From Cladosporium halotolerans (taxonomy: Eukaryota): 64,000 nucleotides of DNA. Below are positions 1 through 64,000 of the stretch, piece by piece. Numbering within the stretch: position 1 is the first letter of the stretch; every line of letters begins with the position of its first letter. The notes below the pieces were generated by a model. The model had not been told where the DNA came from. It did no database searches and saw nothing but the letters and a program-made list of their open reading frames with translations. Both the position numbers and the translations under genes were made by a program. Where the stretch lies: NCBI RefSeq assembly GCF_011745625.1, contig NW_027191479.1, forward strand, positions 1 to 64,000. The letters run 5' to 3'.

Positions 1-93
1 GATTGCTGATTGATTTCTGATTGAGCGCCCACCTGACTGATTTGATTCCTGATTGAGCTTCACCTGATTCTGAATATTCAAGATTCAAGATCT

Positions 94-452
94 ATGTTTG
101 CGGCGGGGCCTCATACAACGCAAGAAATAGAAGCCGTCTTGGACCAGGTCTTCCGAAGTCGCCATGAGCGTGCAAGCCTAATCCAGAAGTACAGTCGAGA
201 TGCCGCAAAACCTGCGACTGCAAAAAGCAGCAACGAGGTCACGATGTGAGTCATTTCAATTCATTCTCAATATTTCTATTGGCGTTGCGATATCGTTAAT
301 TCGTTGTCACTTTGCATTGCTGACATGCAGACAGGCGACCAGATGAGTTCATGGACTACAACTGCCTTTATAGAGGCGCGAAAGAATGGGCAGCGAAGAG
401 TGCTGAGGCTGGCAACCTAGAGAAGGCGCAGATTGCTGCAGTAGTTGGTTGA
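94..452 (+). CDS. Possible small two-exon hypothetical protein (~89 aa)
   Basis: ATG at 94, open to a GTGAGT donor at 246, GCTGAC branch site at 319-324, ACAG acceptor ending 334. The spliced frame stays open to TGA at 450-452 (MFAAGPHTTQEIEAVLDQVF...DEFMDYNCLYRG...AAVVG). No recognisable family. The nearer AG at 330 would give an early stop. Confidence 0.3.
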
Positions 453-1826
453 ATCATCCTAACTTGATGTATTGCCGTGGCATGTTGTCGTGGAGGTGGT
501 GGGTGACAGCATGTACACGTCCAGTAGGCGAAACATCTTGCTGTGTTCCAATGGGATAGAATCTGCATCTCACGGGCATACAGTCTCCTGCTAAGGACAA
601 GGAGTTAGATAGCGGCATGAACATCTAACAATCGGCATTCAGCGTAGCTGCTCCATACGAGTGATGTGTATTATCTCGCTCCATCTCGTAGGCATACAAG
701 ATCCGACTGACAACATAGCGCAGGATAGCAGCGTGAGCGTCTCGGAGAATAAGGCCGATTGTCGTTTTGAAGAAGACCGAGGAACGGAGTATCTTCCATT
801 TTTTCAGCATACCATTTACTAGCGAACATAGGTGCGAAGGAAGCAGCACGGCTGTACCAATTCAACCGAGATCTCTGTGTTCCACGGCATTGCTGTCAAA
901 TCTCTTGGAGGCGATAACCAAAACGTTTTCACATTCTGGCATATGTCCTCGGTTGATCGCGTCGAACTCGTGCATCAGAGTATGTGCGGCTGATCGAGCC
1001 GTCGCTCGAGCGGAGAGTGGCTTTCCATCCACGATGCACGGTATTATCCGTTACATGGCTTGCTCCTTTGTTCTCAAGAGGACGAAGATCATTTCTCCGT
1101 GGTCCCAGCACCGAGTCCGACACTCGTGAAAGCCTTTGCAAATTCCAGGTGAACCCTAAACTGACCGGACTCTCATAATCCCGCTACCTTGGCACGGCGT
1201 GTTTTCTGGGCTGCCCCATATTCCCCATGTTGTGGAGGCGGGTGGCTTCAAATTGGCGTTCCTTATTTCCAAACCTGCTGCTTAAAGCCGGCTGGGAGTG
1301 TTGGGCGACGTTTATGGTCAGCAAGAAAGGCGTGGTGAAGCAGGTATGAGGTAGCCTGGGCTGAGACGGGCACCGGCATTCACGTAAGCCTGCCAGTTGC
1401 CGAATACCAGAAACTCTACCAGCACTCAAAGACAAGCAGTGCGCAATTCGAAGCGTGGTCGACACGTGGGCGTCGTTCATCCGCTCTCGCGTCAGCGCTT
1501 CGGATTACCGATTGTGCGTATCTTGACCGTTGTAAAAGGTGTCGGACATTCAGGAGCAGATGTCACTGGCTGAGCTGGCGTCGATCTTTAATGCCGCGCC
1601 ACTATAGAGCAGTGGCATACATCACAAACACTTGGTATTCTGGAGATCGACCCCGCGTTCTCAACCCTTCCCCACGGCGTCGGGCCTGACTGCGGACTGG
1701 GCAATCAGATCATTTCGGCAGTATGATGAGTTTAGGTAGTACGCCTTTGTATAAGATTCGATTTGCACAGCTTGTTGTGTTGATGCACACCCTTCACGCA
1801 CCGTGGTCAAGTTGTCATCTACCAAA

Positions 1827-3551
1827 ATGACGAACCTTCAAAGCGAAAAGAAGGGAGACGTGCCGTTCAATGGCAACGCCGAGGCTTTCTCAAGCAGCGA
1901 ACAGGTCGAAGATGTTGGATCGAGGGAAGTCGTCTCGAAAATGACCGAGAGAAAGATCTTGTCCAAACTGGATCGTAGAATCGTTCCTATGGTCATGTGG
2001 ATGTAAGTTGTCTTTGTCATCTCACGCATGGTATCCACGTTCGGTCGAACTAACTTTCTCAGATATCTGATGAACTTCATGGATAGAGGTGTGATTGATA
2101 CCAGAACAGCCTGATTCCCAAACTAACAACGTTGGTAGTTGCAATTGGCAATGCCCGGTTGTACGGCATGGAAGAAGATCTTGGTTTGGCTGAAGGCCAG
2201 TTCCAACTTGCGGTATCGATCCTGTTCGTAACATACTGTGTAGGTCACATGTCTTAAGACACACCACCATGGCGTGGTTCGCTGACGATTGGCAGCTGTT
2301 TGAAGCGCCGTCCAATATGATCATCAAGCGATGTCAACCGGCCCGGTATCTGGCGTGTCTCACGATGCTCTGGGGTCTGGTAGCAACATTCACTGCTTTC
2401 GTCAACAACTTTGCTGCACTCGTCGCTTGTCGGTTGCTCCTAGGATTGTTCGAGGCAGGCTTCTTCCCGGGAATCATTCTTTACTTATCCTCGATATACA
2501 ACAAGAAGAACATCGCTCTACGAGTCGGATACTTCTTCACCACCAGCGCCATCTCAGGCGCGGTAGGAGGCCTGATTGCGTACGGAATCGGAAGCCTGGA
2601 CGGCGCTGCTGGCTGGCGAGGCTGGAGATGGATCTTCCTCATCACCGGCATTCCCACCGTTATTACGGGCTTCGTCATTCCACTCGTGCTGCCCAATTCA
2701 ATGGAATCTGCGAAGTTCTTGACCGACGAGGATCGTCGGAACCTGCTGTTACTTCGCGAGGCGGAGATGGGCCAGACCAAGTCCGCGCAAGAGCTTAGAT
2801 GGGCCGACGTGAAAGAGGGAATGTTGGACTGGAAGACATATGCATATGGCTGCTGTCAGTTCTGCAATAATGCCATGCTGTATTCTTTCAGGTGAGTCGA
2901 ATTTTCACTTGACGGAGATTGCTCAGATGGGACACATCTAACGCTTGCATCAGCGTCTTTCTCCCAACGATCATCAGGGGCTTCGGACAATGGACGATTC
3001 CGCAAGTTCAGGCACTGACAGTGCCGGTCTTCGCACTCGGAGCCATCACGTACCTGACCGTCGCCCGGCTCAGCGACATCACACAAGTCAGAGGACCGTT
3101 CGCCGTCGGCTGCATCCTGATCTCAATGACTGGATACATCATGCTCGTCTCGAACTCCGGCAATGCCGTATCTTTCGGCGGCTGCTTCCTGGTCGCCATG
3201 GGATGCTACGCTGCAAATGGTATTCCTGTTGCATGGCTGGCGACAAACAACCCACGTTACGGAAAGCGTGCATATGCCAGCGGCTTGCAGCTCAGCATCG
3301 GCAATAGCGCCGGTGTTGCGGCGCCCTTCTTGTTCGCTGATGATTATGCACCTGCATTCACTCAGAGTTACGGCGCCACCATTGGTCTGCTGGGTGTCGC
3401 AGCTTCTCTGTTCACCACGTTGCACCTCTGGTATAGGATCACCAATAAGAGAAGGGACCAAGGAAAGCATGACTGGAAGGCGGAAGGCAAGACGGAGGAG
3501 GAGATCGCGGAGATGGGCGAGAAGAGTCCCCGCTACAGATACACCCTCTGA
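1827..3551 (+). CDS. MFS transporter, anion:cation symporter (Dal5/Tna1 allantoate/nicotinate permease-like), ~498 aa, 5 exons
   Basis: Exons 1827-2002, 2063-2088, 2139-2239, 2296-2891, 2954-3551 with GT..CTRAC..AG introns, joining in frame. Motifs KLDRRIVP, NFMDRVAIGNARLYG, FEAPSN, RLLLGLFEAGFFPG, GWRWIF and C-terminal GEKSPRYRYTL are typical of this family. Confidence 0.93.
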
Positions 3552-4631
3552 GGGACTTGTGGTCCAGGGGTAGAGTGTCTGGCATAGTCATCTGCTGGGA
3601 GACCCGCACGATCGGGCCAGAAGAGGGCGATAGAATCTTTCCCAAAATCTCGAAGCAGTTCGGATAGAGATATGCAAAACAGCCTGCTACCATCTGCCCC
3701 AGGCAATTAGAAAGTCGCCGTTACTCGGAGAGTGTTGCGCAAATTAGAGGATCAGAGTAATGCGAAAGCATCGCCACGGGTTTCCCGAGTCGTGTATGTC
3801 CGTGGGAAAGTCCAGCGAATCGTTATCATCAAGAGATGGAGGGAGACTTTGTTGCTCGTTGCGTCGTGCCGGAGAAAAATCGGTGGTGAATACCTACTCA
3901 CCACATCCCGATCTGCGTGCGCGTCGACAAGGTCAGTGCGCGTCGCACGCGTGAACCCCAACCTCCTTTGACTTCTGGATTCTCAGCAGGGTCAGATGAC
4001 AGCATCTCAACGCGTTGTACAGCATCTGCTGTGAAATCCAGAGGATCTCTGCATGGGCAGTAGAGTATGTGGCTTCACGGCTCATGTCGTGAATGTCGTA
4101 ATGAAGCTATATGATTCGGAGTCTGCAGGATCTCTTCTCATCACCAGGGTTTGCGATAGCGTTCCTGACGATCATCCCTTTCTGCTCCAGGTTCTTCACG
4201 TAGATCTTCAACGTGCGTTAGCGAGCGATCTATTCTTGTCGCATGTATTTGTCGTGACACCACAACTCTAACATCACGATTGATTGACCAGTCTCATATT
4301 ACTAGGCAAGGCTTGCTGCTACCAACGCAGCTAACACGCGACCTTTTCCCGACCACCCAAGATCTTCACTGAGAAAACAGGCTTCCAACTACTCGTTGTT
4401 AGGTCCCGGCGACTCGCGCTTGCGACGCTCTTTCGGCAAGAACAGCCCCATTTTCGATGCTGTATACGAGGCTATGCCCATCCGTAATGATGATCGACCT
4501 CATGTCTCCACCGATCTCTATTTTCAAGCTTTCTGACGCAATGTCTCCATGTGCTTAGCATGATCTATATTCCTTCGAGACTCATCAAGTCCACCAGTTT
4601 CCTTCCGCTGCGGAACTACTGCACGATCACG

Positions 4632-5845
4632 ATGCTTTCTCTCGTTAGATACACCATCGCATCACTGTGCGCGACGGCAGCTGCGCAGCAATATGCCGGA
4701 GACACCATTTCCGGGTCTCTCCCATCGGCAGAAGGCGCTGAGATCGCCTACTTCCGTGTCTCAGATCCGTCTGGGGCCAATGATCGCCTGACACTGCTTA
4801 ACTATTACTCGCTCGACAGCAATGGACAGCGATTGCAGGAGTCTGCTGTTGAGCGAGCGGTGATCATGAATTTCGGCCAGAACAGGAACGCTGCTGACTA
4901 TGAGGGATTTGTGAGTTCATGCAAGTCATGCCGGGGCAAGAAGAATTGACTGACCGCATTTGACAGGTCATCGAAGCTCTGAAGAAAGTCACTTCGGGCG
5001 CCAGCGTCGACAATACCGCCGTCATGGTCCCCATGTGGGCCAACGATCAGGACAAAGGCGTCGCTTACCCTTACGACGACCAGACGCAAACATCAACATC
5101 GAACGCCATGGTCTGGTACGACACCGAGTGGGCTTACGGCCGCAACAACATGTATCCTTCTTCGTCAACGAACATCTCGACGTTCTACGTCCTCGACGAA
5201 ATCGTGCAATACTACATGGACGAGAGCACATTCCCTAACCTCAAGGAAGTCGTCATCGCCGGCCACTCGATGGGCTCTCAGTTGGTGCAAAGATACGCGG
5301 CGCTCACCTCGGTACAGTCCGGGCGTATTCCGGTCACGTTCTGGCCTGCTGACCCGAACTCGCTCGTCTGGCTCAGTGCCGACCATCCCGTTCAGACATC
5401 GAACTGCCCGACTTTCGATGATTACCCTGAAGGCTTCAGCAACTACGCGCAAGACAACCAGCAGTACGGCCAGACGCTTGTGAGCCAAGGTGTTGAGGCT
5501 GTGCGGCAGAACTTCCAGAACAAGCAGGTCGCTTGGCTACGATCGACCCAGGACCAGGGAGACCACACGACGGATGGTTGCGGTGCTTACGCTTCTGGCA
5601 ACAACCGCGACGAGCGGTTTTTGAACTTCATCAAAGCGTTCCCGCCGCAGTGCGAGGATCCCGCGGGCGGGAACTGCGACACCGTGGACTACATCGATGC
5701 AACGCACGATGCGCAAGCGGCCTTTGGCTCCGAGGCAGGGTTGGCGCGTTTATTCAGTGACAACTTTGATGGCAAGGGTGTTCGTGCGCATGACTTTGGC
5801 ACGCGGCGACAGAATGACGATGACCCGTACCCTAGCTCAGCGTAA
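4632..5845 (+). CDS. Secreted alpha/beta-hydrolase-fold protein (~385 aa, 2 exons)
   Basis: Signal-peptide-like start MLSLVRYTIASLCATAAAQQ. Intron 4911-4966 (GTGAGT..CTGAC..CAG). Nucleophile elbow VVIAGHSMGSQ, with a candidate catalytic His in ATHD near the C-terminus. Confidence 0.85.
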
Positions 5846-6427
5846 TTGACGAAGCTCTTCACGATTTCCGAGGTCTTCGACGTTTTTTGTCCAATGCAGG
5901 GCGTTCACGCCCTGCAACATTTCCGCGTTCGCCCAATGCTGTGTCTCTCTGTGGTCGAACTTCGTGCCCATGCTTGCAGCCTCTCGCAAATACCCATCAA
6001 AGGGACTACGAAGCCTGCGAACGCTGGGCAGGAAGTTCTCCCAAATCTATCAGACCGAATAGACCAGACACATAGGTACTCTGCCTATGGAGATGCACGA
6101 AGACGCCCTGCATCAAGGCCTGTCGTTCGAATGCTCTCGAGTGGGGTTGTCGTGATATCTGCCGCGCTCCCTCCACGCTAGGCTCCGTTGACGATAATCC
6201 AGGCTTCTGCCATGAGCGGCAAGTTCATTTTAGGCCTTCACCGTCTTGACGAGCAACCAACGCTAAATTCGAGATATGGTCCAGGTATCATGCCTGCATA
6301 TGAGACCTACTTTACCAAGGCTCTTAGATTTTGATAGGTATGCACCTGTTCATTTGTTCGCTCGAAATCCGGTAGCGGGAGGCCGAGAACGTGTATCAAA
6401 CGCTGGGGAGTGTGGATACGGCAAAAG

Positions 6428-6510
6428 GTCAACAATTATATCACACCATGCTTGCATTGCGCATTGCGCTACGCGCAATGCAAGCACGATGTGTGAATAT
6501 TCGTGTTGGC
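6428..6510. repeat. Imperfect inverted repeat / long hairpin
   Basis: Perfect 14-bp arms TGCTTGCATTGCGC (6449-6462) and GCGCAATGCAAGCA (6473-6486), extended by TCACAC/GTGTGA and GTCAACA/TGTTGGC pairing. Confidence 0.75.
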
Positions 6511-7139
6511 GGTCTTGTGGAAGTTCGAGGTGCGATCTCCGTCTTTGGTGCGTCGAATGGCAGGCACGGAGGACTCTTGCCGTGGTCGCAGGATTTGTGT
6601 ATGGAGAGGCAGGCGCAGAGCCGATTATTTTTGGGTGATGCAGGGTCATGGTGACATGTGGCGGGCCATCTCCACCTGGTACCGAGGCGCTGGGCTGAGA
6701 ATGCGCCCGGCAGCGCGGAGCTGCAAGCCAACGACAGACTTCGGGCGCAAGCTGTCGCAAGAGGTCGCATCGTTCGCTGCAAACTGGCTGATGGCTCGCC
6801 AGCAATCGAATAAATGTAGATTTGTATTCGCAGCAATGATAAGCCTGCCACTACGAGTAAACAGACAATATTGCTGGCAAGTCTCAGAGGCTCTGGCGCA
6901 CGTGACCGCGGACTTCAGCTGTTCACCAGAATACCACGCAATTTTGCACAACGCAACACAGCAATAAGGAAGAGCAGGTAAACGATCAGTCAAATGCATC
7001 CTATCAAGCAGACTTAGCCAGAATTTTTTACAGTCAAAAAAATACACTTCCATCCTTTGCCAGCGGTGGTGGCCTGGTGGTGGTGGTGACACATTGGCCA
7101 AATCGACCCAAATATTGACCAACATGTCAGAATAAATAC

Positions 7140-7148
7140 AAAAAAAAA
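7140..7148 (-). terminator. Pol III oligo-T terminator of U6
   Basis: Nine consecutive T on the minus strand immediately after the U6 3' sequence. Confidence 0.85.
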
Positions 7149-7237
7149 CTTGTAGCACTCTTTACTTGCATGTGTCATCCTTAGTGCAGGGGCCATGCTA
7201 ATCTTCTCTGTATTGTTTCCTAATGCTGGGTTAGTGT

Positions 7238-7246
7238 GGTTCGAAC
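7238..7246 (-). promoter_or_regulatory. Pol III B-box within U6 intron 2
   Basis: GTTCGAACC on the minus strand matches the B-box consensus GTTCRAnnC and lies inside the transcribed U6 gene. Confidence 0.7.
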
Positions 7247-7370
7247 GATGTTGTTGGAGGTGTAGCTTACAAATTGACCAAATGTCCTGGGAAGCTGTTA
7301 GAGAAATTCCACTGTACTAAGGGACTTTTCCAGCACTTACCCGAAGGACACTAGGTCTGGTGCAGCACGC

Positions 7371-7378
7371 TATATAAA
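7371..7378 (-). promoter_or_regulatory. TATA box of the U6 gene
   Basis: TTTATATA (TATATAAA on the + strand) lies 22-29 nt upstream of the predicted U6 +1 G at 7349, the position expected for fungal U6 TATA elements. Confidence 0.8.
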
Positions 7379-9020
7379 GCTTGGGCTGCAAGTTCGCCCT
7401 CGGGCCGAAGCAAGCCGGTTCTTGTCTCCTGAGGCTCCCAGGCCGCCGTTCCTCAGCGGAGCATGGTCTTCTTGCTCTCAGAAGCTAACCGGCCAGATAT
7501 CGAGTTATCCCAACCTTGAGTCCGTCCACCTTCCAACTCTTACGCTCTGAACGATCTTCGGCCGTCGCGAATTGACTATCAGTGCCATGCCGATCTTCGC
7601 TCACCTCTGACTGCCGCGGACGGTCGGCATTTGCTTCGTGATCGATTGAGAAATCGTCGCAATCGATCAGACGTTCATAAACTCAGCCAGTAGCCGATAA
7701 CAAGCAATCAATGTATTGTTCGAGCGTTCGAGAACCCATGGTGAGAAACTTGATAAATATTGCAAAGGATCAAAGGAAAACCTCAGGTGATTCCTGAATG
7801 ATGGAAGAGGGGTGCGAATTTCGTCAAGTGGGGGGATTCGAACGTGGGGAGGGGAGTTCTTCCGACGGCTCTGCACTGTGGATCCTCCGCCTCAACCCTT
7901 CCATGTACTCGTGTACTTCACACTAGCGAACGAACAGGCGTCAGAGCTCAGCCCGTCGTCTATACGACGACATCGCCTTGTTGACTTGCCTATTCGCGGA
8001 AATGATCGATGGGTTTGCGAATGCACTACGGCCTCACACAGTGTAGCCTACCGTTGGCCAGCAGCCCAGGCCAGGCAATCGCAGACATCCCCAGCAACGA
8101 TGCAAGCCATCCGTTGCAGAAGGTGTATAGCACGTGTGATTGATAGAATCATGACGGTGATCACGTTGTGAGGGCTTGTCGTGCTTCAGAGAAAGTGCTC
8201 TCCCACATGCGCACGTTCAATACTCGGAACGGAGAACGCAGAGGATCTGTGGGTAACCATTGACCAGTGGCATCCTCGTACGACCTGAAAGCTCGCATTC
8301 TATCAGTATCAATAGCTTGCATTGCATCGAGATCGGTCCTGTACTCTGTGGATCTCACGGGAGTCTTGCTTCGAATCTGTGCTCGTTTGCACGCTCCGCC
8401 CCACTTCGGAAGCTTGCTTCACTTAGCAAACATAAGCAAAAGCATGTTGCCGAGAAGGCAAACGCACCGGCGAACGGAGAGAAAAGGAATTGGTCACGTG
8501 CAATGAACCAGATATCGAGTGTGGCTCTGGTGCGCTACAAGTCCGCAAGCACGAGGTAGTTGTCACACATGAAAGGGCACCTTGCCGTTCTTAGCAACAG
8601 AATCTCAAAGCTTCAAATGACGCCTGGATTCCGTATGCGACCTGTTCGTATACCACGCTGCATGCCGTTCAAGCTCCGTGCACCGTTTGAGCTCAGAAGT
8701 TTTGCATCGAAGCAAGAATGATGGAAGTCCTGGTAAATTATTGGATTTCAAAGTGCTTTCGTGGGGAGCCAAACCGATCGTGAGTCTTTGAATGCTCCAC
8801 CGGGAAGGGATTTATTGGCCGTCTTAGATCCCAATACAGGAATGAGGGGGGAATTCCGTTTGAAAGCGTCTGCGGCGTCGTGCATGTCATATGCTGCGAG
8901 CTATGCATTGTTTGCTGGCTCTCTTCATGGTAGGAGCGGTGTGAGCATTGGAGAGCCTATATAGAACGATTGAGACTTAGGAACTTTCTCTCTTTCACAA
9001 CAACCATTTCAGTTTCTACA

Positions 9021-9776
9021 ATGGAATCTGAAATAATTGACACGCTTCCGGCGCTCAGAGCCTTCCTCAATGACATTCCTGTTGCGACCGATCCACCCAC
9101 CCTCTACGTGGACCTTGAAGGGAACAATCTATCCCGCCATGGCACGCTTTCTCTAGTCACTATCATGGTTGAGCCTCGCCACACAATGCATCTAATCGAC
9201 GTGACGACGCTCAAGAAAGATGCCTTCACCACCGCTGATGAAGGCAGCAACACGTTGCAGCAGATCCTGGAGTCGAGCAGCATCACGAAGGTCTTCTTCG
9301 ATATCCGCAGGGATTCCGATGCTCTGTTTCATCTCTTCGGAGTCCGTGTCGCAGGCATTCAGGACTTGCAGCTCATGGAGATCGCGACCAGGAGCTCTGC
9401 CAAGCGCTTTCTCTCCGGCTTGGCCAAGTGTGTTGAGAAAGACGCTCGACTCGCTTTCTCAGAGAAGGTCCAGTGGCAGGCGACGAAGAACAAGGGACAC
9501 CGGCTTTTCGACCCAGCTTCAGGCGGCAGCTATGCAGTCTTTGACGAGCGCCCGTTGTCGCCGGAGATGTTGGCTTACTGTGTGCAAGACGTGATCCACG
9601 TGCCAGTTCTGCTTGACCAGTACAAAGCGAAACTCAGTGATGCGTGGATGGTCAAAGTGGAGCAAGAAACGGCCGCACGAATTGCCCTCTCGCAGAGCGC
9701 TTCCTTTGACCCCAAAGGCCAACGCATGGTGGAGGCGCCTGCTGGTTGGGAGCATTGGCGTCCAGGTGGAGCATGA
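9021..9776 (+). CDS. 3'-5' exonuclease, DEDDy/RNase D-like (EXD1-like), 251 aa, single exon
   Basis: ExoI LYVDLEG, ExoII KVFFDIRRDSDAL, IQDLQLME and ExoIII RPLSPEMLAYCVQDV. First ATG at 9021. Confidence 0.9.
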   Translation: MESEIIDTLPALRAFLNDIPVATDPPTLYVDLEGNNLSRHGTLSLVTIMVEPRHTMHLIDVTTLKKDAFTTADEGSNTLQQILESSSITKVFFDIRRDSDALFHLFGVRVAGIQDLQLMEIATRSSAKRFLSGLAKCVEKDARLAFSEKVQWQATKNKGHRLFDPASGGSYAVFDERPLSPEMLAYCVQDVIHVPVLLDQYKAKLSDAWMVKVEQETAARIALSQSASFDPKGQRMVEAPAGWEHWRPGGA

Positions 9777-9970
9777 TGAGTGTGATCTTGGCGGAGCTGA
9801 TATCGCTTGGTATCTTGATTGCGGAAATCGTGGATGATGTGGCCTTTAATCTCAGGAAATGAGCACAGAGTGAACGCTCATTTCATCGATCAGCTCTAGT
9901 TTCCTTCAGCGAGAGCGAAGAATAGTGAGACATCAACGGCTTATTTTGCGAACAATGTACCTTCCATAGC

Positions 9971-12874
9971 CTACCAAATCCTCTTAGCAGCCATCATATA
10001 CCTCCCAACCCCATCCAACCCATCCGACTCGCCACCCGCCTTCTCAGCCTTAGCCTTCGCACGCGCCTCTTTCTCCCTCAACTCCCTCAAAGCATCCGGA
10101 TCGTCATCGTAGATCCACCGCCTCTTCTCCTCACTGACCTCCACGACCCCCCACCCACCGACTCTCTTGCCCTTAGCATCAGTCGACTGCATCTCGCGCT
10201 CCTTCATGCCCTCGTACCGGCTGCGCGAAAAAGAGAGGAGGATCATGCCGAGGACGAGCTTGAAGGCTAGCAGAATGAGAAAGAGAACGAGGAAGAAGAT
10301 GACCATGGTCGCGAGAGCGATGAAGTCGTCCATGGACCATGTGAAGGAGCTGCCGGACTCCATGCCCGCGCCGAAGGTGGAGCGGCCGAGAGCGCGTCGG
10401 AAGATGTGATCGACGTGCTGGAGGGCTTTTATGGTTGCAGGGCTGGTCGAGGCGGTCTCGTTGTCGAGAGCCACTGCTGTCGCTGCTGCAGGAACGGGCA
10501 TAGGCACGTGCGTGGCGAGAAACATGTGATACGTTTGCATGCTGGCTCTGATGAAAAGGCAGCTGAGAGGGATGACCGGGAGACCCAGGCGTTTGGTCAG
10601 ATTCTGGTCCGCGAAAGCGTGAGAGTAGTAGTCCTTCGCGAGGACGTCGAGGAATCGGCCGTAGATCGCCGGCTTTACGTTGTTGAATTTGTTGATGTAG
10701 GCGTGTTTAAGCCAGTCGACGATCATCTCGCTACCCAGAACGATCAGGAAGGGACCAAGCACTTCGCCCGTCCATCTAGGCATGAGAGTGAAAGCTTTGG
10801 GGATGATGCTGGTTTTCAGCGGGATTCCCGTGGCGTTGGCACCCAGCCCTGAGGTCGCCGTGCCACTCAGGGGGGAGCTGCCGAGCGAGATAGTAAGCCC
10901 GCCAACCTCGACGATATTGCGTAGCGCAATTATCATCAGCATGAGCCAGAGTTGGAAGCGCTCAACGACATCCGCGCAAGTGAGCTGGAACAGATTCTCC
11001 TTCTCAAACTTCTTGAACACCGTGCCTTTGATTTCCACAAACTGGTTGCTCATGAGCAGCGTCAACAGAGCATTAGAGTATGAGTTGACTGCGACATTCA
11101 GGGTGACGACCTGATAAAAGAGGGTTGTGGCGTGAATAAGGTTGTACGCCAGAGCGAGAATGAACATCCAGAGCGGGCGGATGACTTTGCTCCGTCCATC
11201 CGGTTTGCGCTCAAGTGTCTCTTTCGAGAATAAGCACTCGAGGACGTCCTGGCCAAGAGCCGAGAAAAGCCGGTCGAAAACCTCCAAAACGTTGTATATT
11301 ACGTATAGTTTGATCGCTGCTTGCCCGCGGATGGAATGATACATGCGACTTGCATCAAACCACATCAGCATAGTACTGCTGATCAATATTAGAGCGCCTA
11401 TCGGGTACGGTCAGCCATAATGTTCTGAGAAAATCACAGTAGAGAGCCAGGGCGATGCCTGGGCACTCGGATATGGAGGAAGAAATGACACAATTTTACC
11501 TTGTAGTAAGTCCGCCTTATGATTAGGCATGAGAGCAGACGGGGTCGACTTCGTCCTACGGTGTCGAAAACCAGTCCTTTTTTTCGACCTCTCTTTCGCC
11601 GCTATCGACGCCGTGTCTAGCTTCAGCATGGGTTTCGAAGGATTGTCCAACGCTTCGCTCGCCTCAGAAGGCCGCCGCGAGCTTGGCTGCTCGGCTCCGG
11701 ATGGGCGTCTCGATTCTGACGATGAGCCTCTGCGACGTCGCTGCCACATGCGACCAATACCGTCATACACGAATGCGCCCAGATCTCGCACTTCTTTCAC
11801 GGCATTCCGGGTCCACCATTGGATTAGAATGCCGATCGCTTTGAGAAAACGAAGGGGCAAAATGGTGAAAGTGAAGAGCCAGGAGTCCAGACAAGCCAGC
11901 GCGCCGAATATGAGAACCTGTTCGAGCTGAGGCGGTAGGCGGAGGAAATTCAGAAGCCTTTCAAACTTGACCTTGGATGACTCGTAGGGGAAGTCATTGG
12001 TCGCTGATCGATGGATGTACAAGGGCGAAGGCCGATCTGACGATAGTTCCAATTGAAGATAAGTCGGTAGCGAAAGAGGCGGTATGGGGATCATAGGAGG
12101 CATTGGTGAAGGCTGCGACATGTCCGGTGTTCGTGATGGTTTCAGAGTTGCGCTCGAGGTGTCACGATGGGCGTTATCGAGTTGCAGAGGCGCAGGCTTG
12201 GGAGGCCGGGATGATGAAGACTTTCGCGATATCACAGGCGTCGAAGTTGAACGCATTGCCTTGCCTGGCCGGGGATTCACGACGGCGCCTGGTGTGGCAT
12301 TGACACTTCGGAAGCTCATCGTATTTCCCGGGGCGGCCTCATCAGAAGAGAATATCGCGAGACCATTCAAACCGCCTTTGCGCCCTTCTCGCGGATGCTC
12401 TTCGACGGTGTCCAATTGATTTTGCGCATTCAGACCATTAGGCAAGGGCGGGATGTCGCTGTCATGAGAATCCGCTGGTCGCATAGGTATTGATCCGGGA
12501 GATGAAGTGAGCTCTTGAATTTGTTTCGGGGACAGCTTCAGCATCTTGGGAGTTTCTCCATTCATTGTTCGCGGCGAAGCAGGCGTGCTGCTCTTCCTTG
12601 AGCCCTCGTGATCACCCTCCCCTCTTGACCTTCCTCCAGTAGAAGCCGGTGGCCGTTCAAAATGTCCATTCCCATTGACACGACCATTTATCTTTCCAGT
12701 GGCATCGCCATCCTCAATAACCTCCTCATAGCTCGGGAACGGCGCAGGTCCCTCATCTCCATGTTCACCGATCGGGGTCAAGGCAGGAGTCTCAAGCTGA
12801 CCGTTGCTCGTCGCAGGAGGGAATCCGTTCGCGTGACCGTTCGCATCACCGTTCGTAACATGAGGACTGCTCAT
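9971..12874 (-). CDS. EMP65: TAPT1/Emp65 (DUF747) ER membrane protein, ~933 aa, 2 exons
   Basis: Exons 12874-11500 and 11397-9971 (intron GTAAAA..GCTGAC..TAG). Conserved DASRMYHSIRGQAAIKLYVIYNVLEV, NQFVEIKGTVFKKFEKENLFQLTCADVVERFQL and DWLKHAYINKFN. Confidence 0.92.
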
Positions 12875-13145
12875 GATTTGATCTGTCCGGCAGATTCATG
12901 GCTAGTGCATCAAAGCGAGTCGCGGAATAATCAAGACGGTTGTCCCTCGCCTAAAGCTGACCGACCGCACCGCGCGCCGCGACCCTTTGTCTGAAGCTCT
13001 GGTGTCGATCAAAGCAGCCGCCAGACCTGCCCCAGAATTGCGCGGCGGGCGCTGCCTAACATCGTTCGGCCGAGATATAACATGTGAAAGGTGCCCTTCT
13101 AAACCTTGGAGCATTCCCCAAAGCAATCCGAACGGACTGCCCAAA

Positions 13146-13816
13146 ATGTCCGGCTACGAAGGTACGCCAGACCCCCAACCCTCTCACCAACCCCAAACAA
13201 CCTCACTAACACCCCCACCACCACAGTGGAACACAACATCAAACCCACCGCAGCCCAAGACCCTCCCCGCCGCCGCCCAGACCTCAGCACCTTCTTCTCC
13301 GCCCTCGACCAAGTCGACACCTCCGGCACTCACGCGCCCAACAACGCCCACTCCCTGCCTCTCCCGGGCGACATCTCCGCCGCCTTCCGCCTCCTCGCCA
13401 ACGCCTTCGACACCATGCGCGGCGGCGCCGGCGGCGGCCCGGCCTCCGCGCACGACGACCTCATGACCAGCCTAATCGAGTCCCTCATGCGCGAAGCCGA
13501 CAGCCCGCCGACGGAGCTCAAGGGCTGCCCGGACGAGTTCATCGCGGCGCTGGACCGGGTGCCGAAGGGCCAGCTGCGCGAAGACCAGAGCTGTCCGATC
13601 TGCGCGATGCCGTTCCTCGACGACGCGTACCCGCTCGTGGTGCGGCTGCCGTGCCACAGGGACCACTTGTTCGATCTGGAGTGTATCGAGCCGTGGCTGA
13701 AGCTGAACGCGACGTGTCCGATGGATCGGAAGACGCTGTGGAAGAGGCCGGAGGAGAAGAGGAGGGAGGCGAGGGAGGAGGATAGCGAGGAGGAGTTTGA
13801 TGATATGTATGCGTGA
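13146..13816 (+). CDS. RING-H2 finger protein (YBR062C-like putative E3 ligase), ~201 aa, 2 exons
   Basis: Exon 1 13146-13161, intron 13162-13226 (GTACGC..CTAAC..CAG), giving the start MSGYEVEHNI. RING CPIC..DDAYPLVVRLPCHRDHLFDLECIEPWLKLNATCPMDR followed by an acidic tail. Confidence 0.9.
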
Positions 13817-14154
13817 AGAGGGAGCCATGTCGCAGCGTGTGAGGGGAGCTGGTGCCGCAGGCTAGGATATCGTGATTTAGCGTGGCGTTGGGGTTGGGGC
13901 ATTTTGTTGTTGTTGGCGATGCGATGCACATGGTACGAAGCCCAGAAATAATGGCAAGAGCACGACGGCACAATGTTTGTGGATGCATCGGACGGAGCAC
14001 CTCAGGGTGAACATGAGAAATTGCAGACGAAGGTTATGGAACGGATACCGCGAAAGCCTGTTCTACCTTTCCCGATTTATCATAGCCGTTTTATTCTCCT
14101 CTCATCAAATCATCTATCGTCAGCGTGACCGGAACAAGCATTCGTCCGATCAAC

Positions 14155-15712
<1,558 letters not shown>

Positions 15713-16337
15713 TTATCAGTTGGAGTGGGATGAGAGGCAAGAGCGTTATTCCCGTGATGGCGGATAGGCGTGAAGGTCAATGATTTATATAAATTTATCG
15801 ACAAGTCGAGGTGCTGCTAATGTACTGCTTACGAATCGAAACCATCTCAAGTAGCTCCCGCCATTTTTGCTACTAGAACCGTGGAGTTGGCGTCATACCC
15901 GACGATAACTTGACGTTGTTGCCGGGACCGGCGCGGATGAGGAGCGTCATTGCTGCAGGGTCGAGCGTGCCGCCCGGCGGGGCGAGCTGTTCCGCCATGA
16001 GACCGAGCACGACCTCACGCATTGCAAACCGCATGTCAGCATCGGCAGGTTGCATATTGCATGTAACTGCAAGGCGGAAGAGAACGGTTCGCATGGGAAG
16101 CAGCTTAAGCATCGAGAGCCGCAATTGCCGCCTTTATCAAGAGCTCATCACCACAGCGAGATGCTGACAAAGGATGCTGCGGCTGCCGCGGGGCACGATG
16201 CTGACCCGCAATGCTTCAATTCCACCATCGCTGATGGCCGATCGAGCAATTGCCTACGCTGACAAAGCGAGAAGACGATGCAAAACGAAAACGCATCGCA
16301 ACAAGGCCGTCAACAGGGTATCTACAACTTGCAGTCT

Positions 16338-18218
16338 TCACCGGATCATCACGTCCTGCACGCCAATCCAATCCATCCCCATGACCTCCCCATCCATGAT
16401 CCCCTGTACATAGCACTCTCCTATCAGCTCATACCCATCGCCACAGCTCCTAAGCACATACGGCACGTCAGCTCCCACAGCTACAAAAACCAGGTCCCCT
16501 TCCCTCGCGCCATGCGGCGCCAGCCCAACCCAGCCGGCAGCAGACACGAAGAGCACCCTGCCACGCGTAGGACCTAGGACAAGAGTCCTCGTCGCACTGT
16601 GCGCGGGATCCGAAGGCGACTCCGAATCGTCCAGCAGGCTCCCGTGCCGATGCGACTGCTGCTCTTTGCCGGTGTAGTAGCCGTGCTTGCAGAGCATGAG
16701 GTCCCTGCGCAAAGCGTCGAAAGCGTCCAAGTGTGCGAAACTGCCCGGTGACCGCACCGTGCGCGCCAGAGCGATCGTTTGCGCCTCACGCCACCATTCG
16801 GCAATGTGCGCATGCGAGCCCTTCGAGGCGTCGAGGTCGCTGTGGTCGAGTCGCACGCGGCCGGCTTGATGGATCGTGTCGAAGATTTTGCCGCAGAGTT
16901 GCAAGCCGCTGTCGGGCTGCCAGTCGAAGAGGCCGAGGCGGGTGCCGCCTGCTGAAAAGCGGCGGCCAACGCCGAAGATCAAGGGCCGGGCGCGCAGGTC
17001 GACGGACCAGTCGGGGACCCAGGAGGCGAGCTTGGGAGAGGGGTCTTGGTTCTGGCGCCCGGCGCAGGAGAGCATGATCATGGCTCGGCGGACTTCGAAG
17101 TCGTCGGCGCTCATATCGAGGCCCAAGGGTAATCGTTGCTCGAGCTCGTTTGTTACTGTGCCTATCATCTGGAGCGCGAAGTCGGTGTAGACACTGTATG
17201 GGCTCATGGAGTAGTCTGGGCTGACGTCGTGTTTTCCAAGGCCGAGCAGGGCGTATATTTTGTCTCGGGGGTCAGTAGCACCAAGGTGACGCGACATGAA
17301 GAGAAGGTCAAGAAGATCAGGTTCACTCTCGTGCTGGTTCTCCTGTTCAGATTGAGGGTCAGTATCTGAGTCCGCCTGCCGTATCAAAGCCATCATGTGT
17401 CTTTGATGACGGAGTCTGATGCGGTTGATACGCGAGAAGGGCAGCTCTAAAGCAGTGACAGCTTGATCCAAATCCCACTGCTGAGGTAGCTGGCCTTCTA
17501 GAAGGGAAACAATCATCTCCAGCTCATTCCACGTGAAGCTCAGAGACCCCAAGACGAGCTCGACGTTCGGATTCATGGCTACTTCTTGGACAACCCACGT
17601 CCGCCAGAACCACGGCCGCCGAAGAATAAGAGCCAGTGCTTTCCAGCGTTTATGACCTCGCTTCGGAAGACCGTGAGTCTCCAAGTCCGTCGGGGCAAGC
17701 CCACTCACGGGCTGATAAAGAGCAATGTGCAAGAGCTGCTTCGCAAGCTGCATGCCAGCGCGACTATCATCATAATCGTCGCCCAGCCATACGATCACTT
17801 TTCGGGCCGACTTGAAGATGTCGCCCATCATGTTGACCTGAGCGTTGCGCTCGCGGACGCGCTCCTGACATACGCAGATCCAGTCGACCCAGAGAGTCAC
17901 GACATCGTCCGGGTGGCGGAAGCGATTCAGCGCCTCCCACAGGGTCTTGGTGACCGGCAGACGCTTGCCGTTGCAGAAGACGTTCTTGTCGCGCAGGCCA
18001 TCTCCCCAAGTGTATGACAGTGCATCGTAGGGAGTGCGGTCGGGCCCCGTGACGTAGTCTTCAAGCAGGTCGATGGCGATGGCGCGCGAGCCGCTGCCCG
18101 GCTGAATGTGCGCCAAGCGGATGCCGGTCTTGGAGTTCCTCAGCACGGGATACCTGAAGTCGGGCACGCTGTCGCCGCTGGGGTGCGGCGGGCTCTTCCA
18201 GCGAGTGATGATGCTCAT
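16338..18218 (-). CDS. HET-domain protein (HET-6-like), 626 aa, single exon
   Basis: HET blocks YDALSYTWG, LWVDWICVCQ, ERNAQVNMMGDIFKSARKVIVWLG, RPWFWRTWVVQE, ATDPRDKIYALLGL, SWVPDWS. HET-6-type C-terminus GWVGLAP..EGDLVFV..VPYVLR..YELIGECYVQGIMDGE. Confidence 0.93.
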   Translation of the reverse strand: MSIITRWKSPPHPSGDSVPDFRYPVLRNSKTGIRLAHIQPGSGSRAIAIDLLEDYVTGPDRTPYDALSYTWGDGLRDKNVFCNGKRLPVTKTLWEALNRFRHPDDVVTLWVDWICVCQERVRERNAQVNMMGDIFKSARKVIVWLGDDYDDSRAGMQLAKQLLHIALYQPVSGLAPTDLETHGLPKRGHKRWKALALILRRPWFWRTWVVQEVAMNPNVELVLGSLSFTWNELEMIVSLLEGQLPQQWDLDQAVTALELPFSRINRIRLRHQRHMMALIRQADSDTDPQSEQENQHESEPDLLDLLFMSRHLGATDPRDKIYALLGLGKHDVSPDYSMSPYSVYTDFALQMIGTVTNELEQRLPLGLDMSADDFEVRRAMIMLSCAGRQNQDPSPKLASWVPDWSVDLRARPLIFGVGRRFSAGGTRLGLFDWQPDSGLQLCGKIFDTIHQAGRVRLDHSDLDASKGSHAHIAEWWREAQTIALARTVRSPGSFAHLDAFDALRRDLMLCKHGYYTGKEQQSHRHGSLLDDSESPSDPAHSATRTLVLGPTRGRVLFVSAAGWVGLAPHGAREGDLVFVAVGADVPYVLRSCGDGYELIGECYVQGIMDGEVMGMDWIGVQDVMIR

Positions 18219-19463
18219 GTCTCACAGCTCAGTGCCGACGTCCGAACGAGTAAGGCATGTTTGATGAGAAATGGGGCGGCGCCAGGCTTAGCGGACCAGG
18301 CTTGGGGGCGGGGATGGGACTGGCGGACGAAACGCAGGCAGTGTGGGACGCGCGACGGACGGTGCACTAGGGCTGCCGGGAGCAGATGGCCATATGGATA
18401 GGGCGAGTCGACGACACAGCAGCACGCAGGCACGCAGCCCAACTCCGAGTCGAGGAGGGCGCTGGCGGTGTACAGTACAGCGAGTGGCCTGAGCCCAGCG
18501 CGTGAGACAGGGGACTGGCTGGCTTCGGCTGGCTGCGCGCGCGGCGAGGGTGAAGGCTGGGTGGGGGCGCGTGCATTGCGGGTTCCTTGCAGCGGCTCGC
18601 GCCGTCGGCGGGCAAACCGAGGTCCGTTCGCTGATTGGCGCGTGTGGGGAGGATCATCGGGCGCGCGAAGGACGGCGAGAGATGAAACGACAACGGCGCC
18701 TCTGCTCCTGTTGGCCTGCTGCTGGTCTGCTGTGACCTGCCCGTTTAGGGGAGGGCGAGCGCTGCGACTCTGCCACCGCCCACGCGCGCCAAGCAGGCGC
18801 ATGCCGCATCTTCCTCACGCCTCTGCCCAGCGACACGACCGTCCGCTCTGCACCGCGCTGTCGTGCAACTCTCCGATCCGCCGCCGCGCGCGTCTATCGC
18901 TTCGCGCGACCACGCTCACTACTCCTGCCTTACGATCTCTGCCATACCTGACGAACTCACGCGCCCGTCGCAGGACGACCCACTGCTGCTCACCGGACAA
19001 TCGCGACCGCGACCACTGCTGGTCGATTGTCCCGCCGTATTCTTGCGACTCGCACTTCACTCTCCTTTCACCCACAACGAAGCCATTGTCGCCGCGAACA
19101 AAGGCAGGCCAAGCCTCACATGCGACTGCGCATTCCTCCCCGCCTGCGCCGCACACCACTCGGTCTTCGTCACCTCGCGCACTCTTTGCGACGACACTCC
19201 ACTCGCTCTGGATAGCCCGGTCTCTATCGCCGGACCTTGTTTTATCTGCTGGTCAGACATACGCTCCCTCACATCATCCAATCTCACCACGACGAGTTTC
19301 ACGCGAAACGCCGCTGAAACTGCCGCTTCTATCAATCGAGACACTACCATCCCTCCCCGCGGAAGATCGAACAACCTCTTCCACGCGCACATGTGGCTTC
19401 AGCGGGTCTGAACGCGATTGGTTTTGACGTACTTAATTAATTCGTCCGCAACACTCATCCACA

Positions 19464-21713
19464 ATGGGCTGCTGCGGAGAACGCGAAAAAGGCCCTCCCG
19501 AGGCCACGGCAAAATGGACCTACATCAACCTTTCCGACTTCAAATCTACTTCTTCATGGAACACTCTTGCGTACATCTGGGTGTGGGTAATGGCATTCGT
19601 CTCGGTGGCGGTCTTTGCTGCCGATAGCTTCACAGCCGTCAACCTGCTTGCATTCAACAGATGGACAAGCAAGATCGAGCCCGCGCTCAAGATCGAATAC
19701 GCTCGATGGATTTTCGCTGGCTGCATTCTCTTTTCTTTCGCTCTCATCATCTTTTCCTGGTTCTTCGCCATCCGCGCAATCAGGAGAGGAGGTATCGCCG
19801 AAAGTTACATGGACCCTCTTGCTGCGACGCTTCAGAGTATGCGAGGCTCGGGTTGGCGGAGATTTCTGGTCTTCACCAACTTGACCAAGAGCAAGAAGGG
19901 CAACGACTACATTGCTTTCTTCGTCTACTTCTCCTTCCAGACTGCCATCCGCGTCATCATCGCTGAGGGCCCGCGTCAGGTCATCAACGGTATGACCCTC
20001 TATGAAGTTATGGAGAGGAGATTCCTGGAAGGCGGCGACTCCGACAAGCCCAACATCGTGCAATTCTGGGAGAACCTTCAGCATCTCTTCAACGAGGACG
20101 TCTACGTTGCAGCGACAGTTTGCGCCATGCTGTTCACCCTCATCATCTGGGTCATCAGCGCGCTGTCGTTGCTCATCTCTCTCATTCTGTACATCGTCTT
20201 CCTCTGGCACTACATCCCTCAGTCGGACGGCCGCTTGAAGATTTACTGTCGTCGCAAGATTGACAGACGTCTCGAAAAGATCGTCGAGAACAAGATCAAA
20301 GAGGCCCTTGAGCAAGAAGACAAACATGCTCGCAAGGCCGAACAAAAAGCGGAGCAAAAGGCAGAGTATCACCTGAAGAAGACAGGGACGATGCCTCCAC
20401 CGCCCGTCAAATTCACTCGACAGCCAACTCTGCCTACTGTGCCTGTCGCGGCCGACAGCAAGAACGACGACAAACTGCCGGAATTCACATTGGCAAGGAA
20501 GGACACATCCACCACCGTGTCTACGCTCCCTCCGTATACTAGCCGCCCGTCAACTAGCAGCGAGAACCCGCGCTTGGAATCACGACCTAGTCAGAGATCC
20601 ATGCACTCGGCCAGACCTTTACCAAGCAGAATGGCGACTCAGAGCTCGGGATTTCCGACGCCGACTGAGGAAATGGACGCCCCTCTGCTTGACAACGCAG
20701 GCTTTGCTGGCCATGTTGGCAGGGACATCTCTCGGCCGCCAACCGCCATGAGTCGTCAGGAATCCGACTCTTCACTTCGCAGGCCAGTGCCCGCGCGTAC
20801 AATGACCGCCGGCTCGCAAGCCTCAATGCAGATGTATCCGCCAATGCCGCCCATGGGACCACCCGGTGCAGCAAGGCCATTCTCTCCCATGTCGCGCACT
20901 GATTCACCAGGCCCGCGACCTCCCATGGGTCCACCCGGCATCAACAGAACCTTCTCTCCGATGTCACGGACCGACTCACCAGGTCCAAGACAGCCTGTTG
21001 GACCTCGTATGCCTATCGCCGATACACGTTCGCCTCCTCCAGGCAGCATGTACAACGAGCAACCACCTTTCAACGGACCGTCGCGTCAGAACACACCTGG
21101 CCCCATTCGCAACGACAGCAATGCCTCCTTCAACCGCCCGCCGCCAATGCCCCGTCAGCCCACGTTCGGAAGCATGCACAGCCAAGACCAGTCATTCTCC
21201 CGCCCAGCACCACCCCCAAGCGCGGTCAACTTCAACCGTCCCTTCTCACCCCCGTCCGCCGAACCCGACCAATCCCTTCCATACCCAACCGACAGCTACG
21301 AAATGACCTCGCACCCACACATAACGCACGCCCCCGCTCCGCCCTCCCTCTACGCGCCCTCGCCCCCGCCCGCCGCCGAAAAACCCCCCACCAGCGGCTT
21401 CGTCGCCTTCAACCCAGCCCTGCACAGCACCCCCGCTCCAGCACAACCGCAAATCCCCCAACGCAGCGTCACCGCCTCGCCCATCACGGGCTTCGGCTCC
21501 CAATCCGCCGCTCTCCCGCCCCTCGACGTCCCCCAGCGCAGCTTCACGGCGCCCGCCGCCGAGCACCTCGCGCCGTCGTCTCTCGACCCGCACCCGATGC
21601 CGTTCGACAACCGCGCCACGATCGGGTACTCGGATATCGTCGACGACTACGGCCGCGCGGACAGGGGCGCGACGCCTCCGCGTGCGGGACGTGGGGAGGA
21701 GAGGGGTTGGTAG
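19464..21713 (+). CDS. Kch1/Prm6-family low-affinity K+ transporter with long Pro/Ser-rich C-terminal tail, 749 aa
   Basis: N-terminal KWTYINLSDFK, ADSFTAVNLLAFNRW, several transmembrane segments, AEGPRQVINGMTLY and YCRRKIDRRL match the fungal KCH family. Confidence 0.85.
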   Translation: MGCCGEREKGPPEATAKWTYINLSDFKSTSSWNTLAYIWVWVMAFVSVAVFAADSFTAVNLLAFNRWTSKIEPALKIEYARWIFAGCILFSFALIIFSWFFAIRAIRRGGIAESYMDPLAATLQSMRGSGWRRFLVFTNLTKSKKGNDYIAFFVYFSFQTAIRVIIAEGPRQVINGMTLYEVMERRFLEGGDSDKPNIVQFWENLQHLFNEDVYVAATVCAMLFTLIIWVISALSLLISLILYIVFLWHYIPQSDGRLKIYCRRKIDRRLEKIVENKIKEALEQEDKHARKAEQKAEQKAEYHLKKTGTMPPPPVKFTRQPTLPTVPVAADSKNDDKLPEFTLARKDTSTTVSTLPPYTSRPSTSSENPRLESRPSQRSMHSARPLPSRMATQSSGFPTPTEEMDAPLLDNAGFAGHVGRDISRPPTAMSRQESDSSLRRPVPARTMTAGSQASMQMYPPMPPMGPPGAARPFSPMSRTDSPGPRPPMGPPGINRTFSPMSRTDSPGPRQPVGPRMPIADTRSPPPGSMYNEQPPFNGPSRQNTPGPIRNDSNASFNRPPPMPRQPTFGSMHSQDQSFSRPAPPPSAVNFNRPFSPPSAEPDQSLPYPTDSYEMTSHPHITHAPAPPSLYAPSPPPAAEKPPTSGFVAFNPALHSTPAPAQPQIPQRSVTASPITGFGSQSAALPPLDVPQRSFTAPAAEHLAPSSLDPHPMPFDNRATIGYSDIVDDYGRADRGATPPRAGRGEERGW

Positions 21714-22714
21714 GCGGGGAATGGGGTTGGGGTTCTGACGATTTGAAATGACTGTTACTTGGGTTTGGGTTTGAGCTTGTTGATTGAGTTGAGGCTGGCG
21801 GGTGATTGGTGTGGAGCGAGGTGTAGGCTGAGCTGAGCTGAGATGAGATGTGATGTTGTGTTATATACCCCCTTATTTTTCACTTTTTTGAGTTTTCGAA
21901 ATGCTAGGTTCTATTCACCCAATCTCGTTCTCTCTTCTCTGATCTTTCCTTGTGTCGTACGGCGTTACTCGTATTGATGACCCGTCCATTTGAGACCCTT
22001 TCGCTCCCAGAACCGTTCAGCTCAGCGCATCTCTCAACCAGCGCTATTATGTCCGTACTTCAAATCCTGCCTTCACTCCAATTTTGGTCCATTAGCAATC
22101 TGGAGCAACTAACCCAACGAGCAATCAGACCCCGACTATCCCCATCCTCCCTTACCAAATTCCACACGGAAGAAAGAAGAGAGCAAGCCTGCTAGATCAG
22201 TCACCATTTCTATCCAACAGTAACGGCCTCAATTGTGCGAGCTGATGGCGACACGGTAGATTCCTCGTTCGGGTCTTTAAGTGAACGTCGCTCTTCGATT
22301 TTTGGGAGGTCTTGGGAGGCATGGGTATGAGGTGGAAGTGGAGGGGAGGAGGCCGATGTCGGGTTTTGGAGGAGGGTGGTGGAGCAGGGCTGTTTTGGAG
22401 GGGTTGCTGGAAGGTGTTGGATTGATGACTGGGAGCAGGTGGGATTGATGCATTTGGGAGACTATCGACTTAGAGGCGATTGCGTTCACTGTAGATGTGT
22501 AGGATCATGGGACGTCACTCCTTATAGAGACGGAGGCAGGTCCTCGCTTTTGTTGATTCCATCCCGGGCCCCTGCAGAGAAACACCCCACTTGCCCTTCT
22601 GGTGAGCCGCGCAGCCCGGGCAGCCCACGTAGCTCGACCCCGCCAAACCCTCAGCACAGTGACACAACTCCACCTCATCACCTGCGCGTCGCCCTCCCCA
22701 AATTTCGCCGCCCA

Positions 22715-23953
22715 ATGCCACCCTCCACCCTCAAGTCGAAAACCTCCGTCGTCTTCCTCATCTCCCTCGTCATCCTGGCACTCAGCATCTTCGCACCAAC
22801 AACCATCCTCCCCCGCCTCCGCCTCCTCACATCCCACTTCCGACCCTTCACCACCACCACCACAACAACCGCAACCATGGCCTCCTCCGGCCCCTACGCC
22901 CACGAGCTCAACGTCGCCCTCCTCGCCGTCCAGCGCGCCACCCTCCTCACCAAATCCGTCTTCCACTCCCACGCCAAAGGCACCCTGAGCAAAAACGACG
23001 CCTCCCCCGTCACAATCGGCGACTTCGGCGCGCAAGCCCTCATCATCGCCGCCCTCCAGCACGCCTTCCCCAACGACCAAATCGTCGCCGAAGAAGAAGC
23101 CAAAGACCTGCGCGAAAACGAGCAGCTCCGCAACACAGTCTGGGACCTCGTGCAAGCCGCCAAGCTCTCCGACGCGACCTCCGAGCTCACCCTCGGCGGG
23201 CCCCTCGCCTCCCCAGACGCCATGCTCGACACCATCGACAAAGGCGCCTCGCAGGGCGGCCGCGCCGGCCGCATCTGGGCCCTCGACCCAATCGACGGCA
23301 CCAAGGGCTTCCTGCGCGGCGGCCAGTACGCCGTCTGCCTCGCGCTCATGGTCGACGGCCACGTGCGCGTCGGCGTCCTCGGCCTCCCCAACCTGCCCGA
23401 GAGCGACGCCGAGCCGCTCGTCGAAGGCATCGGCGCCGAGCAGACGGACGCGGACGGCAAGGGCGTGCTGATCTCCGCCGTCGAGGGGCAAGGCGCGCAG
23501 TCGCGGGCGCTGACGCGGGGGCCGCTGGCCTCCCCGCACAGCATCCAGATGAAGCCGCTCGCGCGCGTGAGCGACGCGACGTTCTGCGAGAGCGTCGAGG
23601 CGGCGCACAGCGACCAGTCGGACAGCGCGCGCATCGCGGCCGCGCTGGGGATTTCCAAGCCCAGCGTGCGCATGGACAGCCAGGCCAAGTACGGGTCCAT
23701 CGCGCGCGGCGCGGGCGACCTGTACCTGCGCCTGCCGGTGCGGAAGGACTACGTGGAGAAGATCTGGGACCACGCGGCGGGGGATTTGATTGTGAGGGAG
23801 GCTGGGGGTGAGGTGACGGATGTGGAGGGGAAGAGGTTGGATTTTGGGCTGGGGAGGACGCTGAAGGCGAACAAGGGCGTGGTGGCGGCGCCGAGGGGCG
23901 TGCATGGGGAGGTGTTGGGGGTTGTGAAGAAGGTGCTGTCGGAGAAGAAGTAG
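22715..23953 (+). CDS. MET22: 3'(2'),5'-bisphosphate nucleotidase (Hal2/Met22); conserved part begins at ATG 22877
   Basis: SPVTIGDFGAQA, IVAEEE, WALDPIDGTKGFLRGGQYAVCLAL, RMDSQAKYGSIARG, EKIWDHAAG. An in-frame upstream ATG at 22715 adds 54 aa. Confidence 0.93.
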   Translation: MPPSTLKSKTSVVFLISLVILALSIFAPTTILPRLRLLTSHFRPFTTTTTTTATMASSGPYAHELNVALLAVQRATLLTKSVFHSHAKGTLSKNDASPVTIGDFGAQALIIAALQHAFPNDQIVAEEEAKDLRENEQLRNTVWDLVQAAKLSDATSELTLGGPLASPDAMLDTIDKGASQGGRAGRIWALDPIDGTKGFLRGGQYAVCLALMVDGHVRVGVLGLPNLPESDAEPLVEGIGAEQTDADGKGVLISAVEGQGAQSRALTRGPLASPHSIQMKPLARVSDATFCESVEAAHSDQSDSARIAAALGISKPSVRMDSQAKYGSIARGAGDLYLRLPVRKDYVEKIWDHAAGDLIVREAGGEVTDVEGKRLDFGLGRTLKANKGVVAAPRGVHGEVLGVVKKVLSEKK

Positions 23954-24168
23954 AGTGGAGGTTGGGGTTGGATCTGTGGGCTGGAGGGGGAAGTGACCCG
24001 GTGCCTTTTGAGGTCGTAAGGTATGAGATGTGTACATAAGGACGGACGGACGATAGATGGACCGCGACCATAGAACGAGAAACAGAGAGCAACCGAAAAG
24101 TTCGTTGCCTAGCCCAATCCCCACCGAAACGCCCAAACCCCCAAAGAAAACCCATAAAATACACCAAA

Positions 24169-26293
24169 TCACGTATCCCCATCACGCCTCCCTTTCCCCA
24201 ATCCCAACCTCCTCCTCAAAACCCCCCACCGATTCCTCACCCCAATCCTCTCCTCCTCCTTCACACTCGCCCTCCCACCCCCAAGCACCTCCAGCGTAAC
24301 ACTCCTCAACCCACCCTCCCCATCCTCCCCAGCAGGAACCCTCTCCTGCACGCCCGGAATCCACCCCCAGCTCACGCCCGCCCCGAGCGCCATGAAGCCC
24401 GCGAAAACATAGATCATCTTGCCCAGCGCCATCGAGTTCGGATCCTTGATGCCGCCGCCCTCGAAGAACAGGAACGCGAGCTGCACGCACACCGCGCCCA
24501 GCTTGCCCGCGGCGGCCGCCAGGCCGTAGCAGAAGCAGCGGTAGCGCGTGGGGAAGATCTCGGCGGGGACGATGAAGGTCAGCGTGTTGGGGCCGAGGGC
24601 GAAGCCGAATTGCACGAGGGCGTAGAAGATGACGAGGGCGTGGTGGGAGTGCGAGTGGAAGAGGAAGTGGAAGAGGAGGGCGAGGACGAGGAGGGCGAGG
24701 GCGAGCAGGGCGAAGGAGGCGATCATGGCGCGGCGGCGGTCGATGCGGTTGATGAGGGCGATGACGGCCAGGGCGCCGGTGATGCTGGCGATGCTGGTGG
24801 TGAGGGTTGTGTTCTTTGCGTTGGCCAGCAGGACTTGTCGGATCGTGCCGGTGTCGCCGTAGGGGGAGTTGAGGAGCCAGGAGGGCGTGGAGGGCTGGTT
24901 GGGTTTGGGGGAGGAGGTCCAGAGTTTTGCCATTGTGCCGGGGTTGTTGAAGCCGAGGCCGTACTGGAAGGTGCGTTAGTAGGGTGAGGGGGGGGAAACG
25001 AGTGGGATGTACTTACGAAAGCGAAGTCGAGGAGGAACCAGGCGATGGAGGTGCCGGCGAGGTAGCGCCAGTTGCCTTCTTTGATGAAGTAGGTGTGCAT
25101 TTCGGTGTAGGAGAATTGGTTGTAGTCGTTGTCTTCGTCAGGGTCGGGGATTTCCCACATTTCGTCTTCATTTGATCCGATGGAGGACCGTCCAAATTCA
25201 CCGAAAGATGCGTCGGGTACGGAGGTCCTGCCGGTGAGTTGAGGCATCAAGTCTGGCGCGATGCGATCTTCTTGGGTCTGCTCTGAACCGCCTGCCTCGA
25301 GTGCAAAATCACTCAGCTCGGTTGCTTCTGATTCCATGGCGGCTTGCTCCTCGTACACTTTGCGCGTGTCTTTCAACGCGGTCCGGGCATCCTGCTTTAC
25401 GTCGTATGTATAGCGTCCAGACTCCGGAATGGTCCAGCGGAAAAGGATGGCGACGAGGGCAGGGACGGCTCCCACGCCGACGACGATTCGCCATAATATA
25501 TCGATGCCGATTTTGGCATTGTCGATCTCGTTTCTATCGGTCGTCAAAATTCCAACGTCTAAATTGTAATCGCGACTGAGACCCTTGAGTGCAGCCATGG
25601 CAATCGCCCAAGCAAAGAGCTGGCCGATGGGTTGCATGATGAAAACAGCAGCCATCATGCGGCCTCGAGATTGGGTCGCAGCCCACTCAGCGGTGATGCA
25701 GGCGCTGAGGGGATATTCAGCACCTTGAAATGGTTAGCTGTCTGAGGTGAAAGTTAAAATTTGGACAGTGCCGTCCTACCAATGCCGATTCCCATGACGA
25801 ACTTCCAAGCCATGATCCAGCTGTCGGCGCGCATCGAAGAGACATCCTGGGCGTGGTTCATCCATCCGACGGAGCTCTGGGCAAGTCCAATTGTGCTGAA
25901 AATGACGATCATCAATTCAATGCCGTAGAGCCGCTGTCGGCCATATTTGTCGGCAAGGAAGCCGAAGATGACCTGGCCCACACATGACCCGGCTAAAGTG
26001 AGAGCGTTGATGGTGATCTCTATGTTGGCCTCGTGCTCGGCGCCCCAGTAGACAAAAGCCAGACAGGGCAGGATGATGTTGGAGGCGAACAGGTTGTACG
26101 AGTCGGTGAAGAAGCCGGTGGCGGCGACGGCCCAGACCTGCCAGTTGAAGCCATGCTCGTCAATAATGGAGACCAGCTGCTTGCGCTGGCCTGCGATGGT
26201 CGGGATGTGGCCGGTATACTTGGCGGGATTGAAGGGCCACGCACGCTCCTGGAGATGGAGGTGGTGGCGCGAGTGCCTCGGCACTTTCGGCAT
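24169..26293 (-). CDS. PHO84: MFS H+/inorganic phosphate symporter (Pho84-like), ~671 aa, 3 exons
   Basis: Exons 26293-25780, 25723-25017, 24963-24169. Motifs GFFTDSYNLF, ADKYGRQRLYGIEL, spliced GIGIGAEYPLSACITAEW, TIPESGRYT, WFLLDFAFYGLGFN, GPNTLTFIVPAEIFPTRYR, AAAGKLGA. Confidence 0.9.
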
Positions 26294-26504
26294 GGTCGCG
26301 TGAGCAGCGATCTTCACAGTCCGCACCGGCGGGCGATAGAGTGACTCGCAAGCACCCTCCGCCGGCGCTGCATCGCACAGGGATTTGAGGAGACGGTGGA
26401 GTCGGAGGATGTAGCAGAGCTTAAGCGAGACGGACGAGAAAATGAGACGGGACAGGCGCGGGCGGGCACGAGAAGGCGAGGCAGGGTCTCTGGCGGCAGA
26501 TGGG

Positions 26505-26990
26505 CGAGGCTGCTGAGGCTGCTGAGGCTGCTTCAGCCCTGCGGCGTTGCAGCGCGTCCGGATGAGGCATGAGCCCACGTGCTCAGCAGAGCGGCGCCCG
26601 ATGAGGCATGAGCGCACGTGCTCACGGAAGTGTGAGAGGCGTGGACGGCACAGGCCGCGCGCTCCCACCCGCCCGGCACCGGGAGATGGCATTCATGGGC
26701 GCGTTGTCAGGCATCCGCCGGCATCCAGGCACACAGGTGGGCTGTCAGGCATCCGCCGGCATCCAGGCACACTGGCACCGGTAAGACTCACACTGCCTAT
26801 CCTCGCGCTCTCGCGTTCAGGCTCGCATCCGGCAGCGGCATCCTGCCGGGCATCCTGCCGAGGCACGTGCCGAAGTGGGCGTCGTATGGCAGCGAGTGGC
26901 GCTCCTACAGCAGAGTGGGCGCCTGAGCGTCGTGTGGCAGCGAGTAGCGCTGCTAGAGCACTGCTAAAGCACTGCTAGAGTGGGCGCCTG
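26505..26990. repeat. Series of short local direct duplications
   Basis: (GGCTGCTGA)n near 26507-26532. 25-nt repeat at 26561-26585 / 26600-26624 (1 mismatch). Perfect 30-nt repeat at 26705-26734 / 26743-26772. 34-nt repeat at 26879-26912 / 26927-26960 (4 mismatches). Confidence 0.85.
26561..26869. promoter_or_regulatory. Cluster of three CACGTG E-boxes (putative Pho4/NUC-1/PalcA sites) upstream of the phosphate transporter
   Basis: CACGTG at 26576-26581, 26615-26620 and 26864-26869, about 280-570 bp upstream of the PHO84-like ATG (26293). Confidence 0.65.
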
Positions 26991-27702
26991 GTGGGCGGCC
27001 GGAGTGGCCCAATGGAGCCACTACCAAGTCGGCTTCAGCTAGCGGCGCAAGGCCTGTTGGCGGTAGATGTTGGCCGCGCGCAGTGGCAGGGTAGCATGGG
27101 TAGCATTAGTAGCATTGATCTTGTCCGCGGCGGTCGGGTGTCCGCCAGTCGTAGCCAGTGCCCGCCGACACGCGTTTTTCTGCTTCGCCCAGCCTCGCTC
27201 TCTCGCCCTCTTGCCCTGCCCTCCGAGCCCTCCAAGCAATCCCAAGCCTCGACTGCCCAGCGCGACAAACGGCCGCTCGTCTTCAGCGCTGCCTCGCGCG
27301 CCCACAGCTGCAGATCGCCGCCGCGGCCTCCGCCCATCGTCATACGCTGCTCATCTGCCCATCCTCGCAGCACGCAACCGCCCTCCGACCCGGCAGCCGC
27401 CCAGCAAGCCTCGTCGCCCTGCCGCACCCGCCCTGCCGCCGCAGCTTGTTCGTCCTCCCAAGCCCTACCGCGCCTCGCTACCTGCCTCGCCTTCCGATGC
27501 CCTCCCTCCCTCCCCCAAACCTTCCCTCCATATCGCTCTCCACATATACACGCTGCCACCGAGCCATGTTGACCCTGAGTGAAGATCGCTGTTGCGCCAT
27601 CCGCCCCGGCCCTTAACTCTATCTCAATCTTCACGACTCACCGCCATCGCCCTCTCTTCGGATCAAGCTTAAGCTCCGGCCCGGCACTGGCTACTGCCAG
27701 TC

Positions 27703-29706
27703 ATGACGACAGGCTTTGGTTTCAGCATCTACGAGCTCTTCAAGTCCTCCACCAAGTGCGCCCAGGCCTACCGAGCATTTGCCAGCGAGTACGGCAACGC
27801 CTCGCCCCAGTTCGCCGCCTTCCGCGATGAGCTCGAACGCGTCGACCAGGCCTTGAGACTGCAAGAGCCCATCAATGCCTGGACTGGCCAAGAGTACACT
27901 GGTTCCGTCGTCTTCCGTGGAGTCCTGGACGAGAGCCGTCACTTTGCCGAGAAGCAACGCCGCATTGTCGACAAAGGCATTGCGAGCGGAGGGAACGAGA
28001 GCCTGGCTGGCTTGCTGCAATCTGCTCTTGCCGCCTTCGAGTCAACCCTACCAAGACTGCAAGACCGTGTGGTCCACAACCGCGTTGGCCTCCTCACCTT
28101 CAACGTCACACTTGTGCTGCAGAAGTCGTTCGATGTCGACAGCCACTCCACTTTGTCTGACTTGCAACAGTCCGTTGCTGCCTCTGGCCTTTCTCACGAG
28201 CGCTCGACCTACGTTGAGCAACTCTTGAGGAAGCTGTCCAACATCGGCTCTTCCTATCTTCAGCTGAACGATGACGCCAAGCAGGCTCCGGGCTCTCACC
28301 CAGCGAAACCAGACACCCTCGACAGCGAGTTCGAGGGTTGCATCGCATCTGTGTGTGCCTTGATTGGCCTCGCTCCTCATTACCTGGAATCTATTCCGGT
28401 ATTCTCCTTCGCTGAAGACTTTTCCGATGACTGGTGGCACAATATCGTGCAGAGTGCATCACAGATCTCAAGAGCGCCAGAGAACTTGACGTCTGAGCAG
28501 CGCATCGAGCGTGGATGCCGGGTGAAGGTCACCATCGAAGGGTCCTCCTTCGTTGCTCACAGCTACCTCCTCTTCAGACGATGTGTCTACTGGCGCAACG
28601 AGCAGGGCAACGTTGTCTTGGAGCACAGACTGGCGCAGTCGACGCGCAAGTGCTTCCCCTACACTTTTCCCCAGCTGCTCAACAGGCCACTTGCTCTTTC
28701 CTTCTTAGAGCTGCAAGACTTGAAGATCAAGTCTGGCAAAGACCGAGCCCTGGCATGCAAGCCGCGCTACACCTTCTTGACCAAGAAGGATTGCGATACG
28801 TTCCAGAACGACGTCCGCGCACGTGAACTTGTTCATGAGTGCTATACAAGTACCATCACGCACAAGAATTCACGTGGGGCAGCTGCGCACAACGAGTGCG
28901 TCAAGGTCTGGGGTCCGCCCGCCAGCAGCGTCGAACGCTCAATATCATTCCCGGCGGTCTTCAGCGCTACGACCAAGAACTACGAATTCCCACTCAAGTG
29001 GTTCACTCCGCCCGCCACGCCTGTGCGCTCTACGACTGTCCGTCTGGAACTGACCAAAGAGCCGGGTCGTGCTACCGAGAACACCAACGCAGACAAGCCT
29101 TCCAGCTTGAGGTCGAGCCTGAGGTTCATGCGCCGCACGACATCATCAGCACCAGCCAACCCTACAACGAGCATCCCTAGCAATGCCAGTATACGCTCCG
29201 TCAGTACGAACATGGCCAATTCCTCTTACGCGCCGCGTGAACTAGTCGACCGTCTGGGCTACATCGAATTCAAATTCGCCAACATCACCGAAGCGGCAGA
29301 CTTCGCCGTGGCAGTGTCAAACCCGTTCGGAGCAGCAACCCCAGCCACTTGGAGCAGCGCACCCTCATTGTACGCATCGAGCTCTCCGTCCATGTCTTCG
29401 GCCGCATGGCCTTCGTCTCCCCTCAGCTTCCAAAGCAACCCGGGCCAGACTCAGACCAACCCCGCGAACGCCCACGGCCCAAGCCCGATGAGCCCGACCG
29501 GCCTGATGCAACTACCGGACGCTGCTATGGACAAGCCCACGTCCGTCACAGAGCAACCAGCTGAGCACTTCGACCTGCCTCAAGCTGGTCTCGGAGGACT
29601 CATGATCAAAGGCGAAGAAGGCATGGACTTCAGCCTGCCTTCTGAGGCTCTGACTCCAAGCAGTCTGCTGCGTGACGCCAGCCGCAGCAGAAGCCAGGCC
29701 TGGTAA
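27703..29706 (+). CDS. Uncharacterised 667-aa protein: N-terminal SesA/HeLo-like helical domain, central PH-like region, low-complexity tail
   Basis: Long single ORF with coding-like codon usage. The start MTTGFGFSIYELF..AYRAFASEYGNASPQFAAFRDEL resembles fungal FGFS-start SesA/HeLo-like N-termini. Domain assignments are from pattern memory only. Confidence 0.8.
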   Translation: MTTGFGFSIYELFKSSTKCAQAYRAFASEYGNASPQFAAFRDELERVDQALRLQEPINAWTGQEYTGSVVFRGVLDESRHFAEKQRRIVDKGIASGGNESLAGLLQSALAAFESTLPRLQDRVVHNRVGLLTFNVTLVLQKSFDVDSHSTLSDLQQSVAASGLSHERSTYVEQLLRKLSNIGSSYLQLNDDAKQAPGSHPAKPDTLDSEFEGCIASVCALIGLAPHYLESIPVFSFAEDFSDDWWHNIVQSASQISRAPENLTSEQRIERGCRVKVTIEGSSFVAHSYLLFRRCVYWRNEQGNVVLEHRLAQSTRKCFPYTFPQLLNRPLALSFLELQDLKIKSGKDRALACKPRYTFLTKKDCDTFQNDVRARELVHECYTSTITHKNSRGAAAHNECVKVWGPPASSVERSISFPAVFSATTKNYEFPLKWFTPPATPVRSTTVRLELTKEPGRATENTNADKPSSLRSSLRFMRRTTSSAPANPTTSIPSNASIRSVSTNMANSSYAPRELVDRLGYIEFKFANITEAADFAVAVSNPFGAATPATWSSAPSLYASSSPSMSSAAWPSSPLSFQSNPGQTQTNPANAHGPSPMSPTGLMQLPDAAMDKPTSVTEQPAEHFDLPQAGLGGLMIKGEEGMDFSLPSEALTPSSLLRDASRSRSQAW

Positions 29707-30325
29707 AGCTGCGATCTCCTTCGGCATCGTGCCTGCACAACATCTCACGCATTTGATGTCCCTCGCGATTCATTTCCATAGCTTAGCAAGGCGTTCGGGA
29801 GGACGGTGTTGCATGCTCGCTGATTTTGCTTTGTTTACTTGCTTTCCTCGATCTTTCTTTACTTCATGATACCAATGCGCCAGCGTAATGATACCTCTCT
29901 AGCTCTCGAATATGTAGCTCTGTTTATCCGAAATCACTTCACAAACGCTCTGACCCAGATTGGCTAATTTTTTCCTTTTTTTCTGACGTGGTTGCCATGG
30001 CACCCAGGGGCTAATTGATGCACCGAATGTTCTGCGTAGACAGAATTCTCTGACGGAGCGTCAGCCTTGTTCGGAAATCTCGTGGCCTTCATTTGAAGAT
30101 TCGGCCAGCGGTGCCCACTCAGCTCGCCCGCTAAGCAGAAGCGACGCCCAAGCTAGAAGACCCTGCTCTCGGCAAAGATGCCCCCGCGCCGTCATGCCCT
30201 GCTTTTTTCCTCGCCCAGCGAAGAATATTTGAACTTCACGGCCGGCCCGCGCCCTCCTTGCTTCTCTACGCATCTCTTTCCTTTTTGATACCCTTTTCGT
30301 TTTCTTGCCTCATCCTACCGCAAAG

Positions 30326-33300
30326 ATGGATGAGCAGGAGTTCGTCGCGCTGCTGCAGGCGCTCGTGGAGCCTGACACCCAAAAGGTGAAGGCGGCCACC
30401 AGCCAGCTCAACAAGACCTACTACACCTCTCCGCAGTCCCTGACTGCCCTCATCCACATCCTCACGTCCAACGACAACCCTACCCTCCGTCAGCTTGCTT
30501 CCGTCGAGGCTCGCAAGCTCGTCGCCAAGCACTGGGCCGCTATTCCCGAGAACCAGAAGCCCGGGCTTAGGGACTCTCTGCTCCAGAGCACCACCAACGA
30601 GGAGCAGCAGCTCGCTCGTCACAGCAAGGCTCGCGTCGTCGCGGCTATTGCCAAGTTCGACCTCGAGGATGGACAATGGGGCGAGCTTCCTGGCATCCTC
30701 CAGCAGGCTGCAACCAGCAACGAGGCCAGGCACCGTGAGGTCGGCCTCTACATCATCTACACCCTCCTCGAGGCCTCCCCGGATACCTTCCAGGACAGCA
30801 TGTCTCAGATGCTGCAGCTGTTCAACAAGACCATCCAGGACCCGGAGTCCGTCGAGGTCCGCACCAACACCATGCTCGCGCTTTCCGAGCTCGTCATGGT
30901 CCTCGACACCGATGAGGATGTCCAGGCCCTGAAGAGTTTCCAGAACACTATTCCTAGCATGGTCAAGGTGCTCCAGCAGGCTATTCAGGACAACGACGAG
31001 GAGCACGCCATGCAGGCCTTCGACGTTTTCAACAGGCTGCTCTCTTACGAGTCTGCCTTCCTCGCCGCCCACTTCGGCGACCTTCTCCAGTTCTTCATGC
31101 AGGTCGCTGCCAACAACGAGGCCGACGACGACTTCCGTAGCCAGGCTCTTGCCTTCCTCATGCAGTCCGTCCGCTACCGCAAGCTGAAGGTCCAGAGCCT
31201 GAAGGTCGGTGAGCAGATGACCAAGCTCTGCCTGCAGCTCGCCACTGAGCTCGGCGACCTCAGCCCTGACGACGACGACATCTCCCCGGCTCGCAGCGCC
31301 CTCGGTCTCCTCGACATCATGTCCGAGTCCCTGCCGCCCAGCCAGGTCGCCGTGCCTCTTCTCCAGGCTCTCGGTCCGTACGTTCAGAACTCCAACCCTG
31401 ACTACAGGCGTGCTGGTATCTTGGCCCTCGGCATGTGCGTTGAGGGTGCCCCCGACTTCATCGCTACCCAGCTGAATGAGATCCTTCCTCTCGTTCTCCA
31501 CCTGCTCGAGGACCAGTCTGTCCGCGTCAGGAGCGCCGCCCTCAACGGTGTCTCCCGTCTTGCGGACGACCTCTCCGAGGACATGGGCAAGGAGCACTCT
31601 CGTCTCCTCCCGGCTCTGATCAAGAACTTCGATCTCGCCATCCAGGGCATGCAGTCCACCCAGCCCGAGTCTGACGAGCACGAGGAGAACGTCAACATCC
31701 TCAAGGCCAGCTGCATGGCCGTCGACTCTCTCATCGAGGGCCTCGACCAGTCCGACGCCGCTGTCTACGTCAACGAGCTCGTCCCCCGCTTCAGCACTCT
31801 CTTCACCCACAGCGACCACAAGGTCCAGATGGCCGCTGCTTCCGCCGTTGGCTCCATCGCCTCTGCCTCTGAGGGTGCCTTCAAGCCCTACTTTGACAAG
31901 ACCATGCAGAGCCTCGGCCAGTACATCAACATCAAGGATTCCGAGGACGAGCTCGAGCTCCGTAGCATGGTCGTCGACTCCCTCGGCAAGATCGCCAGCG
32001 CCGTTGGTGCCGAGGACTTCCAGCGTTTCGTCGAGCCTCTCATGCGCTCTTCCGTCGAGGGTCTCCACCTTGACAACCAGCGCCTGAAAGAGACCAGCTT
32101 CATCCTGTGGTCTACCCTCGCTCGCGTCTACGAGGAGGACTTTGCTCCCTTCCTCGAGGGTGTTGCTACTTCTCTCATCGAGTGCCTCGAGCAGGAGGAG
32201 ACCGACTCCGAGGTTCAGCTCGGTGCTGAGGCCTCTGACCTCGTTGGCCAGGAGATCACCATTGCCGGCCGCAAGATCAAGGTTGCGGGCGCTGGTGGCG
32301 TCAACGAGGACGACGATGTTGACGACTCCATCGTCGAGTCCCTCATGGACGGCGACGATGACGACGATGACGACGACTGGGACGACCTCGGCGCCGTCAC
32401 CGCCGTCGCCATGGAGAAGGAGATCGCCGTCGAGGTCATCGGCGACGTCCTCACCCACACCAAGAGCAAGTTCCTGCCCTACATGCAGAAGACCATCGAG
32501 ACCGTCCTCCCGCTGCTCGAGCACCCCTTCGAGGGTGTCCGCAAGTCCGCCATCGGCTCCAGCTGGCGCGCCTACGCCTGCCTGTGGGGCCTGGCCGAGG
32601 ACGCCGGCATGCAGAAGTGGCAGTCTGGCCTCCCGCTCAAGGTCAAGCCGTCTGAGGACCTTGAGAAGCTTGGCAACCTTGTCCTCACGGGCACTCTTGC
32701 CAAGTGGGAGGAGGAGATTGACAGGTACGTTTGTGACTTTTTCTCTCTTTATTTCTGGTTTCGTGACGTCGCTACCGGGATGAGAACACTTAAGTTTACC
32801 CAGCTCACTCATATGCTACGGCAAATGCTGCGAATACTTAGAGGCTGTTTCTGATATCTTGCGACTTTGATCACTTGTTCATGAGAATGTGACTTCTTCG
32901 AACACACGCTGACAGCCATTCCAGGGGTGTTATCACCGAGATCAACCGCAACGTCGCCGCCACCCTCAAACTCTGCGGCCCTGCCATCCTTGCCCCCAGC
33001 AGCGGCTCCAGCTCCACCCCTCTGGAGAAGATCGCCGCCCACCTCTGCCTCATCCTCGAGAAGCAGCACCCCTGCCAAAAGGACGAGGACGATTTCGAGG
33101 AGCTCGAGATCCCGGCCGAGGAGACCGCCGAGTACGACTGGCTCGTCATCGAGACCGCCATGGAGGTCATCGCCGGCCTCGCCGTCGCCCTCGGCGAGCA
33201 GTTCGGCGAGATGTGGAAGATGTTCGAGTCCCTCATCATCAAGTACTCCTCTTCCCAGGAGCGCTTCGAGCGCTCCGCCGCCGTCGGCACCATGGCCGAC

Positions 33301-33846
33301 TGCATCGAGGCCATGCGCGCCGGCTGCACGCCCCACACCAAGCGCTTCATGACCATCTTCGCCAAGCGCCTGCAGGACGAGGACCCGGAGACCAAGTCCA
33401 ACGCCTGCTTCGGCACCGGCCTGCTGTGCGCCCACTCCTCCGACGCCGAGCTCGCGAGCTCCTACGGCCCCATCCTGCAGACGCTCGAGCCCGTCCTCGA
33501 CCCCGCCGTCGCCGCCGGCAGCTCCGCCGACGACTCGCGCGCCCGCCTCGTCGACAACGCCGCCGGCTGCCTCGCGCGCATGGTCAAGGCGCGCCCGCAC
33601 GCCGTCCCCCTGCCCCAGGTCCTGCCGCGCCTCGTCGACCTGCTCCCGCTCAAGAACGACTTCCGCGAGAACGAGCCCGTCTTCGACATGCTCGTCGCCC
33701 TCTACCAGGCCGGCGAGCCGACCGTGCAGGGCTTGACCGGCCAGCTGATGCCGGTCCTCGAGAAGGTGCTTGGCCCGCCTGAGGAGCAGATTAGCGAGGC
33801 GACGAGGGGGAAGCTGCGGGAGTTGGTGGAGTACCTGAGGAAGTAG
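30326..33846 (+). CDS. KAP123: Importin beta-4 / karyopherin Kap123, ~1106 aa, 2 exons
   Basis: Exons 30326-32724 and 32925-33846. IBN_N-type start (LRQLASVEARKLV), HEAT repeats, GMCVEGAPDFIATQL, acidic loop then TAVAMEKEIAVEVIGD, LPLKNDFRENEPVF. Confidence 0.94.
32768..32865 (+). ncRNA. Intronic box C/D snoRNA with two LSU rRNA guides
   Basis: C box GGGATGA 32777-32783; guide ACCCAGCTCAC 32798-32808; degenerate D' CATA 32810-32813; C' ATGCTGC 32825-32831; guide TTAGAGGCTGTTT 32838-32850; D box CTGA 32851-32854; flanking stem GTCGC (32768-72) / GCGAC (32861-65). The guides are antisense to conserved LSU sequences GUGAGCUGGGU and GAACAGCCUCUAG. Confidence 0.85.
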
Positions 33847-34239
33847 AGTAGGAAATTAATGATGATGACGACGACGATGATGATTAGGGGAGGATGGATG
33901 GAGGAAGACGGAGGGGAAAAAAAGGCACAGCGTGGAGATCACGACGGAAACGGCTTTCATGACAAGACAAGACAACACAGGCATTAGATGTTGATGATAC
34001 CCACTTTTTTTCTTTTTAGTTAGAATATTATGATGGAGAGGGATAGATACTTGCCGGTATCATCGAAAAATGGGACTCTTCAGAGAGAGAACAGATTTTC
34101 ACTTTCCTTTTTCTTTTCGTGTCAATCGTGATGGATATGTGTTGTGCCTGCTAGTGTATTGTACGGGAGGGTTGGATCAGAGACTCACTGGGGGTGGCAC
34201 CGCTGCTTCTGGCTTTGGACATATTTGCTTTGCTTTGTT

Positions 34240-34374
34240 GAGTTGGGTTGGAGTGGAGTGGATTGGATTGGATTGAAAATTGAATTGGATTGAATTGAAT
34301 TGGAATTGAATTGGCTTGATCAGTTGGATTGCATTGCATTGATCAATTGGATTGCATTGCATTGGATTAGACTG

Positions 34375-34405
<31 letters not shown>

Positions 34406-34500
34406 AACGGATTGGTAGTGGATTGGTATGGGATTGACTGGTTGATTGACTGACGACTGGATGGCTTGGTTGGTTGGTTGGTTGGTTATTTATTTGATTG
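34240..34500. repeat. Compound simple-sequence repeat (GGATT/TGAAT/TTGCA/GATT/GGTT)
   Basis: Runs of ggatt, tgaat, ttgca, (gatt)n and (ggtt)n in the intergenic gap between convergent KAP123 and SNF2 genes. Confidence 0.9.
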
Positions 34501-34849
34501 TGTCCGGCTTCAGGTGCAGATCTCATAATTCTACAGTAGTGTGCTGGGCCGCTGGAGTGAGTGGAAGTGAGGTTAGGTCCGAGGTCTTCTGAGAGACAAC
34601 AATGCTTTGGCTAGGTAGCAACTGGATTTCGGTGTCTTCTGTCAGAAATGGGAACAGAATTGTGAGGGATGTCCAATCTTTCTTTTTTCTGAAATTCTAA
34701 TCTTGTTTTGAGGTATCATGCATGCATAAACAAGTGACCGGGAAAGTACATACGAAAGACAGAAGCCGAAAATCGAGAACAAAGAGACTCGTCGCGCATC
34801 TTGCCACCATCATCATCACCATCACCACCACCGCGTCATCTCACTTTGC

Positions 34850-37800
34850 TTACCACCTCCGCCCATAGACCGCATGCTCTGGCCTCCTTGCCACACCCTT
34901 CTTAGCACCAGCAGCACTCCTTTGGCCAGCCCTCTCCGGCGGCGTCGCAGACCTACTCTGGCTTACCTCCCCCCTGGTCCCACCATTCCCATCAAGCAAC
35001 TTCGCATCGCCACCAAACTTCTCCGCAAACGCCACGTCTTCCTCATCCGCACCGCCAACTGCATCCGCGTCTCGCCTGAAAAGCTGCAAGATGTCCTGCA
35101 TCGACAGCTTGCCAACTGCCTTGCCGCCCTCGATAGCCGCAGCAGCCAATTGGCGCTTCTTCTCCTGCAGCGCGAGGATCTTCTCCTCGACCGTGTTCCG
35201 AACCGTCAGTCTGAAAACCTTGACGTCCACAGGCTGGTTGAGGCGATGCACACGGTCGATGGCCTGCTCTTCGACGAACGGGTTCCAGAATGGCTCGACG
35301 ATGACGACGCGGCTGGCGGCCGTCAAGTTCAGACCGAGAGAGCCGCACTTCAGTGAGCAGAGAAGGACTCGCGTCTTAGGGTCGGTGCGCAGGGAGTTGA
35401 GGGAGGCTTCGCGGGCGTCTGGGCGCATGCTGCCATCGTATCGCACGAAGCCGATGGACGCGTGCCGGAGGTGGGGCTCGATGAGGTCGAGCATGCTGGT
35501 GAATTGCGAGAAGACGATTGTCTTGTGCTGCGGGGTTTCGGCGTGCAGGATGCGGAGGAGGTGGCGGATCTTGGTGCTAGGTTTGTGAGAAGGTTTGTGC
35601 GAGGGGGCAAGATTGGAGATGAGGGATTCGTTGTTGTCGGATTCGCCTTCTGAATCTTCTTCAGAACCGGACCCAGACTGCTCGTCGTCTGTGTTGGAGT
35701 CGATCGAACCTAGGGTATCGCCGCCGCCTTCGGCATCTTCATCATCTGTGCCGCCGGCTTTGCCCAGGTCGATCTGTTGTTCCGATCCCTCGCCAATCCA
35801 CTCGCCTTCTTCCTCGTCTTCGCTGTCGTCGAGGACTCGGCGGTTGCGGACAGTTCGTGCTGTCCTGCTCTGGCTTGACCTAACTTCTTTGACGACAGGC
35901 TTCTTTCCCTTCTTCGCTGACTTCTTGGATTTCTTCTGGGCCTTCTCCTTGGATCTCAAATTATTGAGATCAGCTTCGCATTCAGCGCATCGTACCGCAC
36001 CATCCTTGGCTTCACCACTGGAAAGCTCGATTTGACAAACATCGCAATTCCTAGTTTGCACGGTGACACCGCCCATGAGCGACGCCAGGTCGTCCATCTC
36101 GTCAGTCTCCACCTTGCTGTTTTTCCGCGGGGTCTGCGTGCCAGACTGTGGTTGACTACTACCGAGGCTCATAGCATCCTTGTCTTTGTTCATGGCCATC
36201 TCGATGAGATGCGGGTGATTGCATGCTTGTCTCAGTCTGAGCAGGATAACGAGCGCGCCAATGTAGTCAGTCTTGCCCGTCTCCATAAGATCCTTCAGTC
36301 GGTTCTCAGCCCTAGCCTGAAGCCTGTCATAGAACTCCAGCTCAGTTTGGTCAAAGTCGCATTCCATAGTAAAGACTTCACGCTTGACGATCTGCATGCC
36401 CCCCTTCTTTGGCTCACCCTCCTTGTCAGCCTTGCCTCCGAAGTTCAGAGCACCTTCCTTCTTCAGGATGTCCTTGGTGCGCCGTTTCATAAACGCTTTG
36501 AGGAAGTATTGCAACCTCCTCATAGCAACACCACCACGACCATTCTTCATCGGCTGGGTGATGGCGGTCTTCCATTCCGGAAGGTTACAGTATGGCTTGA
36601 CTCGGAGAAATTTGATGAGACTCTGCAGCTCGTCGAGGTTGTTTTGCATGGGAGTGCCAGTGAGGCACCAGCGATACCAGCTCTCAAGCGCACAGCAGGC
36701 AAGTGTTGATTTTGCATTGCGGTTCTTGATTGTGTGGGCTTCGTCAAGGATCATGCGGTACCAGTGTACGCCAAAGCAGCCAACTCTTGCGCCATCCGGC
36801 TTCTCCATGTTTGATCCAGCATGCTCGGATGCCAGAATTTGGTAGGTGGTGACGACCACATCGTATTTCTTGAGCTCTGCGGCTGATTTTGTCCTGCTTG
36901 GTCCATGGTGAACAAGAACCTTCAAGGTATGACTCTTCATCACTTTGCTCTTGATTTCGCCTTCCCACTGTTTGATGAGAGCGAGCGGAGCCACGACCAG
37001 CGTGCCTTTGCCCACCTCCTTTCCAGGTAGCTTCTGCTTGGCATGCTCTGGCTTTGCGTCTGGACCAGGTCTAGGGTTGGTAAGCATGAGAGCTACCGAC
37101 TGTACAGTCTTCCCAAGACCCATGTCGTCTGCCAGAATACCTCCATGTGGTAGAACGCCGCTCTTTTTCCGCTGCCCGATCTCCTTATCGATCATCCAGC
37201 CTACACCGTCGACTTGGTGTGGCAACAACTTGACCGTAAGTCCCTCGACTGTGCCATCTTCCTCTTCTTCTTCCTCCGCTTCCGCCTCGGGTTTCTTCTT
37301 TTCTTTCTCGTCCTCCTTGTCTTTCACATCCAAAGCCGCAAGCTTGTCCGCCAAACTCTGCGCCTGCTTGTCCGCCTTATCTTTCTCCTCTTTGGCCGCC
37401 TTCTTCGCACGACTTCGGAGACGCGTCTTAGACCGATCATCCTCGTCGTCGAACGCGCCCTCAAGCAAATTCTTGATATTCTCATTCGCTTGCCCAGATT
37501 CCATGTACATGTACGGATCCGACGCGCCAAAAGCTCTACTGTCGGCTCTGATTGCAGAGTCCGGGTCGAACTCGTCATCATTGCTCTTCGTCAAATCAAT
37601 CACAGGCCTGTTAGGCCGCGGAGCGGCAGTTTGGTAGTATGTGTTTGTTCCGAGGGAGGAGAACACCGGTCGTGCTGCCGGAGGGATAGTTGGCGGTCTC
37701 GGCGCTTGGCTGGGCATGTAAAATCCTCGCTGCTCTGGAGGGATGAATGGAGGTTGGACCATGGCGTTCGGCCCGCTCTGCTGTGCTGGTACATGGTATC

Positions 37801-38083
37801 GACTCGAATGCGACTCGGGCGGTCTCTGCGCGACCGGCTTGGATCTCGGTACGAAAGGATCTACTGGTGCTTTCCTAAGCGGGTTACGAATCGGACTAGC
37901 CTTGCCGAACTCAGGTTGTGTAGGCGGCTTGAAGTGAGGTCCGTCTGCCGGTTTTTGTGGTGTGCTGGTGGGGGAGTTCGACATCTTTGCGCTGATATTG
38001 GCGAGCGGTTGACGGTCCTGGCGCTGGGACGATATGGATGCAGCGCCCGCGGACGTATCTGAAGGCTTGCGCTCTGAAACCAT
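34850..38083 (-). CDS. SNF2-family helicase/ATPase (Rad5/Rad16/Uls1/TTF2-like group), ~1077 aa, single exon
   Basis: GGILADDMGLGKT, WYRMILDEAHTIKN, RWCLTGTPMQN, LLRLRQACNHP, degenerate CxxC..CxxC insert, IVFSQFTSMLD, SLKCGSLGLNLTAASRV, EEQAIDRVHRLNQ. Start placed at MVSERK (38083). Confidence 0.93.
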   Translation of the reverse strand: MVSERKPSDTSAGAASISSQRQDRQPLANISAKMSNSPTSTPQKPADGPHFKPPTQPEFGKASPIRNPLRKAPVDPFVPRSKPVAQRPPESHSSRYHVPAQQSGPNAMVQPPFIPPEQRGFYMPSQAPRPPTIPPAARPVFSSLGTNTYYQTAAPRPNRPVIDLTKSNDDEFDPDSAIRADSRAFGASDPYMYMESGQANENIKNLLEGAFDDEDDRSKTRLRSRAKKAAKEEKDKADKQAQSLADKLAALDVKDKEDEKEKKKPEAEAEEEEEEDGTVEGLTVKLLPHQVDGVGWMIDKEIGQRKKSGVLPHGGILADDMGLGKTVQSVALMLTNPRPGPDAKPEHAKQKLPGKEVGKGTLVVAPLALIKQWEGEIKSKVMKSHTLKVLVHHGPSRTKSAAELKKYDVVVTTYQILASEHAGSNMEKPDGARVGCFGVHWYRMILDEAHTIKNRNAKSTLACCALESWYRWCLTGTPMQNNLDELQSLIKFLRVKPYCNLPEWKTAITQPMKNGRGGVAMRRLQYFLKAFMKRRTKDILKKEGALNFGGKADKEGEPKKGGMQIVKREVFTMECDFDQTELEFYDRLQARAENRLKDLMETGKTDYIGALVILLRLRQACNHPHLIEMAMNKDKDAMSLGSSQPQSGTQTPRKNSKVETDEMDDLASLMGGVTVQTRNCDVCQIELSSGEAKDGAVRCAECEADLNNLRSKEKAQKKSKKSAKKGKKPVVKEVRSSQSRTARTVRNRRVLDDSEDEEEGEWIGEGSEQQIDLGKAGGTDDEDAEGGGDTLGSIDSNTDDEQSGSGSEEDSEGESDNNESLISNLAPSHKPSHKPSTKIRHLLRILHAETPQHKTIVFSQFTSMLDLIEPHLRHASIGFVRYDGSMRPDAREASLNSLRTDPKTRVLLCSLKCGSLGLNLTAASRVVIVEPFWNPFVEEQAIDRVHRLNQPVDVKVFRLTVRNTVEEKILALQEKKRQLAAAAIEGGKAVGKLSMQDILQLFRRDADAVGGADEEDVAFAEKFGGDAKLLDGNGGTRGEVSQSRSATPPERAGQRSAAGAKKGVARRPEHAVYGRRW

Positions 38084-39331
38084 GGCGATGTCAGTGCGGT
38101 TGTCGCGGCCTGGAGTCTGGCGTCCCGCAGCCGAGAAGTGCTTGACGCCCAAATAAACATCCGTCACGCGGGAGATAATCGGGCAGGTGGTCTGTGCGTA
38201 CAGAGACCCTGCGCAGACTGCACGGCAGAAAACGGGCGTTAAAGATGACGCAGCAGCATACAAAATATGTCCTGGAACGAATACATTGCTACGGATAGTC
38301 CTGAAAATGACTCTCTTATGATATCTCGAGGTCGATTGCCATACAATTAAGTTGAACACTATACATTTCAACAACGAGAACAACTCACGCAAAGTCATTA
38401 TCCTCTTGAGGTTGCTTGGTATCACATGCTGAGTAGAAAACATTAGGATGAGCTTTTGTGATTGCAGGACACACATTTATACAGTTTGGAAGACCGTGAA
38501 TGAAAACAGTCTCACGAAGTTACGCGATTTTTAGGCCTATCTCGCCGTGCTTGCGGTAAAATTCGAGAGATTTTTTCTTAATCGATAGTCGATGGTGACA
38601 GACAGATTTCGCTCTACGGTCGGATTGGAACGAAGAATGATCCCGACCTCGACGGACATATTACTACTGATGTGCCTGATCAAATCCCTTGTTCTGGATC
38701 AAAATCGTGCCCGCAGCGAAAGGCCATGAGTAATAAGCATATAAGGGAGACGGTTTTCGTCTCCAACCAGCAAAGTCCACGATGCAAAAGTACGTCAAGC
38801 AATGCTTGAGTCCGGCATCAGCAACAGAGGCCGCGCGCGTAAGAGCTGACTGGCCGGAAGACCTTTATTTCCTTGAATGACACAAGTCAAGAAGCAACAT
38901 TACGAGTCCTTGCGCGAGCGTCCATTTGCATCCACTTTCGCCAGAGTCAAACTTCGTTGTTGGTTGTTGACGGAAAGTCGGCAGCGGTCAACAGCGCTGC
39001 GCTGCGTCAGCGCGCTGATCAACCCAACCACCAAGGACCGCCACGCCAGCCGAGCCGTTCGCCAACACTTAATACAAGTCGAGCCCAAAGACTTTACTAA
39101 AAGCAGAGTCGTTCATCTCAAGCCCACAAGGAAGGCCCCAGCAAACGCGTGGCCGTTGTGGCTGTAACTTAGTCTCCAAGCCCTGGGCGGTCAACTATTC
39201 CGTTGCCCTGCGCAACCGGCTACAAACAGCCGGACACTCGACATTCCACGACCTCGACCGCCCGCCCGGTGATTGCAAGCATTCCGGATGACCGCATAGG
39301 CGTGGTAGAGAGAAGATTCTCACGGACAAAT

Positions 39332-41632
39332 ATGCCCGCGCAATCAGAGTACTCGCGGGACCCGCGCGAATCGCCCCGGCGACAGAGGAAGCGCAGAACA
39401 CACCAGCGCATCGACAGCAATGGAGACCCGCCGCCGCGCAGACACAGGGAACGAGATGACGAGGAGCATGAGGCTGCTAGGAGGGAGCGAAGGCGGCGAG
39501 AGAGGAGACATGAGGCTTCTGGCTCGGAGAACAGCAAGAGCCAGAGCACCGCCTTATCTTCTGCCCAGCTAGCGGCGCTGGATCGGGCGAATCAAAGGAA
39601 TCCTTACGACGAGTACGAGACGTACACCAGACAAGCTCCTAGGGAAGAAAGCCGGAGGCGATCAGGGTACGACAGAGACCAGGAACGAGAGCAGCGCAGA
39701 GAGGAGGAGCGCGAGCGAAGACGACAAGAGCACAAGGAACGGAGACGACGTCGAAGGGAGGAAGAGAAGGCTGCAGACTACGACGAGGCGGATGGTTTGG
39801 TTTATGACCGTCGAAGGTCTCGGCGTGCGGAGACGGAAGGTGGAAGAAGGGTTGTGAGTGGGCATGCTTTGGAGAGAGGCAGAGACAGCCAGTACGAAGA
39901 GAAGCCTTTCTACGAGGAGAACGTGAGATTGCGAGGCGGAGCTAGTGACTCCTCGGAATATGACCCAGAGAAAGCAAGGAAGAAGAAAAAGTGGAAAAAG
40001 ATCTTAATCGGAGTCGGCATTGTCATTCTTATCCTGGCAATTGCTATCCCTGTGGGAGTGGTAGTGAGCGGGAAGAACTCGTCTTCAAGTGACGACAACA
40101 GCGGGAGCAGCCCTTCATCCGACTCCAATGCACCCGCGAACAGTAATCTCGATGGTGTATCGGAAGATGAAATCCCCGCGAGCGCCAAAGGAACAGAGCT
40201 TGATCCTTTCTCTTGGTACGATACTTACGATTTCAACGTCACATACACCGATGAGACCGTGGGCGGCTTGCCTATCATGGGCTTGAACTCTACTTGGGAC
40301 GACTCGACACGGTGTAACGACAACGTTCCTCCACTCGACAAGAAATTCGAGTACGGCACAATGCCAGTACGTGGAGTTAACCTGGGAGGGTGGCTCAGCA
40401 TTGAACCATGGATAACACCCTCGTTCTTCAGCAGCTACAGCAGCCGTGACGGCGTCGTCGATGAATGGACATTGACCGAGACGCTGGGCTCGACGCGAGC
40501 GAAGTCCAAATTGGAGGAGCATTACTCCAGTTTCATATCGGAGCAGGACCTCATCGATATTCAAGCTGCTGGAATGGATCACGTCCGCATTCCCTACTCC
40601 TACTGGGCTGTCACGACGTACGACGGAGATCCTTACGTAGCCAAAGTCAGCTGGCGCTACTTGCTACGAGCAATCGAGTGGTGCCGCAAGCACGGCCTGC
40701 GCGTCAACCTCGATATGCATGGAGCGCCTGGCTCGCAGAACGGATGGAATCACAGTGGACGACAGGGTGAAGCTCGCTGGTTGAACGGGACAGACGGCGC
40801 CACCAACGGCCAACGCACCATCGACCTCCACAAGCAGATCGCTACCTTCTTCTCTCAACCTCGCTATAAAAACCTCGTCACCATGTACGGCCTCGTGAAT
40901 GAGCCGCGCATGGTCGAGCTCGATCCCGACACGGTCATCGACTGGACGAGCAAAGCAGTCGACGCCATACAGGCCAGCGGCTTCGAAGGCGTTATCATCT
41001 TCGGCGATGGCTTCATGGGCCTCGACAACTGGCAAGGCAAACTGCAGGACAAAAAGAACCTCCTCCTCGACGTGCACCAGTACGTGATCTTCAACGTCGA
41101 CCAGATCGTACTCACGCACCACGACAAAATCAACTTCGCCTGCGGCGGCTGGACGAAACAAGCTCTCCGCTCGCAGAACAAGCAAACCGGCTTCGGCCCC
41201 ACGCTCTGCGGCGAATGGTCGCAAGCCGACACCGACTGCACGCAGTACCTGAACAACGTGGGCGTTGGCTCGCGCTGGGAAGGCACGCTGAACATGATCT
41301 CGACGCCCGGCGGCAGCGCCAGCGGCAGCGTGCTGACGCCCACGTGCCCGACGGACAACAACCCGCGGTGCTCGTGCGAGGGCGCGAACGCGGACCCGGC
41401 CGACTACAGCGCGGGCTACAAGCATTTCCTGCAGATGTTCGCGGAGGCGCAGATGCACTCGTTCGAGCAGGGTTGGGGCTGGTTCTACTGGACGTGGAAG
41501 AACGAGAACGCGCCGCAGTGGAGCTACCAGGCGGGTCTAAAGGCGGGCATGTTGCCCGAGAAGGCGTACCAGAGGGACTTCAATTGCAGCTCGGATATTC
41601 CGGCGTTTGACGATTTGCCGGAGTTTTATTAG
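39332..41632 (+). CDS. exgD: GH5 glucan 1,3-beta-glucosidase, type II membrane-anchored (ExgD/Exg2-like), ~766 aa
   Basis: Charged cytoplasmic N-terminus, one TM segment (ILIGVGIVILILAIAIPVGVVV), then RGVNLGGWLSIEPWITPS, DHVRIPYSYW, HGAPGSQNGWNHSG, acid/base VNEP, nucleophile CGEWS, GWFYWTWK. Confidence 0.92.
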   Translation: MPAQSEYSRDPRESPRRQRKRRTHQRIDSNGDPPPRRHRERDDEEHEAARRERRRRERRHEASGSENSKSQSTALSSAQLAALDRANQRNPYDEYETYTRQAPREESRRRSGYDRDQEREQRREEERERRRQEHKERRRRRREEEKAADYDEADGLVYDRRRSRRAETEGGRRVVSGHALERGRDSQYEEKPFYEENVRLRGGASDSSEYDPEKARKKKKWKKILIGVGIVILILAIAIPVGVVVSGKNSSSSDDNSGSSPSSDSNAPANSNLDGVSEDEIPASAKGTELDPFSWYDTYDFNVTYTDETVGGLPIMGLNSTWDDSTRCNDNVPPLDKKFEYGTMPVRGVNLGGWLSIEPWITPSFFSSYSSRDGVVDEWTLTETLGSTRAKSKLEEHYSSFISEQDLIDIQAAGMDHVRIPYSYWAVTTYDGDPYVAKVSWRYLLRAIEWCRKHGLRVNLDMHGAPGSQNGWNHSGRQGEARWLNGTDGATNGQRTIDLHKQIATFFSQPRYKNLVTMYGLVNEPRMVELDPDTVIDWTSKAVDAIQASGFEGVIIFGDGFMGLDNWQGKLQDKKNLLLDVHQYVIFNVDQIVLTHHDKINFACGGWTKQALRSQNKQTGFGPTLCGEWSQADTDCTQYLNNVGVGSRWEGTLNMISTPGGSASGSVLTPTCPTDNNPRCSCEGANADPADYSAGYKHFLQMFAEAQMHSFEQGWGWFYWTWKNENAPQWSYQAGLKAGMLPEKAYQRDFNCSSDIPAFDDLPEFY

Positions 41633-42094
41633 GGTTGGTCAGGGTGATTGGGCGTTTTTGATTTCGGTGGACACCTGCGGTACAGAACGCATGCATTGGA
41701 CGCAAGGGATGAAAGCATAGATGTGTCGATGAAGGGCTGCGTGTATGAGCGATATACCCAGGATACTTAATTCAAGGGAGACCTTCCGGGATCTTAATTC
41801 AAGCTGTGTACCTCATGATGGACGGTTGGCAGAGTTTGAAATCGCCGCTAATGGCTGCATCGGCGCTGCATAGTAGATGCTTAGGTCGTCTTGTCATCAC
41901 GTGGTAGCTGAGCTGGTTGAAGTAATATGGTGGTTTCATTCGTGACGGTGCTTTCTACTTCTTCCTCAGCGCTATTACTCGCTGGTCTAGTGTCTCGAGT
42001 GATTTGTTGTATCACGGGCCCCACGCGCCATCCAATGCATCAGCCATCATGTCCGTAATCTTCGTTGTGCCAGCTATCTTCTGATTGATGCGAT

Positions 42095-44111
42095 CTACTT
42101 GTGGGCTGTACATTGTTAGCATGCGTAGAAGCGAAATGGTGTTCATCACGAGGTAAACTTACTAACGCCCTCGACGGGGACGGGGGTCACGTCTGTGACC
42201 TCAGCGGCCTTCGGCTTCGGCGCGTTGTTGTCGTCCTTCATCATGGGGAAAGTGAGTGCCTCCTTGATGCTGTAGTTGTCGGTAAGGAACATGACCATGC
42301 GGTCAATGCCCATGCCCCAGCCACCAGTAGGCGGAAGACCGTATTCCATGGCAGTCAGGAAAGCCTCGTCCATGACCTGGGCCTCGTCGTCACCCTGGGC
42401 CTTCTGGGCGGCCTGCTCCTCGAAACGCAGACGCTGGTCGAAGGGGTCGTTCAACTCGGTGTATGCGTTGACAATCTCCTTCTTGCAGACGAAAGCCTCG
42501 AAGCGCTCGCACAGGCCCTTGTTCTTGCGGTCGTACTTGGCCAGAGGAGACATGATCTCGGGGTGGCCTGTGATAAAGGTCGGGTTGATGCACTTCTCCT
42601 CGATGAACTCACCGACCATGGTGTCGAGCATGCGGGCGTTGGTGAGGGGCGGGGTGCACTCGAGGCCAGTCTTCTTGAGCATGCGCTGCAGGAACTCGTT
42701 GAATTCCTGAGTGTGCATTTGGTCGCCAGGCGGGAACTTCTCGCCGCAGGCCTCCTCGAGCGCGGGAATCATCTCGATACGCTTCCAGGGCTTGGCCCAG
42801 TTGACATCGTAGACCTCGCCGCTCTGAGTGTGGAACTGGGTCTGCAGGCTACCGCAGACGGTCTTGACGAGACCCTCAACGAGATCCTCGGTGCGGTTCA
42901 TGACATCGTAAACATCGGCGAAAGCCTCGTAGTACTCGCAGGTGGTGAACTCGGGGTTGTGAGTGAGGTCAATGCCTTCGTTACGGAAAATGCGGCCGAG
43001 CTCGTAGACTCTGTGAATACCACCAACGATGAGCTGCTTGAGGGGAAGCTCAGTGGCGATACGGAGGGCGAGGGTCATGTTGAGGTCGTTGTGGTGAGTG
43101 AAGAAAGGCTTAGCAGTGGCACCGCCAGCGTTCTTCATAAGCACAGGGGTCTCGACCTCGTAGAAGCCGTTGTTGTCGAAGTAGTTGCGGATGTAGCGTA
43201 CGATCTGAGAGCGCTTGATGAAGGTGTCTCTGGTGCGCTTGTTCATGATCAGGTCAAGGTGACGGTTCCTGTGTCTCTCCTCCTTGTCCTTGAAGCCGTA
43301 GTGCTCGGAAGGAATCTGGTGCAGGCAGGGCGCGAGCAGGGTGGTCTCCTGTGCGAAAATGGAGAGCTCGCCGGGGTTGCTCTCCTTGCTGGGGTTGGTC
43401 TTTCCAGGGAAACCCTTGACACCAATGATGTCGCCTCTTCTAAGCTCCTCGTGCTGCACGCTGAAAGGCATGCTGGAGGTGTTCTCGTGGTTGGTGGCCA
43501 TGATCTGGCAGTCGGCGCCGTCGCAAGAAACCTCGTAGAAACGGAGGTTCTCGCCCGATGTGCGGATGTTGTAGATACGGCAAGCAATGCTAACCTCCTT
43601 ATCTCTGACGAGCTCACCCTTCTTGAGGTGGCCATATTCCTTCTCAAGGTTACGGAGATCGTAGGTGACATGGAACTTGTGAGGGTACGGCGAGAAAGGC
43701 TCGTGGGTGTCCTTGAGCTGCTTGATCTTGCGGCTGCGGATCTCGAAGTATTGCTGTGCCCTGTCAGTATTGCAACAGGTATGCGCAAATTGCGCATCTC
43801 TCTACACCCGTTTGCTGCAAACTCACGTTCGGGTTCAGGTTGGCCTCCTCGTCGGCGGCAGCCTTCTTCTTGGGAGGAGGCGGCGCCTGCCTGGTGGCGT
43901 CCTTCTTGGCCTTCTCAATATCCTTCTGCCTCTGCTTCTGCCTCTTCTTCAGCTCGCTCTTGCTGACATATTCGCCAGTGACCTCGTCGAGCAGGGTCTG
44001 GGGCTTGGTCTCGTTGGTGGTGTTGCTGTCTCCGACGGTGGTTTCCTGGAGCTTGTCGGCGACCTGCTGGACACCGTCCTTGACGGCGTCGACAACGCCT
44101 TGGGCAGACAT
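42095..44111 (-). CDS. KRS1: Cytosolic lysyl-tRNA synthetase, ~628 aa, 3 exons
   Basis: Exons 44111-43827, 43753-42163, 42105-42095. Spliced NLNPNQYFEIRSR, PYPHKFHV, GGATAKPFFTHHN, LRIATELPLKQL, FRNEGIDLTHNPEFT, YGLPPTGGWGMGIDR, ending EGVTHK*. Confidence 0.97.
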
Positions 44112-44751
44112 GATGCGCACTCTCCGTGAATGTGTTCGAGGGTGCAGGCAAAAGTCAATGAACGGTGACGAGACTTACTATATATGTGAGGGGCATGTGA
44201 GTCGACGCTCTAGGACGGAATTTCAATGCGCGAAATCTTATCTTAGCGCGGGGTCAAACTCTCTCCAACCTGGAGATCGACATCCTCATTGCGGTCACAC
44301 GAACGATGCCAAGTGCAATGACTCTTCGAACATGCAACATTCTCTCATCAATAAATGACTGAGTGTAGAGTATTTTGGTTGCGAAACGCGAATGAACCTC
44401 ACTGCCATTGATCCTACCGTGGCATTGCACAGAACCTGGAGCAGTTGAGTCACTCGATGTTGCAGTCAACGACTGATGACTGCATCAACGAAGCGTACTT
44501 AGTCCGCCACTCGGACCTTAAGTGGTAATACAGTGAGCCAGCACGGGAGCGTGATATCAGCGATATTGATCATGAATCCTGGTATACATACGCCTTAAGT
44601 CCCATTTGAGCTACCGTAACGCCTGGCGGGACCTTCGCCTTGCTAAAAACGCTTCAATGCTCTGGAGAGCAGATAAAATCTTGCAGCCATCACTCCTCGC
44701 TTAGCCAGTCCAACAGAAGTCGGGTCATGGAGGCCTCATCTGACCAAGCTC

Positions 44752-45667
44752 CTACTCGGCTATCGACGAATCCTCATTCTTAGCGAAGACCCTAAGCAAG
44801 GTGTCAACTGTTAAAGCGCCTAAAGTAAAAGAAGATTCAGCTTAGTGCTAGTGGACCTAGCAAGCCGGTAATTACTCACAAGTGGTTCTCGTAGTACGTC
44901 AACAATGCCTGAGGGCACTTTGTCCGCAACGTCTTCATGGGGTGCTTCGTCTTCCTGTCTTCGTTCCACTGGATGAAACCCATGAGGACCTTGATAGTCT
45001 TCCCGGGCTTGTTGCTGTCGGGCTCCTCTTCCTCGACGATGCTCATCACGTGGGAAACGTCACTTTCCCAGCTCCCTTTTGGCAAGGTGAAGAATCCTTG
45101 CTCTGGCTCCGTGCCGTTCGTTTGACTCTTCCGGCCGCGCTTCTTCGCTACAGTCACAGCAGTCGATTCGACGGATTCGGCGGCGGTTCGCTTCTTGGCT
45201 CCACCCTTCTTCTTCGACGCTGGTGGCTCGGGTGGGCCGCCAATGCTGTCATGGTAATCTTGAACCTTCTCCGGCGCGGTCTCACTGTATGCTGCGTCAG
45301 CTATGCAGTAGCCTCAACGCCCGCGACCGTGCCTTACAGGTTTCCAGCTGGTTCCCAAGTCATGTCCGATTCGTCCTCGTAGCCCAGCCACTTCACTTTG
45401 TACTTGACGGCTCCTCGCTCAAAGGCGTGGTCGACGATTCTGTCAACCGAGTACTCGTCCTCGCCCTCCTCATCGCTGCCTTCGTCTTGCTCATCCTCGG
45501 ATTCATCCTTTACGGGCTGTTTGCTCTTCGAGGCTTTGGCGGGAATGGACTCTGGGACATCGACACCGTCGGAGATGGACTCCTCGTCACTGATCGCGGC
45601 TGCTATTTTCTTAGCCATTGAATGCGTCGAGATTGTTCAAATGTAGAACGAGTCACTCACGGGGCAT
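44752..45667 (-). CDS. HP1: Heterochromatin protein 1 (chromo + chromoshadow domain), ~238 aa, 4 exons
   Basis: Exons 45667-45661, 45602-45338, 45284-44880, 44791-44752. Chromodomain EYSVDRIVDH..YKVKWLGYEDESDMTWEPAGNL; chromoshadow PKGSWESDV..KCPQALLTYYENHLVF. Confidence 0.9.
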
Positions 45668-46221
45668 GGTTGTCGTTTGCGACTGGGTTTCGCGCGTGAA
45701 GATCCGTGAGCGCGTGAATGCGCCGAGGCGGATAGTAGCAGGCGCGTCACGTGCACGCGGCTTGTGACTAGCGATTAATGACCGTGCAAAGCCCAGCTGA
45801 GTGATGTCGCAAAAATGATGTTGGACGAATTGACGGCTGCGAGTCCAAGTCAGGTCAACTGCCCAGTGTTCAACCGGCGCTCACAGCAAAAGAGCTCTCC
45901 GCGTCGGCGTCGGCTGCAGAGCGCGTGGAGGTGGCCCGTGCAAATTGAGGGACGCGACCTTGGATTTTGGAGGGGAGAGCAGCACAGCAGGTGTTCCGAG
46001 CAGAAACTGAGAAGCCAGTCGCCCGCAGCGAAACACCGCCTGCCCGCAATATTGTTGTCGCTTGAGCAATATCCTGGACAAACAACAACTGCCGACTTAG
46101 CGGTTGACCGAAAATACCGGAAGATACCTTCAACGCCTGGATTGAGCGTTGGGATTCCGGTGAGAGAAAGGACATCAAATCAGAAATAGGCTGCCTCTGG
46201 TAGTCAACGAAAGGAGTCAAC

Positions 46222-48061
46222 ATGGCCAACAATCTGAGTAAGTGACGAGCTGTAACAACGGAAGTAGCTGAAAGCGCACATGCTAATAATCAATCGCAGA
46301 CTTGGACATGAGCAATGGTACGCAGCGGCGATCACATGCAACCCCTTCAATCCTCAACTAACTCACAGAACAGCTCAAATCACCACCGACGAGACCGGAC
46401 GTCCCTTCATTATTGTGCGCGACCAGGGGAAGAAGACCAGAGTACACGGCAATGAAGCTGTCAAGCAGCACATTCTCGCTGCCCGCTCCGTTTCCTCCCT
46501 CGTCAAGACCTCCCTCGGACCCCGCGGACTGGACAAGATTCTGATCAGCCCGGATGGCGATATCACTGTTACCAACGACGGCGCGACCATTCTCGGTCAG
46601 ATGGAGATCAAGGACAACATCGCACGGCTGCTCGTCAGCCTGTCACAATCACAAGATGCGGAGATCGGAGACGGTACGACAGGTGTCGTTGTTCTGGCGG
46701 GCGCTCTTCTCGAGCAGGCGGCGGAGCTCATAGACAAGGGAATTCACCCGATCAGGATTGCGGACGGCTACGACACGGCTTGCGAGGCTGCGGTGAAGGA
46801 GCTTGACCGGATAAGCGACGAGATCCCTTTCAGCCGCGACAACACCGAGAACCTTTTTAAGGTCGCTAAGACCTCGCTTGGCTCTAAGATCGTTTCGAAA
46901 GCCCACGACCAGTTTGCGCAGATCGCCGTCGATGCTGTGTTGTCCGTCGCCGACCTCGAGAGGAAAGATGTGGACTTTGAGCTCATTAAGGTTGATGGAA
47001 AGGTTGGTGGTGCTCTGGAGGACACTCTCCTTGTGAAGGGTGTGATTGTCGATAAGGACTTCTCGCACCCTCAGATGCCTTCGGAAGTTCGCGACGCGAA
47101 GCTCGCCATTCTCACTTGCGCATTCGAGCCTCCGAAGCCCAAGACCAAGCACAAGCTCGACATCACTTCGGTTGCGGAATTCAAGGAGCTCCAGAAGTAC
47201 GAGCAGACGAAGTTCACAGAGATGATTCAGCAGATCAAGGACACTGGTGCGAACGTGGTCATTTGCCAGTGGGGTTTTGACGACGAGGCAAACCACCTTC
47301 TGCTCACCAACGAGCTTCCCGCAGTGAGATGGGTTGGTGGTCCCGAAATCGAGCTCATCGCCATCGCTACCAACGGCCGCATCGTGCCCAGATTCGAGGA
47401 TCTCAGCGCAGCCAAGCTCGGCAAGGCGGGCGTCGTTCGCGAGATGAGTTTCGGCACAACAAGGGAGAAGATGCTGGTGATTGAGGAGTGCGCCAACTCG
47501 CGCGCCGTCACAGTCTTCGTCCGCGGCAGCAACAAGATGATCATCGACGAGGCCAAGCGCTCGCTACACGACGCCCTGTGCGTTGTCCGCAACTTGGTCA
47601 CTGACAACAGAATCGTCTACGGTGGCGGTGCGGCAGAGATTGCCTGCTCGCTTGCCGTTGAGAAGGAGGCGCTTGAGACTAGAGGCCTCGAGCAGTACTC
47701 CATGCGCGCTTTCTCCGAGGCGCTGGACGCCGTTCCCATGGCTCTGGCCGAGAACAGCGGTCTGAGCCCCATTGAGACTCTGGCCGACTTGAAGGCCAGG
47801 CAGGGCAGAGGCGAGGGCAGAGGCAGACTCGGTGTTGACTGCATGCAGACCGGCACAAACAGTAAGTTCCTGACCGTCTCCACATCATGTATTTTTTTCT
47901 ACAGCATGCTAACCCCTAATGCCTCAGACATGAAGGACAACTTCGTCATCGACCCGCTCATCTCCAAGCGCCAACAGCTTCTGCTCGCGACCCAGCTGTG
48001 CCGGATGGTGCTCAAGATCAACAACGTCATCGTCGCCGGTGGCGAGGAGAACGACTTCTAG
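46222..48061 (+). CDS. CCT5: T-complex protein 1 subunit epsilon, ~551 aa, 4 exons
   Basis: Exons 46222-46237, 46300-46317, 46374-47861, 47928-48061. [66 protein letters not shown]. Confidence 0.97.
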
Positions 48062-51000
48062 ATGTCACGATCATAGCGAACGTACTGCACGCTGAATTGC
48101 GCGTGGGGCTTTCTTCGAGCATAGCGACGGTGTGTCTGGGAAACCCTTAATCGATAGATCCGGCAAAAGGAGATATGATGTAAAGCTCTGAAATGAAAAG
48201 AAAAAGATAAATCGCCATTATGGGCAGTTTCATGGTGTTATCCATGTGGTCGCTTCAGGTGAGCGACGATGCGCCATCCATCTCAGCGGAGACCTACCTT
48301 CTTCTACTGAGCCTCACTTACGATGCAAATACAAGATCCAACCAGGCGCCGCCTGACGCATATGTGATCATTTAGAATGTCATGCCTTTTCACCGCTCGA
48401 AGTTCCACTCTGCTCATTGAAAGGTACCAATTCGATATGGTACAAGTATTGGCAACTACCGGTCTTCATTCCTGATCGTCAATAATCTCTCTCGCCATTG
48501 TATCCCTGCCATCTCCATTTCGTCTTCGTCAGATTGATCAAAAGAAAACCACTACGTTCGATCAGGCTCTTAAACAGATACCTCGAATGCTCTTCCGAGT
48601 CAACAAGATATCGATCGATATTGAATGAACTCATCGGCCAAACAAAATGAACACAGCCGACTTGAAATAAGAGCTTTCCATCATCGGATTGTATGGGAAC
48701 ATTGACAATCACTACTGTCTACTCTCACAGGTCCCTTGGGAACCGACGCTCGCTGCTGCGGCTGGATCTAAGGGCCTCACTCTCTTGGTTCCTATGACCC
48801 TCGGGGTTGGACGACGAGTCTGAGCAAAGCGCAACGTTGCAGTATCATTCGAGACGGACAATTTCTTGAGTCTCGAGTCTCGAGTCTCTAGCTAAACTGT
48901 TGCGAGTTCATGATTTGCTAATTCCTCTGAAAATGGATCATGGACTAACTCTACTGGCTCACCATTGCTGTGAGGAGACATGCTGGGCTCAATCATTGAT
49001 GAGGTGACTTCTGGCCGTGTAGGAGATCCGCTCATGGGATCAGGACTACCAAAATAAAAGAACTGTCGTCGATGGAAAGTACGGGTTTTGCTACGGGCGT
49101 TGAATATTAGACCGCTCTACGGTGCGGGAGGGTTCTACGACATTGTGCCTTCAACGTTAAGAGCCTCGTATCGACCTTTTGAGGTCGCTGAACGGTGTTG
49201 CTATTTCTCTATACCTACTTCCGATCTGACGGATTTCGGGAACCATTCTGATATGTCCTTGAACGATCTGATCATTTGATATATTGCAATCGTTCACCAA
49301 TGGCCTGGCGCCGAGCAAGAAATGTGCGGCAGTTCACCAATGCCCGTCCAGTGGATCGAACGGCTTCAATGTTCGACAGCGCTCAAGCGTTGATTATACA
49401 CGATGCTTGAAAGGCCGCAAACAACTGGGAAACTACACGACGGGGCAGCAGGCATTGCGCGCTGACATGTCAGAGCTCACTCCGGCATCTCATAGCATCA
49501 TCACCTTCGATCGAAGCGCGGGAGATGCTTACTACGAACCACTTCTTCCCCATAATCACCAGCAGCACCTCTCGCCCAAAGATCACATCAGCAACCTACG
49601 CGGAGAGAATTACCAATGTCTGACGCTTACAACCACATCCTACCAGCAACACAGTCCGCCCGGCTCCCCGTCATACCATTCCAACCACCCGCAAACCATT
49701 CCCCAGCTCCCCGGACTACATGTCTCACACACAACACCGCGTGACGAGCAGAAAAGCCGTTTTACCATCGGCCTTTGAGAACAATCGCATCCCAACCCTT
49801 CCCCGTCAACACGGCACGCCCGTAGATCCCTCGACGCGCGGCCGTCGAAACCGCCCTCTGTCTCCGATTCATACAGCAGATCTTGGGAAGAAGAGCAACA
49901 CCAGCGCGCGCACCACCGTTGAAACCGTCCAGCGAACCGCCGGCCCGCGAACACATCCCAAACACCCGCCAGCCCGAGAATCATCAAGCTCCAACCCGTC
50001 ATCCGGGGAAAGCGGGCGGACCCAGAAAACAGGAAAACGCTCCTGCTCCTCCTACCTTACTGCACGAACACGGGGATTATCTCTCGCCACAGCTACTCTC
50101 TGTCCCGTTGGACTTTGAAACCGGTCGACCCGAGGTTCGCCTGCTTGCTCAGCGGGAGGTGCGGCCGGCGATGCCATAGTTCGGCGGCGCAGGAGGGGAG
50201 CTGGAGTGCCGGCATGAGATCGCCGTTTCGGAGCGGGCGCGGAGAGCGGGCCGGAGGGGAGGGGAGGGGAGGGGAGTTTACTTGCATTGCTGTTATGGGT
50301 TGGGGTTGGGCGCGGTATAGGTCGAGTTTGCACCGAGGGTTGGAGGGTGAGATTGTTGTTGTGGCATGTGTTTGGGTGGCTCGTGTTTGGTAGCGACGGG
50401 GGTTCTATCGATATGCGGACGGCGGGAGGTGGTGAGAGGGTGAGATCGGTGGCGCTGGCGGCCGTTTGCGACAGGAACGGCGGCGTTCGCGCGTGGTGGA
50501 TGGGGTCTGACGTGAGTCGTTCCTACCTACTTTGCGATGCGTTTACACAACAAGGAATCTATCTTCGTCGTGGTGCAGCGAGACGTGGGATGCCTACACA
50601 TCGTATGTGGAGTGGGGGTTTCTCGCCACCATCTAGATGCATGCACTGCACAATGTTCCAGATCCAGAACACTCACGCTGTCGGCATCCAAACCAGGTGC
50701 GTGGGATTTCGAACTCGTCCCAAGCGCCCCAACAATCCCACGTCCACGACGCCGGCCGAGCTATCTCCTCTCCTCACATATGTGCATGCATGCATCAACA
50801 ACAGCATTCAGCCCATCCCACCGCAAAAGCAACCTATCCTCCAAACCGGCCCCCGGGGCAGCAGCGCCCGCCTCCCGCCCGGCGCCGGCAGCTGGCTCCG
50901 CGAGATTGCCTCACAGCAAGCTCGGGGCAATCAGCGCAAACCGCTGGCCCGGGATATAGGGCCCTGGCAGTTCAATTAAGACGCAGACGCAGACGCCGAC

Positions 51001-54000
51001 CCGGACGAAGACGCGGGCGGCGGCCATTTACATGGCGGTCTGCACAATCACGCCTTCGACGTGTCCCCGGCGGCCGGAGGGCGCGCCGCGGTGTGCATGC
51101 GAGATACAGTGCTACTGTAAACATGTAGGTAGGTACACATGCATACAGCGACCTTCCGATCGTGAGGCCACCCGCCATCCCTCCCTCCCTCCCTCCCGCG
51201 CTCCGCGAAGGCACGGCGCGCTCTCGTACGTTTGATCGACAGGCTCGACAGACAACGTTCCTGCGGGCGCGGATGCGAGTGGACGGAGCCGCATGGAGTA
51301 AGCGAGGGAGGAGGGCACAGCTGCGGCGGAGAGACCATTCTAGAAGTGGCTTTGCGCGTGGGATGTCTCTTTTCCTGTTGTCCGACTATAGCTGATAGGC
51401 AGGGAAGAGAAAGCAGACGACGTGACAGCACAGCGGTCTATTGGATTCCCCAGCCGTGCGACGACAGTCTACCCGCCCGCGGCTGCAAACGCCCACGCGG
51501 ACGCGCGCAGGACGCGGCGTGCACTTGCTGCGCTCGCATGATCGTTTTCGCCCTCATACCGCTTCTTCTCGCTTGCCTCTGGGGCAGCAGATCCCACATC
51601 TGTCAAACAGCGAAGCGAAACAACCGGGTGTCCACTCGCGAGGGCAAGACGCGTGGATCGAGCTCCTTCGCGAAGGCAGGGCAGAAGGGCGGCGGATAAA
51701 TTCAAACGATCCTGGACATGCACGGTGCCCACGTCCCCGGGACCAGCTGGCTTCGTCACGCGCGCGGACTGCAAACGGCCGGCGTGGGGCCTGGACCTTG
51801 CTTGCTGGTGAATAGCCGCGCGCGGATGGGCGGGCGGTTAGCCAGCACCAGAGGAGATACGAGGAAGAAGCAAAAGGGAAACCCGTCCAGCGCACACACA
51901 GCGCAGCACGGCGTGGCATGACCCCGTGGGACCAACGCTCGCGCCCCCGCGACGTCGCAAGACAGAGCAGATGACCAAACCGCCAGCGCTTCCCATCGCC
52001 GGCTGCGCCCAAGGGGGATACACGATGGATCCATCGCAGCCTCACACCCACACCGCACCAACACACCAGATCCCAGCACCACGGTCACCCGCACACCCTC
52101 CCGCCGCAGCTCCCGTCCGGGGAGAAAGCGGAGAGGGCGCGCTAGCGGAGCATCGACTCAGGGCTTCGCTTGCATGACGCAGGTCCACGCAGGGCTGGGA
52201 TCCGGCCGGTGGAGGGAGGGGGAGATGGAGGTGGAGGGAGGGAGCCGGGTGGTCTGGGTCTTGTTTTGGCGAAAGATGAGGGTGTACACGTAACCGTTCC
52301 AATCCTTTCGCCCGTTCCGTCCCTTTTTCCGCCATCCGCATCCGCTCGCTGGCGGGTCGGGTGTTCTTTGTCCCTTCGCTGCGCTGCGGGCGGCCGTGCC
52401 GCATTGCGATACGCGAAGACGGTCGGAAGGACGCGCTGCGCGGTCAGGTGCTCTGCTTGCTGCAGGGTAAAGAGCATCTGCGCCGGGAAGGATTGAGGAC
52501 CTCCCTAAGGTTTTCCCTCGCCGACATCTCGGACTTCGCAGCCGCGGGCAGCTCGTCCCATGGCTCGCGGATCAGAATCGCAGGGAAGGAATCGGGTCAG
52601 ACGAAATACACTTTCTGGCCCGGCCCCGGAAATCGGGCGGGGGGAGTCAAAGGTAGCAATTACGGCATTCGGTATGTCTAAGAGAGCAGGGGGGGCTGGC
52701 TCGCTGCTGGCCTGCCTGTGTCTCTGCCATCTCGTTGGCAGACGTCACGCATCATGAGATCTGAGGGGCTTAGAGTTGATGTTGTTCTTCTTCGTTTCTT
52801 TTTGCCTTTTGCCTCCAGATCTGGCTCGAGCGCTCGTGATCACCGTCGCCGGGCTGAGGATCGCTGGGTCGCGCAGGAGAGGGCATTTCTGAGCGACAGG
52901 GCGAGCCAGGATGGTCACGCGATGCGCAGAGAAAATGCTCAGTCGCCGCCGTCGTCGTCATACCGTACCCTGACTAACTACTGCCTGCCCGTTATCAACT
53001 CCCGACTGCCGCGCAAGTCAGGAACCTAACGGCCAGGTAACCCGCCTTGTGCCGAGAGCGCAGTTGAGGTTCACTCTCGTGTCTTCGGTAGAGCAGCTGC
53101 GCAGCCTTCCTCGAACATCCGCTTCCTCACCGCAAACGCGAAAGAAAGGGTCCTGCTCCCCGGCCATCTCCACAAAATCCCACCCGCACTCCGCAATCCT
53201 AAACCTCCCACTCGCTCGATCGTCGCGCCCTTCTCCACGCCCCCAAAGGGCCCCGCAAGCCCGCGCGTCACGAGAACTCGCAAAGCAGAAAGAAAAAACG
53301 AATCCAACCAGCAGCGCAGCACAGCACAGTATGTAGCAAGCGAGCCCACAAAAACGACTCCATCGTCGGAGATCAGGGTCCTTCGCCTCCGCTGTCTGCC
53401 TGAGGTGCGCGTGCGCGCGTACAATATGCAGCGCCTCACGAGTCGCAAATGCGGTGAGCGGCGCACAGCGCAGCACAGCACAGCACCGCGCAGCCGCGAA
53501 GCGTCGCAAGCACTTCCAGGGCAGATGATCTCGGCCTATGCGCTGGCTGCCCGCGGCCGTAGCAAGCCAGGAACGAGAGAGAGAATTCGTCAGGATCACC
53601 TGCCCGCGGGGGAGGAGGGCGTGCAGAAGCGGATTGAATCCTTCGCGGGCGGGCGGCAGACGCCAGCGCAGCGACGCGCAGCAGCGTCTATCCGTCCGGC
53701 GGCGGCGGGCGGGTATTCGTGGATGGTCTGTAGATGGGATGGGATGGGGATGGGATGGGGGAGGCGAGAGCGGGAAGTCGGGGAATTTACTGGACAGTAC
53801 ATAGTGTTTTCGCGGACGATCAGTTCGGTCCATTGCTGGTGTGCGAATGGGATTGCAGCGAATGGTCGTGATTGCTTGCTTTTCCTTTCGGCTGTTTGAT
53901 TATTGCTGGGCAGCCGGCCGGTCGATCGCGTGTGGTTCAGGAGCGGAAGGCGGACGGCCGGATGGTTGGTTGGTTGGTTTCACTACTGCTACTCACATGA

Positions 54001-57000
54001 CGGCGCACGAACGAACGCAGCCCAGCTCGCTCGGTCCGTATATAGCCAAATTTCCATCCGGGACGGGGAATCGGGAGATTTTGCGTTGGTTTGTATGGCA
54101 TGTCTCGTGCGTTGGCCGTTCGCGGGCGGGCCTTGGGCGGACGGATGAACGAACGAGCGGAGGATCTGCGTTTCAGCGTGTGGAGGCGATGGCGGGATTG
54201 TTGGATTGTGTCTCACGCGGACGGCGGGAGGAAGGTGGGCTAGGATGGGTGGTTAAAAAGCAACGAGGGCGGTGAAAGCAAGCGATTGATTGATCAATGA
54301 TAGGCGCGTACGCGCGTGAGCTGAGTGCGGGCATGGGCATGGGATGAGATGTGTTCGTGCGCTGGCAGGCAAACAGTCAACCACCTCGATGCCGAGGCAC
54401 GCTCGGCATGGCATTGTTTGTTCGAGCGAGCATGTCAGGCAGCCAGTGCGCGAACTGACTTTCGTCGTTCGCGGAGAGAGTAGTGAGAAAGAAAGTGTGG
54501 CGTTGGAAGCAGGCGTGCCGTTCGCGTGACAGGAACGAGGACCTCGCGCGTGGAGAGTTTACTCCGCCCCAGGAACGAGGTCGGCTGTTCCTCACGGCCT
54601 TTCTGCGCTCGTTCGCAACTCTGTCTGCCATGCAGCGTGGCAGGTGAGCGCGGGCGGGCGTCGACCTGAGAAGTTCAGGGCTGCCTGGCTCGGGTTGTTT
54701 CCTTCTTCTCGCGGGCTGCGCAAGGGTGAATCTCGCCCGGCTGATGCGCGGTGTTGGTGTCTCCAAGCACAAACGACTCCTGCTCTCGCCACGCCCGCGA
54801 AGCACATGACGGCGGCGACGAGAATAACCCGTCAGCCCGCGCACCCCGGATTGCCGTTCGCCGTCGCACGAAGGTTTCTCGCTGCCCTCGTTCCGTGGCG
54901 AAGGCGCTGAGAGCGAGCGAGACTTTCTCCGACTCTCCAGCGCAGTTTGCGGCGCCGAGAGGTCAGCCCGCCACGTGCCTCAGTGCGGCCGCGGTTTCGC
55001 CGCGCCCCGGGCGCGAGAATTGCCCCCGCGGCACGAGGATGTTTGGTAGAGAACGGGTCTTGGTTAGAGAAGGACCAGGGCGGGCGCACGCTCGTCGTGC
55101 TCTGCAGACGATGCAGGCCACCCCCGGCTGAAAGGACGAAATGGCGGGCGCCAGTGGCGTGCGACTTAGCAACGCGGCCGCGGGCACTCAGATGGGGCTG
55201 GATGTCGGTGGGCAGCTGACTTGTGTGTTTTCGCAGGGCAGTGTACCTAGTGCTAAAGTAGTGAGGGGTGAGGCAAGACCGCCAGCGAAACGCGCAGGAC
55301 GGGCGTCCGGCTGACGAGGCGAAGCCGTCGAGACCTCCTGCTTCCTGCACCTCGCGCTGCCGGCATGTACTGGGCTACGACGACGCGCTGCGCTGCGGTG
55401 CGGTGCGCTGTAATGCAGTGGGAGAGGCTGACCGGCCGCGAGAGGGTTGCTTCAGTTATAGCAGGTCAGCGGCCCTCTGTCATGTACGACGGCATGCGCA
55501 TGCTGTGTCGCCCTACATACAGCGCTGCACGTCCTGCCGGCAGGGAGCGGTGCGGCCGGGGCGCGGGCGCGGTGACAGCCTGCGGCGACCAGGAGTGCTG
55601 TGGCCCTGTGGGCTGGGCTGTACTGTACAAAGCGGCGACGGCGAGACGGGGAGGGCGCGCGAGACGGTGTGCACTGTGCGGGATTCCCAAAAGCATACCA
55701 TGTCACCGGCTGGCCGGCTCAGCGATCCTACAAGCCGGTGCGGCAGCTAGACAGGCCCCAAACAGCGGTGAGGCTGCACGTCCACGAATCACCAAATTGT
55801 TCTGGAAGAAGTCTCCCCAGGCCACGGTCCACCGCGAGCGTACGCGTGCGGGCGCAGTGGCGAGTCGGCGAGTCGCGGCGGCGCAACCAGGAGCAGGCTC
55901 AGGCTGGCTCGGCAGGGCTCAGGGAGCGCGAGCAGCGCCGCAGTAGCAGCGGTTAGGTTGGTCGCGGCAACCTGACAAGCGGACCCGGTGACGGCGTGGG
56001 CCTCCACGATCGCGCCGGGTGAGGCCGAGTCGTGGTCAGCAGCGAGGGCAGCACAGCGCACGATGGAGGAGGACGAGGGGAGCAGTGTAGCAGTGGCACA
56101 GCACGGTGGTCAGGGCCGGCTCGGCTACGTAGAGGGAGTGGTACAAGCAGAGGCCGAGGGACATGCCAGCAGTAGGTGGTCAGTCGCCAGTAGTCAGGCA
56201 GGCAAACACTGCTGGCGGGCCACGGGCGGCTATGGCCATGGGAACGCGAACGGGCAGGGCATGGGTTAATCTGGACCGGCGGGCCAGCGCGGCAGGGTCA
56301 ATCGGGCTGAGGACTACTCCGTCGCGAGGCCCAGCGGCCGCCGCACCAGCGCCAGCACCAGCGCCAGCACCAGACGAGGGCCGTGGGCGTGGGAGAGTGG
56401 GAGTCTCGTCTGGTCTCGTCTCCGGCGGTGCCTGGGGCGCGGGAGTCAGTGGCCCTGCGGTGGAAACGGCGGCGCGGCGCTGGGCTGGCGCGGGAGGCAG
56501 CACACGCATCCACGCAGCGACGCACCCACGCAGCCATGCAGCCATCCCAAGCAACGGGCACGGCAATCAGGGGAGCGCGGAGGGCGCTGCGAGAGTCAGT
56601 CGGGCGGCTGCTGGCAGTGTGGCAGCGTGCCAGTGTTTGGGCGCCGGGCGGCGTGGGCTGTCCACGGGCGGCCGCTGGCGCAGGATCGGCGGGCGGGCAA
56701 GCGATCTGCTCTCGTCACCCACAGCCGAGGGCAGAGGCAGCGTGGCCCGACGTGCAGCAGATAATGCCGGGTAGTGGCTCGGAACTAGCGCGCCTGGTCA
56801 GCCCTTAGCTCCCACGATGGCGCCGCCGGCGAGGCAAGCGCGCTGCCGCATGCAGAGTCACAAGCCAGCCGCGGCCAGCGTCAAAAGCAGCCCGCCCGCC
56901 AAACCTCCCACACCGCGCGCTCCACACCCACGCCAACGCCCACCAGCCCCGGCCTGCCGACCGCCTGCACCCAGCGCAACCAAATACACCCGCCGCCCGC

Positions 57001-57267
57001 CCATACCCTCCTCCCACCGCGACACACGACTCCCACTCGCGCGCATCGCCCAGCATATGGCCTGTTGTCCGCCGCCCGTCCGCCGCCTGCTCCTCGCCGC
57101 CGTCCAATCCTCCGCCCGCTGACGTAGCCCGTCCATCCGCCGTACCCGTACCTGCACTCGTATTCCCGTCCGCGAGCGACAACAACACCCGCCCCGCCCG
57201 CCACACACGGCACCCTCACTTTCGACACAACCTCCGCCGCGTCAATCGACCGGCCAATCCCTCCGAC

Positions 57268-59013
57268 ATGCCTTTCCGCCCCGAACACTCGCTGCTGCGA
57301 GTCGAGGTGCCCGCGTTACATACCATCGACACCCGCAGCGTGGAGAACCTCTTCGGCATGGTAAGTCTATCCGCGCCGCCGGAAACTTCGCGCACGCCCG
57401 CGCCTGACACTCTTCTCCCCCCACAGTGGTCGCTCTTCTCCAAAACCTCCCACGCGATGGAAGACGGCAAGCGCCTCGAGAACCTTAGTTGGCGTCTTTG
57501 GAACCGCGAGACCTTCTGCTGCGCACAGCCCGACGAAGACGCCCGCCCGCGCCTATCCCCGCCCTCCGCCTTCGCCGCGAAGCCGCATGCGGCAACCGCC
57601 GACATTCCAGTGCCCGATTTGTCCTCCAGCCTAGAATCGGCCGTGTCGGACGAGCTCGACGAGTCGTCTCAGGCCCGCCCAGAACTCACCCGCCACCTTT
57701 CATCCGAAAGCAGGAGTCGCGCGTGCGAGAAACACATCACACCTGTCGACCTCGAGAAGATTGTCATCTCCATCAAGGAGAGCCAAAAGCTTTCGCGTGT
57801 TGAGTTCGCCATGCCCGCGTCATCCTTTAAGCCCGAGCCCGTCGTCGTGCCCTCCACATCCGTCTCCCAGGACTTCTCCAAACTCACCTTCGATGAGCCG
57901 AACCCTTCCGCATCCACCGAAATCGCGCCCGCGCCCTCCGCGTCGCGATCAACTCTGCCAATCTCATCTACTTCGACGGTCAACACACACGACTCTGACA
58001 TCTCACATGATAGGGCCGACTCGCAAGAGAGTTCGTCCACCGAAATGAGCACACATAGCATCATCCGCGGCTTCAAGCCCGGTGGCGCGCCCTCCTCTTA
58101 CCGCTCGCAAACAAACCTCGCATCCCAGCCCACTCCTATCCTAAAGACATCGCCCAAGTATCAGCCGTCACAGCCTAAGAAGAAGGGCGCCATGTTCACC
58201 ATCGGCACGTCTTCAGGTGAGGACGAGAGCTCGCTGGACAGCCACATGTACAAGAGCTCCTTGTCTGAGAGCCTGAAGAACGGCGACTGCAAGAAGCAAA
58301 CATCATTCAAGGACGAGGTCGCCATCGGCAGAGCAGCTTCCCGTCACAGCCCGGTATTTGAATCTGACGACGAAGACGAAGAGATCTCCGAGAGCGCGAT
58401 CGAAGACGATGACGACTCCTCCGACTGGGAAGACTCTGAGGACAACAGCGGACCTTCATCAGTGAACGACCGGGAACCCCTCTTCCAGCGCGTCGACTCG
58501 CAAGCCAACCTGACGTCAAGAAGATCTATGCTCACAACACTGATGCACGAGCCTGACCGCGCGAGAGCAATGGCAAACGAAGCCTCCCGCTCCACGCCTG
58601 CACTCCGACGATCACGCACAACTACTCCTAACGGACCTTCAGTGGCTGGCTCTCCCGTACCAAGCGTACAGCTGCACGCGCCCATCCAGGAACCGACCCG
58701 CTCAAAACCCATCATCATGACCACCTCGAACACGATCCCCCAGCAACTGGCCCTCTCACCCCGCACAACCCGCCGCAACATGCTCTCCACAGAGCTGACG
58801 GAGTCGCTGAGGAAGAACCTCCTCTGGGAGCGCCAGCATAGGAGCACCGGCAACCTGACCGCGCTCAAGAGGCGCCATACCTCCACAGACGTTAAGAACC
58901 TCAAGCAGCAGCCCGAGCCCGCGCCCATCTTCTCCCACCCTGATGGCGCCAAGAAGTTCAACAGCGAGTACCACAACGCCGGCCTGCAGGAGTACAACGC
59001 CAAAGGCTGGTAG
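57268..59013 (+). CDS. Mks1-like regulator (DUF1752 + DUF3295), ~559 aa, 2 exons
   Basis: Intron 57361-57426 (GTAAGT..CTGAC..CAG) restores NLFGMWSLFSK..GKRLENLSWRLWNRE (DUF1752). C-terminal LSPRTTRRNMLSTELTESLRKNLLWERQ..YNAKGW (DUF3295). Confidence 0.88.
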   Translation: MPFRPEHSLLRVEVPALHTIDTRSVENLFGMVSLSAPPETSRTPAPDTLLPPQWSLFSKTSHAMEDGKRLENLSWRLWNRETFCCAQPDEDARPRLSPPSAFAAKPHAATADIPVPDLSSSLESAVSDELDESSQARPELTRHLSSESRSRACEKHITPVDLEKIVISIKESQKLSRVEFAMPASSFKPEPVVVPSTSVSQDFSKLTFDEPNPSASTEIAPAPSASRSTLPISSTSTVNTHDSDISHDRADSQESSSTEMSTHSIIRGFKPGGAPSSYRSQTNLASQPTPILKTSPKYQPSQPKKKGAMFTIGTSSGEDESSLDSHMYKSSLSESLKNGDCKKQTSFKDEVAIGRAASRHSPVFESDDEDEEISESAIEDDDDSSDWEDSEDNSGPSSVNDREPLFQRVDSQANLTSRRSMLTTLMHEPDRARAMANEASRSTPALRRSRTTTPNGPSVAGSPVPSVQLHAPIQEPTRSKPIIMTTSNTIPQQLALSPRTTRRNMLSTELTESLRKNLLWERQHRSTGNLTALKRRHTSTDVKNLKQQPEPAPIFSHPDGAKKFNSEYHNAGLQEYNAKGW

Positions 59014-62000
59014 TTGTAAGGACAGGCACGCTCAGAGACCCGTCCACCACATTTTGTTTTTTCACATTGATCTGCTGCGTTCAAGCGACTTTTGCTTTTT
59101 TTTCTAATTTGCTTTCTTCGACATAGCGGCGGGCGTCACCAATCACCAACCATGCATTGTTTCTTGTTTTTTTCATCACAGCCGAGCTGGGAAATGCTCT
59201 ACTACGGATAGCGATAGCATCCTCGGGAAATTGGGAAATCGGGAACATCAGGGAGCAGAACCAACAGGCGCATTACCTTTTCATTTTTCGGTCCATTCAT
59301 CAATCAGCAGACTGGGGGGAAGGTCGCAGGCAGAGAGTTGTTTTCCCTACCTTATTGGGAACAAGAAAATTTTCTTCTTTTCTCCCGCTTTTTTTTTCTA
59401 TGATACCAGCATCGGCAGACTCTTTCCGCGAAAGCGAAATCGAAATCGGAATCCAATGGCACATGAATACTACCTACTTACCTTACCAATTCCTACCCCT
59501 ACCACTGACGTTTCCCGACTTCTCCCGCTTACTCACGGCCCTTTTCCTTCTATTTTGGCCCGAACCGAACTTGTCAGCAGCGCGCTACCTACCTGCGCTC
59601 GAGCCAGCTGCTCCATCGCAGCGGTTTGAGACGAGACTACGAACGGGCCTGTCCGAGATGACACCGAGATCACGGACTAGCTAGGCAATGGAATGGGGAT
59701 GGGGATGGGTGCCCAACGACTAGAGAGCGGATTGTGTGTGACATTGCGCTATTGCGAGGTGTTTAATTGGGATGGAGACGTTGTTGGGCTCTGATGTTCT
59801 GGGCTCGAGGGGTGGAGGCTGGGAGTGGAGAGTGGGTTTGGATGAAGGGGACGATTGGGGTTGAGTGATGGGTTGGGAGTTTGTGATTTGTGAATGTGGA
59901 TTGTATATATTGGTGGTTGCTATGGCGCGTGGTTTTCGGCGGTATTGGTGATGCCTTGGAGTAGCGGTGGAAGTATCACATGTCGGACAGGCTCTTGCGG
60001 TCTTCTGAAGGAGTGCACGGCGTAAAGTCAATTTTCGTCGCCTAAGGCTCCAATATGACTGATGTGCGCTGCTTCTACAATGAATTGACGTCTGTTGGCT
60101 TGAACAATTGCGCTCGTCTCATGGTCGTCGCGCAATGGACTGACATCAGGCGTCAACTTCAGCAAGACGGCCACAATCACATGCAACACCCATGCGTAAG
60201 AGGCGCTCAACGGCACCTCACTGCTCCCTCCAATATCATATCACATTACCAAGTCATTGAAACCAATAACACAATAGACAGTGAACCAGCTCACATGCAA
60301 CCGCCTTCCCGCCTGTCACAAGCCTCCACGTCCCATCCTCACAATCTTCACATGAACATCAAATCTCAACACAAACCAAGCAAGGCATGCACGCACGCAG
60401 TCAGGCAGCAGCAGTAGAGACAGGGCAGGGATACCTACGTTCCAGACCGCCACTCTCACCTCTGCGCACAAGGGAGGACGACGACGAGTCATCCGCCTCA
60501 ATTTCAACAGCGCAAGAAACCACCCGCCCGCACACCCGCTGCGCTGGCCTGGCCTTGCATCGCGCATGTATGCATGTGCAAGTACGTACCCCAATCTGCA
60601 TGTACGTATCATCGCGTTTCCGACCCATGTCCACGGCGCTTCCGACCAGCGCGCGCTCGACGTACAGTGTACTTTACTGTACATCCTGTACTCCTTGCGG
60701 CTGCCCGCCCGGCCGGCAGGAGAAGCCTGGCAGTCATGACATGTGCATTCGGTGGCAGCTGGCAGGCCGCATTGCATTGCATATGCGGACTGCAAGCCAA
60801 ATTTGGGCCTCGTGGACGGCTGGTGATGTATTCATGTCATGTACGAGGTACGCGCGGGAAGGTACTTCCTTTTTTTTGCTGTGCAGACGTGACCTCTGAG
60901 CGGTGACGGGCGGGCGTGACGACCGTTTCAATATTCTGCTTTTCGTCGTCGCGCTCGAATGACTACCTTACTGCTGCCGGCGTGCTGGTCATTTCGAGCG
61001 CACAGCACCACGTGCTCTCCGCGAACGCGCTGTCGTCGCATTTTACCTTTCCTGCTACGCTGACCGCCTCGAGCACGCGAAGAGGGGTAGATCAGAAAAC
61101 ACTCTCTCGTGCTCCATCTTTTCATCCCTCCTTGTCATCCCCAACGATCCACGCTCACAATCACACGTCCACGCGAGGAGCGAAAGCGCGAGCGAGCACA
61201 GATCAATCGATCGCATCGCATCTCGCGCGAACCACGCCCTCGGCATGTTCCTGGCCTGGCATCCTCCGTCAGGCGCGTCACCAAAGCACGCTCTCTCATC
61301 CCAAAAAGCCAAATCCAAGTACCCAAAGCCTAACCGGCGCTGTCTCCTCGCCCTGTGCCCTACGTATTTCTCCGCGCCCGGGGTGAGAGGGCGCCTACGC
61401 TTCCCAGATGGGAATGTATCGCCGCCCCCTCGCCTCCCTCCCTCCACTTCCGTGGCGCTTCTCCTCGTGGTCTGGAAAAAGACTATCTGCGCTTCTGCCA
61501 CCATCACCACCAGTACAACCGACGTAAGTACCTACCCGGCACGCCTGGCCACGTGCGCAAAAGGCTTTGCTCCGCCGGCGAGCGCGGAACGTGCCTTTTC
61601 GCGCCTACGTAGTCTTTCAATAATTTTTTTCCCGGCTCCTTGTTCGAGGGAAAAGAGCGGGCACGGCTTCGACGTTGGGAGCGCGCTAGTTGATTGCTCG
61701 CTCGCCGCTTCGCTCGGGAGCTGGCCGAGGGGCGGGCGACGCACGTCATGAGGATTTGGGCTTAACGGGCCTTTTCCTTCCTGCGAGGGCGGTTTGCTGG
61801 TTTGGGATGGGAGGAGGTATTGGTTCTGTCATGTGAAGTATGACGCATGCTTGAGGTCTGGATTTGTGTCTCTTATGGGTTTCGAGGCTGCAGGGGGAGT
61901 GGGTTTTGAGATGTGGTATTTGGTAAAACGTCGATGATTGTTATGCGTGCCTCAGGCACAAGCTGGTGATGTACAGCCACAGCTGTGGCGTCTTGATTAT

Positions 62001-62302
62001 GACGACGGCAGGTGGAGGGATGAGTCGAAGTTCGTGACTTCATGTCTGTCTGTTATGTGAGGTTTGTGCGTGGTGGATTGATTGATTGCCAGGCGTGAGT
62101 GTAGCAAGTGTATTGTATTAATAAATTGCGTTGCTTTTGTGTCGTTCGTACAGCGTGTTTGCTCGATTCCCGGTCAAAATCGCGGCAGAGCGCATTCCGC
62201 ATCGCAGGCGGCGTTTGGTTCACGACCGCATCGCATTCCAAGATTTTCTCGAGCGAGCGAAATCTGAACCCAGACAAAAGATCTCGGAAGACCTTTCTGA
62301 GC

Positions 62303-64000
62303 ATGGCAGAGAGCTTGACGCCGACCACGCCCGGCGGCCAATCGAAACCGCAAAAGAAACAAGTGTGTCGGTTTTTCACGAGCAAGGGTGCGTCCACGTT
62401 CACATCGAATTCAGGATAGTCCGAAGGTGTAGAATATCTACTACAAAGTAGGCCCCAATGCTAAACTATTTTTAATAGGCTGCCGGGCAGGAGATGCTTG
62501 CCCCTACGCCCATCCATCCGGAGCGGACAAGCCAGTTGTCCAACCAAAGCCAGCTCGACAAGCCAATAAGGAGACCGCAAACACGCCGACAAATCAGCAA
62601 AGAAGGCAGTATCATCCACCGCCAGTTGACAGTTCGAAGGTGGTTCGACCACGACCGCAAGTTGAGGATCCGCGAGCTTTCCAAGTTGGGCAAATCCAGA
62701 GGCGATTCAAGCCAGTGGTATCCGAGAACGACGATGGGAACACTTACGCATTCAAGATGTCACCATCGGACCCCGACTTTCCGTACGATATCGAAGCGCT
62801 GGAGTGCGAGCTGGTTGTGCCGAAGAGCTTTCCCAAGGGATCCAAAGCCTTTCTCCGAGTCTTGAACAAGGACATTCCTCGTGGGTTCCAGATCAACATC
62901 GAAAGAGGTTTTGACCTTGTTCGTGATGATGCTCCGGATGCCACACTACTTGGTCTGTTGAACAGGCTCGACAAGCGATTGGAGTCAATTCTTGCGGGTG
63001 AGATGGCGGAGACTATCAAATTGGTAGTTCACCGGAACGCTCCTTCATCAGCTACCGAAACTCAGGCAGCTCCTGTAGTCCAAACACCTCCGCCCTCGCC
63101 ACCCAGAGCCATATCAAAGCCTGTTCTACCAGTATTCACGTCTCAGCAAAAGGATGAAGCCAAGTCAAAGCGTCAAACAAACACCAGACAGCTGGAGGCA
63201 AGACTAGGCCGGCTGAGCTCCTTCGCCAAATCCCCCGATGGCTTTTCCTACACAATTCCACTCGACTCGCCGAAACGATCCACATGGCCACCAGAATTAC
63301 AACCCCTCCGGTCATTCACTCTGCTACTCCCTGAAATCTACCCGCTGGAACCCTCGACCATCATGCTTGACAGCGATAGTCCTTCCGCTAGGAATGTTGA
63401 AGAGGCATTCAAAGCACGGTCTGCCGCTGGCACTGACGCCACGCTCATGCAACAAGTCAACTATCTGGCTCTACACATCAAAGATATGGCGATAGCTCCT
63501 GTTGTGAATGAGAAGCCCGAACCATCTGTCGCTCATAAGATCTCCCCACCTCAAGCGATTTCTGCAATCGACCATGCTACCCCACAAACTCAGGCACCAG
63601 CAGCACCGCAGCCGTCTGACACACTGGATGATCGAAGTCATATCAAGATCATACCAAGGCCTCCTGAGTGGGACGTCAGCGGACCTGGCAGCGACAGCGA
63701 TTCATCAGACGAAGACGATTACTCGTACGACTCCGGCGACGAGACCGAAGATTCCGCGCCACCTGATGAAGTCAGCCAACCCACCGGAGCTCCAGTCGAG
63801 AAAGGCGTTCTCCTCTCATTCCCTCAACTCGAACTCCACTCCATCGAGCTCATGGAGCTGACCACCCTCAACTTGACCATCAAGTGCGAGCGGTGCAAAG
63901 ACACAATGGACGTTGAGCGTCTACGTAACAACGTCACTGGGGAAGCTTCTAACATGCGCGATGAAAGCTGCAAGAAGTGTGCGAATGGTCTGGCGATAGG
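62303..64000 (+). CDS. CCCH zinc finger / RWD-like / probable CHY zinc-finger protein, 5' part (runs off the window end)
   Basis: ATG 62303 and intron 62388-62478 give CRFFTSKGCRAGDACPYAH (CCCH). Then DPRAFQVGQIQRRF, PSDPDFPYDIEALECELVVP, NKDIPRGFQINIERGFD, and terminal IKCERCK..CKKC. No stop before 64000, so it is absent from the ORF track. Confidence 0.85.

Follow-up and report, generated by a model that had tools for sequence, protein, structure and literature searches.

Introduction

Split U6 genes are textbook evidence for the insertion of introns by reverse splicing at the spliceosome’s active site. The intron in the U6 gene of S. pombe goes back to Tani and Ohshima (1989, as cited in PMC5855946), and the B block of this gene lies within the intron (Frendewey 1990, as cited in section 6 of the same paper). 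Fungal U6 genes with several introns have been treated by Tani and Ohshima (1991) and by Canzler, Stadler and Hertel (2016), both taken here from section 14 of PMC5855946, which gives up to four canonical introns per gene, with insertion sites that cluster near the catalytic core and just upstream of ACAGA. A further point of reference is the S. cerevisiae gene SNR6, which has a TATA box together with A and B blocks, and where TFIIIC binds and places TFIIIB (PMC5855946, section 6). An initial annotation of the DNA described below had pointed out that introns in fungal U6 genes are as such a known phenomenon, in agreement with the earlier literature cited in section 14.

Anatomy of the U6 locus

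The window, by which we mean the whole 64-kb stretch of DNA that was analysed, contains U6 (RF00026) as the sole Rfam family. The match extends from 7246 to 7144 on the minus strand and scores 64.2 bits (gathering score 44), compared with 88.1 and 86.8 bits for two intronless relatives from metagenomes (L018 and L055). The Rfam alignment is reliable from exon 3 onward only. The 5’ stem of the model is pushed into intron 2, where it contains two non-standard pairs, and the posterior probabilities are low over the first ~27 nt. The remark in the initial annotation that standard ncRNA scans would report the last exon alone was right, because Rfam hits only 7246-7144, misses the short exons and forces the 5’ stem into intron 2.

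All parts of the gene are located on the minus strand. The TATA box (TTTATATAG, 7378-7370) lies at -29 to -21 from the presumed start and is followed by a first exon of 9 nt (7349-7341, beginning at this presumed start), which comprises the stem’s 5’ half together with the UUCG loop and a single G. Intron 1 (7340-7287, 54 nt) splits the 5’ hairpin and reads GTAAGT...CTAAC...CAG, with the branch-point motif TCTAAC at 7302-7297. The second exon of 16 nt (7286-7271) supplies the 3’ half of the stem and the single-stranded stretch. Intron 2 (7270-7220, 51 nt, GTAAGC...CTAAC...TAG, branch-point motif ACTAAC at 7235-7230) ends 8 nt before the ACAGAGA box, which is intact and located at 7211-7205 in exon 3 (7219-7140, 80 nt). 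Exon 3 further contains the intact AGC triad region (7201-7193), the 3’ part and the T9 Pol III terminator (7148-7140). Both introns are of mRNA type, with GT...AG borders, a fungal 5’ splice-site hexamer and CTAAC near the 3’ end, and the branch A lies 11 and 13 nt from the 3’ end of introns 1 and 2, respectively. The similarity between the two introns is at shuffle level, as 145 of 500 shuffles reach the observed alignment score. The initial annotation agrees with this anatomy base for base in the coordinates and lengths of exons and introns, and its two canonical GT..CTAAC..YAG introns, their lack of relationship in sequence and the 8-nt distance to ACAGAGA were all found as it had described them. 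Both flanking elements of fungal Pol III U6 genes, a TATA box ~30 nt upstream and a T-run terminator, are present.

Elsewhere in the window we noticed a long near-perfect inverted repeat at 6438-6501, which gives weak microRNA precursor matches on both strands (best 30.2 bits, gathering score 90) and is probably just a palindrome. Of the neighbouring open frames, 8934-9776 (plus strand) encodes a 3’-5’ exonuclease domain (PF01612, E 1.8e-12) and 9971-11410 (minus strand) a domain of the DUF747 eukaryotic membrane protein type (PF05346, E 3e-130), the latter gene pointing to Ascomycota, while the open frame 4964-5845 has no Pfam match. A scan of the window for bacterial promoters and terminators, which is irrelevant here, found nothing.

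Effect of intron removal

The spliced form was scored with a sequence profile built from 57 intronless fungal U6 genes. With both introns removed, the window gene reaches 119.1 bits and covers profile positions 1-104, while the unspliced sequence yields 85.6 bits over positions 26-104 and a separate piece of 10.9 bits for exon 2. Removal of intron 2 alone gives 114.9 bits (positions 5-104), and removal of intron 1 alone leaves the score at 85.6 bits (positions 26-104) with a separate piece of 14.1 bits. Taking out both introns therefore adds 33.5 bits, and the result is colinear with intronless U6 from end to end. When the nearer CAG (7227) is used as the acceptor of intron 2, the score is 109.0 bits over positions 1-104, compared with 119.1 bits for the TAG at 7220, which is for this reason the better acceptor. 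The comparison of spliced and unspliced forms, which the initial annotation had proposed as a check, thus comes out in favour of the spliced form.

The three exons also match other fungal U6 genes directly. The joined short exons give an exact 30-nt match to the intact U6 5’ ends of other fungi, and a 40-nt core of exon 3 is identical in at least 117 metagenome U6 loci. Among the metagenome matches listed, the 25-mer made of exon 1 and exon 2 is found uninterrupted in 4 of 117 U6 loci, and exon 2 joined to the first 20 nt of exon 3 is likewise uninterrupted in 4 of 117, which exceeds what chance would give.

At the 5’ end, the spliced RNA is predicted to fold into a GUCC/UUCG/GGAC hairpin, ((((....)))), with -5.9 kcal/mol, and the conserved single-stranded stretch comes next. 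The 5’ stem-loop expected of a U6 RNA is obtained solely once exons 1 and 2 are joined. The initial annotation had stated that this hairpin forms only after splicing. This holds insofar as the first 30 nt of the unspliced sequence fold without the GUCC/UUCG/GGAC hairpin, but when the precursor is folded at full length, these 5’ bases are predicted to pair across intron 1 with AGGAC. The statement therefore needs softening, because the stem can already close in the precursor, where according to the folding model it may hold both splice sites of intron 1 together before splicing takes place.

Other fungal U6 loci

For comparison, metagenome contigs were scanned with the 40-nt exon 3 core, which yielded at least 117 loci, a set that is to be regarded as a sample. 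The working set comprised 119 rows, i.e. the 117 loci among the matches listed, the window gene and a second match in L013. Five rows were left out before clustering as aberrant or truncated (L013_1, L038, L105, L021 and L054), and the remaining 114 rows fell into 91 dereplicated groups, of which 28 have at least one intron, with 33 introns in total among the matches listed. Six of these 33 (in L001, L031, L058, L089, L114 and L116) were added by hand, because the spliced aligner misses introns behind very short first exons, and the donors of the introns that the aligner called in L030, L044 and L099 are weak, so that these introns could be spurious. In L045 a putative first intron was not counted, as it is without an AG acceptor. 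A separate metagenome search for the end of exon 2, a gap of 30-60 nt and the start of exon 3 had 0 matches, because it demanded the exact exon 3 start of the window.

Among the matches listed, 13 of the 33 introns are located at reference positions 23-26, the site of intron 2 in the window. In six genes of the same set, the window gene and five relatives (L031, L074, L058, L089 and L116), the hairpin is interrupted by an intron at the loop or beside it, and intron 1 is homologous to the first introns of these five in place and in conserved blocks. Relatives are hence interrupted at the same two places as the window gene, which answers the call of the initial annotation to map the intron positions against other fungal U6 genes. 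Together with the canonical splice signals and the profile scores, this bears out its central claim of a U6 gene split by two introns of the spliceosomal type. We infer that the locus is very probably a real and functional U6 gene whose transcript would be spliced twice.

Several metagenome loci have peculiarities of their own. The 3’ part of U6 in L058 contains introns of 57 and 58 nt around a 4-nt exon, TGCA, which makes three introns in all, and this reading restores exact colinearity with the intronless L018. In L045, which has an intron at the site of window intron 2, an insert resembling an intron lies further upstream; its donor is good and CTAAC is present, but an AG acceptor is missing, and a 7-nt piece, TCAATTT, is left between the two. 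L040 is an intronless U6 of the L089/L116 type, with no TATA box within 140 nt upstream and with a B-box core 15 nt past the terminator, which fits either a TATA-less promoter or a retro-copy of spliced U6. In L078 and L113 a look-alike of a tRNA gene 3’ end, with a T-arm-like B box, lies ~170 nt upstream of U6, so that tRNA and U6 genes may be neighbours at these loci.

The distance of the TATA box in the window fits many metagenome U6 loci, where it is located 18-45 nt upstream. A large group of U6 loci, unlike the window with its TATA box at -30, carries, ~70-80 nt upstream of the hairpin, a TATA-like box with pyrimidine-rich sequence after it (L002, L006, L016, L026, L029, L036, L048, L049, L052, L073, L080, L092, L094, L109, L112 and others), which may reflect another arrangement of the promoter or the presence of a 5’ leader.

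Promoter-box motifs within the introns

According to PMC12498455 (Background), the consensus of the internal Pol III promoter reads TRGYNNARNNG at the A box and GGTTCRANYCY at the B box. Intron 1 contains the motif TAGTACAGTGG at 7319-7309 (minus strand, +31 to +41), which fits the A consensus at every specified position. Intron 2 contains CGTTCGAACCA at 7247-7237 (minus strand, +103 to +113), which agrees with the B consensus in 9 of 11 positions; the mismatches affect positions 1 and 11 only, the near-invariant positions are kept, and the core GTTCGAACC (7246-7238) is an exact sense-strand match to GTTCRANYC. This core is nearly palindromic, and its antisense strand also reads 9 of 11, but fails at the near-invariant position 10. 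Both boxes are on the sense strand and 73 nt apart from start to start; the linker of TFIIIC is said to span A-B spacings below 74 bp without bending of the DNA (PMC12409998). On both strands of the 64-kb window there are 2 matches to TRGYNNAGTGG (expected 1.41), one of them in intron 1, and 8 matches to GTTCRANYC (expected 9.42), one of them in intron 2. One A and one B motif in sense and in the correct order, inside two introns of ~50 nt, would be a rare accident, although the search for these motifs was made post hoc. ARAGORN found no tRNA in the window, and the intronic boxes are therefore not part of a tRNA gene. A second, A-like block, TGGTCAATTTG, is exonic (7280-7270, minus strand, +70 to +80) and has one mismatch to the A consensus. 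Although remote from the TATA box, it precedes the B box by 33 nt and could take the role of the A box in place of the intronic motif.

At 7834-7843 on the minus strand, i.e. on the same strand as U6 and 485 nt upstream of its start, the window has a perfect B-box core that includes the flank (GTTCGAATCC). It is the sole match to GTTCGAANCC in the window (expected 0.60; at least one match in 43 of 100 shuffles). ARAGORN predicts no tRNA at this site and the flanks form no T arm, so it could be a stray TFIIIC site or chance.

The 33 introns among the matches listed contain the strict A box TRGYNNARYGG 7 times in sense and 0 times in antisense orientation (dinucleotide shuffles: mean 0.03, maximum 1), and the B core GTTCRANYC 6 times in sense and 0 times in antisense orientation (mean 0.19, maximum 2), where both motifs were sought after the fact, having been chosen after seeing the window, and the window itself is among the counted cases. 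The counts are not independent, as the seven A boxes come from six homologous hairpin introns plus L100, and the six B cores fall into three groups, namely the window (position 25), L031, L074 and L058 (positions 74-76), and L088 and L107 (position 23, past the branch point). Among the matches listed, an A box follows the 5’ splice site at a distance of 20-29 nt in all 6 hairpin-splitting introns. More telling than the counts is the pattern of conservation. When these six introns are aligned, conservation is confined to the donor hexamer, the A-box block, the branch point and the terminal AG, and the A box of the window differs from that of its relatives (TGGCCTAGTGG) solely at positions not specified in the consensus. 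In the same way, the introns with a B box in L031, L074 and L058 have only the splice signals and the box in common. For window intron 2 we found no clear box-carrying homologue among the matches listed, L043 being the nearest with a near-match.

Genes whose introns lack a B core often have such a core just past the terminator (24 of 83 dereplicated genes in sense and 4 of 83 in antisense orientation, among the matches listed), and for 11 of the 24 its distance from the T run is 9-20 nt. A downstream core is absent from all 6 genes that have an intronic one, among the matches listed; at such counts a mutual exclusion of the two locations is only suggestive. In 53 of the 83 dereplicated genes among the matches listed there is no strict B core either in an intron or within 200 nt downstream, and therefore either the pattern misses many real promoters or many genes need none. 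A full-text search of a limited literature collection gave no report of an A box in a fungal U6 intron.

A probable promoter carried by introns

Since the boxes are conserved in related introns and S. pombe offers a precedent, an intron-borne internal promoter appears to be the most likely explanation of these findings. We regard the locus as a likely case of a working ascomycete U6 gene that is spliced twice and has its internal Pol III promoter in the introns; the use of the intronic boxes as promoter, taken by itself, is probable. TFIIIC would be bound at both intronic boxes, the B box of intron 2 and the A box of intron 1, and would position TFIIIB at the TATA box (-29). Pol III would then transcribe a precursor of ~205 nt from the TATA-directed start to the U run encoded by T9, from which the spliceosome would excise the 54- and 51-nt introns by intron definition, across exons of 9 and 16 nt, and the mature U6 of ~100 nt would thereby gain its 5’ UUCG hairpin. 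The internal half of this promoter, of the tRNA type, would lie outside the mature RNA, with A box and B box confined to introns 1 and 2, respectively. Introns that carry promoter boxes would be useful to the gene, which would explain their retention; they could not be lost without loss of the promoter, and the B box would have been hosted by different introns in different relatives.

The gene might instead be a working, twice-spliced U6 whose intronic motifs are unused, being leftovers of a tRNA-like sequence that arrived with an intron, and whose transcription is driven by the TATA box, perhaps helped by the exonic A-like block and an unrecognised element. The block at +70 to +80 is indeed only one mismatch away from the A consensus and ideally spaced to the B box, and a longer stretch resembling a tRNA arm around the A box of L089 and L116 hints at a tRNA-derived insert. 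The many genes without a strict B core (53 of 83 among the matches listed) point in the same direction, as does the statement in section 6 of PMC5855946 that recognisable TATA, A and B elements may or may not be present in fungal U6 promoters. If the A box were at +70, however, it would be far from the TATA box, and leftovers are difficult to reconcile with boxes that are the sole intron-internal blocks kept in diverged relatives, with substitutions at free consensus positions only. The strand specificity of the motifs (7 and 6 sense matches, 0 and 0 antisense, among the matches listed) argues likewise for use, and that no gene combines an intronic B core with a downstream one (0 of 6 among the matches listed) adds a point that is weak alone. 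We therefore consider unused boxes unlikely.

Doubt about the gene itself takes two forms. The locus could be a decaying or redundant copy that is not productively spliced, with the cell supplied by another, perhaps intronless, U6; section 14 of PMC5855946 holds that expression and splicing of intron-bearing fungal U6 genes still have to be validated by experiment and that there may be paralogs. Decay is at odds with the state of the locus, in which the TATA box, T9, both donors, the CTAAC branch points, the acceptors, ACAGAGA and the AGC region are all intact, the 40-nt exon 3 core is identical to that of at least 117 fungal U6 loci, the spliced form reaches 119.1 bits and relatives have kept the same split layout, so that we judge a redundant copy quite improbable. 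It is more improbable by far that there are no introns at all, i.e. that the Rfam match 7246-7144 is all there is of U6, its 5’ stem being degenerate, and that the resemblance of the upstream exons to U6 is fortuitous. The full Rfam model of 105 positions can be aligned to this stretch with 64.2 bits, above the threshold, but its stem contains non-standard pairs and has low posterior probabilities over the first ~27 nt, no TATA box is present ~30 nt upstream of 7246, and intronless relatives score 88.1 and 86.8 bits. The short exons, on the other hand, give an exact 30-nt match to other fungal 5’ ends and add 33.5 bits on the profile. The Rfam match was rejected as the entire gene on account of its poor stem, the missing TATA box and the short exons that restore the profile match.

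Returning to the intron-borne promoter, we tentatively extend it to one group of ascomycetes, a proposal to which we give somewhat less than an even chance. The whole type 2 internal promoter may have been relocated from mature U6 to introns, with the hairpin intron as dedicated A-box carrier and a second intron bringing the B box at a varying site; the introns would have been locked in by their promoter function, and the B box would have switched its host intron. If this is true, the spliceosome has to excise the promoter of its own catalytic RNA from every transcript. The initial annotation had further proposed a potential feedback loop and intron gain, possibly by reverse splicing, which for the window U6 are speculation; the same ideas are put forward in PMC5855946.

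If the introns carry A and B boxes that TFIIIC needs, loss of an intron would silence the U6 supply. This would be a simple selective reason for intron retention and would couple the amount of U6 produced to the capacities of Pol III and of splicing alike. Should RNA evidence agree, the gene would also show that exons as short as 9 and 16 nt can be spliced in a Pol III transcript that lacks a cap. There are practical aspects as well. Standard RNA scans mis-annotate such genes, as seen from the 5’ stem that Rfam put inside an intron. Fungal U6 promoters are moreover borrowed for guide-RNA expression, for which intron sequences may be needed besides the upstream DNA; in practice, a U6 intron is already taken along together with the promoter.

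Comparison with known systems

Fungal U6 genes with mRNA-type introns are a known class, and the window gene is a member of it. Like the U6 gene of S. pombe as described in PMC5855946, it is a Pol III gene with a TATA box, an intronic B block and introns of the mRNA type, for which removal by the spliceosome is established in S. pombe and expected here. In contrast to S. pombe, where a single intron is located by the catalytic AGC triad, the window gene has two, of which the first lies in the 5’ hairpin and the second ends 8 nt before ACAGAGA, its A box also seems to be intronic, and the exons are as short as 9 and 16 nt. With the multi-intron fungal U6 genes of the same source it shares the position of intron 2 in the hot spot upstream of ACAGA; it differs in that the hairpin introns of its group have a conserved A-box block in common. 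SNR6, according to the same source, likewise combines a TATA box with A and B boxes, the role of TFIIIC at the window gene being presumed by analogy. SNR6 is, however, intronless, with the A block in the mature RNA and the B block past the terminator, ~200 bp from the A block, whereas the boxes of the window gene are intragenic, would be spliced out and are 73 nt apart.

Further likenesses are found among the metagenome relatives L031, L074 and L058, where the hairpin is likewise split by an A-box intron, a B box is present in a second intron, and exon 2 and the exon 3 start are identical to those of the window (exact 36-mer). Their B-box intron is located in the 3’ part of the gene (reference positions 74-76), whereas that of the window precedes ACAGAGA, the distance from A to B box is 111-113 nt as opposed to 73 nt in the window, and L058 has a third intron. 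From S. pombe U6 the window gene departs in three respects, namely two introns at other sites, exons of 9 and 16 nt, and putative A and B boxes in separate introns. The window gene most likely extends the case of S. pombe U6, in which the B box is carried by an intron.
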